Assembly (NCBI GenBank): GCA_021792255.1
Contig: JAJYUZ010000002.1
Coordinates: 64,001 to 128,000 of the forward strand
From: Thermoplasmata archaeon
Lineage (GTDB): Archaea > Thermoplasmatota > Thermoplasmata > Thermoplasmatales > GCA-001856825
Direction: 5' to 3'
DNA: 64,000 bases
Position numbers and translations under genes: made by a program. Shown here one piece after another: positions 1 through 64,000 of the stretch. The notes beneath the pieces were generated by a model. It had not been told where the DNA came from. It saw nothing but the letters and a program-made list of their open reading frames with translations, and made no database searches. Position 1 is the first letter of the stretch, and each line of letters starts with the position of its first letter.

Positions 1-2
1 TC

Positions 3-383
3 ATGAACAGGGAGGTAGATTCGCCTCCGTACATATCCCACAACCAGAGGAACGATGTTTCAATCTTGATGGAGGCGCCAGATGGATGGGACGTTGAAGT
101 TAACGAGCTCATAGATATAGCAGAACAGTCAATGAGCGCACCTACCTACGAGCTACTAAAGAGGGAGGAGGAAGGCATGCTGGTACTCCAGGCACACCAG
201 AATCCCAAGTTTGTTGAAGATGCAGTGAGGGATGCGATGAAACTGATCGTAAAGAAATTTGCAAAAATGCCTGATGAGGTTTCGGTAAAGGTGACCAGCG
301 AAAGCTATGAGACGATTCACAAGCACAACGCATACGCAGAAAAATCCGGGACTCTCGGAGAGCTCAGGAGAGAGTTGGGCTAA
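3..383 (+). CDS. mptA: GTP cyclohydrolase MptA/FolE2 family, C-terminal part (truncated by left window edge)
   Basis: Motifs LLKREEE, AHQNPKFVEDAVR and ESYETIHKHNAYAE are typical of the FolE2/MptA C-terminus. Confidence 0.88.
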   Translation: MNREVDSPPYISHNQRNDVSILMEAPDGWDVEVNELIDIAEQSMSAPTYELLKREEEGMLVLQAHQNPKFVEDAVRDAMKLIVKKFAKMPDEVSVKVTSESYETIHKHNAYAEKSGTLGELRRELG

Positions 384-3085
384 GACCAGAATCTTCTGTT
401 CTTGGCGAACTCAACTTCACTGATTAGTATTTTTTCCAACAGTTCGTTTTCTGACCTAGTTGGTACTTCGAGTATTCTGGATGCGCTTTCCGGTCCAATA
501 CCGTGTGCAGCAAGAACCAGGAGAGCTCTTTCTTCATACATTCTCATCAGATGGTAGGAAGTCCTGATCTTCTTCAGTGTCTCTGCAGTCATCTTTCGAG
601 TATTTTCGACCTCGTATGGCTTTATGGGGGCTATTCTCGGGCTGCTGCAGAATATGCATCTCCTCTCCTTTAGTTCCTGCACTCTGCTCTTGAAAATCCT
701 GTGGCAGCTTAGGCAGTAGAACGCCATCTCCTCAGAAAGAAGTCTCTTTCTTACAGCAGAGAGTATTGGTGCCGTAGGTCTTATCGGCATCATCTTCTCC
801 TTCAGGCTGTTCATGTAGAGCTTGGATGAACTGGAAAACGCTCCTTTCACCTCTATAGCCATTTTTCCCGATGAAATCATCTCGCCTATTTTGGAGAGAT
901 TTTCGACATCAAGGTAGTCCCACTTGAATTTCTCAAGGGCTTCCTTGAAGAATGGGGTGTCCCTGTAGGAAGAAAAGATTCTCTCTATTCTTATTCTAGT
1001 GTAGTCGCTCTCCTTCGATAACACGCCAAATTTTTTTGCAACATTCACAGTGCTGTACTGAAACGTCCTTGATTTTTCAACGTACCTGTCGAGATTTTGA
1101 AATTCATCTTGCATCTGTTCTAGGATCTCTACAACCTCTTCGGTCCTGTACCGCATATTACCCTGGATAACTATGTGATAAGGAGAATTGTCAAAGAGGA
1201 ATGACTCTCCGTACTTCTCGGAGAGCTTGAAAGTGATGATGAGAGCCAGGGTGTAATTGACCTTTGTTCCAGCGGTGAGCTGGATGACTGAAGTGACACC
1301 CTCCTTTTCCAGTCTCAGCAATTGGTCATTTGCTGTACTCTTCCTGAAATCCCTTACTTTTTCCTTCGTAAACTCATCAAGATTATTGTCCAAAACGCCT
1401 TCCCTCCTTTCTCTACCTACCTCCATCGCGATCTCGAATGGCACGGGGATTTCCTCTCCAGACCAACTTGGAGGAACGGAAATACCTTGGATGAAATCAA
1501 CGTAGATGTATCTCTCCTTTATTCCGAGAACCCTCCAAGTGCTTCCCTTCAGAGTGAACGTCGAACCAACATCGATCTCAGAGGCTACATATCCTTCATC
1601 CAGAAATCCGATGATTTTAGAAGTACTCGATTCTTTCACGACGTATCTCTTCTCGTCCGGAATCATCGAAATATTTTCTATGAAATATTTCAGCGTTCTT
1701 CCGCTCTTTCGGACGACTTTCGATTCAGGGTCGTATCTGATGACGTAAATTGAGGAAAGAAATACAAGGAGCGATTCGAACTCTTCTCTAGTCAAGGTGC
1801 TGAAATTTTTGATTCTTCTGAAAATATCAAGTGCACTGTCCACACCGACCTGCCTCTCAGCATTGACTAGGGCCATGATTTGATTTGCTACCACGATTAA
1901 CGGATTCTCTCTTATTTTGACGTTCTCAATCGAATTCCGTTCTGCGAACTTGGAGATCACCCCTCCTTCTTCCGCCTCAATCTCATTCATCGCTACAATC
2001 ATTCCCTTGGAGGTTTCCGCCAGCCTGTGCTTACCTCTTCCAACTCTCTGCACCAGCCTTATGACTTGCCTCGGAGAATTGACCTGGGCAACGAAATCTA
2101 CGCTTCCAACGTCTATGCCCAATTCCATGCTAGACGTGCAAATTATTCCCTTTAACTTACCTTTCTTGAAATCTTCCTCAATCTTTGTCCTTACATCCTT
2201 TCCTAGAGAACCGTGGTGCACTTCTACCAATATTTTTTCGTCGACCAAACGGAGTCTCATTACAAGGTCTTCAGCCGTTGCCCTTGTATTTGAAAAGACA
2301 ATGAACTGTTTGCCAGAGCTATACAATTTCATTATGTAATCTACAATCTGTGCATAATTTTCGTCCGATCCAATGATATCTCTGAAAGAAGGGAGTGCAT
2401 CTTTAGGCATCGAGACGCTGATTTCATAACGCTTGGAAACTCCAGCCTTCAATACCTTGTATTCGCTATCGAAGAACAGATTTTTTGAGACCTCCTCTGG
2501 GTTGCCTATCGTAGCCGAGATTGCAATTATCTTAAACTCAGGAGCTATTTCTCTCATCCTTGAAAGTCCGACCATCAACTGCCATCCTCTCTCGTCGTTC
2601 AGAAGTTCATGGACCTCGTCTATTATCACGTACCTGACGGTTTTCAGATGGTTCCTGATCTTCTTCCCACTCACGATGAGCTGCAGGGTCTCAGGGGTCG
2701 TGATTAGCACCTGCGGCGGATGCAATAACTGATATCTTCTCTCACTTTCGCTGCTATCACCGTGCCTCACTCCAACCTCGAGCCCGAATGCTTTACCATA
2801 AAACTCTATTCTTGATAGCACATCTCTGTTAAGCGCTCTTAAAGGTGTGATGTATATGGCGCCAAATCCACGTATCTGCTCTTTAATCTCTCGCAGTCTG
2901 AAGAAAACAGGAAGAACAGCTGCTTCCGTTTTACCGCTACCAGTTGGCGATGTGAGTAGGACGTTGTGATTCTTCAGGATTTCCGGAATTCCTATCTTTT
3001 GAGGTTCCGTAAAGGCGGTGAATCCCCTCTCTCTGAGAACTGCGAGAAGCTTTTTCTCCACTTCCACCTCAGATAGTCCTCCCAT
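380..3085 (-). CDS. lhr: Lhr-family SF2 ATP-dependent helicase with C-terminal Cys-rich (CxxC...CxxC) region
   Basis: SPTGSGKT, YITPLRALNRD, TTPETL, DEVH, HHGSL, ELGIDVG, QRVGR, PSWSGE; C-terminal CLSC...CIFC. Confidence 0.92.
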   Translation of the reverse strand: MGGLSEVEVEKKLLAVLRERGFTAFTEPQKIGIPEILKNHNVLLTSPTGSGKTEAAVLPVFFRLREIKEQIRGFGAIYITPLRALNRDVLSRIEFYGKAFGLEVGVRHGDSSESERRYQLLHPPQVLITTPETLQLIVSGKKIRNHLKTVRYVIIDEVHELLNDERGWQLMVGLSRMREIAPEFKIIAISATIGNPEEVSKNLFFDSEYKVLKAGVSKRYEISVSMPKDALPSFRDIIGSDENYAQIVDYIMKLYSSGKQFIVFSNTRATAEDLVMRLRLVDEKILVEVHHGSLGKDVRTKIEEDFKKGKLKGIICTSSMELGIDVGSVDFVAQVNSPRQVIRLVQRVGRGKHRLAETSKGMIVAMNEIEAEEGGVISKFAERNSIENVKIRENPLIVVANQIMALVNAERQVGVDSALDIFRRIKNFSTLTREEFESLLVFLSSIYVIRYDPESKVVRKSGRTLKYFIENISMIPDEKRYVVKESSTSKIIGFLDEGYVASEIDVGSTFTLKGSTWRVLGIKERYIYVDFIQGISVPPSWSGEEIPVPFEIAMEVGRERREGVLDNNLDEFTKEKVRDFRKSTANDQLLRLEKEGVTSVIQLTAGTKVNYTLALIITFKLSEKYGESFLFDNSPYHIVIQGNMRYRTEEVVEILEQMQDEFQNLDRYVEKSRTFQYSTVNVAKKFGVLSKESDYTRIRIERIFSSYRDTPFFKEALEKFKWDYLDVENLSKIGEMISSGKMAIEVKGAFSSSSKLYMNSLKEKMMPIRPTAPILSAVRKRLLSEEMAFYCLSCHRIFKSRVQELKERRCIFCSSPRIAPIKPYEVENTRKMTAETLKKIRTSYHLMRMYEERALLVLAAHGIGPESASRILEVPTRSENELLEKILISEVEFAKNRRFWS

Positions 3086-3174
3086 GTCTTCACAGAATAC
3101 CTAAACAGCTTAAAAATTAGTGCACCAAAATTCTCCCAAGAAAATTATTTAAAGGGTGTCTAACTTGCGCTCTA

Positions 3175-3906
3175 ATGTTAGGAAAGATGGGTCTCAGACC
3201 TTATTCTATCTATGAAATTAAGGAGTTAACTCACGGAGAATCTGACAGTCCAAGAATAGTGAGTTTTAAGATGAGACCGAAGGACGGGCAAAAATTCAAT
3301 TTCGTCCCAGGAATGTTCTCATCACTATTCCTGAACCCTAACGATAAATTGTTCCGCTCTTATTCCATAGCCTCTTCTCCGACCGAAGATCACCTGGAAT
3401 TCATGATTGAATTGATAAATGGAAGATTTACCAGTCTACTGGCGAATCTCAAAGAGGGAGACGAGATATACGTTTCAGAGCCTAGAGGTGCATTCCTGTA
3501 CGAGCCAAGTGATAAACACAATGATCTTTTTCTTGCAGCAGGTATAGGTATCGCACCATTTTTTTCAATGCTCAGGTATCTGAAGAGTAAGAATATGAAG
3601 AGAAATGTGTACCTATTTTACAGCATAAAGCACAAGGACGACATTGTAAATCTCTCTGAACTGGAGGGGTACAAAGAGCTTGGCTTGAACATCATCTATA
3701 CAGTAACCAGGGATGCAGAAAACGAACCGTGGTCTGGGGAGAGAGGGAGAATCAATATGCAGATGATTCAGAAGCACTCGGGGGACTTCGTTTCGAGGAC
3801 GGTATATTTATGTGGAGGAATCAGGTTTGTAAAGGACATAGTCGAAGAGCTCAAGTCTGAGGGAATAGCGGACGAAGAAATCAAGAGAGATATCTGGGGA
3901 GAGTAA
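3175..3906 (+). CDS. FAD/NAD(P)-binding oxidoreductase, ferredoxin-NADP reductase/flavin reductase family, no Fe-S domain
   Basis: RSYSIAS, GRFTS, AAGIGIAP and YLCG motifs. Confidence 0.88.
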   Translation: MLGKMGLRPYSIYEIKELTHGESDSPRIVSFKMRPKDGQKFNFVPGMFSSLFLNPNDKLFRSYSIASSPTEDHLEFMIELINGRFTSLLANLKEGDEIYVSEPRGAFLYEPSDKHNDLFLAAGIGIAPFFSMLRYLKSKNMKRNVYLFYSIKHKDDIVNLSELEGYKELGLNIIYTVTRDAENEPWSGERGRINMQMIQKHSGDFVSRTVYLCGGIRFVKDIVEELKSEGIADEEIKRDIWGE

Positions 3907-4078
3907 ACTAGATTTTGAGAATTTGGGTACGGAGTCACAATATGCAAAGAGTACAGATTTTCACATATCATCTTCAATTAAAGGCAAATGAATGACTTTT
4001 TTCTTGATTAAATTTTGGTTGTTGAATTTATTAGTCCAGAGCTGAAAGGAGCACGTAAAATGTTCCTTCTTCTGACAA

Positions 4079-4089
4079 CGCTTATATAG
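4079..4089 (+). promoter_or_regulatory. Putative TATA box for the peptide ABC transporter operon (leaderless or short leader)
   Basis: cgCTTATATAg about 26-35 nt upstream of ATG 4115. Confidence 0.5.
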
Positions 4090-4114
4090 CAAAGTTCCAT
4101 CGCCATCAGATAGG

Positions 4115-5191
4115 ATGGAACTAAGATATTTCATAATTCGAAGAATGTTACTTCTCATCCCAACGATTTTAGGATTGACCATTTTCATGTTTATTCTGAT
4201 CGATTCAGTGCCGAAAGGAATTCTTGCATCACCGTACATAAATCCACATTCCTCGGTTCCGGTAAAGATACAGATACAGAATGCGTTAAAGATCTTGGGA
4301 TTGAACTATCCTCCTCCAATAGCTTACCTTTTCTACCTAGATAGACTGGTCCACGGCGACCTCGGGCTAATGAGTATGCCGGGATATCCCAACTCTGTCT
4401 CAGCAGCTATACTTGACGCTCTTCCCAATACTATTCAGCTGACCATATTTGCCTCAATTGTTTCCATTGCAATTGCAATCCCACTTGGAACTTACATCGG
4501 TGCTAGGCCGAACTCAGTTGCAGACCAAGCAGGAAGAATTTTCACGCTTACAGGATACGCAATTCCGGCCTTCTGGCTCGCCCTTTTACTACAGCTCGGG
4601 CTGGGTAAGGGGACAATATCTGGAAATCCATTTGGATTTTTCCCAATCTCTGGCTCGTTTACTGCCTCTTTGATTCCATATCCTCCACCGTCCTGGTTTG
4701 TAGGCGGGTATACGGAGCCTACACACCTTGTCATATTCGATTCACTAATTCACGGGGATTTCCCCTTATTTGTTGACTCATTGGAGCACATAGTTCTCCC
4801 AACTCTTACCCTAACTTACGTACTCCTAGCGGGTATTCTCAGGTTCATAAGGGCTGGAATGGTTGATGCATCCAATCAAGAATATGTCAAGACCGCAAGA
4901 TCAAAGGGAGTTCCAGAAAAGCAGGTCATAAAGAAACACATCAGGAAAAACGCGATGATCCCCGCCGTAACCGTGATGGGTCTTCTCATTGCAGGATTGC
5001 TCGGTGGAGTCGTCCTGACTGAAACGGTATTTCAGTACCCAGGAATGGGGTACCTCACTACTCAAGGTATTTTGTACTATCAGGTATGGCTGGTAATGGG
5101 CGGTGCTTTGGTGTTTGGACTGATATTAGTATTGACCAATCTTATCGTAGATGTAGTCTATGCAATGACTGATCCGAGGATCAGATACTGA
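4115..5191 (+). CDS. dppB: Peptide/nickel ABC transporter permease (DppB/OppB)
   Basis: YFIIRR N-terminus, GDLG, EAA loop YVKTARSKG, TETVFQYPGMG, C-terminal DPRIRY. Confidence 0.95.
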   Translation: MELRYFIIRRMLLLIPTILGLTIFMFILIDSVPKGILASPYINPHSSVPVKIQIQNALKILGLNYPPPIAYLFYLDRLVHGDLGLMSMPGYPNSVSAAILDALPNTIQLTIFASIVSIAIAIPLGTYIGARPNSVADQAGRIFTLTGYAIPAFWLALLLQLGLGKGTISGNPFGFFPISGSFTASLIPYPPPSWFVGGYTEPTHLVIFDSLIHGDFPLFVDSLEHIVLPTLTLTYVLLAGILRFIRAGMVDASNQEYVKTARSKGVPEKQVIKKHIRKNAMIPAVTVMGLLIAGLLGGVVLTETVFQYPGMGYLTTQGILYYQVWLVMGGALVFGLILVLTNLIVDVVYAMTDPRIRY

Positions 5192-5202
5192 GGGATAAAA
5201 AA

Positions 5203-6156
5203 ATGGTAACGGAATCAACTATCGGTGGAAAGGTCCTAAAATCGCGTAACACTAAACGAAGACCTAGAATGGAAGATTTTTCTCATACCTTCAAGCTATT
5301 CGTTAAGAACAAGATCGCCTTCGTGGGCTTTGCAATCGTGCTCATTTATTTTATAATAACTGTGCTTGATTATGCGGACCCATACTGGCTGGGAGTAGCC
5401 AATATAAATACAGTAGCAAGCTGGGCTCCCCACCTGACTGCTGCCGTTCCCACTCCTCCTACGCTAGCGAGGGGATGGTGGTACTGGTTTGGGGAGACCC
5501 AATTTCAGGCGCCCATATTCCCCGTTATGCTTGCAGCCCTCAAGACTGACATAACTTATTCTCTTATTGTTGTTCTGACTGGGCTGGTAATAGGAATAGT
5601 TTTGGGTACCCTGTCGGGATATTTTGGTAAACTATACGATGAACTCCTAATGAGAATTACTGATATATTCTTCAGCGTCCCGACACTAGTAATGGCAATT
5701 GCCGTCACTACAGTTCTTGGGTATTCGTTGCAAAACGTGATGATTGCACTCATCATTATTTGGTGGCCTATATATGCCAGACTTACGAGAGGAGTTTCAC
5801 TCAGCATAAAGTCAAACAAGTACATTGAAGCCTCAACCGCAGCTGGCTCATCTGGACTTAGGAACGTTTTCGTGCACGTCCTGCCTAACGTGCTTTCCGT
5901 CGTGTTCGTGCAGTTCTCACTCGATCTGGGAACGGTAGTGCAACTGTTAGCTGCACTTGATTTCATAGGTTTCAACAAAGCTAATCCTCTTCTTCCGGAG
6001 CTCGGAAGTATGCTAACGTGGGGGACTACTTACTTAGTTGGGGGCATATGGTGGCCGATCGTGGTCCCGGGAATATTCTTACTCATTTTCACTGTAGCGG
6101 TGAATTTAATGGGAGACGGATTGAGGGATGTACTTGACCCGAAACTTAGGAGGTGA
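5203..6156 (+). CDS. dppC: Peptide/nickel ABC transporter permease (DppC/OppC)
   Basis: LMRITDIF, YIEASTAAG, HVLPN, PELGSML, NLMGDGLRDVLDP. Confidence 0.95.
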   Translation: MVTESTIGGKVLKSRNTKRRPRMEDFSHTFKLFVKNKIAFVGFAIVLIYFIITVLDYADPYWLGVANINTVASWAPHLTAAVPTPPTLARGWWYWFGETQFQAPIFPVMLAALKTDITYSLIVVLTGLVIGIVLGTLSGYFGKLYDELLMRITDIFFSVPTLVMAIAVTTVLGYSLQNVMIALIIIWWPIYARLTRGVSLSIKSNKYIEASTAAGSSGLRNVFVHVLPNVLSVVFVQFSLDLGTVVQLLAALDFIGFNKANPLLPELGSMLTWGTTYLVGGIWWPIVVPGIFLLIFTVAVNLMGDGLRDVLDPKLRR

Positions 6157-6161
6157 GTAAT

Positions 6162-7724
6162 ATGATATCTAATTCTGAAAACATGAAAACGGAAAGCGAT
6201 GACTATCTGCGGGTCGAAGGTTTGAAAACTCAATTCTTCACAAGCAGAGGGATCGTCAAGGCACTGGACGGGATCAACTTTAACATAAAGAAGGGAGAAG
6301 TGTTTGGTTTAGTCGGCGAAAGTGGATGTGGCAAGAGCGTTACCGCACAATCTATAATGTATCTTATTCCGGATCCACCGGGGAGAATAGTTGAGGGGAA
6401 AATATTCGTCGACAACGTAAACATGCTAAGCAGCCTAGAGAGACTTGCGAGAATTAAAGTCAAGTCAGAAACGGACGTTAAGATCAAGAGAAACAAGAGA
6501 TTGATAAAACGACACAACTACCTGCTTTCCAAGATACGTGGAAGAAAGCTTTCAATGATATTTCAGGAACCGACACTAGCGCTTAATCCCGTGCTTAGAG
6601 TAGGCGATCAGATCTCGGAAAACATCCTCCTCCATCTGAAGGTAGAAATGGCAAATGCCATCCTTAGACGAGAGATGGCAACCAGGAAAGATTACGAGTC
6701 TTTCGTCGAGAGAATAGTCCAAATCGAGAACAAAGATCAAAGGAGAAAGGAAATCAGATCGTGGTGCGAAAACTATTCGATTTCAGATGTAGAAGAGTTG
6801 GTTAGAAATGTCTTCGCCACCAATCAAGATCGAGAGACACTGATAAAGAGCCTTGAAATCATAGTCGATGAACGAAAGAGTGGTACCGATATCCACCGAT
6901 TAGCCCGGGCTAGGGAATACTATATCTATCAACAGAAAGTTTTTGAAGCGACTCTACTCGTTATGGAAGCGGAAAGTAGCAAAAATCAAGAACCGATAGA
7001 TCAAGCAAGGTCCAATCTTAACAGTACAAAGAAGGAAGGTAGTTCGTTCCTTTCGTTTAGGATAATGAGTAAACTCATGCGAAAGAGAATCGAGGCTCCA
7101 TTAAGGGACGCAGCCCAGAGAAGGGTTATCGAGCTGCTGACTCTGGTTAATATTTCAGAGCCTGAAAGAGCAGCGGTATCGTATCCACACGAACTGAGCG
7201 GCGGGATGCAGCAGAGAGTCATGATAGCAATGGCCCTAGCGAGCAATCCACAACTGCTAATTGCAGACGAGCCTACTACGGCACTGGATGTGACTACTCA
7301 AGCTCAGATTCTCGACCTCGTGAAGAACTTGAACAAAGAGTTTGGTTCATCCGTACTTTTCATTACGCACGATCTAGCCGTAATAGCGCAGATGTGCAAC
7401 AGGGTAGGTGTGATGTACGCGGGTAATATAGTAGAAGAAGCCGATGTCAGTACCATTTTCGATAACCCGAAACATCCTTACACGATCGGACTTCTCAAGG
7501 CCCTGCCCAGAGCCGACAGGATAGCAGGAAAGATGGTCAAGCTAGACACCATAGCAGGCACTGTACCCAATCTTATAACACCACCACCTGGATGCAGATT
7601 CCATCCCAGGTGCAAGTTCAAGATGGACATATGTGAGAAGAAGAAGCCGGAACTAGATGATCTGGGGGGAGCGCACAAGGTTGCGTGCTTCCTCTATCAA
7701 GAGCCAGGAGGTGCTGTTCAATGA
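6162..7724 (+). CDS. dppD: Peptide ABC transporter ATPase (DppD/OppD) with large internal insertions
   Basis: Walker A GESGCGKS, IFQEP, YPHELSGGMQQR, LIADEPTTALD, HPYT and 4-Cys C-terminus; SD GGAGGTGA at 6149-6156 favours ATG 6162. Confidence 0.93.
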   Translation: MISNSENMKTESDDYLRVEGLKTQFFTSRGIVKALDGINFNIKKGEVFGLVGESGCGKSVTAQSIMYLIPDPPGRIVEGKIFVDNVNMLSSLERLARIKVKSETDVKIKRNKRLIKRHNYLLSKIRGRKLSMIFQEPTLALNPVLRVGDQISENILLHLKVEMANAILRREMATRKDYESFVERIVQIENKDQRRKEIRSWCENYSISDVEELVRNVFATNQDRETLIKSLEIIVDERKSGTDIHRLARAREYYIYQQKVFEATLLVMEAESSKNQEPIDQARSNLNSTKKEGSSFLSFRIMSKLMRKRIEAPLRDAAQRRVIELLTLVNISEPERAAVSYPHELSGGMQQRVMIAMALASNPQLLIADEPTTALDVTTQAQILDLVKNLNKEFGSSVLFITHDLAVIAQMCNRVGVMYAGNIVEEADVSTIFDNPKHPYTIGLLKALPRADRIAGKMVKLDTIAGTVPNLITPPPGCRFHPRCKFKMDICEKKKPELDDLGGAHKVACFLYQEPGGAVQ

Positions 7725-9169
7725 CTGATATAGAACAATCAAACGGAGACGTGTTACTTTACGTTTCTCACTTAAAGAAATACTTTGATATCTCAAAATC
7801 TGGATTTAGGACCACCGGCCACGTTCGTGCAGTAGATGACGTCACCTTTACCCTAAACAGCAACGAGACTCTCGGGGTCGTAGGTGAAACCGGTTGCGGA
7901 AAGACCACCCTCGGAAGACTTATCCTGAAACTACTTGATTCAACGGATGGTAACGTTTATTTTAATCTTCCCAGAGGCGTCCTGGACAAAATCATGCAAC
8001 TCGAGCGGGAACTCGAACTCCTAGGAGAAACGAAGAATGAAGAGAGTGAGAAGCGTACAAAATCGATAGTCAAAGAACTGGGAGAGATCAACAAGGAGTA
8101 CTCACTGACCAAAATTAGATCGGGAAAAATGAAGAAGTACAGAAAGGATATGCAGCCTGTCTTCCAGGATCCTTTCAGTTCTCTCGATCCAAGACAGATC
8201 ATTAGAGACGTACTGGCGGAACCAATGAAACTTCTCACAGACATGAAGGGAGAAGAGATACTCGGTAGGAGCATGAACCTGATTGGGGAAGTTGGTCTAA
8301 GCGAAGATCATCTATACAGATTTCCCCACGAATTCAGTGGTGGCCAGAGACAGAGAATCGGTATAGCAAGGGCAATATCCATCGAGCCAAAACTGCTAGT
8401 TCTAGATGAACCGACTTCAGCTCTAGACGTTTCTGTTCAGGCACAGATCCTCAACCTGCTGAAAGATCTCCAGGAACAGAAGAATCTCACCTTCATATTC
8501 ATATCTCATCACCTCAATGTCATAAGACTGATGTCCGATAAGGTCGCAGTAATGTACCTTGGAAAGATCGTTGAGCTCGCCGATACCGAAACGCTTTTCA
8601 CCAACATGCTGCACCCTTACACAGAGGCTTTGCTGTCTGCAATACCGCTTCCGGATCCAAAGGTAGCAAGATCCAGGATAATACTTGAAGGAGAGGTGCC
8701 GAATCCAGCAAATCCGCCAAAGGGGTGCCATTTCCACCCAAGATGCAAATATGCAATGACAAATTGTGGGTGGTCACCAAGAGATTTTGTAATGCCACTG
8801 CAGGAAATGCTCGAGCCGCTAAGAGTGAAGGAGAGTAATATTCTCCCAGCCACAAAAGAAATTCTTACGGACGAATCTTCAAATTCGATAGAAGTGGTTT
8901 TTGAAACTGGAATAAATTCACAGCAGTTTGAAACGTTCAAGGGCATGCTAAACGAGTCTGCTTCAAAAACGAACGGTGTCAGATTTAGGGCGATCACAAG
9001 TATTTCTCTATCACAAACAGGATCCTCTATAGTCATCGCAATAAAAGAATCAGACGTCCCAAGGCTGAAAGAGATCAAACCCGGTCATTATGTTTCATGC
9101 CTCATGTACGAGAAGGGGGCAGAATCAACTGGGATCCGAGGAAGTAATGTCAATCCGGCCACGGGCTAA
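7721..9169 (+). CDS. dppF: Peptide ABC transporter ATPase (DppF/OppF) with insertions
   Basis: GETGCGKTT, VFQDPFSSLDP, FPHEFSGGQRQR, DEPTSALD, HPYT; SD GGAGGTG at 7707 and ATGA overlap with dppD. Confidence 0.93.
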   Translation: MTDIEQSNGDVLLYVSHLKKYFDISKSGFRTTGHVRAVDDVTFTLNSNETLGVVGETGCGKTTLGRLILKLLDSTDGNVYFNLPRGVLDKIMQLERELELLGETKNEESEKRTKSIVKELGEINKEYSLTKIRSGKMKKYRKDMQPVFQDPFSSLDPRQIIRDVLAEPMKLLTDMKGEEILGRSMNLIGEVGLSEDHLYRFPHEFSGGQRQRIGIARAISIEPKLLVLDEPTSALDVSVQAQILNLLKDLQEQKNLTFIFISHHLNVIRLMSDKVAVMYLGKIVELADTETLFTNMLHPYTEALLSAIPLPDPKVARSRIILEGEVPNPANPPKGCHFHPRCKYAMTNCGWSPRDFVMPLQEMLEPLRVKESNILPATKEILTDESSNSIEVVFETGINSQQFETFKGMLNESASKTNGVRFRAITSISLSQTGSSIVIAIKESDVPRLKEIKPGHYVSCLMYEKGAESTGIRGSNVNPATG

Positions 9170-9515
9170 GGTCTATGAGGTCAGCGAAGAACGAAAAGAG
9201 ATAACTTCGAAGGATTTGACACGAAAGCAGCTAATTCTTTACGTGCTGAATGATTTCCTGAAAGGTCTGTATGTCATAGGTTGCATGTTCCTTGACGGGC
9301 TCGTGATCCTTCAAATTTATTCCTTTGTACCCTCCTCGCTCCTTTATCAGGGCTTGCTTTCCAACGTGTACTCAAGAGACGCACTTATTGGTTCCATAAC
9401 TATGGTACTGGGGGTATTCGTGATATACGTTCAGGTGAAGGCATACAGACGAATATGGCCAAAGGGCTCACTTTTTATTGGGCACAAGATTGAAGAGGAC
9501 AAAGAGGGAAAATAG
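9147..9515 (+). CDS. Small membrane protein (about 2 TM), last gene of the ABC operon
   Basis: ATG 9147 overlaps the end of dppF; two hydrophobic segments. Confidence 0.7.
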   Translation: MSIRPRAKVYEVSEERKEITSKDLTRKQLILYVLNDFLKGLYVIGCMFLDGLVILQIYSFVPSSLLYQGLLSNVYSRDALIGSITMVLGVFVIYVQVKAYRRIWPKGSLFIGHKIEEDKEGK

Positions 9516-9593
9516 TTTCTAGCCAGATTTCTTCCTTGCATTGGCTCCACGGAAGCACCCAGTTATCAGTTATCATGTTCTCACATTAGAGTC

Positions 9594-10139
9594 TCAGTGC
9601 TTTTCCTTTTTGAATGTAGAATAAAATGTCAGGAATACGGCCAGAGCTATTATAGAGCCGATTAGAATAATTAATCCGGGATAAAGCAAATAAGGATTTG
9701 CTGGCGCCCTATTCGGGATGAATATGGTATAAGAGACGTTTACTAGAAACGAGTTTCCGTCAGCAGAGGTGATATTTATCGCATAGTTCTGTACAGAAAA
9801 TCCATTGGCATTGCTTTCGTTGAATTCAAAACTATGGTTTTGGGACCCCGAACTGATGGGGTAATACAGCAGGTGTTCCATATTGTTCCTAACGTAGGAT
9901 GCATTGTACATAATGTAGTATTTCACCTCATTCTGAGATGGAAACGTCACATCGACAAGGGTCTTGTAATTATCTTCTGTGCTGAAAGGGAAGGATCGAT
10001 TTGCTTTTTCATTGACGTAACTCAAAGTATACGAGCTGAAGTTCGTGTAGACTGTCGGATGATATTCCTGACTTCCTAAAAATAGACCTAGTCCGATTAT
10101 CATCACTACGGCTATCGTTGCAAGTCGCCTATCCCTCAA
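9594..10139 (-). CDS. Hypothetical membrane protein (N- and C-terminal TM, N-glycosylation-sequon-rich loop); true start may lie further upstream
   Basis: TM at both ends; NFS, NRS, NAS, NHS, NES, NIT and NVS sequons; frame is open about 30 codons upstream without ATG/GTG/TTG. Confidence 0.75.
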   Translation of the reverse strand: MRDRRLATIAVVMIIGLGLFLGSQEYHPTVYTNFSSYTLSYVNEKANRSFPFSTEDNYKTLVDVTFPSQNEVKYYIMYNASYVRNNMEHLLYYPISSGSQNHSFEFNESNANGFSVQNYAINITSADGNSFLVNVSYTIFIPNRAPANPYLLYPGLIILIGSIIALAVFLTFYSTFKKEKH

Positions 10140-10290
10140 GACATTTAGGAGGATCTCCAGGTGGGAGTTTTTCTTTACTTCAGTTATCTTTATTCCTGCC
10201 GTATCTACCGAATCAAAGTATGCACTAATAATTTATCATTTGAGATTGGGTAATACCGGATCAGAGGATTGTTCAAGAATAATGGAAATT

Positions 10291-10316
10291 AAAAATAAAA
10301 TAAAAAAAAGAAAAAA
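10291..10316 (-). terminator. Oligo(U) archaeal terminator after the SBP gene
   Basis: Minus strand reads TTTTTTCTTTTTTTTATTTTATTTTT immediately after TAA at 10317. Confidence 0.75.
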
Positions 10317-13154
10317 TTAAGTTAGGGTTAAGTAGTTGTACATCAGGTCGCCGCCACCGCCCATCATCACATTCTCTTGGTAGTTTGTGATGGTGGATCC
10401 AGTTATGTGCGAGTTGATTACCCAGAATCCTCCCTCTTGGAAGAGGTAGACGTAGAACGTCATGTTGACGAGCATTTCATTCATCGCGTGGAAGTTCTGT
10501 AGTGCAACGGTTGGATTTCCTGTCAGACTGCCATTCAGATATTCGTCTTGCATAGCCGTCAGGTTACTAACCTGTGCTGCCATTCCAGGTACTCCGCTCA
10601 CGGGATTTGATGCGCTGCTGAACCATTCAGGGTAGAATCCATTTGATCCAGGATAGAAGCTGTTGCTCGACGGGTAGGCCATTGGTCCCATGTAGTCCGT
10701 TGGATACGGATAATCTGGTGCCCATCCAAGCTCGTATATTGGAGCTGGATTCTGACCCGCAACTTGCCAGGATAGCAGTGTTGGGAATGATGTGGGTACT
10801 GGAGTGATTACTATACCTGGAATTACCTGTGCCAAATTCTGTCCCCAGGTGGTAGCTCCCTCAACATCGACTGGATCAGCGCTAAATACGAAGACAGGTA
10901 TGTTCAGTACCGCTCCATTGTATAGCACGTTTCCAGAAGATCCAGTAGTAAGACCATCGGCCGCGAAGTAAGCAGAGTTCACAAACGCCGTCCAGTTCTG
11001 TTTAGCATATGCCAGGTTGTATTGCGGTAGGGATACTCCAGCGGATTGCAAAGTCGCATTGCTCTGGTAACCAAACATTCCGTTAGGTAGCATTCCTGTA
11101 TAGCCGTAGCCGAAAGATTCGTTGTAGATTGCATTTCCAACTTGCTGAGCTAGATAATAGGCATAGTCGTAGGAATCAGCAAACGCCCGTCTCACTTGTA
11201 CGCTGTCGAAGAATGACTGCGGAACGTTGGCTTGCGGATATACGCTTGAGAGCATGGTCTCGTTTATGTTGGTGTTTATGTTGTACCAGAACAGCGAGAT
11301 AGTTGCGAATGAATACACATTCACAGTTCCAGATTTCTGAAGACCTTGCACGAGATACCAGTCACTTGTAGGTATTCCTGCCGCAAATGCATATCCAGAT
11401 TTGAGCTGCAGATATCTGGTTGATTCCTGACCTATGTATTCGATGATTATCATGTTTATGGTTGGTTTAGGCTCGTTTCCGCCCGCAGGTGGGTTGTAAG
11501 CAGGATTTGCAATCAGAACTGTTTCAGATGCAGGGACCGTATAGTCTATCATATAAGGCCCACTTGCCATTATGTTGTTCACCAAGTAGCTCACATAGTC
11601 TCCAGCGTTTCCGTGTGCCGTGTAGTTTGCGAAGCCAGCAGCATTCCATCCTATTCCTCCGCCATGAGCCTGAACCCATGCCGCATCAAGGATCTGTACT
11701 CCGCTCGTGAATCCAAGCGTTTCGAATACGAGTGATGGGGCCATTGGTAGCTGATAGTGGATTGTGATGTTGTTCGTAGCGTTACTCCACGTAATGTTCT
11801 GTGTTATGTTATAGAATGTGTTGGAAGCGAAGTAATCTCCGGGTAGCAGATACTGCGCATTGATCCATCCGCCCGTACCAGGAGATCCTGCATCTAGCAA
11901 GAGAAGTCTGGTGAGCGAGAATGCAACATCCCATGCAGTAATAGAACTGCCATCAGCGAATGTAGCATTTGACCTTAGATGGATTGTATAATTCTCATAA
12001 GGCTGTATGGTTACATTGTAGGGACCATTTGGCCCGTTTACCGTGTAGTTAGCCCAGTTCGTGTTAATTCCTCCGTTGGTGGTGGTTGGAAGATATGCAG
12101 CTAAGTATGGGAAGAAGTTAGAAGAACTGCTTCCATTGTAGCCGAATAGTGTTATTTCGGTGTTAAGTGCAATTTCGTAACTTACCGTATCGTATTCTAT
12201 TGCTGGATCCAAGGTCTTGTATCCTCCGGTTTCAGCCTCTGCGTTGACAAAGGTCGTAGAACCTGCTGCCGTAGTAGAGTACAGGGTTGCTGTTGCGAAC
12301 ACTGGTATGTCGGTATAATATGGGGTACTAACAACGGTAGAACTATTTACCGCACCCGAAGTTGCGTTGACGACTGCGGTATAGGTAATCAGCTCGAGCT
12401 GGTAATATCCAGCAGAGAGTGATAGATTGTAGATTGCACTGCTCAGCGGTAGCTCAAACATTCCCGAAGAGTTGTTGAAGTAATAAGGTAGCGCTGCAAC
12501 ACTCACTAAAGATCCATTGTGTATGACCTCTAGGATTTGGTTTACTACTTGATAGTTCGAATTGGCTGGTGGAGTGAAGTAACCGAGAAGCAGTGATAAG
12601 CTAGTTCCCGGAGCGTATATCCACGTGTTAGAGACGACTGGGGCTGCTGACGAGGATTGCAGAGCGATGTCTCCATAGGAACTGGTGTCGGGGAGACTAG
12701 ATGCTGCTGCGCTCATACCTATCGGTAGTAATTCTTTGTTGCTGGTAAAGGTCCCGTTTGCGAAGTTAACTACGAAGTACACATAGTAGTTTCCAGGCGA
12801 TGTGTACGTGTGAGACAGTGTTACCGTATTAGAACCATTATACGATGCAACCTGAGGAGAGCCATCTCCCCAGTAAAAGTCTATGCTGTTGAACTTGCCG
12901 TTTGTTGTGACATTTACATTGTAGGGCGTGTTGTACTGTGCGACTGCTGTTTGGGATGTTATACTGGCGGTTGTTCCGTTCGATGTCGAGGTAGTCGTCG
13001 GGTGGTAGAATGCAATGACTCCTAAAGCAGCAATAATCACAACCAAAACTATGATTATCGCGAGCCATTTCGTGTTGGAAGCACCTTGCTTTTTGGGAGG
13101 CACTGGTGCTGTACCAGACATCGATGGTTGGTTGTCCTTTTGATCACTTGTCAT
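10317..13154 (-). CDS. dppA: ABC peptide substrate-binding protein (family 5) with N-terminal TM anchor and PKD-like domain
   Basis: TM WLAIIIVLVVIIAALG; PKD signature WGDGS...HTYTSPGNY; TLDPA, FADGSSITAWDV, SGPY, VRRAF, GWAPDYPYP; SD GGAGG at 13164-13168 favours ATG 13154. Confidence 0.9.
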   Translation of the reverse strand: MTSDQKDNQPSMSGTAPVPPKKQGASNTKWLAIIIVLVVIIAALGVIAFYHPTTTSTSNGTTASITSQTAVAQYNTPYNVNVTTNGKFNSIDFYWGDGSPQVASYNGSNTVTLSHTYTSPGNYYVYFVVNFANGTFTSNKELLPIGMSAAASSLPDTSSYGDIALQSSSAAPVVSNTWIYAPGTSLSLLLGYFTPPANSNYQVVNQILEVIHNGSLVSVAALPYYFNNSSGMFELPLSSAIYNLSLSAGYYQLELITYTAVVNATSGAVNSSTVVSTPYYTDIPVFATATLYSTTAAGSTTFVNAEAETGGYKTLDPAIEYDTVSYEIALNTEITLFGYNGSSSSNFFPYLAAYLPTTTNGGINTNWANYTVNGPNGPYNVTIQPYENYTIHLRSNATFADGSSITAWDVAFSLTRLLLLDAGSPGTGGWINAQYLLPGDYFASNTFYNITQNITWSNATNNITIHYQLPMAPSLVFETLGFTSGVQILDAAWVQAHGGGIGWNAAGFANYTAHGNAGDYVSYLVNNIMASGPYMIDYTVPASETVLIANPAYNPPAGGNEPKPTINMIIIEYIGQESTRYLQLKSGYAFAAGIPTSDWYLVQGLQKSGTVNVYSFATISLFWYNINTNINETMLSSVYPQANVPQSFFDSVQVRRAFADSYDYAYYLAQQVGNAIYNESFGYGYTGMLPNGMFGYQSNATLQSAGVSLPQYNLAYAKQNWTAFVNSAYFAADGLTTGSSGNVLYNGAVLNIPVFVFSADPVDVEGATTWGQNLAQVIPGIVITPVPTSFPTLLSWQVAGQNPAPIYELGWAPDYPYPTDYMGPMAYPSSNSFYPGSNGFYPEWFSSASNPVSGVPGMAAQVSNLTAMQDEYLNGSLTGNPTVALQNFHAMNEMLVNMTFYVYLFQEGGFWVINSHITGSTITNYQENVMMGGGGDLMYNYLTLT

Positions 13155-13519
13155 TGACAATTTCCTCCAAAATCTCAGGCTCCTATCCAAAAACCTTTAT
13201 TAAATCTTTTCCTTCGAATTTATTGGACAGAATTGTTTACGAACGAGATATATGTAGTAGTTTCAAGGCATCTAAAATTTTTTTAAGTGACATAAAATTC
13301 CCGAATCGTCAATCGAACAAAGGCATAGCTAGTACTGGGATTTCGGTCTCTCTTTTCGATAACTGTCATTCCAGTTACTAGCGGAGCAACACCAGAAAAT
13401 AATGGATAGAACAAGATGGTGAATCTGGAAAGCTTAAGGTTACCATGAATGTTCGGTTAAAAAAAATTGAGGGAGAATAATGAAAGATGAAAACTCAATC
13501 AATAGAGGTAGTTCAGCTT

Positions 13520-14446
13520 TCACAGGACATATTTGCCAATTTCCTTTGGAAATAGCACGACTTCAGAGATATTTTTGGAACCCGTCAGGAACCTCACAAA
13601 TCTCTCAATACCTATTCCAAACCCTGCGGAAGGAGAGATGCCCTTCCTAGAGGCCTCGAGAAGTAAAGCATAGTCTTCCTGTCTCTGCCCCTTCTTGATT
13701 ATTCGTGAAAGGATCCTCTCAAACTCAAACTCCCTTTCTCCTCCACTGATCGCTTCGCCATACCCGTGAGGATATATCAGGTCCATATCCATTAGTATGC
13801 CCGTCTCATCGTCCTTCTCCCTATCATAGAACTCTCTCTGTTGCAACGGAATGTCTATTATCCAGAAGGGATCTCTTGCCTCGGCACTCATTTTCGCTTC
13901 GAAATCCTCACCATATTCTTCTAGAGCCTCAAGGTACTTGACGCTCCTGAATGGTCTTGGGTATTTTCTGAGGTCGGGGTTCAGTTTATCCCCGTCAATA
14001 TATCGCATCACCCTTGCAATTGAATCGTTGATCATGCCTTCTGCCAGAGCCATTACGGCTCTTCTATCCGCACCCTTGACTTCCAGATCCAGCTGGGTAA
14101 ACTCTGCAAGATGCCTCCCCGTGCTCTTCCTATCCAGAGGTTCGATCCTTATGTTGGGTGAAAAGGAATAGATTTTGTCAAAGTGAACCAATGCGAGCTG
14201 CTTGTGGAAGATCATCGACTTTGTCAGTCTGTATCTGTGACCGTAATAGTCAATCGTAGGATCGTCGACTGGGTGGTTGAGGGGATCTGAGATCGGGGAA
14301 ATCACCACTGGATTGATTTCCAGAAATCCTCTCCTATCCAGGTACCTCTTCATGCTTCCTCTAATTATTGTGTTCACTCTGGTACCGGTGACAATCTTCT
14401 CTTTGTCCTTGAAGAAGAAATTTTCAATTGGATTAGCTTCACTCAT
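13520..14446 (-). CDS. asnA: Archaeal asparagine synthetase A (AS-AR; AspRS/AsnRS catalytic-domain paralog lacking the anticodon domain)
   Basis: ISPISDPL, LTKSMIFHKQ, SPNIRIE, RHLAEFTQLDLE, GEAISGGERE, SAGFGIGIER. Confidence 0.93.
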   Translation of the reverse strand: MSEANPIENFFFKDKEKIVTGTRVNTIIRGSMKRYLDRRGFLEINPVVISPISDPLNHPVDDPTIDYYGHRYRLTKSMIFHKQLALVHFDKIYSFSPNIRIEPLDRKSTGRHLAEFTQLDLEVKGADRRAVMALAEGMINDSIARVMRYIDGDKLNPDLRKYPRPFRSVKYLEALEEYGEDFEAKMSAEARDPFWIIDIPLQQREFYDREKDDETGILMDMDLIYPHGYGEAISGGEREFEFERILSRIIKKGQRQEDYALLLEASRKGISPSAGFGIGIERFVRFLTGSKNISEVVLFPKEIGKYVL

Positions 14447-14541
14447 AGCATCTTCAGTCTTTCATCTCGTATTACCTTTAGTTCAATAAAGACGGACAAA
14501 AAGGCTAGAAAAGGTTAAATTTTTGACTTTACTTTTACATT

Positions 14542-14985
14542 ATGAAAGATTTAGACGAAATAGATGAACAAATTGTCCATTATCTGACCGATAATGGAAG
14601 AGACAGAGTAACGGACATTGCGGATGAGTTGAAACTAAACAGGGTAACGGTCGCTCAGAGGTTGGAAAGATTGGTAAAGAGCGGGGTAATCAGAAAATTT
14701 ACAGTTGAACTCAATTTTGAATCCCTCGGTCTTGATGTTCTAGCTTTCGTATTCATATCCTTCAAGAGAACCGACAGCACAACTCAGGAAGAATTGGCCC
14801 AAATAATTTCTAAACTGGATGGCGTAGAGGAAGTCCATATCATAGCTGGAGAATTTGATATAATGGCGAAAGTGAGAGCGAAAAATTTGAGAGAACTGGG
14901 GGAGAAAGTCGTAAACAAGATCAGGGGGTATTCCGGTGTTGAAAATACATTCTCACACCTCGTTTTCAAAACGGTCAAAGAATGA
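14542..14985 (+). CDS. Lrp/AsnC family transcriptional regulator
   Basis: LDEIDEQI N-terminus, HTH, IAGEFDIM RAM domain. Confidence 0.95.
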   Translation: MKDLDEIDEQIVHYLTDNGRDRVTDIADELKLNRVTVAQRLERLVKSGVIRKFTVELNFESLGLDVLAFVFISFKRTDSTTQEELAQIISKLDGVEEVHIIAGEFDIMAKVRAKNLRELGEKVVNKIRGYSGVENTFSHLVFKTVKE

Positions 14986-15027
14986 TCGAAATGTCCACGG
15001 CTATGTAGGAGTCCGACCGTTTTGCGG

Positions 15028-16119
15028 CTAAGAAGATACCGAACTTGAAACAAATTCCATGAGGGCCTGAGGTAATCTCAGAGGAAGCGAGTAGAGTGCG
15101 TACAGAAACGCCTTTGAGGGATAATCCACATCTCCGACCCTGTTGATCCCAGAAATGCTGGAACTCACAAGAGGTACCCACAGTCCATAGTACTTCTCGA
15201 ACCTATCCAGAAGTCTGCGTATACGGTAGTCCTTCTCTATTTCAGGTCCAAACGAATTTTGCCAGTTTCTTTGATATCCGGAGAGAACATCGTTACCGCT
15301 TTCTATCGCACCGGAGAGGGCATTTCCAGAGTTCAGTGCTGCGTAAAGCCCTCCTCCCGTTGTCGCCTTGCTGAGACCCGCCGCATCTCCAACCAGAAAA
15401 CCTCTTCCCCGCCCCAACTCGGTGGGTCCGATGGGTATCAACCCTCCTCGCTTCCGTACCACCTGACAGTCTCTCGCCATATCTCTGACAACAGCTTCAC
15501 TGTTAGACCCGGAAGCACCTACCTCCACCTCATTCCCGTTTGGAATTTCCCACGAGAAAAAATCCGGAGTCTTTCTCCTGTCAAGATTGATCTTCACCTT
15601 ATCCGATTTCCTCGATAGATCAAACTGGAGGGACTTCAAAAGTCTGGGAGCTTTTATTCCCAAATTTCTCCTGACTTTGCTTGCCGGTCCGTCCGCTCCT
15701 ACGATGAATTTCGCTTCTATTCTTTCGAAACCGTTCTTGGATTTCAAGCTCGCAACGACCTTGTCTTCTTGCTGATAGAACTCCGTGAGTGAAGTCATGA
15801 GTGATAACTCTGCCCCTTCTGAGACCGCCATCGTTGCAAGTTTTTGATCTAGAGCCACCCTGTCCACTACCCTCATCCTCTTCGAGCTCAGTGAGAAGGA
15901 TCCGACCGGAGTCGAAATCTCTGCAGTCAAAGGATTGTCGGTGACCAGCTCCCCTCCGACAATGTCCACGACTCTCTCGTCGACCAGGCCTGAACAGTGA
16001 TTGGGGATTCCAACCTTCTCTTTCAGGTCTACCATTTTGACCTTGAACCCCTTCCTCGAAAGTTGATAGGAAACGTTGGAGCCAGCAGGTCCAGCACCTA
16101 TCACGAGAGCATCGTACAC
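15028..16119 (-). CDS. Geranylgeranyl reductase-family FAD oxidoreductase
   Basis: GAGPAG, CSG, VDRVALD, GADG, FSWEIP, GDAAG...TGGG. Confidence 0.85.
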   Translation of the reverse strand: MYDALVIGAGPAGSNVSYQLSRKGFKVKMVDLKEKVGIPNHCSGLVDERVVDIVGGELVTDNPLTAEISTPVGSFSLSSKRMRVVDRVALDQKLATMAVSEGAELSLMTSLTEFYQQEDKVVASLKSKNGFERIEAKFIVGADGPASKVRRNLGIKAPRLLKSLQFDLSRKSDKVKINLDRRKTPDFFSWEIPNGNEVEVGASGSNSEAVVRDMARDCQVVRKRGGLIPIGPTELGRGRGFLVGDAAGLSKATTGGGLYAALNSGNALSGAIESGNDVLSGYQRNWQNSFGPEIEKDYRIRRLLDRFEKYYGLWVPLVSSSISGINRVGDVDYPSKAFLYALYSLPLRLPQALMEFVSSSVSS

Positions 16120-16173
16120 CTGGTCCTATTAAAACTTAAGTATTAAAATTAAATGGACGGGAAAGGTGCAATA

Positions 16174-16629
16174 ATGGCGAGGATGCATACTAGGAAGAGA
16201 GGAAGGGCAGGATCGAAACATCCGATTAGAGAAGGAAAGCCCAGTTGGGTTACAATGGATAATGAAGAGCTAGATCAACTCATAGTCAAATTGAAAAAAG
16301 AAGGTCTAACGAAATCTAAATTGGGCATGGTACTGAGAGACCAGTATGGCATTCCAAAGGTCAAGGAAATCAGAGGAACGAGAATTTCTAAAATTCTTGA
16401 AACCAATGGAGTGAAGGATCAGGTGCCCGAAGATCTTGCAGCGTTAATTAAGAAGGCCGTTAACCTGAACAAGCATCTTGGTTTTAACCCCAAGGATCTA
16501 AAGAATAAACGAGGACTAGCATTGGTCGAAGCAAAGATCAAGAGGCTCAGTGATTATTATAGAAGAAAGAGCAAACTTCCGACGGGGTGGAGTTACTCTA
16601 AGGCCACGTCAGAACTAAGCATCAAATGA
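16174..16629 (+). CDS. rps15: 30S ribosomal protein uS15
   Basis: MARMHTRKRG, LRDQYGIP, PEDL, EAKIKRLSDYY, GWSY. Confidence 0.98.
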   Translation: MARMHTRKRGRAGSKHPIREGKPSWVTMDNEELDQLIVKLKKEGLTKSKLGMVLRDQYGIPKVKEIRGTRISKILETNGVKDQVPEDLAALIKKAVNLNKHLGFNPKDLKNKRGLALVEAKIKRLSDYYRRKSKLPTGWSYSKATSELSIK

Positions 16630-17942
16630 TCTCGCTCAATGGGGCATACTCATCAAAAATAGAAGAAGCGAGGAAGGTCATAGAGAGAGAGGATTTTTTC
16701 AGGGTGTTCAGTCACTACGACGCTGACGGTGTTTCGTCTGCGCTAATCCTGGTTGAAAGCCTCAGGAGAATGGAAAAGGATTTTCACCTTTCATTCCTGC
16801 GGTCAATGGAACTGGACATCATAAAAGAGTCAGCGGAATATCCGGTAATACTGAGCGATCTGGGAACCGATATTTCAGAGAATCTCAGATCCAGCAGTGT
16901 TATCATAGTCGACCACCACATGATTTCTGGCTCTGACGACAAGAATGTCACAAACTTGAATCCAAGGAAATATGGCTACGATGGCACAAAGGATGCGTGT
17001 TCCAGTACCGTGGCATTTCTTCTCTCGATGGCTCTTGATGAAGCCAATTCGGATATGTTTCCTGCCTTTATGGCGGGGGTCATAGGAGATAAGCAGAACG
17101 TTGGTGGATTCAATGGAATCAACGCCTTGCTCGTGGACGATTCAAAGAGCAGGTACCAATCCTCAAAGGATCTGAACCTCTCTGGGAAGACGGCCTCTGA
17201 GGCAATTTATCTTTCCATAGAACCTTACTTCTCCGGATTGAGCGGAAATTTGGAGGAATCCAGATTCTTCTTGCAAAACATGGCAATAGACCCGGACTCA
17301 CCCATTACAAACTTGAGAACAGACGAGAAGGAGAAAATTGCAGACTCTCTAACAATACGACTGATCAAACAAAATGCCGCAAGAGAGGGATACGAGACTC
17401 TGGTATCGGATGTCTTCAATTTCAAGAATCTGGGTTTGACCGGGAATCAACTTTCTGATTATTTTGATGCAGCGGGAAGGAACGGAAAGATGGGGCTTCC
17501 TACTTCTTGGTACATGGGGAATGAGGAGGCGAAGGAAGAGATGGACTCCCTCTCCACCAAACTGAAGAAAGAGGCTATAGAGCAGATAAAGCGATCGTAC
17601 GAAACCAAGAAGGAGATGAACAATTTCCATTTAGCTTACGTCGAGAATCCTTATCTCGCTGGGATTGCTGCGAGCACACTTATGCTGTACCTGCTACAGG
17701 GATCTAAACCCGTCATCGCACTGTACAGAAATAAAGGGACGAAGGTCTCAGGAAGATCTACCAGGGAACTGGTCTTGAAGGGAGTAGACCTTTCTGCTGC
17801 GATCGGAAGTGCAGCCGCCAAAGTGGGAGGTCACGGCGGAGGTCACGATATAGCTGCTGGAGGAGAGATTCCATTCGACAAGGAAGAAGAGTTTCTCAAC
17901 GCACTCAATGAGGAACTAGGCGAGCAGATTGGAAGTTCCTAA
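16626..17942 (+). CDS. RecJ/Cdc45-like DHH phosphoesterase (GAN-type by synteny with rps15)
   Basis: HYDADG, SDLG, DHH, GVIGD, DHHA1 GGGHDIAAG; ATGA overlap with rps15. Confidence 0.9.
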   Translation: MISLNGAYSSKIEEARKVIEREDFFRVFSHYDADGVSSALILVESLRRMEKDFHLSFLRSMELDIIKESAEYPVILSDLGTDISENLRSSSVIIVDHHMISGSDDKNVTNLNPRKYGYDGTKDACSSTVAFLLSMALDEANSDMFPAFMAGVIGDKQNVGGFNGINALLVDDSKSRYQSSKDLNLSGKTASEAIYLSIEPYFSGLSGNLEESRFFLQNMAIDPDSPITNLRTDEKEKIADSLTIRLIKQNAAREGYETLVSDVFNFKNLGLTGNQLSDYFDAAGRNGKMGLPTSWYMGNEEAKEEMDSLSTKLKKEAIEQIKRSYETKKEMNNFHLAYVENPYLAGIAASTLMLYLLQGSKPVIALYRNKGTKVSGRSTRELVLKGVDLSAAIGSAAAKVGGHGGGHDIAAGGEIPFDKEEEFLNALNEELGEQIGSS

Positions 17943-18666
17943 GAGCCATCCCAGATACGAGAGCCTGAAGAAGAGGGAAATACTGCTGGATTTTTACGAG
18001 AAAGGAATAGTGACAATCTCCGGATTGATATCTCAGGGAAGAGGGGAAGCCTTCGATTACCTCTTAGGAGAAAAGAGCCAAGATTTCGCCCTCGAGGCTG
18101 AGAAAGCAGCGCTCGAGAAATTGACTCAGTCAAACAGACCCGTGATCTCGGTCAATGGAAACGTTGCAGCACTTGCCGGAGAGGAGATCGTAAGATTTGC
18201 AAAGAAGTACAACATAACAGTTGAGGCAAACATCTTCTACTGGTCAAAGGAAAGAATGAAAAAAATTGTGAGTTATTTCGAGAGCATCGGACTTCATGTC
18301 CTCGGTCTGAACCAGGACGCACAGATACCTGGTCTGGAAAGCGACAGGGGAAAGTGCGAAAAGGATGGAATTTTTACGGCCGATACAGTCCTGATTCCTT
18401 TGGAAGATGGAGATAGAGCAGAGGCACTCAAGAGAATGGGTAAATTTGTCATAACCATTGATCTCAACCCACTCTCAAGGACGTCGAAATTCGGGGACAT
18501 AACGATAGTAGATGAAGTACAGAGGGCATTCACCAACCTGACCAATTTCAAGAAGGAGGATTATTCGGGGAAAGTGAGCTCATTCAAGAATGAGAGAAAT
18601 GCGGCGAGGGTAGTCACATTCATTGGAGAAAGAATGGCCACGATGAATGAATGGCCGGAGTCATGA
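17929..18666 (+). CDS. pps: Phosphopantothenate synthetase (4-phosphopantoate--beta-alanine ligase)
   Basis: HPRYESL, GRGEAFDYLLGE, SVNGN, PLEDGDR, IDLNPLSRT. Confidence 0.95.
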   Translation: MEVPKSHPRYESLKKREILLDFYEKGIVTISGLISQGRGEAFDYLLGEKSQDFALEAEKAALEKLTQSNRPVISVNGNVAALAGEEIVRFAKKYNITVEANIFYWSKERMKKIVSYFESIGLHVLGLNQDAQIPGLESDRGKCEKDGIFTADTVLIPLEDGDRAEALKRMGKFVITIDLNPLSRTSKFGDITIVDEVQRAFTNLTNFKKEDYSGKVSSFKNERNAARVVTFIGERMATMNEWPES

Positions 18667-19080
18667 CCTCGTTTTTAGCATCTTTATAATCTTTCTTGTG
18701 CCATTGAATTCGCTTTCAGAATACTGGGAGATCCTTACAACCTTCAGGTCAATTCCCCTCTTCTTGCCCTCATTTATGATCTCTTCTGAGTCGAAATCCT
18801 GATCGTACCCTAGTGCGACTATGTTCGGCTTGACCGTAGTTAGAATGTCGTAGATGTTCCCCTCGACTCCGAGAATCGCCTCGTCCACTGGCTTTAGGGA
18901 GGCCACCATTGCTAGCCTTATGTTTTCAGGAATGAAAGGCAGTCTCTTCATTTTTTGAGCAACAGAATCTCTAGCAACGACCACTACCAGCTCGTCCCCT
19001 AGCTTTTTCGCTTCCGTGAGGAAGTGGACATGGCCCGGGTGAAGTATGTCAAAAACTCCCGTCGCAAGAATTCTGATCAT
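18661..19080 (-). CDS. ribL: Archaeal FAD synthase (cytidylyltransferase fold)
   Basis: ATGVFDILHPGH, GDELVVVVARD, LGYDQ. Confidence 0.9.
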   Translation of the reverse strand: MIRILATGVFDILHPGHVHFLTEAKKLGDELVVVVARDSVAQKMKRLPFIPENIRLAMVASLKPVDEAILGVEGNIYDILTTVKPNIVALGYDQDFDSEEIINEGKKRGIDLKVVRISQYSESEFNGTRKIIKMLKTRS

Positions 19081-19108
19081 TTAAGAGGAATTCAGCTTAG
19101 CTAAATAA

Positions 19109-19588
19109 TCATTTCACTTCTAATTTCTTTTGAAATCTTATTGCGTTTCTCGAATCCCCATATGGGGTGTGATAGTAGTCCGGGACAATTTCCCTTATGG
19201 AATATCCATTGCGTTCGTACAGCTTCAGGGCCGATACATTTTTTTCGAAGGTCTCGAGTACGATTCTGGAACATTTCATTTCGATGGATATCTTTTCCAC
19301 TTCGTTCAAGAGGATTTTTCCTACTCCATAACCCTGAAAGTCCGGATCAACCGCAATACTTTCTAGGTGAGACACTTTGGAATTCTTCCTGAAGTAGACC
19401 GTAGCGTACCCAACCAACTTATTGTCCATAATCGAGACTACTGTCACCGAATTGGCTATCTCGAGCATATATCTCAACGATGGATAGTCGTAGGCGTGAC
19501 TTCCAAATGCTCTACCTTCAATTTTCGTTATTTCATCAATGTCCTTGATGGAACCCCTCCTAATTGTGAGTTTAGAAATCTTCGTCAT
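19109..19588 (-). CDS. RimI/Ard1-type GNAT N-acetyltransferase
   Basis: HLESIAVDPDFQGYGVG, NVSALKLYERNGY, YY...NA; ATG 19588 (MTKISKLTIRR) preferred because the upstream part of this frame looks like a by-product of the overlapping acidic ORF. Confidence 0.88.
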   Translation of the reverse strand: MTKISKLTIRRGSIKDIDEITKIEGRAFGSHAYDYPSLRYMLEIANSVTVVSIMDNKLVGYATVYFRKNSKVSHLESIAVDPDFQGYGVGKILLNEVEKISIEMKCSRIVLETFEKNVSALKLYERNGYSIREIVPDYYHTPYGDSRNAIRFQKKLEVK

Positions 19589-19634
19589 CCTCGTCGTCTT
19601 CATCGTCATCGCCTGGTCTTCTCTTGATAGACAC
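19572..19634 (-). CDS. Putative 20-aa acidic micropeptide/leader peptide MSIKRRPGDDDEDDEDDEDF (not in ORF track)
   Basis: GTG preceded by SD-like AAGGAGAGGTG; 11 consecutive GAY/GAR codons with varied third positions; TAA at 19574-19572; TATA-like box upstream. Confidence 0.65.
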   Translation of the reverse strand: MSIKRRPGDDDEDDEDDEDF

Positions 19635-19639
19635 GATAA

Positions 19640-19680
19640 CACCTCTCCTTGTTCGGAATGAAAACTGATTTATTAAAATA
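19640..19680 (-). promoter_or_regulatory. TATA box (TTTTAATAAA) and SD site (AAGGAGAGGTG) for the micropeptide-GNAT-ribL unit
   Basis: Minus strand reads tattttaataaatcagttttcattccgaacaaggagaggtg. Confidence 0.6.
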
Positions 19681-19785
19681 TTTCTACCTTTTTCCGTACA
19701 ACAGTACCTTTTCAATATTTGTCACGGACACTAGTTTCGGGTGTCGTTCAAAAAAGAATTAATAGTCTGGGAAATTGGATAATAC

Positions 19786-20925
19786 ATGGCTGAAGACATT
19801 GTAACCTGTCCGAAGTGTGGTACAGAGATCCCAGTCACTGCTGCACTCAGAGAATCAATAGAAGCAAAGGCAAGCGAACTCTATGATAGGAGGCTCAGGA
19901 CGGAGCTAAACGAGAAGTTGGTCGAGGAAAGGCAGAAAATGAATGAGAAGTTTAGTGAGGAGTACAATTCAAGGTACTCTGAGATAAAGGACAAGATCGA
20001 GGTCAAAGAGAGACACCTCCAAGAGGCTCAGAAGAGGGAAAGCGAGGAGAGGAAGAAGAGAATGGAGTTGGAAGAGACAATCAGAGAGCAAAGGTTAGCC
20101 TCCGAAAGGCAATTTGAAGAAGAGAAGGGGAAGATGAGGGAAAATTTGAGGATAGAATACGATCAAGAATTCAATCTAAAGAGCAGGGAGGTCCAACAAA
20201 CGAATGAGAGTCTGATGAAGCAGGTTCAGGAGCTGAGACAAAAGCTAGAGCAGGGTTCCCAGCAGCTCCAGGGAGAAGTCCTTGAGGAGGAAATAGAGGA
20301 CAAACTGAGGAACGCATTCTCCAGCGATTATATTCAACCAGTACCCCAAGGCATAAAGGGACCGGATCTCATCCATACGGTAAGGAGCCTAGCAGGCATT
20401 GAATCAGGAAAAATTGCCTGGGAAGCAAAGAGAACCAAAGAGTGGAAAGACGAATGGATCGGGAAGCTCAAGGAAGAGCTGGTAAAATATAACGCCGAAA
20501 CCGGAATAATAGTTACCAAAACTCTACCGAAAGAAATCAAGACATTCGGTATGAAGAACGGGGTGCTGATTACCAATTTCGAAAATGCCATCCCACTTTC
20601 AGTCATTGTGAGGACGAATCTCATCGAACTATCACGCCAAAAGAGAATGGGTGAAAGCGGAAATGAAACCAGGGACATTCTTTACAGGTACCTCATGAGC
20701 ACCCAGTTTAGGCAGAGAGTGGAAACGGTGGCAGAAGGAATCGTCAGGATGAAAAATGACATAGAAGCTGAAAAAAGAGCGATGGAAAGACAGTGGGCAA
20801 AAAGGACCAAAGAAATTGAAAAAGCGATGACCAACGTGTCAGGCATGTTCGGAGATCTGCAGGGAATAATAGGACCTACTCTCTCGAACGTCAAAACGCT
20901 CAGTCTTCCGGAAAACGACGAATAA
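19786..20925 (+). CDS. DUF2130-family protein: CxxC, long coiled coil, C-terminal PD-(D/E)xK-like (RmuC-like) domain
   Basis: CPKCG; GSQQLQGEVLE; GPDLIH; WEAKRTKEW...WIGKLK; EKRAMERQWAKR; MFGDLQGI. Confidence 0.88.
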   Translation: MAEDIVTCPKCGTEIPVTAALRESIEAKASELYDRRLRTELNEKLVEERQKMNEKFSEEYNSRYSEIKDKIEVKERHLQEAQKRESEERKKRMELEETIREQRLASERQFEEEKGKMRENLRIEYDQEFNLKSREVQQTNESLMKQVQELRQKLEQGSQQLQGEVLEEEIEDKLRNAFSSDYIQPVPQGIKGPDLIHTVRSLAGIESGKIAWEAKRTKEWKDEWIGKLKEELVKYNAETGIIVTKTLPKEIKTFGMKNGVLITNFENAIPLSVIVRTNLIELSRQKRMGESGNETRDILYRYLMSTQFRQRVETVAEGIVRMKNDIEAEKRAMERQWAKRTKEIEKAMTNVSGMFGDLQGIIGPTLSNVKTLSLPENDE

Positions 20926-20991
20926 TAGAGAAGGAAATTAGAGTCCTTTTAGTCCTCCATACTCCCTTCAAAGTCTAGCAACCCGTCACGA

Positions 20992-21564
20992 CTACTTGTA
21001 CGAGACTCCCATCAGGAAAGCCCCGAAACCAGCTCCCCATAGTAGGAAGGGATAGACTATCAACCTCTCCCAACCTCCGACGCCAAGTACTGGACTGCCG
21101 TATAGGAACAGAACCATGGCAAAGTAGGATAGCACTCCCAGACCCACAGAAATGAACTTGAACGGAGAGGTCTCATATCTGTAGGCATAGATCGCGGTCA
21201 GAGGTCCGACGATGAACGTGAAGTCTGACACGTAACCGTGAATAGACCCGAAATTTTCGTTAAAGACGCCAACCAGAAGTGCTCCGAGTCCGGTCAGAGC
21301 CATCAATATTGGAAATATCTTGTCGTCGAATCCTCGATATACAAAGTAGGCTGTTGCTATGACTGCTAGGCCTAGAAGTGAAATGGACGTATCAAACAGG
21401 AATCCGGTAGCTCCGACTCCGAGGTCGCTAATGTAGTTGTTTGCTATGCTATAGTGAGGATAAAGCGCTTCCGTTATAAACAACATAATGGTAAACTGCA
21501 CTGAAAAGACGAACAGGAGAACGCCTGCAATGTTCAAGCTCTTCTTAGAGGCTACTTTTTGCAT
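20992..21564 (-). CDS. DUF998-family membrane protein
   Basis: YPHYSIANNYISDLG, VGVF, IH, GGWERLIVYP. Confidence 0.85.
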   Translation of the reverse strand: MQKVASKKSLNIAGVLLFVFSVQFTIMLFITEALYPHYSIANNYISDLGVGATGFLFDTSISLLGLAVIATAYFVYRGFDDKIFPILMALTGLGALLVGVFNENFGSIHGYVSDFTFIVGPLTAIYAYRYETSPFKFISVGLGVLSYFAMVLFLYGSPVLGVGGWERLIVYPFLLWGAGFGAFLMGVSYK

Positions 21565-21646
21565 GCAACTCAATAATCGAATTCATTAATATATCTAGCG
21601 GAGGATGTGAGGAATAAGGATTTATTTAAAGTAACTCTTCACAGTA

Positions 21647-22354
21647 GTGCTTAGAAAAAGTTTTAAGTCTTCTCTTGGAACCGTATCGTATCTCGAGCGA
21701 AAGGGTTCTCTTCCAGTCATCTTTCTTCACGGACTGGGAGGTACCGGTAATTCCTGGATGAAACTTTCACATTTCGTGCACGAAGAATTTGGACTGTATT
21801 TTTTGGATCTCCTGGGGCACGGCAAGTCGGAGAAACCCTCAATTGAGTATACTATCGATGCGCAGGAAACAGTCATCGACGAATTTGTTGCCAGTCAGGG
21901 GTTTGATGAGATTTCACTTATGGGAAACTCCTACGGAGGATGGATTGCAATGAGGTACTCATTAGATAAGCACCAGCCGACCCACCTGGTACTGGAAGAC
22001 AGTGCAGGGATCAACAGGACATTTGGAGAGTTGGGAGAAGAATATAGAAACAATTTTGTGAAAGCAATTGTAGGGAGCAACTCTCTGAACGTCGAGGCTG
22101 TGATCAGAAGCATCTTGAAGAATAACTCAAATCCCGCTTGGAAAATGAGAGAGACTGAGCTGAAGAAGTTGTCAGCAAAGACACTGATAATATGGGGGAA
22201 AGAGGACAAAGTAATCGCCATCGATTATGGCAGAAAACTTAGAGAACTGATCCCCGGAAGCGAGATCTTAGAGCTGGAGGGTGCTGGTCACGTCCCACAC
22301 TTCGAATTTCCGGAGAGAGTGGCCAAAATCTTAAACGCATTCTTGAAAACTTAG
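21647..22354 (+). CDS. Alpha/beta hydrolase
   Basis: HGLGG, DLLGHGKS, GNSYGG nucleophile, WGKED, GHVPH. Confidence 0.92.
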   Translation: MLRKSFKSSLGTVSYLERKGSLPVIFLHGLGGTGNSWMKLSHFVHEEFGLYFLDLLGHGKSEKPSIEYTIDAQETVIDEFVASQGFDEISLMGNSYGGWIAMRYSLDKHQPTHLVLEDSAGINRTFGELGEEYRNNFVKAIVGSNSLNVEAVIRSILKNNSNPAWKMRETELKKLSAKTLIIWGKEDKVIAIDYGRKLRELIPGSEILELEGAGHVPHFEFPERVAKILNAFLKT

Positions 22355-22401
22355 TTTCTGGTAATCCAGAAATCTTATATTCCAGAAACCTATTGTCCGT
22401 C

Positions 22402-22860
22402 ATGGCAGAAAATAAAGAACAAAACGAAAAGGAAGATACCGGAAACATTTCTATTAAGGGTGTTCAGAAGAGACTCTACGACAGAGTCAAGAATCTCGCG
22501 AGAGATACAGGTAAGACTGTAGGAGATATCACAAACGACGCTTTCAAGGTCGTCCTTGCAGCAGCAGGAGAAACAAAAAAAGTTGGAGAAGAATTCATTC
22601 AGGCAGTTAGGGACTCAAAGTCTACATACGTTCAAGACCTGAACGCTATAGAAATCACCGGTCCGGAACTTGAGAAGAACAACAAGAAAGTGAACTTCAA
22701 GAACATACAAAATCTCACCTTCAAGGATATTACAGAGATAGATTTCGACAACTACGTCGAGTCGATAGTTAACGTAAAGAATCTCGAAATCCCAAAAGGA
22801 ATCTCTAAATTCAAGATCCTTGAGAGAGTAAAATACGTCGACAGTCTTAAGTTCGTCTAA
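22402..22860 (+). CDS. Hypothetical protein with N-terminal ribbon-helix-helix-like domain
   Basis: ISIKGVQKRLYDRVKNLARDTGKTVGDITNDAF fits the Arc/CopG pattern; beta-rich C-terminal domain. Confidence 0.7.
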   Translation: MAENKEQNEKEDTGNISIKGVQKRLYDRVKNLARDTGKTVGDITNDAFKVVLAAAGETKKVGEEFIQAVRDSKSTYVQDLNAIEITGPELEKNNKKVNFKNIQNLTFKDITEIDFDNYVESIVNVKNLEIPKGISKFKILERVKYVDSLKFV

Positions 22861-22895
22861 ACTAAGGCAAAATTAATTTGGCTTAGTCAAATTAA
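22861..22895. promoter_or_regulatory. Overlapping inverted repeats upstream of tauE (candidate operator)
   Basis: TTAATTTG-gcttagt-CAAATTAA (22873-22895) overlapping ACTAAG.CAAA...TTTG.CTTAGT (22861-22887). Confidence 0.5.
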
Positions 22896-22900
22896 CCAAA

Positions 22901-23752
22901 GTGTTTGACTTAACTCTAGAATATATCCTCTTAATTATTGCCGCTTCTGTCATCGCTGGAATTATTGGGTCGATGGCGGGACTGGGAGGAGGAGTCCTGA
23001 TTGTCCCTTTTCTTTCTCTCTATTTTCGCGTTCCAATTTCTTTAGCTATCGGTGCCTCGATTATATCGGTGATTGCTACTTCCAGTGGATCTGCATCAGC
23101 TTATGTCCGGGACAAGATTTCAAACATAAGGGTGGGAACTTTTCTGGTACTCTTTACAACGTCAGGGGCAATATTGGGTGCTTTTCTTGAGAGAATTGCT
23201 CCAAGAAATATAATTTTTCTTACCTTTGGCATCGTCCTTTTGATTTCGGTGTTGCCACTGATCAGGAAGATTGGACAGGTCGTTCCGGAAAACGTGAAAA
23301 ACGACACGATTTCCGAGAAACTCTCTCTTAACTCTCACTTTCATAGTGCAGAGCTCGACAGAGAAGTGGAATACAACGTCACTGGGACAAAGAGTGGATC
23401 GGCTATGATGTTAGTCGCGGGAGTTCTGTCGGGCCTGCTGGGTATCGGTTCCGGCGTCTTCAAGGTCATAGCGATGGACACATTCATGAAGCTTCCAATC
23501 AAGGTCTCCACCACCACCTCCAATTTCATGATAGGAATGACGGCTGCTGCAAGTGCGGGAATATATTTCTTCAACGGAGACGTAAATCCGTTCATCGCAG
23601 CCCCAGTGGCTACGGGAGTTCTCATCGGAGCAATTGTTGGTTCAAGACTGCTCTTGAAAACAAAGAGTTCAACGATTAGGGTGCTGTTTGGAGTGATTAT
23701 AGTCGTGGTTGCAGTCGAGATGCTGCTCAATGGGGTGGGAATACGAGTCTGA
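22901..23752 (+). CDS. TauE/SafE (TSUP) family sulfite/anion exporter
   Basis: GLGGGVLIVP, ATSSGSA, GLLGIGSG, KVSTTTSNFMIG. Confidence 0.92.
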   Translation: MFDLTLEYILLIIAASVIAGIIGSMAGLGGGVLIVPFLSLYFRVPISLAIGASIISVIATSSGSASAYVRDKISNIRVGTFLVLFTTSGAILGAFLERIAPRNIIFLTFGIVLLISVLPLIRKIGQVVPENVKNDTISEKLSLNSHFHSAELDREVEYNVTGTKSGSAMMLVAGVLSGLLGIGSGVFKVIAMDTFMKLPIKVSTTTSNFMIGMTAAASAGIYFFNGDVNPFIAAPVATGVLIGAIVGSRLLLKTKSSTIRVLFGVIIVVVAVEMLLNGVGIRV

Positions 23753-23799
23753 CAGATCTCTCCGAGCATAACAAGATAGAGGCTGAGAAAGAAGAGGAA

Positions 23800-24189
23800 G
23801 TGAATCTATCTTCAAGAGTACTTTCATACTATCTTATCTGGAGTGTACTCGTTTCCCTTACCATAATAGTCATAGGAACAGTAGAGTACCTAGTGACGGG
23901 CTCATCAGGTTACGTCAACCTGTCCCTTACACAATTGCTGAAGGCGGGAGGCTTATCTACGACTGCCTTTCCTCACTACATCTATACAATAATAACCGGA
24001 ATGTTAGAATTCAAGTCATTTGCAATTATTCAATTCGGAGTACTCCTTCTGATACTATCACCGATCGGAAGAATATTCCTGCAGATTCTGATCTATGCGA
24101 AAGAACGAGACAGGTCCTTTACAGTCATCGCAGCGGTCGTATTCCTGATACTACTCGCATCTCTTTATCTGTCAAAATTTATTTCGTAG
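23800..24189 (+). CDS. DUF1634-family membrane protein (possible CTG start at 23749)
   Basis: IIQFGVLLLILSPIGR...ERD; usual partner of this TSUP subfamily. Confidence 0.85.
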   Translation: MNLSSRVLSYYLIWSVLVSLTIIVIGTVEYLVTGSSGYVNLSLTQLLKAGGLSTTAFPHYIYTIITGMLEFKSFAIIQFGVLLLILSPIGRIFLQILIYAKERDRSFTVIAAVVFLILLASLYLSKFIS

Positions 24190-24244
24190 GCGGGATCGTC
24201 TGGATTCTCTTTTCCTAATAATGGTGGTTTCTCCCATTTTTGCG

Positions 24245-24721
24245 CTAGAGTTTCCTTCCGTAAATCGATAGAATGCTCCTCATTCCAAGTCCGGTGTAGA
24301 ATTTGTGAGCCAGCAGGTTTTCCGTTGGAAACTCGACAGTGATCATATCGCACCCCTTTCCCTTTTCCTTATCCACCAGCGCGTTTAGGAGCTTCTTTCC
24401 AAGTCCGCCCTTCCTGTATTCCGGCAGCAGGTATATCTCGGTCACCCTCAGTTCCTTTCTTGGCTGATAAAAGGGTCTCTCCAGTATCTCTCCCATTATC
24501 ACTCCCACTATCTTTCCTTTGAATGCCGCGACCAGAGCGTCTCTCGTCTCGAGCTTTATTGCACTTTGAAGATATTTCGGCACATTCGTTTCTAGATCCG
24601 TCGATACGTTGAAAAGTGGGTCATGCTCTGAATTGAATTTCTTTAATCGCATTACTAGGTTAGAAGCATCTTTCACGTCTTCTATTTTCAAGTCCCTTAT
24701 TTCGATTTCTTCCATTTTCAT
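24245..24721 (-). CDS. GNAT N-acetyltransferase
   Basis: IYLLPEYRKGGLGKKL, NLLAHKFYTGLG; ATGA overlap with malic enzyme. Confidence 0.88.
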   Translation of the reverse strand: MKMEEIEIRDLKIEDVKDASNLVMRLKKFNSEHDPLFNVSTDLETNVPKYLQSAIKLETRDALVAAFKGKIVGVIMGEILERPFYQPRKELRVTEIYLLPEYRKGGLGKKLLNALVDKEKGKGCDMITVEFPTENLLAHKFYTGLGMRSILSIYGRKL

Positions 24722-26052
24722 TTCACCTTCTTTATAAGCTCCATGTCCATCATTTTTTCTATCATTTCCCTGTTACTAGATATGATTTCCTTGGCCCTCT
24801 CTAGATATTCTGCCTTGCTCATCCTGACTCTCGCCAAGTCTTCCTTTACTCCCTCATCGGCGATAGCTGCTGCGACTCTTGGAAACACTTCCCATTCTTC
24901 CATCGTCGGGATAATGTACTGATCGCTGAGACCATTCTCCTCCGCGAAGAGGGCAAGCTCCTTCGAAGCCCTCACTACCATCGACTCGCTAATCTTCCTG
25001 ACTCTAGCGTCGAGCGCTCCTCTAAATACGCCTGGAAATACGAGACTGTTGTTGATCTGATTAGGGAAATCCGACCTTCCAGTTCCCACTATCTCTGCTC
25101 CGTATTCCTTTGCCTCGTTTGGCCAGATTTCTGGCACCGGATTTGCTAGTGCAAAGACTATGGACCTCTTCTCCATTTTCCTGATCCATTCTCCCTTGAT
25201 TATTCCCGGTCCAGGCTTGGATGCAGCTATAAGAACGTCTGCTCCATCGAGTGCGTCTTGAATTTCACCTACAATCCTCCTCTTATTCGTCCTTATCCCT
25301 AGATCATATTTCCAAGGGTTGTCTCTCATCAGTACATCCATATCTTCCCTTTCGGGATGAAGAATCCCGTGAGAATCCACTGCAACTATGTTTCCGATGC
25401 CGAACCCGGCGGCTTCGAATAACTTGATAGTCGCTATGTTCGCAGCTCCAGATCCCACAACGACAATTTTCGTATCCCTTTCCCTTCTACCGGTGACCTT
25501 GAGAGCATTGAGAAGACCCGCCAATGTTGCTCCAGCAGTACCAAGTTGATCGTCGTGCCAGACAGGTATATTCATTTCTTTTCGTAGTGTTTCTAGAAGG
25601 TAGAAGCACTTGGGTGATTCTATGTCTTCGAGATTAATTCCACCGAATGCAGGCTCAATTGCCTTTACCGTGTTCACGATCTGATCTTTCTCGTGAACGT
25701 TGATCGGAATTGGGATGGCATCAACTCCTCCCAGATACTTGAATATGAGTCCTTTGCCCTCCATCACCGGAAGAGAGGCCTCGGGGCCTACGTTTCCGAG
25801 TCCCAAAACTCTGGTTCCATCCGTAACTATTGCAACAGCATTCCATCTCCACGTCATGTCGAAGGATAGGTCCTTCTCCTTGGCTATCTCGAGAGAGACA
25901 GCCGCAACTCCCGGTGTGTACCACACGGAAAAGTCTTCAAGGCTTCTGACGGGGACCTTGAGCATTGTTTGAATCTTCCCTAAATAATCCTTGGAGTACT
26001 TGATGGCCAGATCGGAAAAATTCTTACCACCAGTTTCCCCCTCATTTCTCAT
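24718..26052 (-). CDS. mae: NAD(P)-dependent malic enzyme
   Basis: YTPGVA, TDGTRVLGLGN, PVMEGK, NLEDI, HDDQLGT, GSGAAN, ALANPVPEI, GRSDFPNQINN. Confidence 0.96.
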   Translation of the reverse strand: MRNEGETGGKNFSDLAIKYSKDYLGKIQTMLKVPVRSLEDFSVWYTPGVAAVSLEIAKEKDLSFDMTWRWNAVAIVTDGTRVLGLGNVGPEASLPVMEGKGLIFKYLGGVDAIPIPINVHEKDQIVNTVKAIEPAFGGINLEDIESPKCFYLLETLRKEMNIPVWHDDQLGTAGATLAGLLNALKVTGRRERDTKIVVVGSGAANIATIKLFEAAGFGIGNIVAVDSHGILHPEREDMDVLMRDNPWKYDLGIRTNKRRIVGEIQDALDGADVLIAASKPGPGIIKGEWIRKMEKRSIVFALANPVPEIWPNEAKEYGAEIVGTGRSDFPNQINNSLVFPGVFRGALDARVRKISESMVVRASKELALFAEENGLSDQYIIPTMEEWEVFPRVAAAIADEGVKEDLARVRMSKAEYLERAKEIISSNREMIEKMMDMELIKKVK

Positions 26053-26234
26053 ATAACGGTATAGCAAACGGGATGTTAAATATTGTCAGGACCGCATATA
26101 GGACGTGATTTTAGACGAATGTAACATTTTTAGAACGCGAATGCTTAAAACTCGGACTCATTCGAAACCTACGGAACACGGAGATCAAGAAGTCCTCGTA
26201 GAAAGTATTTAGAATAAGTTCCAATTACAAACCC

Positions 26235-26756
26235 ATGACCGATTTAAGAGATCAGGTCGTAGAAGATAGAGGAGTAATTAAAAAGATCCAACTAATATTC
26301 CCTGGGTATCATGGTTACAGGATAAATGAGGACCTTAGAGATGCGGACGTGATTTTGAAGGACGAATTGTACAAGAAAATGCTTGACGTAATATCCAATC
26401 TAAAATCCGGTGAAGGCTCGCTAGTGAGCAATGGCCAGTTCAAAGATTTAGAATCAATAGGGGCCATGAGATCGAGGATTCAGACTGCGGCCGAGGTGCT
26501 AAAGCATCACGGGACAGGTTATTCAGGTATATCCGCACCAGTCAAGGTCGATGCAAAAAAAATTTCTGCTCTATATGACCTAGATGTGAAGATATTCGAG
26601 CAGATTCAAAATCTGCAGAGCGCCATGAACTCATTCGTCCAGGCGTGTTCTTCCGGAAGTTTCGATCAAGCAAAACTTCAGGATGTAAATAATGACATCG
26701 CTGCAATAACGAACCTTAACAACAGCAGAGAAACCCTACTCTATGGAGGTGTCTAA
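26235..26756 (+). CDS. Conserved helical hypothetical protein, first gene of the SPFH operon
   Basis: PGYHGY...EDLRDAD motif, GYSG; amphipathic helices; abuts the next gene. Confidence 0.8.
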   Translation: MTDLRDQVVEDRGVIKKIQLIFPGYHGYRINEDLRDADVILKDELYKKMLDVISNLKSGEGSLVSNGQFKDLESIGAMRSRIQTAAEVLKHHGTGYSGISAPVKVDAKKISALYDLDVKIFEQIQNLQSAMNSFVQACSSGSFDQAKLQDVNNDIAAITNLNNSRETLLYGGV

Positions 26757-27917
26757 ATGCCTTTCGGAAGAAGGGGGGACATTCCAGCGAAGGGTGGAAG
26801 TGTATTCGGCTCTACCACTTTTGAGTGGGAAGACCAGTTCAAGCAAGGAAACATAATGTGGAAAGTACCAAGACTGATCAGGCTTAACGACAACGCTGTA
26901 GTCCGGGAAGACGAAACGGCGGTATTCTTCAGGGATGGTAAGGCGATCTGGTACATTGATAAACCAGGAAGATACGCCCTCACGGACCTCAACGCCCCCA
27001 TCGTGGGTGGGCTCGTAAAAGTACTCACGGGCGTCCAACAGCAGGCGTACGTTTATTATCTTCAGAGAAGAATACTTGACGGAAAGTTTGGCTCTAAAGA
27101 ACCGTACGCGTTCAGAGACAAGGACTTCGATATAGTTATGCTAAGGCTCTTTGGAGATATGAGGTACAGGATTTCGGATCCTTCAATATTTATCAATCAG
27201 TTTGTTGGTACGTTCAATGTCGAGACGAGCGCGGACGTCGAAACCAGAATTAGAGATCAGGTTGTGCTTTTGATATACAACATTCTGGGTAAGATGAAGG
27301 ATCAAGGGATATCGGTCTTGGACCTTCCCTCCAATCTGATGAACATAGAGGAAGCCGTACTAGCTTCTGCCAAGGCTGCTTTTGATCAGTACGGAGTCGA
27401 GATCAACAAGATATCTGGACTGAACATCTCTCTTCCCGAAGAGGTACAGAAAGCAATAGACACGCGATCAAGCATGAAAGTCGTTGGAGCAAACTATATG
27501 CAATTCCAGGCCGGTCAGGCAATAGTAGATGCTGCAAAAAATCCGGGTGGGTTGGCCGGAGCGGGAGTGGGACTTGGAATGGGAATGGGTGCGGGAGCCG
27601 GAATGGCCTATCCCATGGCATCCAACATTTCTCAGGGAATGAATCAACAGCAACCTCCTCCAGTTGAAAGGAAAGTCAAGAAGTGCCCCAAGTGCCAAAG
27701 CGATGCTGACGAGAATGCTAAATTTTGCCCGTCCTGCGGATTCGACTTTTCAACGGAAGGTCTCATGAAATGTCCATCCTGCGGAAAGGACATTCCCAAG
27801 ACCTCGAAGTTTTGCCCAGAGTGCGGAAAGTCTATCGTAACAAAATGCCCCAAGTGTGGAACCGATGTCTCAACCGGAACCAAATTCTGTCCAAACTGTG
27901 GAGAGAAGGTGAACTGA
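26757..27917 (+). CDS. SPFH/Band-7 domain protein (YdjI-like) with Gly-rich linker and three C-terminal zinc ribbons
   Basis: VVREDETAVFFRDGK, PGRY, KFGS, ISLPEEV, GAGVGLGMGMGAG, six CxxC motifs; SD GGAGGT. Confidence 0.9.
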   Translation: MPFGRRGDIPAKGGSVFGSTTFEWEDQFKQGNIMWKVPRLIRLNDNAVVREDETAVFFRDGKAIWYIDKPGRYALTDLNAPIVGGLVKVLTGVQQQAYVYYLQRRILDGKFGSKEPYAFRDKDFDIVMLRLFGDMRYRISDPSIFINQFVGTFNVETSADVETRIRDQVVLLIYNILGKMKDQGISVLDLPSNLMNIEEAVLASAKAAFDQYGVEINKISGLNISLPEEVQKAIDTRSSMKVVGANYMQFQAGQAIVDAAKNPGGLAGAGVGLGMGMGAGAGMAYPMASNISQGMNQQQPPPVERKVKKCPKCQSDADENAKFCPSCGFDFSTEGLMKCPSCGKDIPKTSKFCPECGKSIVTKCPKCGTDVSTGTKFCPNCGEKVN

Positions 27918-27918
27918 A

Positions 27919-28854
27919 ATGTACTGTAGAAAGTGCGGTGCCCAAATCCCAGACGATTCTGAGTTCTGCCCTAAGTGCGGAACGGCTCAACAGGGAGCGG
28001 CTGGTGCACCCCCGACTCAGGGAGGAGCCAGTACTAGTACTAAGGATCAGGCTGAAATTTTGAAGGAAATGAAGTGCCCAAACTGCGGAGCACCTCTTAA
28101 TCCCGCCTCTGGGGAGGCAATGGTAGTCTGCGGCTACTGTGGTACCTCAGTTTCTCTTGGCTCCCTTGGCTGGACAAAAGTGCAGAAGCACTTCATTCTC
28201 GATGTCAAAGTTCAGATGAAAGATCAGGCAGAACTTGTTGCCAAGGCATTCCTCGACAGCAGCATATTTCACAGGCATCTCTTCGAAAAGAGCGAACTGA
28301 AAAAAATGGAACTGAACTACCTACCGTACTGGATTATGGATGCTGGATATTCCGCGGAATACAGATACAAAAGAGAACAGGTGAATCCAGGAGGATTTGT
28401 CGCTGTCGGAATGGGAGGAAGAGGGGGATTTGGAGGTCCCACGGTCAACGTTCAGACGATCGTGGAATCGGGATCGGACGTAAACGAAGTCAACTACCCC
28501 ATCATAGCCTCTGAAGATCTCAACCAATACCAGCCTCCAGATTACGTGTTCAACCTTTCCAACAAGAGACCAATCGGACAGGACGATCTAAATGGTCCAA
28601 TCAAACTCATGAATGGGACCATCGGAGAAGAGAAAGCCAGACTGGATGGAAATATCAGAATCCAGCAGTGGGAGATCAGGAGACTACAGAAAAGCGTCCA
28701 CGGTTTCATGTCTGCAAACGTCAAAGTCGATATCGCGGATACGTATCTCGTTCACATTCCTGTGTGGTCGCTCCAATTCCAACACAAGAAAGATTCCATA
28801 TTCCTTCTAATTGACGCTCACAATTCCAGGGTCATGGAGGAAACGAAACAATAG
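27919..28854 (+). CDS. Zinc-ribbon protein (YdjG-like)
   Basis: CRKCG...FCPKCG, CPNCGAPL...CGYCG, YLPYW, LVHIPVW, IDAHNSRV. Confidence 0.82.
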   Translation: MYCRKCGAQIPDDSEFCPKCGTAQQGAAGAPPTQGGASTSTKDQAEILKEMKCPNCGAPLNPASGEAMVVCGYCGTSVSLGSLGWTKVQKHFILDVKVQMKDQAELVAKAFLDSSIFHRHLFEKSELKKMELNYLPYWIMDAGYSAEYRYKREQVNPGGFVAVGMGGRGGFGGPTVNVQTIVESGSDVNEVNYPIIASEDLNQYQPPDYVFNLSNKRPIGQDDLNGPIKLMNGTIGEEKARLDGNIRIQQWEIRRLQKSVHGFMSANVKVDIADTYLVHIPVWSLQFQHKKDSIFLLIDAHNSRVMEETKQ

Positions 28855-29025
28855 AAGGATCAGATATTTTTCTATCACGTGACTCTTTGATGTTTCTCCA
28901 TTCTGACTGAAGGTTGTCTCTGAAACTTCCTTGCTTGGGCCTCATTCTCTGATGGAAATATCCTGACTGGTCTAAGAAGCAATGGATAAGCCACAATCTT
29001 TTTTTTGTATGGTAAATTGTCAATT

Positions 29026-30654
29026 ATGACAGTACGGTTTATAGTAGATTTATCTGAAGCTCACTCGGGAATTCTGAAAGTACACATGGAATTTCCTTCT
29101 TCAGGAAAAGAAGAGATAGTGATGCCTGTGTGGGCTCCCGGCTCATATCTGGTGAGAGACTTTTCTAGACACGTTTCGAACCTAACGTCAAGTGGGAAGA
29201 TCCTGCAGTTGTCAAAAAATAGGTGGTCTGTAATCTCCAAGGGCCAAACTGCGATAGTTGACTATGAAGTTTACTGCGATGAATTAACGGTGGAGACTTC
29301 GTACTCTGATAAGTCCTTTGTTTTGATCAACGGAACCAGCTTATTCTTCTACCCGGAAGGAAAAAAGGATTGTGAGTATGAAGTCAAATTCAGGAATCAC
29401 GGGAAATGGAAAATAGCCACGGGACTGTACGAAAAGAAAGGCGCATACTCCGCGGAGGATTATGATCATCTCGTCGACTGTCCGTTTCTGATTGGTGAAA
29501 TCCAGTTGATGGAATTCACTGTCATGAACAAGAAGCATCGCATTGCCTGGCAGGGTCGTATGAACAGAGACAAAAGCGTGATCACAGAAGATTTCAAGAA
29601 GATAGTAGAAGCAGAGGGTAAGATGTTCGGAAAGCTTCCATACGATAGTTACACATTCTTGATAGTGACCGTTCCCGATGAATTCTACGGGGGTCTAGAG
29701 CACAAGAACAGCACTACGATTCTCTGTCCTGACTACAAGCTATTGGATGACTATGATTACAAAGTATTTTTGAGCACAGTTTCTCACGAATTCTTCCATA
29801 CTTGGAATGTCAAGAGGATTAGGCCAAAAGAACTGGGACCATTCGACTACACCAAGGAAGTGTATACAAATCTCCTCTGGCTCAGCGAAGGATTCACTTC
29901 ATACTACGAGTGGGTGATACTGTGGAGAGCTGGTATAGTCAAGGAAGACGAGTACATGGAACACATTTCAAGGATGATTGACTACTACAACCTCCAACCG
30001 GGGCACACGCTCCCAGCAGATTCCGCCTCTTTCAACACCTGGATCAAGCTTTACAAGCCAGATGGTAACTCCTTCAACAGCTACATATCCTACTACCTGA
30101 AAGGTGAGTTGATAGCGTTCGCCTTGAACAGCAAAATTATCAAGGCAACCGGCGGGGAAAAATCTCTGGACGATGCATTTAGGGGTCTCTTCGCGAGCTT
30201 TAACAAGAATGGCAAGGGGATTGAAAAGAAGGATCTGATAGAGCAAGTGAAGAATCTGATAGGCGATGGGGCAGAGAAGATAGTTCGCAAGTTGACTGAG
30301 ACTACGAACGAAATCAAGTTCGATCAGTACCTTAAGGACATGGGGTACAGGGTCAGTCACAAGTTTGCCGACAAGAAGACTGGTTCGAAGGGATTTCTGG
30401 GAATGATGGTCAGCTCAGAAGGCGGCAAGGTCATAGCAAAAATTGTGATGAAGGGATATCCAGCTTACCAGGCCGGAGTACTTCCCGGGGATGAGTTAGT
30501 TGCAGTCAATGGTCAAAGGTTTACCGACACATTTACTAGAGTGATTTTAAAAGAATTTTCGTCTCGAAAGGTAGACAGTATAAAGAGCGCCAGACCTGGC
30601 GACGAGATAGACCTGTTTGTGTTCAGGAAGCAAAATCTACCAACTTCAAGATGA
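29026..30654 (+). CDS. M61-family (glycyl) aminopeptidase with C-terminal PDZ; probable frameshift near 30639 (true end 30734)
   Basis: MPVWAPGSY, GGLEH, HEFFHTWN, WLSEGFTSYY, YYLKG, PAYQAGVLPGDELVAVNG. Confidence 0.92.
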   Translation: MTVRFIVDLSEAHSGILKVHMEFPSSGKEEIVMPVWAPGSYLVRDFSRHVSNLTSSGKILQLSKNRWSVISKGQTAIVDYEVYCDELTVETSYSDKSFVLINGTSLFFYPEGKKDCEYEVKFRNHGKWKIATGLYEKKGAYSAEDYDHLVDCPFLIGEIQLMEFTVMNKKHRIAWQGRMNRDKSVITEDFKKIVEAEGKMFGKLPYDSYTFLIVTVPDEFYGGLEHKNSTTILCPDYKLLDDYDYKVFLSTVSHEFFHTWNVKRIRPKELGPFDYTKEVYTNLLWLSEGFTSYYEWVILWRAGIVKEDEYMEHISRMIDYYNLQPGHTLPADSASFNTWIKLYKPDGNSFNSYISYYLKGELIAFALNSKIIKATGGEKSLDDAFRGLFASFNKNGKGIEKKDLIEQVKNLIGDGAEKIVRKLTETTNEIKFDQYLKDMGYRVSHKFADKKTGSKGFLGMMVSSEGGKVIAKIVMKGYPAYQAGVLPGDELVAVNGQRFTDTFTRVILKEFSSRKVDSIKSARPGDEIDLFVFRKQNLPTSR

Positions 30655-30725
30655 AAGCTACGGTAGAACCAACAAAAACTGAGGTATCCAAAGACAAGAA
30701 TACGAAGGTCAAAAACAAGATGCTG

Positions 30726-31403
30726 TCAGGTTAGTGATTTCTCCTTAATCTCCAGCAGAACATCGATCAGCTCCTTCCTAGAGAGGCGTCCCGTATTAAC
30801 GTTCCTGGGACTGGGATGGTACGATCCGTAAAACCAGATATTTCCAACGGCATATCCAGTCCCGTGCTTGAACTGCAGCATTGAAACATCGAAACCCTTG
30901 CTCTTAAGATATCCTTTGAATGAATCAAATGCAATTCTTCCTAGGGCAAGTACTACCCTCAAATCGTTCATCGATTCAAACTCGAATTCACGGTAATCTC
31001 TGCAGTTCTCTAGCTCTTCTTTGGAGGGCTTGTCACCTGGTGGAACGCACTTGAGAACTGGTGTCAGGTAAAGATCGTCGAGCCGGAGTCCATCGTTCTT
31101 TGACACCGAATCGGGTTTGTTTGATAGACCGACCTCGTATAGGCACGAGAATAGGAAGGAAGCACTCTTGTCACCAGTGAAAACTCTACCAGTTCTGTTC
31201 CCGCCTGTAGCAGCAGGAGCCAGTCCAAGTACCAGTAGTTTGGAACGAATGTTTCCGAATCCGGGAACGGGTTTGCTCCAGAACTCCTCTCCCACGAATC
31301 TCGACCCTCTATTGGCGACTTCGGCTCTGAACTTGACTATTCTGGGGCACCTAGAGCAGTCTATCATCGTCGAATTCATTTCTTCGATCGATTTGAATTT
31401 CAT
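30726..31403 (-). CDS. Uracil-DNA glycosylase family 5 (UdgB-like, Fe-S)
   Basis: CSRCPR, PVPGFG, GLAPAATGGNRTGRVFTGD, KCVPP, YHPSPRN. Confidence 0.93.
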   Translation of the reverse strand: MKFKSIEEMNSTMIDCSRCPRIVKFRAEVANRGSRFVGEEFWSKPVPGFGNIRSKLLVLGLAPAATGGNRTGRVFTGDKSASFLFSCLYEVGLSNKPDSVSKNDGLRLDDLYLTPVLKCVPPGDKPSKEELENCRDYREFEFESMNDLRVVLALGRIAFDSFKGYLKSKGFDVSMLQFKHGTGYAVGNIWFYGSYHPSPRNVNTGRLSRKELIDVLLEIKEKSLT

Positions 31404-32149
31404 AATACCTTCCTGAACATCTCTTTGCGGTTCTTCAGAAGATCTGATAAGAGTTTTTTCATCTGTGCTGGAGAATCCAGTCTGAATCTAGCAGTACTCT
31501 TTCCATCTCCTATCTTAATCGTCACGTGACGACTCAACTCTCTAAAAGCCTCCTCGTCTGTCCTATCATCACCGGCAAAGAGTATGGAATCCCTATCACT
31601 CACATGACTTAAGATTGCCTTCCCTTTGTCCATTCCCTCTATTCTTAGCTCATACACATATTTGCCAGTATACATCTCAAAACCATCTTCCCTAATCTTG
31701 GAAATAACCCCTTCAAGTCCTTTTACGAGTATCCTGTCCACGTTATAGTAGTGAAACTGAAGTCCGCCTTTCTTGTCTATTACTCTCAACCCGGGAAACT
31801 CTCTTTCGAGATGAGAATACTTTGATGCAAGCTGTGCAGTCTTCTTCTCACAGGTCTCAAAATTTTCTACAAACCATTTTTGGCCGTTTTCGCCTATGAA
31901 CTGAGAACCGTGCATCGCTATTATGTTAAACCCTCTTCCAACAAACGAAATTATGCCATCAAGATCTCTCCCGGTAACTAAGAAAAGAGGGATTTCGGCC
32001 TTCAAATCGTTAAGAAGATCCAACAATTTTTGATCAGGTTTGGCATTCTCTGGCTGGGAAGTAAGGTCTACGAGAGTACCATCATAATCGAGAAACACTT
32101 TGGTGAGCCCCATTCTTTCCTTTACTGCATTCTCTATTTCATCAAACAT
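31400..32149 (-). CDS. otsB: Trehalose-6-phosphate phosphatase (HAD IIB)
   Basis: LDYDGTL, VTGR, MHG, HY, GKYVYE, DKGKA, GDDRTDEEAF. Confidence 0.92.
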   Translation of the reverse strand: MFDEIENAVKERMGLTKVFLDYDGTLVDLTSQPENAKPDQKLLDLLNDLKAEIPLFLVTGRDLDGIISFVGRGFNIIAMHGSQFIGENGQKWFVENFETCEKKTAQLASKYSHLEREFPGLRVIDKKGGLQFHYYNVDRILVKGLEGVISKIREDGFEMYTGKYVYELRIEGMDKGKAILSHVSDRDSILFAGDDRTDEEAFRELSRHVTIKIGDGKSTARFRLDSPAQMKKLLSDLLKNRKEMFRKVL

Positions 32150-32262
32150 AAGAGCGTCCCTACAGTGCGTTTCAAATGGCAGATTGCTGAAGAACTAATC
32201 TAATTTTCTCTCATATTCGAGATGACCCGTCAAAAATTCGGAAATGCAGATCGGCTCTGGTC

Positions 32263-33777
32263 TCACTCTTGTTTCTGAAAACTGTCGAAGGTCGTCTGCC
32301 CGTTCTTCTTGCCATCCCTAAGAATGTTCTTCATCTTTTTCTCTTTCCTTCCGGCAGAATAGTAATAAGAAAAGTCTCTGGTATTTTCCATAGTTAGAAC
32401 GTACACTTTTCCCTTGCCGAATCTTCCAGTCCTCCCTCTCCTCTGTATTGATCTCACTTCGCTCGCAACGGGTTCGTAGAAAATCACAGTGTCCGCAGAA
32501 GGTACATCAAGCCCCTCCTCACCCACCTGGGTTGCGACTAGAACCTTAACCTGTCCCTCCCTGAACTGCTGTAATATAGAGACCTGCTCCTTCTGGTTCA
32601 TACCTTTGCTATCTTTTCTCGAACTCTGTCCGATAAATTTCTCGCACGAGAATCCCTCCTTTTTTAGAGTATCAGAGAGTATGTTCGCGGTGATTCTGTA
32701 ATGGCAGAACACTATGGCTTTTTCGTAGTTTCTGTCTCTCAGTATCTCGATTATCTTTGAAATCTTCGGTGTCTGAACTTCGAGAGGTTGAAGCGATAGC
32801 TTTTCTGCCTTCTTCTCTATCAGTAACATCCTGCTATCGCTGACGATTTTTTTTGCTTTGCTCTTTTCATTCTTCATATCTTGCAGGTAGGCATAAAAGG
32901 GAAGCACTCCCTGTGTTTCGGCAAACTCTAGGAGATAATCTATGATAATAGCATACGTTCTGAATCTGACTGCAGAGTAGAAGTACTTGTTGCCCCTCTT
33001 TATCTGACTAAAAATAAAATCCCCCAGGTTTATGAGCTCCTTCCTAGAATGTCCCTGAATCCGCAGAGAAAATGATTCCAGCTTTTTTATCATCTCATCA
33101 AGCATTTCCTTGAGAATTTCTATTATTTCAACGACTCCAGGTGGAGTCGGAATTTTCACCTGCTCTACGTCAATACCTTTTATGTATGATATGACGTCTG
33201 GTGAATTTTCGTCCCTGATTTCAAGCTCGACTATTCTGAGATTCTTGATTATCTGATCTATTTTGGCACGATCTCCACCGGGGGAAGCCGTAGTGGCAAT
33301 TATTCTGGAATCCGCGAAGACGTTCGCAACTTCTACATACGAGTAATTTCCAATGGCCCTATGAGCTTCGTCGAAGATTACCACTCTCACCTCATTCTTG
33401 ATGTCATAAAAGAGTGAAGAGTCGTTGTTTATGACCTGGGGGGTGGACACTATCACCCTTGCGCTGTGATACAGGTTTTTTCTCACAGATTTCTTAATTT
33501 CGCCAGTCACTTCGACTATAGACTCCTCCGGCAGGTTGATGAATTTCCTGATGTTCGCAGCGTGTTGATGAACGAGTGGCCTGGTGGGAGCCAAAAAGAT
33601 GCATTTCCCTCCATCTTCAATCAGCATTGAGAGAGCGATTATCGCAATAATCGTCTTTCCGAGGGCTGTAGGTATAACTATAAGTGTATTTTTTTCAACT
33701 GCTTTAAGCGCAATGTTGTCTTGATATTCTCTGAACTCGATTAGGTCGTCCCTAAGCAGCTCAGAATACTTGGGCAC
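32263..33777 (-). CDS. Hef/FANCM(Mph1)-like DEAH helicase lacking the ERCC4 nuclease domain
   Basis: FREYQ, PTALGKT, APTRPLVHQH, DEAHRAIGNY, TASPG, GEEGLDVP, QRRGRTGR. Confidence 0.9.
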   Translation of the reverse strand: MPKYSELLRDDLIEFREYQDNIALKAVEKNTLIVIPTALGKTIIAIIALSMLIEDGGKCIFLAPTRPLVHQHAANIRKFINLPEESIVEVTGEIKKSVRKNLYHSARVIVSTPQVINNDSSLFYDIKNEVRVVIFDEAHRAIGNYSYVEVANVFADSRIIATTASPGGDRAKIDQIIKNLRIVELEIRDENSPDVISYIKGIDVEQVKIPTPPGVVEIIEILKEMLDEMIKKLESFSLRIQGHSRKELINLGDFIFSQIKRGNKYFYSAVRFRTYAIIIDYLLEFAETQGVLPFYAYLQDMKNEKSKAKKIVSDSRMLLIEKKAEKLSLQPLEVQTPKISKIIEILRDRNYEKAIVFCHYRITANILSDTLKKEGFSCEKFIGQSSRKDSKGMNQKEQVSILQQFREGQVKVLVATQVGEEGLDVPSADTVIFYEPVASEVRSIQRRGRTGRFGKGKVYVLTMENTRDFSYYYSAGRKEKKMKNILRDGKKNGQTTFDSFQKQE

Positions 33778-33897
33778 AATGGATAATGCCTGATTGGCTT
33801 TAACTTTAGTGCAATTCTAGTCTTACGGAAAAATGAAGGCTTTTGTTCATTCAAGAAGACGGGCAGTTATTACTCAAATCAGGAAAATTCAAAGTTC

Positions 33898-35238
33898 TTA
33901 TTTGACGTCGGTTTTAAAGTAGTCTTCAATCCTCTTTTTAATACCCTCAACTGTCGATCTCCCCTGGTCAGTTTTGAAATAAAAATGACCGACTCTCCTC
34001 TTTAGCACGTCATCCACAGTCAGGGCGCACTCATTCCTAAGGGCCGAGTCTATTTCATCACCTTCCCTTTTATAAAGAATTAATGGAAGACCGTCAACCT
34101 TCAAGTCGACATTCAGTATTCTGCCAAGCCGCCTAGCTATCTTTCTGGCCGCATTTCTATAATTCGTTATCTTGACTCCCATCACCGTGACCATCCTTCC
34201 AGTCACATCGACGTAAAAGTCCCTGGTCACTCTTCCGGGATCTGAACCCTTTCCATATAGTGGTCTTATTCCTACGTACTCCCCTACGACATCCTCAGAA
34301 GTAAGTGAAGGAAATATTTTCCTGGCTGAATTTAGAATATATTCCCTTTCCTCGTTCTTTACGGTGAGACTGTCTGGTCTCTCGGTGAAGTCATCAGTCG
34401 TTCCAATCAATACGACCTCTCCCCTCGGAATGACGAACATCTGTCTACCGTCGAGGTGAGATCTGAAAACTACTGCATTGTCCAGAGATAGTTTGTCCTT
34501 TCTCACGATGATATGAGCTCCTCTAGTGAGCTGCAGGTTGTTGATCCTTTCGGAAGTGTAGGATCCATAGATCTCATTAACCCATGGCCCGGTAGCGTTC
34601 AAAACTATTTTCCCGCTCACCGAATATTCGCCCATATCAAATTTATCCTTAAGGGTGATTTCAACTCCTTTTTCAGTGTCTTTGATTCTGGTCGCTTCGA
34701 GATAATTTATAGCAGTTCCTCCCAGCTTGACGAATGTAGCTACATTGTAAACAACCAGAAGTGCATCGTCTGTGGCAGCATCTTCGTACGTAAAGTGTCC
34801 AGAGTAACCATCGTAAGAGTACTTCCCCTTTATAAAATTAGGAAGTCTGAATTTCCCCCCAAGGATGTTGTAGAGTAACAGCCCCATATACAAGGTCTTC
34901 TTTCCCCAAGAATCGACATCAATTAGGATATCAAATTTCATTGGCTGGACTATGTCAACGTTTCTGACGAGGTAATTACGCTCCTTTAGAAGTTCTCTGG
35001 TCAAAAGCAGGTGTCCCTGGGCAAGATATCTCAGTCCTCCGTGTATAAGCTTGGACGAGTTGCTGCTCGTGCCCGAAGCGAAGTCTCCTTTATCGACTAG
35101 CAAAACCTTGACCTTATTGGAACTCAATAAGCTTGCAATTCCGGCCCCCGCTATCCCTCCTCCAACAATGACAACGTCGAAAAAGCTTCCATTGAGTTTT
35201 TCCAGATCACGTTTCCTTGTGAAATAAGAAAACTCCAT
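33898..35238 (-). CDS. glpD: FAD-dependent glycerol-3-phosphate dehydrogenase/oxidase
   Basis: GGGIAG, DFASGTSSNSSKLIHGGLRYL, NATGPW, GTTD, GIRPL, DVLKRR. Confidence 0.92.
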   Translation of the reverse strand: MEFSYFTRKRDLEKLNGSFFDVVIVGGGIAGAGIASLLSSNKVKVLLVDKGDFASGTSSNSSKLIHGGLRYLAQGHLLLTRELLKERNYLVRNVDIVQPMKFDILIDVDSWGKKTLYMGLLLYNILGGKFRLPNFIKGKYSYDGYSGHFTYEDAATDDALLVVYNVATFVKLGGTAINYLEATRIKDTEKGVEITLKDKFDMGEYSVSGKIVLNATGPWVNEIYGSYTSERINNLQLTRGAHIIVRKDKLSLDNAVVFRSHLDGRQMFVIPRGEVVLIGTTDDFTERPDSLTVKNEEREYILNSARKIFPSLTSEDVVGEYVGIRPLYGKGSDPGRVTRDFYVDVTGRMVTVMGVKITNYRNAARKIARRLGRILNVDLKVDGLPLILYKREGDEIDSALRNECALTVDDVLKRRVGHFYFKTDQGRSTVEGIKKRIEDYFKTDVK

Positions 35239-35440
35239 CGGGCAAAACAGTGCTTCCATCGTAATAATCCATTCTATCATCGATTCGCGTACCGATAGCT
35301 TAACTCAGGGTGCGATGTGCACAATCTAGAACGTTCAACAATGCAATTGCTACTCTCAGAGAATGAGAGACGGTTTCTGGATTTATTAAATTATCTTTAT
35401 TTATAATAAGTTTAATTATATTGATAGAATACTCCGACCA

Positions 35441-36673
35441 GTGCTATTGATTTATCGCTACGTAATCTTGGTATCAATACTCACAACGATAATCTATTTT
35501 ATATATTATGCACTAAATACATATTACTTGATGAAGCACAGGTCCGAGCCAGAAAGAAGCGAAGCATTGACCAAGGATGACGTCACAGTATTGGTCCCCG
35601 TATTCAAAGAAAAAGTGGAAGTCTTTGACAGGGTCATTCAAAGAATAGTCGCGCAGGGCACTAGATTTGTGGTAGTCGGAGACTCGAGCGACGAACCGTA
35701 CAGATCCATAGTCGAGAAGAACGGTGGAATTTTCATCCTCCTGAAAGAGAGAAAGGGGAAGAGAATAGCAATTTCGGAGGGGATGAAGTATGTGGATACT
35801 AGGTTTGTACTCTTTGTGGACAGCGACACTGTGATACCTGTCGACACCGTTTGGAAGATGTTGAAGTATTTCAGGGAGAACGTTGGCGGAGTGGGGGCTA
35901 ACGTATCAATGAGAAGAACAGAAAATGGCGCATCTTATGGTGCTGAATTCCTAGAAAGGACTAGGGAGATAATTCTCAAGGCGATGTCAGCCCGAGGGGG
36001 TAGCGTAATGGTGATAGATGGAAAGTGCGCGATGTACAGGACATCCATCGTGAAACCTCTCCTCCAATCGGATAAATTCCGGAATTACAAAGTCGCTGGG
36101 AAAATAGCGATAATGGGCGATGACCAGCAATTAAGCGCGTACACGATCAAGAAGGGATACAAGGCTACTAAGTGCTTTGAAGTGACCGTCGAGACGGAAC
36201 CTCCTGAAAATTTCAAACAGCTCACCAAGCAGAGCATAAGGTGGGCTAGGAGTTCCTACTATTACTTTTTCAAGAACTTGTCTGATGGGACTGCAGTTAA
36301 GGCGGGGGGATTCTATACATTCGAAGCGGTCAGTACTTTTGCCCTTCCTATACTTACTATGGGACTTGGACTTTTCAGATTTTACTACGATCTACATGCT
36401 TTGGGCATATTTGCGGGAAATAGTCTCAATACGATAGTTAACTCAATCACGACTCTCTCAATCCTGACGGACGGCAGACTCCTGATTCATCCGATTCTAG
36501 CTTTACTGAGCTTGCCGGGTCCCTTGATCTTTGGCTCGGCCATTCTGATGACTCTCAGAAGAGAAAAACTGCGAACATTTGCATACGGTGGGCTTGCTCT
36601 TCTCATAATTTTCTTCACCTCTATATATGGTTTCTTGACCTGTTGGAAACAATCTAGCTGGATGACCAGATAG
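35441..36673 (+). CDS. Processive GT2 membrane glycosyltransferase, class I hyaluronan synthase/NodC-like
   Basis: GKRIA, FVDSD, IDGKCAMYR, GDD, QSIRW (QxxRW), C-terminal WMTR; N-terminal TM and about 3 C-terminal TMs. Confidence 0.85.
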   Translation: MLLIYRYVILVSILTTIIYFIYYALNTYYLMKHRSEPERSEALTKDDVTVLVPVFKEKVEVFDRVIQRIVAQGTRFVVVGDSSDEPYRSIVEKNGGIFILLKERKGKRIAISEGMKYVDTRFVLFVDSDTVIPVDTVWKMLKYFRENVGGVGANVSMRRTENGASYGAEFLERTREIILKAMSARGGSVMVIDGKCAMYRTSIVKPLLQSDKFRNYKVAGKIAIMGDDQQLSAYTIKKGYKATKCFEVTVETEPPENFKQLTKQSIRWARSSYYYFFKNLSDGTAVKAGGFYTFEAVSTFALPILTMGLGLFRFYYDLHALGIFAGNSLNTIVNSITTLSILTDGRLLIHPILALLSLPGPLIFGSAILMTLRREKLRTFAYGGLALLIIFFTSIYGFLTCWKQSSWMTR

Positions 36674-36730
36674 GTCTCCAGATTCTTGGGGGACCCAGTC
36701 AATCCTTGAAAACTTGCAGCTTTCTTAGCA

Positions 36731-36745
36731 GATTTGGACCAAATC
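36731..36745. repeat. Perfect 7-bp inverted repeat between convergent genes
   Basis: GATTTGG-A-CCAAATC. Confidence 0.5.
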
Positions 36746-36784
36746 AAACGCATCAAAATGGAGGCGAGGAGCTACCCTTCAAGT

Positions 36785-37777
36785 TCAGGTGGTTACTGAT
36801 CTTGCCCCCATGTTGTCGAAGGAAATGCGAGTGACGAAATCGGAATATTCCATCATTTTCCTCTGTATTTTCCAGAGGTTCTTGTGGTTCCCTATTATCA
36901 GAATGAATCCCTCAGACCCTCCTCCCATTAGTCTGGCTGCTCCAGCTCCACTCTCTAAGGCTGCTCTTATGAGAGCGTCGACCTTTGAATTCGTAATGTT
37001 CTTTGCTAGCCCTTTCTTGAGCTCCCAGCCGCTGTTAACAAGATTGACAAATCTATCGAAGCTATTTTCTTCGATGGCTTCTCTCGCTTCCTCTGTATTC
37101 TTCTTAATTTCCAACAGACGTCCAATAAGTTCATTCGAGCCATTCTTCAACTTACTCACTTCTTCCTGCAACTCGTTGGAGCTGTTGTGTGAAGAACCAG
37201 TAAAGACCATCAGAGTAGATTTTTCGAGCAGTTTGACAAATGGACTTTCGTGATCAAACACCTCCATCTTGTAATTGTCTCCTGAGAATTCCATGTATTT
37301 CATCCCGCCGAATGAGACTGCGAAAGGATCCTGTTTTCCCAGAGTTGCACCGAAGAAATTCTTCTCAACCTCGTACGTTTCTTTGGCCAGGCTCGCTTTG
37401 GTTACTTCCTCTCCGTTGAGGATCTTTAAAATGTGAAGCAGACCGAGAACGAGAGCACTCGAGGAACCTAGGCCGGTTCCTGGAGGTACGTCTCCAGATA
37501 TATTCAATCTACCTTTGACAATTCCTCTTTCTTTGAACAACATCGTGACTCCCTCAAGGAAATTGTTGTGGATCTGGTTGGAGAAACTCCAGCTCTTAAG
37601 AAGATCTCTGGAAGAGATTTCGAGAGGTTGTCCATCGTCCACATAGCTAAGTCTGATCCCTTTGTCTATCGTAGTGTTGATGACGCATCCTCCGAACATC
37701 TCTGGAAATGGTGAAACGTCAGTGCCCCCTCCGCTAAAACTTACTCGGTACGGGCACACTACAGAAATCCTCTTCAT
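36785..37777 (-). CDS. GHMP sugar kinase, HddA (heptose-7-phosphate 1-kinase)-like
   Basis: PYRVSFSGGGTD, PPGTGLGSSS, GKQD, FGG, RLMGGG. Confidence 0.85.
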   Translation of the reverse strand: MKRISVVCPYRVSFSGGGTDVSPFPEMFGGCVINTTIDKGIRLSYVDDGQPLEISSRDLLKSWSFSNQIHNNFLEGVTMLFKERGIVKGRLNISGDVPPGTGLGSSSALVLGLLHILKILNGEEVTKASLAKETYEVEKNFFGATLGKQDPFAVSFGGMKYMEFSGDNYKMEVFDHESPFVKLLEKSTLMVFTGSSHNSSNELQEEVSKLKNGSNELIGRLLEIKKNTEEAREAIEENSFDRFVNLVNSGWELKKGLAKNITNSKVDALIRAALESGAGAARLMGGGSEGFILIIGNHKNLWKIQRKMMEYSDFVTRISFDNMGARSVTT

Positions 37778-37887
37778 TATACGTAACTGAAGGAAACGAT
37801 TGCTAATAATAGTGCTGTCAAAACGATGCTTTAGGGGAAACAGAATCTTCACGCACTAAGGATTGAGATTAAATTAAAATCACTCAA

Positions 37888-39072
37888 ATGACTGTAATGC
37901 CGATGAGAGTACTGATACTGGGAATAGATGGCTACATTGGCTGGGCACTGGCTCAAAAGCTCGCATCCCAGGGCCACGACATCTATGGAGCCGACAACTT
38001 TTATACTAGGAGAAGAGTGAAGGAAGTAGGCTCAGATTCTGTTTTCCCCATTCCACGAATTGGGGCAAGACTCCAAGGTTTCAAGAAATTCTACGACAAG
38101 GATATCAGATTCTTCAGAGGGAACGTTGCAGATCCAAAATTCGTTTACAAAATCTTTGAGGATATCAAGCCGGAAGCAGTCTACCATCTGGCAGAACAAA
38201 GATCTGCGCCTTATTCCATGATGGGTCTGAAACAGGCGAACGAGACAATGATTGGCAATATCGTCAGCACCATCAACCTTGTCTATGCTGCAAAGGATCT
38301 GAATCCAGACGTCCACATAATCAAGCTGGGTACGATGGGGGAATACGGTACCCCAAACATAGACATTACGGAAGGATTTTTTGAGATCGAATTCAGGGGA
38401 AGAAAGGATACCTTGCCTTTTCCAAGGAATGCTGGATCATGGTACCACTGGACTAAGGTTCACGACTCTAACAATCTCATGTTTGCCAATAGGTTGTGGA
38501 AATTGAAAATCACGGACGTGATGCAGGGGGTCGTCTATGGAACAGAAACAAATGAAATAACAAGATCTCATCTCTACACGAGGTTCGACATTGATGAAGT
38601 CTGGGGTACCGCCCTCAACAGGTTTTCAGCCCAAGCAGTGACGAGCCTACCCATAACGCCCTATGGCAAGGGAAATCAGAAGAGGGGGTTTCTCTCGCTC
38701 GATGACAGCGTGAACTGCCTTACAATAGCCATGGAAAGGCCTCCGAAAGAAGGTGAATACAGGGTGCTCAATCAGTTCGATCAGTACTATTCTGTAAATT
38801 TTCTAGCCGAAACGGTTCAGGAAGTTTATAGAGAACTGACCGGGAAGAATGCACAAATTCAGCACGTCGACAATCCCAGAGTGGAGGCCGAAAATCACTA
38901 CTACAACCCAGACCACAAGAAGCTTTACGACCTGGGATATCGTCCCTCCGGAAATTTGAGAGATGAAATCAAAAAGATAATCGAGGACCTAATGAAGCAC
39001 AGAGAGAGGCTCGGGAAACTGAAGAAGGTCATAATGCCCAAGACTTTTTGGAGAGAGAGTTCAGGGCTCTAA
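37888..39072 (+). CDS. sqdB: UDP-sulfoquinovose synthase (SqdB/Agl3)
   Basis: GIDGYIGW, HLAEQRSAPYSM, KLGTMGEYGTPN, GSWYHWTKVHDS, GTALNRF, NPRVEAENHYY. Confidence 0.95.
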   Translation: MTVMPMRVLILGIDGYIGWALAQKLASQGHDIYGADNFYTRRRVKEVGSDSVFPIPRIGARLQGFKKFYDKDIRFFRGNVADPKFVYKIFEDIKPEAVYHLAEQRSAPYSMMGLKQANETMIGNIVSTINLVYAAKDLNPDVHIIKLGTMGEYGTPNIDITEGFFEIEFRGRKDTLPFPRNAGSWYHWTKVHDSNNLMFANRLWKLKITDVMQGVVYGTETNEITRSHLYTRFDIDEVWGTALNRFSAQAVTSLPITPYGKGNQKRGFLSLDDSVNCLTIAMERPPKEGEYRVLNQFDQYYSVNFLAETVQEVYRELTGKNAQIQHVDNPRVEAENHYYNPDHKKLYDLGYRPSGNLRDEIKKIIEDLMKHRERLGKLKKVIMPKTFWRESSGL

Positions 39073-39087
39073 AGTGCGTCCGTTTTA

Positions 39088-39828
39088 TCATCTCTTCTTG
39101 GAGTGCCTGTAGGTTGCTTCGAGAACAAGTCGATAGTCTTCAGCTAGTCCGACGCTGACCCACGAACTTCTCGGAATTTCCACGGCTGCAAATTTTACTC
39201 CGGACTTTATGGCACTGGAGATTGCATCCGTCAATTCTGCTTTGCCTTCTTTGTAGGAAATGAAATCGAATACCGCTGAGGGCAGGTAGTACATTGCGCA
39301 AAGTGCATAATCGGAAGGGGGATTTTCTGGTTTTTCCATGACTTCAGAAACTTCCAATCTCCTTTCCGTCTTGTTGAGAACGGCTACCCCATACTTTCTC
39401 GGATCGTCTACCTTCATCACAAATAGGGTCCATTTTCTTTCTATTTCAGCTTTCTCAAGTTGTACTCTGAAACGCTCTAAGTCTAGTATCATTCCGTCTC
39501 CGGCCGCTAGAAAGAATCCTTCTTCCTTGATGAATTCCCTAGCAGCAAGTACAGCGTCTCCAAATCCCTTCTTTTCTCTTTGAAAGAATAGCTTGACCGA
39601 GGGATAAACAGCCAAAAGATAGTCTCGCAAGATCGAGTCGGAGGGGTCAACGACTACCGCAATTTCACTTATTCCAATCTGTTTTAATTTGGAGATCAGG
39701 ACATCAACTATAGGTCTCAGCAGCAGGTCGCCTTCTCTGTAATCGTACACATTGAGTAGCTCTTTTCTTATTATCCCGTTCAAACCAGACCGCTTGCCTA
39801 ATCCTGCAGCAGTTATTATCGCCCTCAT
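39088..39828 (-). CDS. Sugar-1-phosphate nucleotidyltransferase (GalU/RfbA-like)
   Basis: AAGLGKRS...KE, GFGDAV, GDG, YGVA, EKP, ELTDAI. Confidence 0.88.
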   Translation of the reverse strand: MRAIITAAGLGKRSGLNGIIRKELLNVYDYREGDLLLRPIVDVLISKLKQIGISEIAVVVDPSDSILRDYLLAVYPSVKLFFQREKKGFGDAVLAAREFIKEEGFFLAAGDGMILDLERFRVQLEKAEIERKWTLFVMKVDDPRKYGVAVLNKTERRLEVSEVMEKPENPPSDYALCAMYYLPSAVFDFISYKEGKAELTDAISSAIKSGVKFAAVEIPRSSWVSVGLAEDYRLVLEATYRHSKKR

Positions 39829-39928
39829 TCTCTTATTACAGAATAAGCAGAACCTATAAAATTTAGTCCAATCCTAACTGAGCGGGGGAAAGGAGCGACA
39901 TTTTTAATGGTGAAATGATAGAGGCTAG

Positions 39929-40888
39929 GTGTCATCTTCCCTCCTTTCAGTCCCAGAGATCGCTGCAGGAATAGTGATGCTTATCGTTTCTTCCTTTATC
40001 TTGACTATTACCATTGAAGAGATTGGGAAGCGCGGGAAATTCAGCGAGAGTTTCACCGGAGCAGTGATAAGTCCAATCTTTACAGCAATGCCTGAACTGG
40101 TGGTGATAATTCTAGCCCTCGTTTTGATTGGAAGGGAATCGGGCTCAGAAATAGCGGCTGGAACAATCATAGGAGAACCCTTCATGGTGTCGGCCATTGG
40201 TTTTCCAATCGTGGCCATAGCGCTGCTAGTCGCTCGGAGAAAAAAGAAGATCGAAATCGCGGATCCGATCTTGTCTAAGATGCTCATCTTCATGGGTCTA
40301 GTGTTTCCAATAATGCTGATTCCTCGATTCTTTGGCTTCCTTGTTGTGAAGATTTTGATAGCCGTTCTGCTGGTCCTTTTGTACTTCGTCTTCTTGAGGT
40401 TCATCAAAGGAAACAGGATACTGGAAGAAGAGGCGGCAAGCATTAGGATCCAGAACAGGGCCTTGCTGGTGTTAGTGTTGCTTGCTGGAGTGGGGCTCCT
40501 GCTTGGAGGCTCATCTCTTCTTGTACAGGGTATCGACAATCTTTCCGTACAGACGGGTGTGAATAGAGAACTGATTACAATTCTGATAGTGCCCATAGGA
40601 ACGATAGTACCGGAGACGATGAACGCCCTAATTTGGGCGACCAGAAGCAAAACAAACCTTGCAATCGGAGCCGTGGCTGGAGAGGAGATGTACTTTGCCA
40701 CTTTTTTTCCCGCCCTAGGAATTTTAGCGAGTCAATGGGTCATAACCTTCGACGGGATTCTAGCAATAGTTTTGACGTCCTTGTTTTCCGTTGCTATAGG
40801 CTTGGCGACCTATAAGTTCAGAAATGCAGTTTACATTTTCATACTCTACTTCGCATCTCTTCTGATCTTTTTGTCATTTGTTTACTAA
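39929..40888 (+). CDS. CaCA family Na+/Ca2+ (cation) antiporter
   Basis: Alpha repeats TAMPE and TIVPE; about 10 TM. Confidence 0.85.
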   Translation: MSSSLLSVPEIAAGIVMLIVSSFILTITIEEIGKRGKFSESFTGAVISPIFTAMPELVVIILALVLIGRESGSEIAAGTIIGEPFMVSAIGFPIVAIALLVARRKKKIEIADPILSKMLIFMGLVFPIMLIPRFFGFLVVKILIAVLLVLLYFVFLRFIKGNRILEEEAASIRIQNRALLVLVLLAGVGLLLGGSSLLVQGIDNLSVQTGVNRELITILIVPIGTIVPETMNALIWATRSKTNLAIGAVAGEEMYFATFFPALGILASQWVITFDGILAIVLTSLFSVAIGLATYKFRNAVYIFILYFASLLIFLSFVY

Positions 40889-40948
40889 AATTTGAGTAAA
40901 TCCAATAAAATAGGAAATGTTAAAATACCGTCTTTAAATCAAGGAAAT

Positions 40949-41608
40949 ATGACCGATCTATCTGGATTATCACTTTCAAATATAAAAAAAAGTCTTTTAA
41001 ACGGCGAACCTCTGATAGTTTATGATTTCGACGGGAGAGAGGAAGAAGCTGACATGGTCTTTTACGCAGGAACGGTAACATGGAAATCAGTCAATCAACT
41101 TAGAAAGGATGCAGGAGGGCTCGTGTGTTATGTTACGGGCAAGGAGGAGGCAAGAAAGATTGGTCTCAATTTTCTGACAGATGAATGGAAGACGCATCCA
41201 GTATATCAGAGTCTCATAAAGAAACCATCGTACGGAGACTACCCTTCATTCCTGATTTGGGTAAACCACGTTTCGGTTTCTACTGGGATTTCGGACTCAG
41301 ATAGGGCCAGCACAATCCGAGAGCTCCACAATCTACTGACGGACCACATTGAAAACAAGGAAGAATTCTTCATGAAGAATTTCTATGCGCCGGGTCATAT
41401 TCCAGTCCTTGCATCCAGGGGATTGGACGAAAGGAGGGGCCACACCGAGCTAGTCGCTCGTATTGCGGAACTCGTGGGACTCCCGCGGAGCATGGTGATT
41501 GCGGAAATGCTGGGAGATGGAAAGAGTCTCAAGAGAGCTAACGCGGAGGAATATGCAAGGAAGAACAAACTGGTATTCCTAGAAGGCAAAGACATAATCG
41601 GGATGTGA
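40949..41608 (+). CDS. ribB: 3,4-dihydroxy-2-butanone-4-phosphate synthase
   Basis: DFDGREEEAD, LRKDAGGL, TGISDSDRA, PGH, RRGHTE. Confidence 0.95.
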   Translation: MTDLSGLSLSNIKKSLLNGEPLIVYDFDGREEEADMVFYAGTVTWKSVNQLRKDAGGLVCYVTGKEEARKIGLNFLTDEWKTHPVYQSLIKKPSYGDYPSFLIWVNHVSVSTGISDSDRASTIRELHNLLTDHIENKEEFFMKNFYAPGHIPVLASRGLDERRGHTELVARIAELVGLPRSMVIAEMLGDGKSLKRANAEEYARKNKLVFLEGKDIIGM

Positions 41609-41613
41609 ACGTG

Positions 41614-42084
41614 ATGACTAAGTACGGGATTGTGGACACAACTTTTTCAAGGGTGGATATGGGGAAGTACGCTTACGATACGATAAGGAAGGAAGATCCA
41701 GATGGAGAGATTATCAGATACACGGTTCCAGGAATAAAGGACCTTCCAATAGGGGCGACAAAGTTGTTCGAACAAGGGTGCGAAGGTGTCATCACTCTAG
41801 GGTGGGTCGGGAAGACAAAGCTGGATAAGTATAGCTATCTGGCCACCAGCATAGGGCTGATTCATGCTCAGCTTCTTGCCAAGAAACACATAATGGATGT
41901 AACAATTCACGAGGACGAAGTGGAGGAGTCTCAACTGGTCTTCCTTTCAAAGGACAGGACTACCAAGCACGCTGCAAACCTGGTGAAGCTCGTGAAGGAT
42001 GGGGGGAGATCACTGTCTTCCATGGCCGGAAAGGGGCTCAGGCAAGGATATAATAATGCAGGACAAATTCTGAGTGAGGATTAA
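41614..42084 (+). CDS. ribC: Archaeal-type riboflavin synthase
   Basis: [33 protein letters not shown]. Confidence 0.96.
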
Positions 42085-42085
42085 C

Positions 42086-42508
42086 ATGCCAAGAATAGGA
42101 CTTGTGGTCTCGGACTTCAATTATGATATCACCTATCTGATGCAAAAGAAGGCAGAGGAGCAATCTGATCTCCTAGGGATTGAGCACGAGGCGATCAGAG
42201 TCCCGGGTGTCTTCGATATGCCCCTAGCAGTCAAGATGCTTCTGAAGAAGAAAAACATCGATGGTGTCGCATTGCTGGGCGCGGTCATTAAAGGGGAGAC
42301 GAAGCACGATGACCTAGTAATTAATCAGTCAGTTAGGAAAATTGTGGATCTTTCAAACGAATACGAAAAGCCCGTGACGATAGGAATAATCGGACCTGGG
42401 GCTGAGCACGATCAGGCCGTGGCTAGAATTGAAGAATACTCTTCAAGGGCCGTCGAATCTCTGGCAAAACTGTTCAAAGCATTAAGAAAAGTCAACCTTG
42501 AACGTTAG
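42086..42508 (+). CDS. ribH: 6,7-dimethyl-8-ribityllumazine synthase
   Basis: [32 protein letters not shown]. Confidence 0.96.
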
Positions 42509-42549
42509 AGGAAGCCAACATTTTTTTAACCCAAGGCTATCATAACAAA

Positions 42550-45102
42550 ATGCCGTACGACTTCAAGGAAAGCGAAAGAAAATGGAGCACCTTCTGGAAT
42601 GAAGAGAGAATATTCCAGTACGATTTCAACTCCGCAAAACCCACATACAGCATAGACACTCCCCCTCGGTACGCATCGGGGAAGATGCACATCGGGCACG
42701 CATTCCATTACTCGCACATAGACATGGTCGCGAAGTATCACCGGATTAAGGGAGAAGAGGTATTCTTTCCCCTCTGTTTTGACGTCAACGGAATGCCCAT
42801 AGAGGTCAATGTGGAAAAAAAATACGGCATCAAAATGAGAGAATACGACAGGCAGAAATTTGTGAAGCTTTGCGAAGAGTTCGCGGAAGGAAATATTCAG
42901 GCCATGATAGGCCAGTTCAATTCCCTCGGAATCACAGCGGATCCCTCCCTGTACTTCAAGACAGACTCAGAGATGTACAGGAAATACACCCAGATATCCT
43001 TCATAAGGTTGTTTGGAAAAGGACTGGCATATAAGGGGAAGCATCCAGTCAACTGGTGTCCTCGCTGTGAGACTGCAATAGCAGAATCCGAGATAGTTTA
43101 CGAAGAAAGAGACGTATTCCTCAACGATATAAAATTCAAGGGAGATGGGTTTGAGCTCGTTATTTCGACTACAAGACCAGAACTCATTGCGGCCTGCGTT
43201 GCAATCGCCGTAAACCCAAAAGATGAACGCTACTCCCACTTGGTCGGAAAGGAGGTCAGAGTGCCACTCTTTGGCAAGACAGTGCCAATCATAACGGACG
43301 ACGAAGTTCTGATGGACTTTGGAACCGGTGCAGAGATGGTATGTTCAGTGGGAGACAAGGCAGACCTGAAAATGATATACAAGCATTCGTTACCATTTCT
43401 TAAGAACATCGACGAGCAGGGAAAGCTGACGGAAAATGCAGGAAAATACGAAGGTCTTTCAGTCAAGGAAGCTCAGAAAAAGATCGTTGAAGATTTGAAG
43501 ACATCTGGGGACTTTGTTTCAAATGTAAAGATCAAGCAGAACGTAGGCACCTGCTGGAGGTGTGGTACACCACTCGAATTTCTTCAAAAGGAACAGTGGT
43601 TCATTAAGTCTATTGATTTTAAGGACGATCTCAAGAAATGGGCGGAGAAACTTGAATGGCATCCTCAGTTCATGAAGAAGAGACTAGAAGACTGGATAGA
43701 CTCCCTCTCTTGGGACTGGGTAGTCTCTCGGCAAAGGTATTTTGCCACTCCAATACCAGTCTGGGAGTGCAAAAATGGTCATCAGGTCGTCGCAACGGAG
43801 GAACAATGTTACGTGGACCCTCTGGTTGACCCTCCGCCAACAAGTGAATGTCCTACCTGTCATCTACCCTTAAAGGGTTCAGAGGAGGTATTTGACACCT
43901 GGATGGACTCTTCAATTTCTGCCCTCTTCAACACTTATTATGTCAGAGACGAGAAGCTCTTTTCAAAGCTCTACCCTATGTCACTAAGACCCCAAGGACA
44001 GGACATCATCAGAACGTGGGCCTACTACAGCCTCCTTAGAGGCAATCTCCTTACTGGTGAGAATCCGTGGAAGAGCATTATGATAGATGGAAACATCATG
44101 GCTCCCGATGGACGCCCTATGCACGCGTCCTGGGGAAACGTAGTAGATCCAAATGTGCTGCTTGACAAGTACGGAGCAGATGCATTCAGGTATTTCACCG
44201 CTTCATGTTCACTCGGAGAGGATACAGCATTCAGGGAAAGAGATCTTGTGAGGGGACAGAGACTGATGAACAAGATCTTCAATCTCGTAAGTTTCCTGGA
44301 ATTTTACAGAGGAAAACAGACAGAAAAAGATGAGCTTAGGGCGGTCGATCACTGGATTCTGAAACAGATGGACAGTACGATCGAACAGGTGAAGTCCGCG
44401 ATGGACAATTTTGAATTCGATCGTGCGATCAGGCTCGCCGAGACTTTCATCTGGCACGATCTGGCAGACAACTATGTTGAGATTATAAAACACAGAATCA
44501 GTGGATTTAGAACGTACGAAACAATCTATAGAGTACTGCTTTCGTCTATGATCATGATAGCTCCGATTTTCCCCTTCATCTCTGAAGATTCATATCAGAG
44601 GTTGTTCAGATCCACAGAGGGAAAGAGGAGTGTTTTTGATTTTCAATTTCAAAACAGGATTCCGTACGATGAGAAAGAAGCCCATAATGGCGGAATTACT
44701 GCAGAAGTGATCTCTATGATGAGAGATCTAAAGGTGAAGGAAAAAATCTCCCTCTCGGAAGAGATAAGAGGGGCATCAATATTTGCTTCTTCCGAAATTC
44801 TAGTCGACGACGAAGACGTCAAAGGAACGATCCGTGCTCAAATACTCTCGTACGAAAAAGGGCAAATAGATGAGGAGATAACTTCATTGAAGCTCACTCC
44901 AGACTTATATTCGGTTCTCAGGGATAGAGCTGAAGCTTTCCTGAAGACCTTAAAGGAGAACACGGCACTGCTTGGTAACGATACGATAGAATTCGAGGGT
45001 AGGAAGATAAAGGCCAGCGAGGTGCTGGCAACGAAATCTTACTCAATTCAAGGAACGAAGGTAAATTGCGGAAAGGGATTCTGCGTATCGATAACGAAAT
45101 GA
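42550..45102 (+). CDS. valS: Valyl-tRNA synthetase (archaeal type)
   Basis: DTPP, HIGH, WCPRCETAIA, TTRPE, DWVVSRQR, FDTWMDSS, QGQDIIRTW; KMSKS position reads PMHAS. Confidence 0.97.
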   Translation: MPYDFKESERKWSTFWNEERIFQYDFNSAKPTYSIDTPPRYASGKMHIGHAFHYSHIDMVAKYHRIKGEEVFFPLCFDVNGMPIEVNVEKKYGIKMREYDRQKFVKLCEEFAEGNIQAMIGQFNSLGITADPSLYFKTDSEMYRKYTQISFIRLFGKGLAYKGKHPVNWCPRCETAIAESEIVYEERDVFLNDIKFKGDGFELVISTTRPELIAACVAIAVNPKDERYSHLVGKEVRVPLFGKTVPIITDDEVLMDFGTGAEMVCSVGDKADLKMIYKHSLPFLKNIDEQGKLTENAGKYEGLSVKEAQKKIVEDLKTSGDFVSNVKIKQNVGTCWRCGTPLEFLQKEQWFIKSIDFKDDLKKWAEKLEWHPQFMKKRLEDWIDSLSWDWVVSRQRYFATPIPVWECKNGHQVVATEEQCYVDPLVDPPPTSECPTCHLPLKGSEEVFDTWMDSSISALFNTYYVRDEKLFSKLYPMSLRPQGQDIIRTWAYYSLLRGNLLTGENPWKSIMIDGNIMAPDGRPMHASWGNVVDPNVLLDKYGADAFRYFTASCSLGEDTAFRERDLVRGQRLMNKIFNLVSFLEFYRGKQTEKDELRAVDHWILKQMDSTIEQVKSAMDNFEFDRAIRLAETFIWHDLADNYVEIIKHRISGFRTYETIYRVLLSSMIMIAPIFPFISEDSYQRLFRSTEGKRSVFDFQFQNRIPYDEKEAHNGGITAEVISMMRDLKVKEKISLSEEIRGASIFASSEILVDDEDVKGTIRAQILSYEKGQIDEEITSLKLTPDLYSVLRDRAEAFLKTLKENTALLGNDTIEFEGRKIKASEVLATKSYSIQGTKVNCGKGFCVSITK

Positions 45103-45136
45103 CAAATGATTTATTTAAAAAAAGAGTATCTATACA

Positions 45137-45511
45137 GTGGTAAGAAGACCCAGCGATGCCGAGCTCATATTCAACGTTCTGAACATCCTTAGGAAGAACG
45201 GAGAGATAGTTGGTGAAGTCAAATTCCTTGATTTCTTGAAGAGCAGGAATGTAGGGGCATCGCCCAAGAGATTCAGGAAGATAATTTACGAGATTCCAGA
45301 GATCGAGGTATCAGTAAAGTACTCCAGGAAGAAGTTCGATTATCTGGACGATTGTCCGGTCTGCAGTTCTAAATTGACCAGGATCAGAAGCGTCAACTTG
45401 GAAGGGAAGAGAAAAATCATCGGGTACAAGTGCGGCACATGTAGATACGACTCAACAAGTGACGGGAAACCATATATATATGCGTTCAGATTAAAGAACC
45501 ATGATCTCTGA
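45137..45511 (+). CDS. Hypothetical protein, HTH-like N-terminus plus zinc ribbon
   Basis: Basic helical N-terminus; CPVC...CGTC. Confidence 0.7.
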   Translation: MVRRPSDAELIFNVLNILRKNGEIVGEVKFLDFLKSRNVGASPKRFRKIIYEIPEIEVSVKYSRKKFDYLDDCPVCSSKLTRIRSVNLEGKRKIIGYKCGTCRYDSTSDGKPYIYAFRLKNHDL

Positions 45512-45917
45512 CATAGAAAAAAATTACATCGTAGTCAAGCTGGAAAAAGGAGAGGATGTTGGGGAATCGTTGATACAAGTTCTGGACGACTATGGGATAT
45601 ACTCTGGGCTTATTGAATTTGGAATTGGAATGATCCGTGATCTGGAAGTAGGTTACTGGAACGGCAAGGAGTACGAAAAGTCCAAAATACCAATGCCCGG
45701 AGAAGTGGTGTCGTTTCACGGCAGCATTTCGTCCAACGATCCCAGACTCCATATCCACGTGTCGGTCGCTATCAAGGATCACTCTGTCAGAGGAGGTCAC
45801 TTCTTTTCAGGCATTGCTGATCCGCTGATGGAGATACACATACTTAGATTGGAAGAGATCGTGTTAAAGAGAGAACTGAACACAATATCGGGTCTTAAAG
45901 AGTTGACGTTTGACTGA
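45501..45917 (+). CDS. PPC/DUF296 domain protein
   Basis: LEKGED, GIG, EVVSFHGSI, HIHV, GGH. Confidence 0.92.
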   Translation: MISDIEKNYIVVKLEKGEDVGESLIQVLDDYGIYSGLIEFGIGMIRDLEVGYWNGKEYEKSKIPMPGEVVSFHGSISSNDPRLHIHVSVAIKDHSVRGGHFFSGIADPLMEIHILRLEEIVLKRELNTISGLKELTFD

Positions 45918-46048
45918 AAACGGGCCCATTTCGGACCCAATTAAGAGAATCATTTGTTCCCCAAATGTTCCTTGTGGTCATTTAGAAATGAGCTAATCTA
46001 ACCAATCTTAGAAACCATAAATAGATGTATTCGATGATGAAATAAACT

Positions 46049-46555
46049 ATGAAAATTGACCTGAGAATCCCATTGTGGATATCCATCATTGGTTATCTGC
46101 TCTTTTTTGTTATGATAGTCGGATTCACGGTATTCCTCCCTTGGATTGTTCCCGTATCTCTGATAGTCGGAGCTGTCATCGTGGGTCTGATCGCGTGGGG
46201 GATCCACAAAAGGATCCTGCGTTGGCCCATCGCAATAGTCATAGGCGTAATTGCCTTGATTTTCTTCTTTCTAGCATTCAGAGGCTTCATCGTCCTGGTC
46301 GAAACTCAGGTCCTCGGAAAGATTTTCCTCCTCTCTGGCCTAATAGGACTTGTAATTATCTTTCTGGGCAGGAAGAACAGGGAGATTCAGGAATTCGAGA
46401 AGTTCATAGGATTTGAGACTCCCCTTAAAAGACTCAGCAAAAATAGTAAATATCTTGCTAATAGGGTCATTGATCCCCAAAAAATTTGGTCAAACATATA
46501 TCATCCCAAACCAAAAAGTGTGCTTACAAGAAAAAAGAGAAGGTTTAGGCTATAG
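46049..46555 (+). CDS. Hypothetical membrane protein (about 4 TM) with basic C-terminal tail
   Basis: Hydrophobic N-terminal two-thirds; ends KPKSVLTRKKRRFRL. Confidence 0.7.
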   Translation: MKIDLRIPLWISIIGYLLFFVMIVGFTVFLPWIVPVSLIVGAVIVGLIAWGIHKRILRWPIAIVIGVIALIFFFLAFRGFIVLVETQVLGKIFLLSGLIGLVIIFLGRKNREIQEFEKFIGFETPLKRLSKNSKYLANRVIDPQKIWSNIYHPKPKSVLTRKKRRFRL

Positions 46556-46582
46556 GCATCCTTTGCTTATCCTCCTGGAAGT

Positions 46583-47158
46583 TTAGCTTGAGAAGAGCTT
46601 TTTTATTCTATCTGTCAGTAAGAGGGTCCCGATCGAAAGCACTTTCTCATTCTCAACATCGATCGCAGTCATGGACGCCAGTTTTATGTCGATTCCGTAA
46701 CTTTCCCGCTCGTTCAGTCCCAGGAAACTAGCCGTAAGGACTCTGATGGGAAGCGCGTGACTGACGAAGATGTAGCAACCATCGTAATCATTGAGCGCAC
46801 TTCTCATCCGTTTGAGCTGAGAGTCCCACGTTTCCATCCCCAGGTCTTCTCTGTTGAGCTTGGGCACCTCGTCGACTTTGTATCCATTGTATGGACCGAG
46901 TCCTGACTCTCTGATCTTGTTGTTTTCAGTAACCTTCAGACCCACTACCTCCCCGACGGTTCTCGCAGTCTGTTTTGTTCTCAGCAATGGACTGCAGACA
47001 ATTCCATTAAATCTCAGTCCCTTTAACTGTTCGGCAGAAAAGAGAATCTGCTCAACGCCTCTCTCTGTTAGGGGATACTGGTTCATGTCCTCTGAAATTA
47101 TGCTGTTGACGTTGGCAAAACTTTCTCCGTGCCTCATCAAAATCATTTTTTTTATCAA
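46583..47158 (-). CDS. Histidine phosphatase / cofactor-dependent phosphoglycerate mutase
   Basis: RHGES, PLTERG, SPLLRTKQTA, VSHALPI. Confidence 0.88.
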   Translation of the reverse strand: MIKKMILMRHGESFANVNSIISEDMNQYPLTERGVEQILFSAEQLKGLRFNGIVCSPLLRTKQTARTVGEVVGLKVTENNKIRESGLGPYNGYKVDEVPKLNREDLGMETWDSQLKRMRSALNDYDGCYIFVSHALPIRVLTASFLGLNERESYGIDIKLASMTAIDVENEKVLSIGTLLLTDRIKKLFSS

Positions 47159-47513
47159 ATAAATCTACCAATCACTAATCTAACAATTTAATAAAATTTT
47201 CCTTCCACTGGGCTTTGTCATCTAGTTATCAATACAAACCACAAAATTCGTCTCGAAAATCTTGGTCTTTGCAGGTGAGAGAGAGTCGATAAAAATTAGC
47301 TCCTTATGTCCTAGAGCCGTAATACTGGGAAAAAGTTGAGGATCCATCGAGCATTAGATCGTACTGATATTCGTATGGTGAATTCCTCAAAAAGTGTCGT
47401 TTGTAAAAACTACAACCTGCCACCCTTCTACGACTCGTGATAGTGATAAAAGAGAGATGAAGAATAATCAAGAATGAAGAAAATAATTCAATCCTTCATG
47501 CCTATGACAAAGA

Positions 47514-48044
47514 TCATTGAGCGAAGTAGCTGTAATTGACAATGATGTGTGCGATTCCTGTTACAGGACTGGAGGATGTGGATGCAACACAGAAGAGGTA
47601 GTTGCCTGGAGGAAGGGAAAGCGATATGGTAGCGTTGCTCACGGGTCCTAGGAAGTAGATGCTCCAGTTCTTGTCATCTGAAATGTTGTTCGAAATTCGC
47701 GAGGGAAAACTATGTGTCGACCACAAGATGAAGAAATATACGGGCCCGTCGTATGACAAAGGACCATACACGTGCGCGGGCCATGATAGACTTACTGGAA
47801 TACCAACTATATCTCCATTTTCGAATGGTCCGCGTAATAATGAAGTGTTGAGTGATTGTATGTAATACTGTGGATAAGTATAGTGAGGTTCAGACGCTAA
47901 TATGGTTTTGTAATCGCTGTAGAAAAGACCTGCAAGGAAGGATGTTGAAGCTAAGGCTATAACTAAGACTAATGTTACAATACTGAATATTGTTTTCCTA
48001 CTCTTTTTGACATCTGAGCTTCCCGAATGCATCATATTGTACAT
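47514..48044 (-). CDS. Hypothetical membrane-anchored surface protein
   Basis: Basic N-terminus then TM; beta-rich domain with several N-x-S/T sequons; LSLPPGNY. Confidence 0.7.
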   Translation of the reverse strand: MYNMMHSGSSDVKKSRKTIFSIVTLVLVIALASTSFLAGLFYSDYKTILASEPHYTYPQYYIQSLNTSLLRGPFENGDIVGIPVSLSWPAHVYGPLSYDGPVYFFILWSTHSFPSRISNNISDDKNWSIYFLGPVSNATISLSLPPGNYLFCVASTSSSPVTGIAHIIVNYSYFAQ

Positions 48045-48081
48045 GACCTGCTTTTAGTTTAATTTTTCTAAACCCCAGTTT

Positions 48082-48987
48082 TCAAAGATTTTTGGGAGAT
48101 CGTCCAAAATTTGACCTGAAATGATCGTAACCGGTAGCTATTCCAGATTTTCCATTTAGGTCAGCAATGCCTTTCCCTTTCAAGACCCTACCCACCAATG
48201 GATATCCCATAAGTCTATCGGGTGAAGTGAAAAGCAACTCGTAGTCTCCTCCAGTGGAAAATATGGAAACTCTTTCCTTCTCGCTTCTTGAATCTTTAGA
48301 GATATCGTGTTCTATCTTTATCTTGACTCTGCTCATACTAGACAGAATGTTGAGGGACTTGTAAACTCCATCTGAGTTGTCTATGCAAGAGGTAACTCTA
48401 GACTTGCTGAGAGAGTTGTGTAAATCCAGTCTAGGATTTATTTCAAGAATTTCCCTGAATTTTCCTCTCTCACCTTTATGATAATCGAGAATCGCACGTT
48501 CGTTCTTTCCGATCGTGGATGAGATATAAACGAAATCGCCTGGCTTGGCTCCGCTTCTTCTAAACTCCTTCCCCTTTTTCACCTCGCCTAAAACTAGGCC
48601 AGTCAATGAGATTTTCTTAGATTCTTTCAAGTCCCCCCCAGAAAATTTTGTGTCAAACCTACCAAGCTCGTCTCTTATTCCCATGACAAGCTGTTCTGCC
48701 CATTTTTCGTCTAGTGTTCTGGGGAAAGAAAAAGATACCATCATTTCGAGTGGTTTTCCATTCTTGGAGGCAATATCGCTCAGGTTGATGTCGACTAAGA
48801 ACTTCCCTACTAGTTTTGGGTCCCACCACTTTTCGAAATGAAATCCTTCGTTTATCGTATCCATTGCGAGCAACATATATCTCTTGCCAAGGTCAAAGAA
48901 ATGCACGTCTTCGTCCTCGTTCTTCTCTTCGAAAATTTTCCATATTTTGTCTATGAGTTTTCTTTCTCCTATGTCTTTTATCTCCAT
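48082..48987 (-). CDS. thiL: Thiamine-monophosphate kinase
   Basis: IGERKLI, EGFHF, NLSDIAS, GGD, RRSGAKPGD, IDNSDG, GGDYELLFT. Confidence 0.93.
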   Translation of the reverse strand: MEIKDIGERKLIDKIWKIFEEKNEDEDVHFFDLGKRYMLLAMDTINEGFHFEKWWDPKLVGKFLVDINLSDIASKNGKPLEMMVSFSFPRTLDEKWAEQLVMGIRDELGRFDTKFSGGDLKESKKISLTGLVLGEVKKGKEFRRSGAKPGDFVYISSTIGKNERAILDYHKGERGKFREILEINPRLDLHNSLSKSRVTSCIDNSDGVYKSLNILSSMSRVKIKIEHDISKDSRSEKERVSIFSTGGDYELLFTSPDRLMGYPLVGRVLKGKGIADLNGKSGIATGYDHFRSNFGRSPKNL

Positions 48988-49027
48988 CGCAAAGATAATT
49001 AGATGTAGTTAAATAAATTATCAACAG

Positions 49028-49738
49028 ATGGACGAGATCGAGGTCGAAAACAGCATATTCTTTACCAGATACGGGGCGGCATTTCTCGAAGACATATCAG
49101 CTGTTGTCGTTTCTGACGTCCACCTCGGATATGAAGACGTCCTAGCAATGAATGGCATATTTATACCGAGAGTCCAGTCACAAATGATTTACGACACCGT
49201 CGATCTTATAATTAAAAGGTACAAACCTGAAAAATTCATCATAGATGGGGATCTGAAGCACGAATTTTCAAGGAACACTTCTCAAGAGTGGAATGATGTA
49301 TACGAACTACTGAAGCGAATTAGCATGAAAGCAGAACCAATAATAGTAAAGGGGAACCACGATAACTATGTTGCAAACATCGCTTCAAAACTGAATCTAA
49401 AGACATACGATATCTATCGCGAAGGAAGATATACGTTCCATCACGGACACAAAGAATTCAAATGGAACGATGTTGCTATAATAGGAAACGAACATCCGGC
49501 GGTTGGACTGAGAGACTCAGTGGATTCGGTCTTGAAATTACACTGCTTCCTGTACTTCAAGAAGGAGAGATTGATCGTTCTACCAGCAATGTCAATCTAT
49601 GCAGGAGGCTCCGACATCCTGAAGAATGAAATCTCATCGCCGGTTCTCAAAAAAGTCGAACTCAACGATGGAAGGGTTTACGGACTCTGGGAGGCATACG
49701 GAACCATTGATCTGGGAAACGTAGGTGGGTTGCTTTGA
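49028..49738 (+). CDS. Calcineurin-like metallophosphoesterase (MPE/COG1407 type)
   Basis: SDVHLG, GDLKHEF, GNHD, HGH, NEHP, LPA. Confidence 0.9.
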   Translation: MDEIEVENSIFFTRYGAAFLEDISAVVVSDVHLGYEDVLAMNGIFIPRVQSQMIYDTVDLIIKRYKPEKFIIDGDLKHEFSRNTSQEWNDVYELLKRISMKAEPIIVKGNHDNYVANIASKLNLKTYDIYREGRYTFHHGHKEFKWNDVAIIGNEHPAVGLRDSVDSVLKLHCFLYFKKERLIVLPAMSIYAGGSDILKNEISSPVLKKVELNDGRVYGLWEAYGTIDLGNVGGLL

Positions 49739-50460
49739 TCGGGTTTGTATCTGCCGGTTTTAATCCACCGTCGAGTTTCACGAAAGAAGAACTTGACTAT
49801 CTTGAAAGTTCGGAACTGATTTTGGTTGACACTTATACATCGCCGAACTATCTCAAAGAATTCGGGGGGAAAAAACTGACTTTCGTAGGTCGAGAGAAGC
49901 TGGAGAATTTCGAATGGATTTTAAACGAAAAGAGGGACATCTCGATAATCATTCCGGGAGATTCGTTTTCTGCAACGACGCACTTCACGATTTACAAGGA
50001 GGCAATACTAAGAGGGCTCGCAGTCAGAGTTTTTTACAACTCATCCATTTTTCCAATTGCAGCGACTAGATTGGGTCTGCATCTCTACAAGATAGGGCCT
50101 CCCGTTTCCCTGCCACGATTCAAGGACAGATTCAGACCTATCTCTCCATACGAGAAGATGCTTGAGAATTTCAAGAGTGGCCTGCATACAATCCTGCTTC
50201 TCGATACAGAACCACCGCTGGAGCTGCACGATGCTCTTGAAGAACTTTTCTGGATGGAGTCAGAATTGAAGGGAGCCTTATTCGGTCCTGACAGAGAAGT
50301 GGGGGTAGTGAGCGGTCTAGGAACTCCGGATGAGAAAGTGATCTATGGGAAATTAGAAACTCTTAAAGAATGGAAGAATGGAAAAGTACCTTTCACGATC
50401 GTTGTGCCCGCGAAGCTACATTTTCAAGAGAAGGAAGCACTCGATTTATTCAGGATATAG
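49735..50460 (+). CDS. dph5: Diphthine synthase
   Basis: DTYTS, RE.LE, GDSFSATTH, GLHLYKIG, GLHTILLLD, LHFQEKEAL. Confidence 0.88.
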   Translation: MIGFVSAGFNPPSSFTKEELDYLESSELILVDTYTSPNYLKEFGGKKLTFVGREKLENFEWILNEKRDISIIIPGDSFSATTHFTIYKEAILRGLAVRVFYNSSIFPIAATRLGLHLYKIGPPVSLPRFKDRFRPISPYEKMLENFKSGLHTILLLDTEPPLELHDALEELFWMESELKGALFGPDREVGVVSGLGTPDEKVIYGKLETLKEWKNGKVPFTIVVPAKLHFQEKEALDLFRI

Positions 50461-50465
50461 TCGGC

Positions 50466-50479
50466 TTTTTTCTCTTTTT
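50466..50479 (+). terminator. Oligo(U) terminator after dph5
   Basis: TTTTTTCTCTTTTT 5 nt after the stop codon. Confidence 0.55.
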
Positions 50480-50537
50480 GGTAATCTCATAAAGATTTAT
50501 TACTGCGTTGCCATATACGGAGAAAGTAGGTGAAAAG

Positions 50538-51248
50538 ATGCAATCAGCACAAATGGCGTATGATAGGGCTATCACGGTATTCTCACCAGACGGTAGGTTG
50601 TTCCAAGTAGAATATGCGAGGGAAGCCGTCAAGCGAGGTACGACAGCAATCGGTATTGTGTTTGAGGATGGAGCCATTTTAATGGCGGACAAGAGAATAA
50701 AGAGCGGCCTCATCGAGGAGAAAAGTATAGAGAAGATATTTACAATCGACGGTCACATAGGTGCAGCCTCATCTGGTCTGATCGGCGATGCCAGGATATT
50801 GATAGATCACGCAAGACTCCAAGCTCAATCTGAGAAAGTCACTTATGGACAGGATATAATAGTAGAGTCTTTGGTTAAGAAGGTCTGTGATTTGCTACAG
50901 CAATACACACAGTATGGGGGGGTAAGACCCTTCGGTGCTTCTCTCCTGATCACCGGGATCGACGAGACAGGTATCACTCTTTTCGAAACGGATCCCTCTG
51001 GTCTTTCCACTGGCTATAAGGCAGACGCTATCGGGTACGGAAGGGACGCAGCAGTAGAGCTCCTTGAGAAGGAGTACAAGGACAAAATGCAAATGAAGGA
51101 TGCTGTAGAGCTCGGCATTAGAGCCCTCAAGGCAGGACTAGAACAGGGACAGGGATTGGGAATGGTAAGCGTTGGTGTGATAACCAAGGGCCAAAAGTTC
51201 AGGATTCTATCTCTGGAGGAAACAGACAAGTTAATAGGCGCCAAGTGA
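50538..51248 (+). CDS. psmA: Proteasome alpha subunit
   Basis: YDRAITVFSPDGRLFQVEYAREAV, YTQYGGVRPFG. Confidence 0.98.
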   Translation: MQSAQMAYDRAITVFSPDGRLFQVEYAREAVKRGTTAIGIVFEDGAILMADKRIKSGLIEEKSIEKIFTIDGHIGAASSGLIGDARILIDHARLQAQSEKVTYGQDIIVESLVKKVCDLLQQYTQYGGVRPFGASLLITGIDETGITLFETDPSGLSTGYKADAIGYGRDAAVELLEKEYKDKMQMKDAVELGIRALKAGLEQGQGLGMVSVGVITKGQKFRILSLEETDKLIGAK

Positions 51249-51256
51249 GGAGTCTA

Positions 51257-51952
51257 ATGGTCAAAGTAGAGGACGCTCTTATTGCCAGGTACGAATCAAA
51301 GGGACACAGATTCGAAGTACTCGTAGACCAAAAATTAGTGGATTTAGTAAAATCAGGAAAGAACGTCAACGTTTCTGATTATATGGCAGCGGACGTAGTT
51401 TTCAAGGATAGCAGTAAGGGCGACAGGGCATCTGATGAAGTCATCAAGGAAGTATTCGGGACAGAAGACTTCCCAACTGTGGTCACAGAAATAGTAAAGA
51501 AGGGACAAGTGCAGCTGACCACAGATCAGAGAAGAAGAATGCTCGAGGAAAAAAGGAGACAGATCATCGAAATAATCTCAAGGGAATCTATGAACCCCCA
51601 GTCCGGAACGCCCCATCCTCCTCAGAGGATTGAGAAGGCAATGGAGGAAGCAAAAGTGAGGATCGATCCGTTCAAGAGCGCAGAGGAGCAGATAAACGAA
51701 GTTCTAAAGGCAATAAGAGTAATTCTTCCCATTAGGTTCGAGCACGTAAAAATGGAGATAGAGGTTCCAGGAACCGAATACGGAAAGATTTATGCAGAAA
51801 TGACCCACCTGGGACAAATCATAAAGGAAGATTGGAAGAACAACGGGAATTACAGCGCAGTATTGGAAATTCCTGCTGGAGTTCAGGATCAACTGTACGA
51901 TTTCCTGAACAAGAGAACGAAAGGCAACGTAGATATTAAATTGATAAAGTAG
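51257..51952 (+). CDS. Ribosome maturation factor SBDS/Sdo1
   Basis: GHRFEVLVD, QLTTDQRR, PHPPQRIE, IPAG. Confidence 0.96.
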   Translation: MVKVEDALIARYESKGHRFEVLVDQKLVDLVKSGKNVNVSDYMAADVVFKDSSKGDRASDEVIKEVFGTEDFPTVVTEIVKKGQVQLTTDQRRRMLEEKRRQIIEIISRESMNPQSGTPHPPQRIEKAMEEAKVRIDPFKSAEEQINEVLKAIRVILPIRFEHVKMEIEVPGTEYGKIYAEMTHLGQIIKEDWKNNGNYSAVLEIPAGVQDQLYDFLNKRTKGNVDIKLIK

Positions 51953-51958
51953 AGGTGA

Positions 51959-52627
51959 ATGTATTTGGATATAGAGAGGAAGATTGTTTTACCAGGAGAA
52001 GAGATAAGTCTAGAAGGAATGAAACAAGGAAACGGAATTTATCACGACGGCGGAAAGTACTACTCCTACCAGATGGGAGTAATTCAGACGTACAACAATT
52101 ATGCGAACGTAATTCCGTTGTCAGGAAAGTACTATCCTGTGAGAAATGACAGGGTAATAGGGAAGGTCGTTGACGTAGCACCCTCTTTCTGGATAATGGA
52201 CATAAGGGGGCCCTACCCGGGTTTCCTTCACATAAACGATACTCCATGGAAAAATTTGGATCAGGAGCTTAACAAGATACTAAGAGTAAGCGATACCGTA
52301 TTCCTGAAGGTCAACGAGATAACGGAGTCAAGGCAGATATGGCTCTCTCTCAAAGATGCGGGCCTGAGAAAGTTAGAGGGGGGTCACATAGTAATGGTCC
52401 AGCCTACAAAGGTATCCAGGATAATCGGTAAGGGTGGATCGATGGTCAATACCATAAAAGAACTGACTGGAGTGAAGGTCCAGTTGGGCCAGAACGGCGT
52501 GGTATGGCTTGACGGACCGGCGGACAAAGTCATGACCGTGAGAAAAATACTGAAGTACATTGAGAAGGAAGCGCATACTTCGGGACTGACGGATAGAGTG
52601 AAAAAGATACTAGAAGAGAGTAGGTGA
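51959..52627 (+). CDS. rrp4: Exosome RNA-binding subunit Rrp4
   Basis: VLPGE, S1 domain, [23 protein letters not shown]. Confidence 0.96.
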
Positions 52628-52632
52628 TTGAA

Positions 52633-53388
52633 ATGGGAGGAACGCAAAGCGATATAAAACTGATGAACGAAGAAGGTTTGAGAATAGATGGAAGGAAATT
52701 CAACGAGCTGAGGCCAATACGAATTGAGGTAGGAGTTCTAAACAGGGCAGATGGCTCTGCCTACATAGAGTGGGGAGGGAACAAGGTTCTGGTTGCAGTA
52801 TATGGACCAAGGGAGGCATTCCCAAAACACACTCAGAATCCCTCAAGGGCCATAATAAATGCCAGATACAACATGGCAGCATTTTCTGTCGATGAAAGAA
52901 AGAGACCAGGACCGGACAGAAGGGCGGTTGAGATAAGCAAGGTCATTGGCGAGGCACTCGAGTGCGCGGTTTTCACGGAGCAGTTTCCGAGGACCAGCAT
53001 AGACGTTTACATAGAAGTGCTCCAGGCTGACGCAGGAACGAGAATTGCGGGTCTTACTGCGGCTTCGGTGGCATTGGTCGATGCAGGAATACCAATGAAA
53101 GATATGGTAGTTGGATGTGCGGCCGGGAAAATCGACGGTAAGGTCGTGCTAGATCTGAATAAAGAAGAGGATAACTACGGTCAGGCAGATCTCCCGATGG
53201 CAATAATTCCCAGAACGCAAGAAATAGTGCTTCTACAGATGGATGGAAATTTGACTCGGGAGGAACTGGAAGAGGCAGTGGAAATGTCAAAGAAGGCAGC
53301 GACGTACATCTCTGATCTTCAAAAAGAAGCTTTAATGGCCAAATATAAGAGTCAGGAACCAGAGAAGGAAGGTGAGCGCGATGAGTAA
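52633..53388 (+). CDS. rrp41: Exosome catalytic subunit Rrp41
   Basis: [32 protein letters not shown]. Confidence 0.97.
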
Positions 53389-54166
53389 AAGCGCTGATGA
53401 AATAGTATATGGATTGAAGAGGGAATACTTAGAGAAGATTTGCGCAGAAGGAAACAGGATCGACGGAAGAAAGCTAGATGAAATGAGGAATCTCGTCGTT
53501 AACACGAACTTCGTGCCTAGGGCAGAAGGATCAGCGGAAGTCAGGCTGGGGGACACTAGGGTCTTGGTCGGAATCAAGGTAGAACAGGGCGAACCCTTTC
53601 CCGATACTCCGAAGAGTGGCATATTGACCACAAATGCAGAGATGTTACCAATGGCTTCGCCGATTTTTGAATCTGGCCCGCCAAGTGAGGATGCAATAGA
53701 GCTGGCGAGAGTCGTCGACAGAGGAATAAGGGAGTCAAAGATGATCGATCTAGATAAACTTGTCATAAAGGAGGGAGAGAAGGTCTGGGTCGTCTTCATA
53801 GATATGCACATTCTAGATTACGACGGTAACTTGATCGACGCTTGCTCTATAGGTGCGGTAGCCGCACTTCTAAATTCCAAAGTCCCTGCGTCAGAGATCG
53901 GAGCTGAGGATTACCCACTACCAATAAGCCACGTCCCCGTCACCATAACTTTTGCAAAAATAGGATCAACTGTGGTAGCCGACCCGAACCTAGAGGAGGA
54001 GGAAGTTGCATCGGCAAGACTGTCCGTGGCGACAAACGAAAATGGAGACGTAGTCGCAATGCAGAAAGGTCTGGGGGGAAGCATAACTAAAGAGGAGCTT
54101 TTCTCTGCCGTAGACACCTCCATAAAAGTGGGAAAGGATATTAGGAAGAGAGTACTGGGGAGATGA
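53381..54166 (+). CDS. rrp42: Exosome subunit Rrp42
   Basis: [42 protein letters not shown]. Confidence 0.97.
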
Positions 54167-54170
54167 GTCA

Positions 54171-54428
54171 ATGGCGAAGAGGACAAGAAAGGTAGGAAGC
54201 TCTGGCAGATTCGGGGCCAGGTACGGTTCAACAGTCAAGAAGAGGTGGCTAGAGATGGAAAATCTCAGAAAGACAACGTACATCTGCCCTAGATGCCATC
54301 ACGTTTCGGTTAAGAGAGAGCACCCTGGGATATGGGAGTGCAGGAAGTGTGGGTTTGAATTTGTAGGAGACGCCTATGCTCCAGAGTTGAATACCGAGTT
54401 CAAAAAGGTGGACCTGGAAAATGTTTAA
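54171..54428 (+). CDS. rpl37ae: 50S ribosomal protein eL43 (L37ae)
   Basis: GRFGARYG, CPRC, GIWECRKCG, AY. Confidence 0.97.
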   Translation: MAKRTRKVGSSGRFGARYGSTVKKRWLEMENLRKTTYICPRCHHVSVKREHPGIWECRKCGFEFVGDAYAPELNTEFKKVDLENV

Positions 54429-54552
54429 GTGCATAAGGTGTGGAAGGGAACTGAAAGACGAAGGAGATACGACACAGTTCGAGTGCGAGTGTGGGTCAAA
54501 GGTATTCGTCAGGATTCCCGGGAACGTTGTGAAGTCCGTAGAAGTCAAATAG
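54421..54552 (+). CDS. rpoP: RNA polymerase subunit P (Rpo12), 43 aa, not in ORF track
   Basis: MFKCIRCGRELKDEGDTTQFECECGSKVFVRIPGNVVKSVEVK; zinc ribbon at the canonical position after rpl37ae. Confidence 0.9.
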   Translation: MFKCIRCGRELKDEGDTTQFECECGSKVFVRIPGNVVKSVEVK

Positions 54553-55623
54553 ATGTTCCTTTGTGACCACTGCAGGGAAAGGCTTTCCCACAGGCTCGTT
54601 CAACCATCGATTGATACAGGAATTTGTGACCTTTGTGGAAATCTGATGGAACACGTAGACGACTATTTCGAAATGTTTAAGGAAGAATCCAAACGTTATG
54701 AATTCTCAACTTTCCTGATAGGCGTCAGGACTTCCAAGGAGAGTTTACAAAAAGACAGGGAGATAATAGAGAGTGCCGGGACAAGGATAAGAAGCTACAA
54801 GGAAGAGTTTCAGTTCTTGCTGGGAAGCAAGATAGAACGGGAACTTCATTACACAGTGGATTTCGGTATGCCGGAATTCGTGTTTATGGTAAGCCAGGAG
54901 AATATGGATTATTCTATAAAGATCAAGTCGGTGTACATTAAGGGCAGGTACCTCAAGAAGAGAAGAGGTATTCCTCAATCTCCCTGGATAAAACCAGGGA
55001 GGGGAAAGGAAATGGAGAAATCTGTCTCTGAATACATCGGTCAGCAGGTGTGCAATGCCTTCGAAGGAAAGAACTATAACTTCTTTGCATTGGGAAGAGA
55101 AGACGTTGACGCCTTGATGCTTGGAACGGGAAGACCATTCTACGTACAGGTGGAGACTCCCACCAAGAGAAGCATTGACCTCACCAATCTGTCCGAACGG
55201 GTCCTGATGGAATCAAAGGAAGGAGTGGAGATAATCGACATATCAATGGCGAAACAGTCCGAGATCGACGGCATGAAAGATCTGAGGCCGGACAAGACCT
55301 ACGAGGTGGGATTGACAATAGAAGAAGGGAATAGGTCAGATCTGGAAGAGGTCCTGAAGAAGTACTCTAATTTTAAAATCGATCAGAGAACTCCAAGCCG
55401 GGTTTTAAACATACGCAAGGACAAAACAAGAGAAAGAAGAATAAGATCGATCGAAATTGAACGCTTCTCAGGGAAACAACTGATTTTGATTATAACTGCG
55501 GAAGCGGGAACTTATATCAAGGAATTCATAACGGGAGACAACGGCCGCACTGTTCCCAGCCTCAAGAATGAGTTGAACATAAACGTTAAAATAGATTATC
55601 TTAATGTGCTCGAGGTCAAATAG
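54553..55623 (+). CDS. pus10: tRNA pseudouridine(54/55) synthase Pus10
   Basis: GRYLKKRRGIPQSPW, GREDVDALMLGTGRPF, QRTPSRV, AGTYIKEF, GRTVPS. Confidence 0.95.
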   Translation: MFLCDHCRERLSHRLVQPSIDTGICDLCGNLMEHVDDYFEMFKEESKRYEFSTFLIGVRTSKESLQKDREIIESAGTRIRSYKEEFQFLLGSKIERELHYTVDFGMPEFVFMVSQENMDYSIKIKSVYIKGRYLKKRRGIPQSPWIKPGRGKEMEKSVSEYIGQQVCNAFEGKNYNFFALGREDVDALMLGTGRPFYVQVETPTKRSIDLTNLSERVLMESKEGVEIIDISMAKQSEIDGMKDLRPDKTYEVGLTIEEGNRSDLEEVLKKYSNFKIDQRTPSRVLNIRKDKTRERRIRSIEIERFSGKQLILIITAEAGTYIKEFITGDNGRTVPSLKNELNINVKIDYLNVLEVK

Positions 55624-55632
55624 GGGATAAAA

Positions 55633-55923
55633 ATGGCGAAAATGTCTCATGGTCCTAGATCTAAAACGAGATACAAGCTGAGGAAGAAGCTAAAAGAGAA
55701 GGGACCAGTTACCGTAAACAGGATAGTTAAGAGGTTCGAGGTAGGAGACAGTGTAGCCATCGATATTGAACCATCATTTCACAATGGAATGCCTTTCAAG
55801 AGATTTCAAGGTATGACTGGCGTGGTAGAGGGACAAAGAGGAGATGCCTACATTGTAAAGATAAGCGATCAGGGGAAACCGAAAACAGTTGTCGCTTATC
55901 CAATACACCTGAAAAGGGCGTGA
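55633..55923 (+). CDS. rpl21e: 50S ribosomal protein eL21
   Basis: SHGPRSKTR, GMPFKRFQGMTG, PIHL. Confidence 0.97.
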   Translation: MAKMSHGPRSKTRYKLRKKLKEKGPVTVNRIVKRFEVGDSVAIDIEPSFHNGMPFKRFQGMTGVVEGQRGDAYIVKISDQGKPKTVVAYPIHLKRA

Positions 55924-55932
55924 ACACGAAGA

Positions 55933-56244
55933 ATGAAGATAGATTATATCCCTCTGGCTAAGGCAAAGGAGCTCCTCAACGACGCATCCAAGGAGAGGGA
56001 ACTCAACGACGTCCAGACGTCAGCTCTGAAACACGTCAGCAAATTCTCAAAGATATCAGCAGACAAGGCTGCAAAACTTCAAAAGGAACTGGTAGCACTT
56101 GGGCTGGAAGATATAATGGCAGTAAAGGTCATAGACATCATGCCTGCGAACCTAGATGAGCTTAGATCCGTTCTATATCCTCGGATCCAGAATCTGGATC
56201 AGGATCTTGGCAACAAAATTGTCGAAACTCTTCACAAAAGGTGA
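55933..56244 (+). CDS. rpoF: RNA polymerase subunit F (Rpo4)
   Basis: KFSK, KVIDIMP, ELRS; synteny. Confidence 0.92.
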   Translation: MKIDYIPLAKAKELLNDASKERELNDVQTSALKHVSKFSKISADKAAKLQKELVALGLEDIMAVKVIDIMPANLDELRSVLYPRIQNLDQDLGNKIVETLHKR

Positions 56245-56798
56245 TTTTTTTGGAAGAGTATGCGTATGTACTTGATATTCTACCACAAGGAAGAATGGAG
56301 GAAAAGGCATTCAAAAGGATACCACTATCCCTCGCAATCGGAGAGGAAGAGCTGAAACTCTTTGAGTTGATCCCGAAGCAGGGCATCGTAATGATGATCG
56401 GCGATAGGGTGTACATAGGAAAAGACATTGAAAAGAGGGACAAGATAGGTAGTGTCAGAAGAAGGATATCATTCGATGAACTCACCCCAGGTGCGCAGAA
56501 CGAAATAGAATTTGTGCTCAGGCAAATTATAGAAAAGAACGAACCGCGGTTTGTAAATTTCTTCAACAGTGCCCAACCAGTTACAGCAAGGCTTCATCAG
56601 CTAGACCTGCTTTACGGCGTCGGAAAAAACTTGATGTGGGAAATACTCGACGAGAGGAAAAAGGGACCCTTCAAGAATTTCCAGGACCTTAAGACCAGAG
56701 TAAAGGGCCTGAGGGACCCCGAAAAGATGATCACGGAAAGGATCATAAGAGAACTGAGAAACAAGGAAGAGAGACACAGGCTATTCGTTTCCGGATAA
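56241..56798 (+). CDS. DUF655 putative RNA-binding protein
   Basis: EEYAYVLD, AIGE, RVYIGK, FFN, RLHQLDLL HhH motif. Confidence 0.93.
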   Translation: MIFLEEYAYVLDILPQGRMEEKAFKRIPLSLAIGEEELKLFELIPKQGIVMMIGDRVYIGKDIEKRDKIGSVRRRISFDELTPGAQNEIEFVLRQIIEKNEPRFVNFFNSAQPVTARLHQLDLLYGVGKNLMWEILDERKKGPFKNFQDLKTRVKGLRDPEKMITERIIRELRNKEERHRLFVSG

Positions 56799-56801
56799 GC
56801 A

Positions 56802-57506
56802 ATGCGAAGAAGCAAACAGGCAGGGATAAACTTCCTTAACGATCCAAGACTGGCAGAGAGAATAGTCTCTGCTGTCGACTACTCTGGTAAAGATGTGCTG
56901 GAGGTGGGGGCTGGACTGGGTCAGCTCACAAGATTCTTTCAGAACTACAGGTCGCTGACACTGATTGAACGAGAAAGCGATTTCGCAGAGCGATTAAGGA
57001 AATCTTTTCCGGCTGCCACAGTAATAAATGAAGATGCACTGAAAGTTCAGTGGCCAAAGTTCGATGTGTTTGTTTCCAACATGCCTTATTCTATCTCCTC
57101 CCCCCTTCTGGAGAAGCTCTGGAATTCTAGCTTTGAAGTAGGGGTGGTCACTATCCAAAAGGAGGTGGCGGACAGGATTACTGCCCTTCCCAAGACCAAG
57201 GATTATTCAAGGCTGTCTATAATGATGCAGTTGAAATTCAATGTCCAAAGGGAATTTGACATTCCCCCCTCTAAATTTACTCCCTCTCCGAAGGTCTACA
57301 GCACCGTCCTCAGGCTTGAGAGAAGAGACACAAAGATTCCGGATGGATTTGATGAGTTTCTGAAATTACTTTTCTCGCAGAGGAGAAAGAAGCTTAGGAA
57401 CATCTTAGATTCAGAATCGTCAGGAGAAAAGAGGCCAGAAGAACTCACACTTCCAGAACTGATAGAGCTTTTCGAGAAAATCAGCGCGCGGCAACGATCT
57501 TTATGA
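56802..57506 (+). CDS. rsmA: 16S rRNA m6,2A dimethyltransferase KsgA/Dim1
   Basis: GINFL, LEVGAGLGQLT, SNMPYSISS, QKEVADR, YSRLS, PSPKVYS. Confidence 0.95.
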   Translation: MRRSKQAGINFLNDPRLAERIVSAVDYSGKDVLEVGAGLGQLTRFFQNYRSLTLIERESDFAERLRKSFPAATVINEDALKVQWPKFDVFVSNMPYSISSPLLEKLWNSSFEVGVVTIQKEVADRITALPKTKDYSRLSIMMQLKFNVQREFDIPPSKFTPSPKVYSTVLRLERRDTKIPDGFDEFLKLLFSQRRKKLRNILDSESSGEKRPEELTLPELIELFEKISARQRSL

Positions 57507-58668
57507 CGTCTCCATCTTCTAGCACGTAATCCCTCCCCAATACTCTCTTGGTTCTACCATTAACTGCTCTGATGAATCTCTCTCCTAGATCAGAGTGTAC
57601 TTTGTAGGCTAGGTCTATGGCGGTTGAACCTTGTTTCATCAGAACAGCATCTGGAAGAACGTTGCCGTTCTTATCTGTCCAATGATTTTCATCTTCGACT
57701 GGATAAACAACGATCATCTTTAGCACATTGTAGACGAGATATTCAACGGCCTGCTGTGTTTTTGTTCCGCGATTATGGACCATGAAGTCGCTAACTTTCT
57801 TAAGGGCTTCCCTCTGAGCTGCGTTGAGCCTTCCCTCATCCGCCACTCTAAATGACTCATCTCCAGGGAAATAATCAATGAGTCCAGCCTTCGAAGCCTT
57901 TCTCAGCACTAACTCGTAATCTCCAGATACGACCAGAGCTTCCCTTTCTATCAATTTGGAAGCTTCGTTTGAATCTATCTTATCTCCCTTTGTAGCTACG
58001 ATGATTCCGGGTTTTGAAAGTCTTATTATTTCCTCTGCTAATCGAATGGTAACCTGATCGTCCCAGTTTCTCAGATTGCTCGGAATTGCAGCATTCTTTA
58101 CGGCCAGAGAGACGTCCTTCTGGTCTATACCTAGTCCGGATATCTTCTCATAAATTATTGCATCCAGTTTCCCCCCCTCGCTTTCAATCTTTCTTAGATT
58201 CCGAATGAGCCCATCAGAAAGGATGTTGGTCAACCACAGTACGATCTCTTTGTGTACAAACTCTGCATCTGCCAAAGGATCGTATTTGCCTTTCCCGACA
58301 GGATTACCGTTCTGATCCAAAGATCCTGTTGAGTCAATGACCTGAATGAATCCATCTGCTCTCCTCAGATCATCGAGGAATTTATTGCCCAACCCCTTGC
58401 CTTCGTGTGCGCCTGGTACCAGGCCCGCAACATCTATCAGCTCGACGGGAACCAGTCTGGTTCCATTGACACATCTTCCAAAGTTCGGGTTGCACTTTTT
58501 TCCCAGTTCTGTGTCTGGACATCTGGACCTGATATAGGTCACACCCTTGTTTGACTCTATGGTGGTGAAAGGATAGTCAGCTATTTCAACCGGATTTTCG
58601 GTTAGGGCAGAGAAAAAAGTACTCTTGCCTACGTTTGGTTTTCCTATTATACCAACCAGGATGCTCAT
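57481..58668 (-). CDS. ychF: Obg-family ATPase/GTPase YchF with TGS domain
   Basis: GKPNVGKST, YPFTT, DVAGLVPGAHEGKGLGNKFL, VHSDL. Confidence 0.95.
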   Translation of the reverse strand: MSILVGIIGKPNVGKSTFFSALTENPVEIADYPFTTIESNKGVTYIRSRCPDTELGKKCNPNFGRCVNGTRLVPVELIDVAGLVPGAHEGKGLGNKFLDDLRRADGFIQVIDSTGSLDQNGNPVGKGKYDPLADAEFVHKEIVLWLTNILSDGLIRNLRKIESEGGKLDAIIYEKISGLGIDQKDVSLAVKNAAIPSNLRNWDDQVTIRLAEEIIRLSKPGIIVATKGDKIDSNEASKLIEREALVVSGDYELVLRKASKAGLIDYFPGDESFRVADEGRLNAAQREALKKVSDFMVHNRGTKTQQAVEYLVYNVLKMIVVYPVEDENHWTDKNGNVLPDAVLMKQGSTAIDLAYKVHSDLGERFIRAVNGRTKRVLGRDYVLEDGDVIKIVAAR

Positions 58669-59087
58669 TCTATCTTAACTTCTACTAAACCGTAACCTCT
58701 CGGACATTTTCCATCCTGCACGCTGCTCACCTTGATCTTTGACTTGTCTTTCATGTAACTAAGAATGCAGATATCTGCATGCTGACAGAAATAATCGTCG
58801 CAGTCTGGTCGCTTGTAGGTGACCTTTGCACCCTCCTTGGAGATCTTTTTCGGAATCATTACACTCCTCACTTCTTCTTTTACCTCTACGGTGTAAACTT
58901 TGTCTGCCTCGTGAATGAAACACTTGTGCTCCTTTTCTCTGAATTTAACGACCCTGTAATACGAACCGGGTGTGAGGTTGTGGCACACGTTCTTCAGATT
59001 GCAAACATTACACTCTTGAGCTGGGGAAAAATACTGGAACACCGCACCTTCTTTGGTCAGATTTTTTGGTACAAGTGTTATTACCAT
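58665..59087 (-). CDS. UPF0179 family protein
   Basis: ITLV, ECNVCNLKNVCHNL, HKCFIH; synteny with egsA. Confidence 0.9.
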   Translation of the reverse strand: MVITLVPKNLTKEGAVFQYFSPAQECNVCNLKNVCHNLTPGSYYRVVKFREKEHKCFIHEADKVYTVEVKEEVRSVMIPKKISKEGAKVTYKRPDCDDYFCQHADICILSYMKDKSKIKVSSVQDGKCPRGYGLVEVKIE

Positions 59088-60145
59088 TATGCAACGCCCG
59101 TCAGGTGTAATGCTTCCCGGGCAGCACTTTCGCTAAGCCCACTTTCTCCCAGTATTGTGTATCTGTCGGGTCTTGTCTTGTGTGCCATCATAAGAGCCTG
59201 AATCGCATCTTCCTCTGTGAGAGAGACCTGATCAAGCGTTGTTGGTGCACCTATCGTCTGGAGTGTGTTCTTGATCATTACCCAGTCAGCTCCATGTAGG
59301 TACATGGCAATTATAGAACCTATTCCACAGAGCTCTCCATGCAATCCATTACCTTTTTTGATTGTGTTTACTGCGTGAGCAAACATATGCTCAGAACCAG
59401 ATGCAGGTCTTGAACTTCCCGCAACGCTCATCGCGATGCCGGAAAATACGATCTGTTTTATTACTAGCCACACGCTCTCTTCGATGTGTGGTTTGATCTG
59501 TGAGGCGTTATTGATTATTTCTCTTGCGGCAAATTCAGAAATTGCATAGGCTGAACTGCTCACCTTTTCTCCCTTTAATCGATGACCGAGATTCCAGTCC
59601 CTTAGTGCGGGTAGATTGGAAAGGACATCAGCTGCGCCCGATGCAAGGAATCTGAAAGGGGCAGTAACTATGATTTCGGTGTCTGCAATAATTGCAGCCG
59701 GCATCGTGGCTTCTACGGAATAGGACAGACCATTCTTACTTATAGTAGCCCTTGGGCTCGCGACACCATCATGACTTGCAGAAGTAGGAATAGAGATGAA
59801 ATCCAGTCCCAAGTCAAAAGCACTCTTCTTTGCAATGTCGATCTTGCTCCCTCCTCCTATTCCAATTATTACCCTTGCATCGACTTTCCTGGTCTGCTCT
59901 TTTACTTTCTCTACGTTTTCTTCTGTAGCCTGACCCGTGATGACAATACTGGTTTCTATACCTGAAGACTTAAGAAGATCCTTAACTCGTTCACCTGCTA
60001 GCTTCACGGTGGTCTGACCAGTAACTATTATCCCACTTTTCGAACTCGTAAGTTTGTTGAAGACCTCACCAGTCTTTTCTATTGCACCGTGGCCGCCGAT
60101 CACTTCTCTAGGAAGGATCATCTCTGCCAATTTCTCGAATGGCAC
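59087..60145 (-). CDS. egsA: sn-glycerol-1-phosphate dehydrogenase
   Basis: GGGSKIDIAK, PTSASHDG, SSRPASGSEH, HGELCG, RYTIL. Confidence 0.97.
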   Translation of the reverse strand: MPFEKLAEMILPREVIGGHGAIEKTGEVFNKLTSSKSGIIVTGQTTVKLAGERVKDLLKSSGIETSIVITGQATEENVEKVKEQTRKVDARVIIGIGGGSKIDIAKKSAFDLGLDFISIPTSASHDGVASPRATISKNGLSYSVEATMPAAIIADTEIIVTAPFRFLASGAADVLSNLPALRDWNLGHRLKGEKVSSSAYAISEFAAREIINNASQIKPHIEESVWLVIKQIVFSGIAMSVAGSSRPASGSEHMFAHAVNTIKKGNGLHGELCGIGSIIAMYLHGADWVMIKNTLQTIGAPTTLDQVSLTEEDAIQALMMAHKTRPDRYTILGESGLSESAAREALHLTGVA

Positions 60146-60204
60146 ACCGCCATATCCAATATTGATTATTTATCGTTTGCCTGTTCTAACCGATGCTTCT
60201 ACTT

Positions 60205-61419
60205 TCAAGTTCCCTCTTGCCAGGAATTTATGTAGCGTAGCTGTTCTCTAGTGAGCTCATCTATTTTTATTCCATATGAGTGAAGATAGGTATTTGCCAC
60301 CTCGAGATCAATTTCATTCGGAACCGGGTAGACTTTTGGTCGTTTTGGAGAATTTTCAGCTATGTACTGAGCCGTAAGCGCTTGAATAGAAAATGAAAGG
60401 TCCATTATTTCTACCGGGTGTCCTTGGCCGGAAGCGAGATTTACTAACCTCCCATCCGACAGTACATAAGCCTTCTTCTTCCCGATAGAATATTGCTTAA
60501 CGTTCTTTCTCACTTCCTTTCCCCTTCCAAATTTCTTTTCTATATCATCTACTGCAACTTCGTTGTTGAAGTGCCCAGAATTTGCAAGAATGATGCCATC
60601 CTTAGCATCTTTAAGAAGTTCTGGAGTGACAATATCTTTTACTCCAGTAGCCGTAATCAAAAAGTCTGCATAGCCTATGGCCTCCTTCATGGGCCTTACT
60701 ACGAATCCATCCATGTGTGCCTCAATTGATTTGAATGGATCTATTTCTGTAACCGTAACCCTCGCTCCTAGACCCCTCATTTTGTTTGCGATTCCTCTGC
60801 CACACCATCCATATCCTCCCACCACCACATTCTTTCCAGCAATCACAAGATTTGTTGCGGTGAGTAAACCATCGATCGTGCTCTGTCCGGTTCCGTACCT
60901 GTTGTCGAATAGATGCTTCATTAAGGCATCGTTAACGTCAAACATAGGAAATTTGAGTGCCTTAGCCTTTTCCATATTCTTGAGCCTCAGTACTCCAGTA
61001 GTTGTTTCCTCGTTCCCGCCTTTGATATTCCCATAAACGCTCTTGTCTTTTAGCGCAAGGGCTGTCAGATCTCCCCCATCGTCTATTATGATATCGGGCT
61101 CTGACTCAATAGTCCTGTACAGGTCCTCATAATACTCGTCCCTGGTAAGCCCCCTCTTCGCAAATACGTTAACGCCATAATCTTCCTTTAGGGAAAGAGC
61201 AACTTCATCGTCGGTGCTGAGTGGATTGCATCCCGATATCCTCACATTTGCCCCACCCTGTTTGAGTGTGTAAGCGAGTACAGCCGTCTTGGCCTCGAGG
61301 TGAAGGGCCATAGATATCTTTAGATTTTTGAAGGGTTTTTTGGAAACGAAATCATTTCTTATACTCTCCAGAACAGGCATCCATTTCATTGCCCACTGAA
61401 TCTTATTCCTGCCATTCAT
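60205..61419 (-). CDS. ahcY: Adenosylhomocysteinase
   Basis: HLEAKTA, CNPLSTDD, DDGGD, EETTTG, KHLFDNRYGTGQS, GYGWCGRG, GHPVEIMDLSF. Confidence 0.97.
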   Translation of the reverse strand: MNGRNKIQWAMKWMPVLESIRNDFVSKKPFKNLKISMALHLEAKTAVLAYTLKQGGANVRISGCNPLSTDDEVALSLKEDYGVNVFAKRGLTRDEYYEDLYRTIESEPDIIIDDGGDLTALALKDKSVYGNIKGGNEETTTGVLRLKNMEKAKALKFPMFDVNDALMKHLFDNRYGTGQSTIDGLLTATNLVIAGKNVVVGGYGWCGRGIANKMRGLGARVTVTEIDPFKSIEAHMDGFVVRPMKEAIGYADFLITATGVKDIVTPELLKDAKDGIILANSGHFNNEVAVDDIEKKFGRGKEVRKNVKQYSIGKKKAYVLSDGRLVNLASGQGHPVEIMDLSFSIQALTAQYIAENSPKRPKVYPVPNEIDLEVANTYLHSYGIKIDELTREQLRYINSWQEGT

Positions 61420-61439
61420 GAACTAGGAACTCTCTGTCG

Positions 61440-62078
61440 TTAAAATCTTTTTTTGATTTTGAGGAGAAATCCATCTCCCAGCCTTGACATTACTGCAGAT
61501 CCTAACTTTAAAGGTTCATCTAGAGAGCCAAACATAGTTACACCTTCTTCTCCAATTAAAATTGGTGAATAGAAAATAGTGAGTTCATCCCAGTTACCGT
61601 CCTTAACGAAGGAAGTGATCACGGATTTGCCTCCCTCTATCATAATTTTTCGGTATCCCAATTTTCCGAGTTCTTGAATTACAAAGTCAGAACTGGGAGA
61701 CTGATCATGGCTTTTTCTAATTATCACTTTGGATTTAAAATTACCAGCGAAATTGTCTTGATGCGCGCCATTGCCACAGAACATCACGACGTCTCTCTGA
61801 TAGGCGAACACTCTCGAATTTAAATTAACTGTCAAATTCGAGTCCAAAATTGCAGCATCCGGGATATGATCCGACTGGTAGTATTTTTCATTAACAATCA
61901 ACTTCGGATCGTCTGAGTTTATCGTGTTCTTTCCAACCAATATAATGTCAGATTCTGATCTCATCTTATGAACTCTTGCAAGATCCTCAAAATTGGAAAA
62001 TTTGAATGCCTTACCCCCCTTCGAAGCAATCTTTCCGTCAAGTGAACACGCAAGATTAATCGCGACGTGGGGTTTCAT
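61440..62078 (-). CDS. RibD C-terminal-type pyrimidine reductase (2,5-diamino-6-ribosylamino-pyrimidinone 5'-phosphate reductase)
   Basis: SLDGKIA, VHKMR, VGKNTINSDDPKL, MIEGG, DEL. Confidence 0.88.
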   Translation of the reverse strand: MKPHVAINLACSLDGKIASKGGKAFKFSNFEDLARVHKMRSESDIILVGKNTINSDDPKLIVNEKYYQSDHIPDAAILDSNLTVNLNSRVFAYQRDVVMFCGNGAHQDNFAGNFKSKVIIRKSHDQSPSSDFVIQELGKLGYRKIMIEGGKSVITSFVKDGNWDELTIFYSPILIGEEGVTMFGSLDEPLKLGSAVMSRLGDGFLLKIKKRF

Positions 62079-62200
62079 TCTACTATAAATCAGTCAGAAA
62101 TATTATAATTTACGTTAGAAAGTACGTGAATGGTACCCGTACTCTAGATAAGAATTGCAGTCGCTCATTGATTTTTCTTGCGGAGACCAATTCCTCAATC

Positions 62201-62233
62201 TTTAAGTAAGGTTTAATTAGGGTAACCTAATTA
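62201..62233 (+). promoter_or_regulatory. TATA box and DtxR/IdeR-type palindromic operator
   Basis: TTTAAGTA (62201-62208) then TAATTAGG-gtaa-CCTAATTA (62214-62233), 6 nt before the GTG start. Confidence 0.8.
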
Positions 62234-62239
62234 CGAAAA

Positions 62240-62959
62240 GTGAAGCACAATAGTCAGGATTATCTTCTGACGATTTGGGAGTTGTTCGAAAGCTTTGAAA
62301 ATGCCAATGAGAAGGAAGTGGCGGAAAGATTAGAAATATCACTACCATCTGCATGGGAGGGAATTCATAGATTAGAAAAGGAGAGGCAACTTATAGTGAA
62401 AAAGAAGGGCCTACAATTTACCAATGAAGGCTTCCTAAATGCTATGAAAATGGTGAGGGCACACAGAATAACCGAATATTTTGTGTATTCGTTTCTTGAA
62501 GTTCCGTGGGATCAGGTGCATTATTCCGTCATGGACCTAGAGCACGATTTTACCGAAAATCTCCTCGCTAACCTCTACAGGAAAATGAGGTCTCCAGGGT
62601 ACTGCCCTCACGGCAACCCGGTAGAACCGATTCAGAAGATGACTGAGATTAGGGCGTCTGAAGCTCCAGAAGGAAAATACTATTTTGTTAGACCGGTGTT
62701 AGAAGAGTACACGTTTTTGAAGAAGCTCTTAAATGTGGGCGCAACACCAGGAAGACCAGTTGGCATAGAGAAGGCGGAAGGCAGTTTATACCTGGTCGGT
62801 GAAAACGGGGAATTCAAGCTGCCTTCAAGCATGGAAAAGACTATCCGGATAAGGCCAAAGCCCAATACATCAAGAAAACTTTCGAAGGTGAGCAAGGTCC
62901 CAGTGTCAGCTCCTATTGCGATGTCCTTCCCTCAAAATTACAATGAATCCCACAATTAG
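62240..62959 (+). CDS. DtxR/IdeR/MntR family metal-dependent repressor
   Basis: QDYLLTIWEL, HTH, RAHRITEYF, LEH, CPHGNP, FeoA-like C-terminal domain. Confidence 0.93.
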   Translation: MKHNSQDYLLTIWELFESFENANEKEVAERLEISLPSAWEGIHRLEKERQLIVKKKGLQFTNEGFLNAMKMVRAHRITEYFVYSFLEVPWDQVHYSVMDLEHDFTENLLANLYRKMRSPGYCPHGNPVEPIQKMTEIRASEAPEGKYYFVRPVLEEYTFLKKLLNVGATPGRPVGIEKAEGSLYLVGENGEFKLPSSMEKTIRIRPKPNTSRKLSKVSKVPVSAPIAMSFPQNYNESHN

Positions 62960-64000
62960 AAAGTTGCTACCCGTCCTAGGTCCAGGATGGGTCGTCATGT
63001 TGGCAGATCTAGATGCTCCAAGTGTAATCACTGCAATCCAGTCTGGAATCGAATTCAAGGCTCATTTGATAATTTTTCTGATCGTTCTTATAATTCCCCT
63101 TTTTCTAGTTCAGGACACTGCTTCAAGAATAGGAGCAGTCACAGGAAAAACTCTGGGACAAATGATTTCCGAACACTTTGGACACGAATGGACGATATTA
63201 GCGGTTAGTGGAAGTGCTGTCATAGATTTTGCAGCCTACGTTGGAGAGTTTGCTGGAATCGCCATTGCGGGTACTTTAGTGGGGATTCCCGTCTTTGCAA
63301 TAGTCATTTTTGTTATAATAGTTCACACACTGGTAGTGACAACCGGGAAGTACAAGAAGATTGAAATTTTCCTTGTTGCCCTAGGATTTTTTTTGTTCCT
63401 CTTCGTTGTTTTGGATTTCTTTGTATTTCCCCGAAACATCAATATTGCAGATTTTTCGCCATATGTTCCTTCCAATTCTTTTTATTTTTTGATCGCTGCA
63501 AACATAGGTGCGGTCATTATGCCCTGGATGCTTTTTTACCACCAGGCAGCTGACGTGGATAGCGGGCTCAAAGTTTCAGGACTCAAAAGGGAGAGTTGGG
63601 GTACATTCCAAGGTGCGGTCGCATCTGAAGTACTGATGGTTTCGATTGTAATATTCTCCTGGAAACTTTCGCAGGATGGATTTACCAGCAGGAATTCAAT
63701 GACTTACGTCGCAGCAGCACTTAACCACGAGATTGGACCTATTGGTCCAATACTATTCGCAATAGCACTGGGAGTGGCCGGTCTCTTGGCTATGTTTGTA
63801 ATATCAATGAGCATGGCTTATTCTATGTCTGATGTCTTTAAGATGAGGGGGACATTCAATAAGGGAGTCGGAGGACATAAGAGATTCTACGGGATCTACA
63901 TGCTGGAGATAATACCGGCAGCAATTCTTACACTCGTTTTTACCGATCACCTAATTAGTCTAGCACTAGACGTCATGGTGCTTAGTTCGATCGCGCTAGC
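62943..64000 (+). CDS. NRAMP/SLC11-family divalent metal transporter (truncated by right edge; not in ORF track)
   Basis: MNPTIRKLLPVLGPGWVVMLADLDAPSV..., QDTASRIGAVTGK, GEFAG, YKKIE, ANIGAVIMPWMLFYHQ. Confidence 0.88.
   Translation, partial: MNPTIRKLLPVLGPGWVVMLADLDAPSVITAIQSGIEFKAHLIIFLIVLIIPLFLVQDTASRIGAVTGKTLGQMISEHFGHEWTILAVSGSAVIDFAAYVGEFAGIAIAGTLVGIPVFAIVIFVIIVHTLVVTTGKYKKIEIFLVALGFFLFLFVVLDFFVFPRNINIADFSPYVPSNSFYFLIAANIGAVIMPWMLFYHQAADVDSGLKVSGLKRESWGTFQGAVASEVLMVSIVIFSWKLSQDGFTSRNSMTYVAAALNHEIGPIGPILFAIALGVAGLLAMFVISMSMAYSMSDVFKMRGTFNKGVGGHKRFYGIYMLEIIPAAILTLVFTDHLISLALDVMVLSSIAL

Follow-up and report, generated by a model that had tools for sequence, protein, structure and literature searches.

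Acidic C-terminal tails that end in phenylalanine, such as those of bacterial SSB and phage T7 gp2.5, dock into basic pockets of their partners, and DSS1/Sem1, a disordered acidic-aromatic mini-protein of eukaryotes, has been proposed to act as a nucleic-acid mimic on OB folds. Among archaeal micro-proteins, the 23-residue sP26 of Methanosarcina mazei regulates enzymes. In the leader peptide MgtL, a nascent chain rich in Asp, Glu and Pro makes the ribosome unstable; we know of no description of nascent-chain ribosome destabilisation by Asp/Glu runs in archaea. In the lineage considered here most mRNAs are leaderless, and the gene caller Prodigal is not known to call genes under 90 nt. N-proximal Asp/Glu runs destabilise translating ribosomes in both bacteria and eukaryotes, according to the portions of two reports drawn on here (PMC9718836; bioRxiv 10.1101/2021.02.02.429294). 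Overlaps typical of termination-reinitiation gene pairs are -1, -4 or -8, longer ones being rare, in the part of the source used here (PMC10666635).

The window analysed here, a 64,000-nucleotide stretch of DNA from a Thermoplasmata archaeon (genome G000), contains a very short acidic open reading frame (ORF) ahead of genes for a GNAT acetyltransferase and a RibL-like protein (Table 1). Judged by sequence comparison, this micro-ORF is a real gene, previously unannotated and conserved across two families of the acidophilic Thermoplasmatales, namely that of the window (f1, the I-plasma group) and a sister family (f7). A preliminary description of the window had reported the ORF, its GTG start, a Shine-Dalgarno (SD) site and a TATA-like box on the minus strand, all of which were confirmed, the box lying ~25 nt upstream of the SD site. 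The GTG (19634–19632) is followed by the codons TCT ATC AAG AGA AGA CCA GGC, eleven GAN codons, TTC and TAA (19574–19572), encoding a SIKRRPG head, 11 Asp/Glu residues and a Phe before the stop; as had been remarked, the eleven acidic codons vary at position 3 alone. The acidic run (about residues 8–19) falls within the first ~20 residues, with Pro7 ahead of it, a pattern shared by every member of the micro-ORF family. Asp/Glu runs of at least eight residues occur only three times in all six frames of the 1.59-Mb genome, and that of the micro-ORF is the longest (11) and the sole one in a short ORF; because such runs are this rare, we consider it more than a product of chance. An alternative 47-codon reading from a TTG was rejected, since conservation begins at the TATA box and SD site, both of which sit inside that longer frame. 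Pfam searches with the 20-aa and 47-aa readings gave no family at E up to 10, and a PDB profile search with a 29-peptide alignment of the micro-ORF family gave no match at E up to 10. Three metatranscriptome runs from the same study (word share 0.00) are uninformative on expression, yielding a single unrelated contig of 291 nt that touched the low-complexity run over 32 nt.

Table 1. Features of the micro-ORF locus in the window.
Feature	Position	Strand	Details
TATA-like box TATTTTAATAAATC, putative promoter	19667..19680	minus	sequence reading and alignment
Shine-Dalgarno site AAGGAGAGGTG, core GAGGTG	19640..19650	minus	5-nt spacer to GTG start
Micro-ORF	19572..19634	minus	GTG start, 20 codons + TAA; peptide (M)SIKRRPGDDDEDDEDDEDF; conserved, coding signature
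RimI-like GNAT acetyltransferase	19109..19588	minus	159 aa from ATG 19588; Pfam Acetyltransf_1, E 3.2e-20
RibL-type cytidylyltransferase-like gene	18661..19080	minus	Pfam CTP_transf_like, E 1.8e-17; 28 nt downstream of GNAT

Within f1, the micro-ORF is present at the same place in all 23 loci with a GNAT orthologue, drawn from the window's genome and 22 of another 24; the remaining two, in which no GNAT match was found, have a completeness of 61% and 65%. Thus, an equivalent ORF does exist in related genomes, a point on which the preliminary description had staked its reading, and the conserved short acidic ORF with synonymous variation that it expected upstream of orthologous GNATs was found (AGA/CGA/AGG, CCN, GAY). 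In the alignment, the 23 loci share the block TTTAATAAAT, which precedes the SD site by a constant distance, and GGAGGTG-type motifs stand a few nucleotides ahead of the micro-ORF start. The start codon is ATG in 17 loci, GTG in 4 and TTG in 2, with the distance to the SD site fixed; length changes involve whole codons only, and the C-terminal residue is Phe throughout (23/23). Selection in the frame of the micro-ORF, as previously suggested, is supported by codon-level variation across the family: at the DNA level, the non-overlapping block I-K-R-R-P-D-D-D is written in 22 different ways in the 23 loci, with 22 extra codon types against 9 extra amino-acid types in frame 0, compared with 20 against 18 in the +1 frame and 18 against 12 in the +2 frame. 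Arg in these ORFs is encoded by AGA, AGG and CGA.

A run of this kind might not belong to a gene at all, being instead a GA-rich simple repeat, a chance-open spacer or a misread N-terminal extension of the GNAT (MTMKTTRMTK...). Low-complexity (GAN)n sequence necessarily leaves two frames open, and that of the GNAT stays open as far as a GTG at 19642. However, the comparative data contradict this reading, which we regard as barely credible: translation of the run in the GNAT frame varies freely (M, T, K, R), while the other frame stays Asp/Glu. Conservation extends to the start codon, its spacing from the SD site, the stop and the restriction of length changes to whole codons, and an equivalent ORF exists where no GNAT follows. 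Furthermore, stops interrupt the upstream part of the GNAT frame in three f1 loci, and GNAT homologues in other families start 1–3 residues before the I-R-R/Q-G core, without an extension.

The GNAT downstream has rimI as its best NCBIfam match (76.9 bits, below the cut-off of 86.4), and its nearest solved chains are N-terminal acetyltransferases (E 8e-10 to 8e-6); its start was positioned from the family alignment. The RibL-like gene carries an NCBIfam cyt_tran_rel domain above its cut-off, RibL being the label of the preliminary description for a gene assessed here at the superfamily level. The micro-ORF and the two genes after it all point in one direction in 23/23 f1 loci, with 24–41 nt between GNAT and RibL-like gene in every case. 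In the window, the GNAT ATG (19588–19586) is in the +1 frame relative to the micro-ORF, and the overlap between the two that had been described measures 17 nt, all of it at the 5' end of the GNAT; in 20 of the 23 loci, the ATG stands 11–32 nt before the last nucleotide of the micro-ORF stop codon. This ATG is formed from GAT-G junctions within the acidic run, and the GNAT has neither a promoter box nor a well-spaced SD site of its own, which makes its dependence on micro-ORF transcription and translation probable. L010, L012 and L014 have the GNAT in the other frame; ahead of its conserved L-R-R/M-G core they lack any ATG, GTG or TTG, and a CTG overlaps the TGA stop (CTGA). The non-canonical GNAT start in these loci is most easily explained by initiation that depends on ribosomes of the micro-ORF. 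The arrangement suggests that GNAT translation is probably coupled to that of the micro-ORF. It resembles archaeal termination-reinitiation pairs, as far as these are covered by the parts of the sources cited here (PMC6728339; PMC10666635), in its co-directional overlap, in a downstream start without a well-spaced SD site and in the proximity of this start to the final codons of the upstream ORF; it differs in the length of the overlap (11–32 nt in f1 and 17 nt in the window, instead of the usual 1, 4 or 8 nt), in an upstream gene of 20 codons and in the three relatives without a canonical downstream start.

A second set of micro-ORFs, homologous to those of f1, was found in f7, a large family with several complete single-contig genomes, where a pattern-selected sample comprised 48 loci of 21–27 codons in 46 genomes. 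The layout of TATA box, SD site and start is as in f1, with TATAAATA-type boxes at equal TATA-SD spacing and an SD-like motif 4–10 nt upstream of the start in 46/48 loci. When all 60,373 six-frame ORFs of G000 were searched with a profile built from 43 distinct f7 peptides alone, the window's ORF came first (E 0.0016), ahead of a second ORF at E 4, and the best match in a reversed database had E 12, the similarity between f1 and f7 being partly compositional. One Arg position in the f7 peptides uses all six Arg codons. The C-terminal residue is Phe in 30 of the 48 loci, otherwise E (6), L (4), D (3), S (2) or I, N and Y (1 each), so that Phe, Leu, Ile or Tyr ends the peptide in 36 and E, D, S or N in 12.

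The genomic neighbourhood of the f7 copies bears on the possibility that the micro-ORF peptide specifically serves the GNAT next to it, whether as a substrate of N-terminal or Lys acetylation, an inhibitor or a subunit-like regulator. The two genes overlap in 23/23 f1 loci, the GNAT is RimI/NAT-like, and short overlaps are enriched among complex subunits, according to the portion of the study consulted here (PMC10666635). However, this linkage is confined to f1. The f7 micro-ORF is never beside a GNAT homologue, the two lying 13 kb to 790 kb apart where both positions are on record, and an acidic micro-ORF was found upstream of the GNAT homologues of f4 and f7 in 0/7 loci. Instead, 25 of the f7 micro-ORFs precede a DEAD/Helicase_C helicase and 15 a Pyr_redox_2 pyridine-nucleotide-disulfide oxidoreductase. 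The micro-gene is thus not a GNAT-specific module, and the dedicated peptide-GNAT pairing put forward in the preliminary description, be it as leader, substrate or inhibitor, is not supported. Nor are the acceptor residues conserved: the Met-Ser N-terminus, previously highlighted as a NatA/Ard1 substrate, is found in 10/23 f1 loci (Y, N, L, E, D or P replace Ser in the others) and gives way mostly to Val at position 2 in f7, while the Lys of the head is Arg in L021, L023, L024 and L027. Also, the GNAT evolves fast (38–72% identity), whereas conservation is stronger in the peptide and in the RibL-like gene. We therefore consider a dedicated GNAT partner very improbable. A GNAT toxin-antitoxin pair of the TacT/AtaT type, which has an upstream antitoxin with a DNA-binding, RHH-type domain and is mobile and patchily distributed, was also rejected, as the peptide has no Pfam match and the pair is inherited vertically with the RibL-like gene in 23/23 loci.

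A more serious alternative is that the ORF acts in cis, as a leader whose acidic run, being fragile or sensitive to Asp/Glu-tRNA, cations or pH, sets the expression of the genes downstream (GNAT-ribL in f1; helicase or oxidoreductase in f7), either through coupling or by influencing termination at an oligo-T tract after the stop. A co-directional gene follows the micro-ORF in all 23 f1 loci, where it overlaps, and in 40/48 f7 loci, at 4–742 nt; such a close co-directional neighbour is expected of a cis-acting leader and to that extent speaks against a product acting in trans. Runs of at least five T residues occur within 60 nt after the stop in 30/48 f7 loci, in many of them 0–20 nt after it, the expected site of an attenuator. 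The lack of a well-spaced SD site and of a TATA box for the f1 GNAT and the three loci without a canonical GNAT start point the same way, as does the ribosome destabilisation by N-proximal acidic runs reported for bacteria and eukaryotes in the portions cited above (PMC9718836; bioRxiv 10.1101/2021.02.02.429294). MgtL-like leaders resemble the f1 locus in that a tiny ORF, acidic close to its N-terminus, stands at the 5' end of the mRNA ahead of another gene; by contrast, the f7 ORF appears to form a unit of its own, followed by a T-tract, with a promoter box ahead of the neighbour and varied genes downstream.

Several observations weigh against a leader, which on balance we regard as possible but rather unlikely. 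Three unrelated downstream genes would need one common sensor, and none belongs to Asp/Glu metabolism. TATA-like boxes, read by eye, lie ~25–30 nt before the neighbour's start in both the helicase and the oxidoreductase contexts, and these neighbours probably have leaderless transcripts of their own. In at least L076 and L078, the downstream ORFs listed are solely convergent. At the window's locus, the fold of 19655–19540 on the minus strand is no better than that of shuffled sequences (z +0.48; 134/200 shuffles fold at least as well), giving no sign of a conserved RNA structure, and an Rfam search of the micro-ORF locus returned no credible match, only a chance match to a microRNA family (E 0.38; 19 bits, where the gathering score is 90). 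A conserved head and a usual terminal aromatic would also be superfluous for a sensor of a codon run, though arrest peptides can be sequence-specific. The narrower case of an amino-acid-sensing attenuation leader of the his/phe/thr type finds little support, as fold and Rfam show no alternative hairpins and as the downstream genes are not for Asp/Glu biosynthesis, in mismatch with the codon run; the f1 layout, with its overlap and a GNAT lacking a promoter box, fits such leaders, but the f7 T-tract and the neighbour's TATA-like box do not.

We slightly favour, over the field as a whole, a free-standing acidic micro-protein that acts in trans and that in f1 is encoded by the first cistron of a coupled micro-ORF-GNAT-ribL operon. 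The family would consist of peptides of 19–27 residues with a head M-x-[F/I]-[I/V]-K-R-R, followed by 11–16 Asp/Glu residues, among which a single Tyr/Phe is often inserted, and by a Phe that usually closes the peptide. Each copy appears to have its own TATA box, a strong SD site ~25 nt on and a start codon 5–7 nt further. In f7, the micro-gene resembles a small unit of its own, with an oligo-T tract often after it and TATA-like boxes before its neighbours; for that reason, its most likely product is a micro-protein of extreme acidity that acts in trans. This product may use its poly-Asp tail and its terminal aromatic to dock on a basic, possibly nucleic-acid-binding, partner surface. In f1, the micro-gene would have turned into the first cistron, with GNAT synthesis needing both its promoter and the ribosomes that translate or terminate the micro-ORF (translational coupling); f1 would then illustrate a GNAT-ribL operon capturing the promoter and ribosome flow of a micro-gene.

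The docking model is drawn by analogy with Phe-ending acidic tails, an analogy that we consider a reasonable lead. The micro-ORF peptide shares with the tails of SSB and gp2.5 an acidic run and a C-terminal aromatic. However, those tails end an OB-fold protein, while here 19–27 codons stand free with their own start, SD site and promoter box, and the terminal Phe, which is not universal in f7, is replaced in 18 of the 48 micro-ORFs there, a point against our reading. Because it is free-standing, we do not class the micro-ORF as an SSB/gp2.5 tail, and the link is one of analogy only. The Pfam SSB model found no match in five genomes of the order, but among the controls it detects only bacteria, so that this absence says little on whether such a tail has become detached. 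The peptide is also like DSS1/Sem1 in being acidic with few aromatic anchors, a likeness in composition only to a protein about three times longer. With sP26-type micro-proteins it has in common a similar size, the fact of being missed by standard callers and a presumed binding to a larger protein; we claim no sequence relation to sP26, and the present family is extreme at 55–70% Asp/Glu.

A bolder version, which we hold to be improbable, treats the peptide as a ‘detached acidic tail’: a poly-Asp micro-protein of ~22 residues would regulate a basic DNA- or RNA-handling protein in trans by mimicking nucleic acid, and its fragile translation would gate GNAT-RibL in f1 through the dual-coding overlap. 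Candidate partners are the DEAD-box repair helicase that is usually adjacent and the HU-type chromatin protein of the order. As a co-distributed partner, the HU-type protein (PF00216) was rejected: it is present in 108/108 genomes of the order and, being universal, does not track the micro-gene. If true, this version would rank the product, for both its small size and its acidity, among the most extreme conserved gene products known and would make it, with its gating, the first archaeal case of control by an Asp/Glu-run nascent chain.

The micro-gene bears the marks of good expression, including a TATA box, a strong SD site and purifying selection, yet it encodes mostly aspartates. As Asp/Glu runs destabilise ribosomes, efficient synthesis of the peptide is not obvious; either archaeal ribosomes cope with the acidic run, or its fragility is functional. 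The complete genomes of f7 would allow the peptide, its partner and the coupling to be tested at the bench if any strain is cultivated.

Too short for standard gene callers to report, the micro-gene is probably invisible in every annotated Thermoplasmatales genome. Literature queries with peptide strings and on Thermoplasmatales small proteins and leaderless mRNAs returned no prior description, supplements and ~1.7 million PMC articles being outside their reach. A profile search for the micro-ORF in 351 other genomes of the class found none, behind a pre-filter that missed 5/5 known positives of genus g13. The pattern R-R-P-D-D-[DE]-[DE] gave seven matches in the order outside f1, all of which were rejected: five fall at the C-terminal end (RRSPDDEE) of a protein of ~250 aa and two are due to chance. 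Scanning contigs for [DE]3-D-[DE]-D-F-stop recovered at least 80 loci. Among the matches listed, 79 of 80 are unrelated to the micro-ORF, mostly bacterial and at the C-termini of longer proteins, together with a few unrelated short ORFs and one acidic repeat ORF of Methanosarcinales; the useful match among those listed is an I-plasma record, L162.

Comparison across related genomes shows the acidic micro-ORF to be a conserved, protein-coding gene with expression signals of its own and variable neighbours, and an operon-like fusion in one family, that of the window, f1 (I-plasma group, Thermoplasmatales). Every sequence feature named in the preliminary description was present on the minus strand; the translated peptide reads (M)SIKRRPGDDDEDDEDDEDF, and the micro-ORF and GNAT frames overlap by 17 nt. 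Because only three Asp/Glu runs of at least eight residues occur in the six frames of the 1,587,011-base genome, that of the micro-ORF being the longest and the sole one within a short ORF, the micro-ORF is no chance feature.

Features at and around the micro-ORF (window coordinates)
Feature	Position	Strand	Basis or detail
TATA-like box TATTTTAATAAATC	19680-19667	-	read from sequence
Shine-Dalgarno (SD) AAGGAGAGGTG	19650-19640	-	read from sequence; 5-nt spacer, then start codon
Micro-ORF	GTG at 19634, TAA at 19574-19572	-	GTG, TCT ATC AAG AGA AGA CCA GGC, eleven GAN codons, TTC, TAA
GNAT (RimI-like acetyltransferase gene)	ATG at 19588	-	Pfam Acetyltransf_1, E 3.2e-20; nearest NCBIfam model rimI, 76.9 bits, under its 86.4 cut-off
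Cytidylyltransferase-like gene, RibL size	28 nt beyond GNAT	-	position and domain match
DUF2130 gene	19786-20925	divergent from micro-ORF	domain match

A genome search (E up to 1e-10) matched GNAT in 43 of 60 relatives, a count that includes the window's genome, and in 22 of the 24 f1 genomes, the two misses being genomes 61% and 65% complete. When the region 5′ of GNAT was cut out for every locus returned, a 19–23-codon ORF ending in Asp/Glu-Phe-stop and overlapping the GNAT start was present in 23 of 23 f1 loci (L001, L004–L024, L027), which come from related genomes and are not independent observations; the f1 relatives carrying a GNAT orthologue do therefore hold an equivalent of the proposed ORF. 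None was found upstream of the eight other GNAT loci (one paralogue and seven loci of f4, another family of the order, and f7, a large sister family). The f1 consensus peptide is M-x-I-[K/R]-R-R-P, 11–13 Asp/Glu and Phe, with one internal Phe/Tyr in genera g2–g4. DNA alignment of the 5′ regions revealed three conserved elements, a TTTAATAAAT box, a C-rich spacer and a GGAGGTG-type SD (GGTGA/GGGTG in other f1 genera), with the start codon (ATG 17, GTG 4, TTG 2) a few nt after the SD. Locus L008 (G013) has ACG at the usual start position, where its relatives have GTG or ATG. The same ORF-GNAT-RibL locus is found in a record named ‘Thermoplasmatales archaeon I-plasma’ (L162), identical over 3067 nt to L014, whose genome falls in the window's genus.

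We performed a frame test on the eight codons I-K-R-R-P-D-D-D, a block outside the GNAT start used in most loci, which occurs in 22 distinct DNA versions among the 23 f1 loci. Extra codon types and extra amino-acid types number 22 and 9 in the peptide frame, compared with 20 and 18, and 18 and 12, in the other two; Arg is spelt AGA, AGG or CGA, all four Pro codons occur, Asp switches between GAT and GAC, and length differences are whole codons. Read in the GNAT frame, the acidic stretch drifts among M, T, K and R, and the GNAT homologues of other families start just 1–3 residues before the I-R-R/Q-G core, without such an extension; the orthologues thus do not conserve the MTMKTTR N-terminus that the preliminary description had named as a contrary sign. 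The idea that the micro-ORF is not a gene is contradicted by these comparative data and is scarcely credible. An RNA-level reading was unsupported: Rfam gave no credible match at the micro-ORF (the best, a chance microRNA-family match, had E 0.38, far under the gathering score), and folding of the region gave no structure signal (z-score +0.48).

The micro-gene recurs in f7. There, the pattern [DE]4-D-F-stop, run over 401 genomes of the class, returned 13 short ORFs, and the looser [DE]6-X-stop, run over 168 genomes of the order, matched in 90 genomes including the window's (f1 21/24, f7 64/103, f4 2/16, f5, a further family, 2/21). Inspection of 46 such places (including L206–L209, L231 and L233) identified 35 short homologous ORFs; the rest, including all four in f4 and f5, were long proteins or noise. 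The pattern-selected f7 sample comprises 48 loci in 46 genomes, with ORFs of 21–27 codons, typical peptides such as (M)VSFIKRRDYDDDEDYDDDDEDF, (M)VNFVKRRDYDDDDDYDDDDDDF and MVKFVRFYDDDDDDYDDDDDDDF, and an SD-like motif 4–10 nt upstream in 46 of the 48; starts are ATG (23), TTG (22), GTG (1), CTG (1) and an uncertain GTA (1). The CTG occupies the usual start position in L254 (G123), and the start of L077 (G127) is ambiguous, a GTG further upstream giving 26 residues. Two copies with slightly different peptides lie on different contigs in each of G111 (L245, L246) and G146 (L265, L266).

Among 17 f7 loci, one Arg position is spelt AGA, AGG, CGT, CGC, CGA and CGG; these loci were picked for the shared motif F-[I/V]-K-R-[R/K]-D-x-D-D-D, a choice that in itself restricts variation in frame 0 and leaves the synonymous spread as the only coding evidence here. 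When a profile made only from the 43 distinct f7 peptides was run over the window's genome (60,373 six-frame ORFs in all), it ranked the window's micro-ORF first (E 0.0016, 20.0 bits, a score that is partly compositional), with the next match at E 4 and the best in a reversed database at E 12. Since promoter-SD-start geometry, length and ending are shared between the two families, common descent is the simpler reading. As for this geometry, the TATA box (of TATAAATA type in f7) lies only ~21–25 nt ahead of the SD in f1 (window 19640–19680, minus strand) and f7 loci alike; the transcript would therefore start at or just before the SD, predicting an unusually short SD-bearing leader.

Searching the same 401 genomes with a 53-peptide profile (A2) matched the window's genome, 5 of 6 other f1 genomes and 25 of 43 f7 genomes, all in open frames of 24–77 codons, and none of the 351 genomes in all other families of the class (f4 0/6, f5 0/8); because this search, of incomplete sensitivity, missed all five genus g13 genomes already found by pattern, absence elsewhere means not found in those searched. 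Thermoplasmatales possess an HU-type protein, detected throughout the order (108 of 108 genomes), with two matches in all 11 f4 and ~10 of 15 f5 genomes and one in all 66 f7 and most f1 genomes. HU-type copy number runs inverse to the micro-gene distribution, a pattern that phylogeny alone may explain.

Clustering the neighbouring ORFs of the 48 f7 loci placed a co-directional helicase with Pfam DEAD and Helicase_C domains, which we take to be Lhr-like, 3′ of the micro-ORF in 25 loci and a Pyr_redox_2/Pyr_redox_dim oxidoreductase in 15, the other 8 having different genes beside them, convergent ones, or no neighbour on the contig. GNAT homologues lie far from the f7 micro-ORF, for example at 51380 versus 64693 on the same contig of G030, 1279532 versus 844709 in G045 and 1211014 versus 899989 in G048. 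The suggestion in the preliminary description that the peptide is a dedicated partner or substrate of GNAT is contradicted by this distribution and by the lack of conservation of the acceptor residues, leaving it very unlikely. The window holds a DEAD-box helicase homologue (about 1598 to 3052 or 3086, minus strand; 41% identity to the usual f7 neighbour) 16.5 kb from the micro-ORF and with no acidic micro-ORF ahead of it; no oxidoreductase homologue was found in the window's genome at E up to 1e-10.

A run of at least five T follows within 60 nt of the stop, often 0–20 nt away, in 30 of the 48 f7 loci, and between it and the neighbour, ~25–30 nt before the neighbour's start, lies a TATA-like box, seen in 14 oxidoreductase spacers (L242 ambiguous) and many helicase spacers, promoters and terminators being called by eye or simple motif. 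Because a T tract is followed by a box placed as expected if the neighbour had its own leaderless mRNA, we read the f7 micro-gene as a separate unit. The main rival explanation, a leader acting in cis, with fragile translation that would control the following gene, draws on the co-directional neighbours of most loci, the T tract immediately after the stop and the ribosome destabilisation by N-proximal Asp/Glu runs described in published abstracts, but it is confronted with three unrelated downstream genes, their apparent promoters and a conserved peptide head and tail, and we consider it rather unlikely. We favour a peptide that would work in trans and dock on a basic surface through its poly-Asp body and the aromatic residue in which it usually ends; in f1, translation of the micro-ORF would also be coupled to GNAT synthesis.

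In f1, all 23 loci have the micro-ORF, GNAT and RibL-like gene pointing the same way, with GNAT-RibL gaps of 24–41 nt; the GNAT homologues of f4 and f7 were not found in such a trio, a RibL-like gene beside them being co-directional in 0 of 7 loci and divergent in one. Identity to the window's genes across f1 is 64–89% for the RibL-like gene versus 38–72% for GNAT, which sits between it and the micro-ORF. In the window, no A/T-rich box lies at a distance fit for a leaderless GNAT transcript, and the sole SD-like motif near GNAT is a GAGG abutting its ATG. GNAT occupies the +1 frame in 20 of the 23 loci (the L021 start being read by eye), its ATG, formed by GAT-G junctions of the acidic run, lying 11–32 nt upstream of the last nucleotide of the micro-ORF stop. 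In L010, L012 and L014 (G009, G011 and G012), GNAT is otherwise intact (67–69% identity) and lies in the other (−1) frame, which TGA codons within the acidic run close off; a CTG overlaps the micro-ORF TGA (CTGA). As no ATG, GTG or TTG precedes the conserved L-R-R/M-G core in these three loci, a non-canonical or reinitiation-dependent GNAT start is implied. The simplest reading of the f1 arrangement is that GNAT initiation relies on ribosomes brought by the micro-ORF. In archaea, termination-reinitiation is an established, strictly local process with usual overlaps of 1, 4 or 8 nt, according to two articles (PMC6728339, PMC10666635); across a 17-nt overlap it would be plausible but unproven.

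Acidic docking tails occur in SSB and T7 gp2.5. In mode of action the peptide would most resemble these, but as it stands free of any OB-fold protein it falls outside their class. Ribosome-destabilising leaders have the same kind of composition. Of the three hallmarks of classical attenuation leaders, the micro-ORF lacks RNA hairpins and an operon that matches its codon run; on the third, a shared transcript with the regulated genes, the two families point different ways, the overlapping f1 layout agreeing with it and the f7 layout not. Micro-ORF and GNAT do not qualify as a toxin-antitoxin pair. The peptide had no match in Pfam or PDB, and literature searches by peptide string or topic words, with supplements and non-searchable articles outside their scope, found no prior description; large small-ORF catalogues such as PMC11364881 could contain the micro-ORF. 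Among the matches listed in a contig scan (L086–L165), many bacterial proteins of roughly 110–200 residues, belonging to Clostridia and to Bacteroidota (Chitinophagaceae above all), have an acidic run plus Phe at the C-terminus, and a Methanosarcinales MAG (L098) contains a long repetitive Asp/Glu/Tyr ORF.
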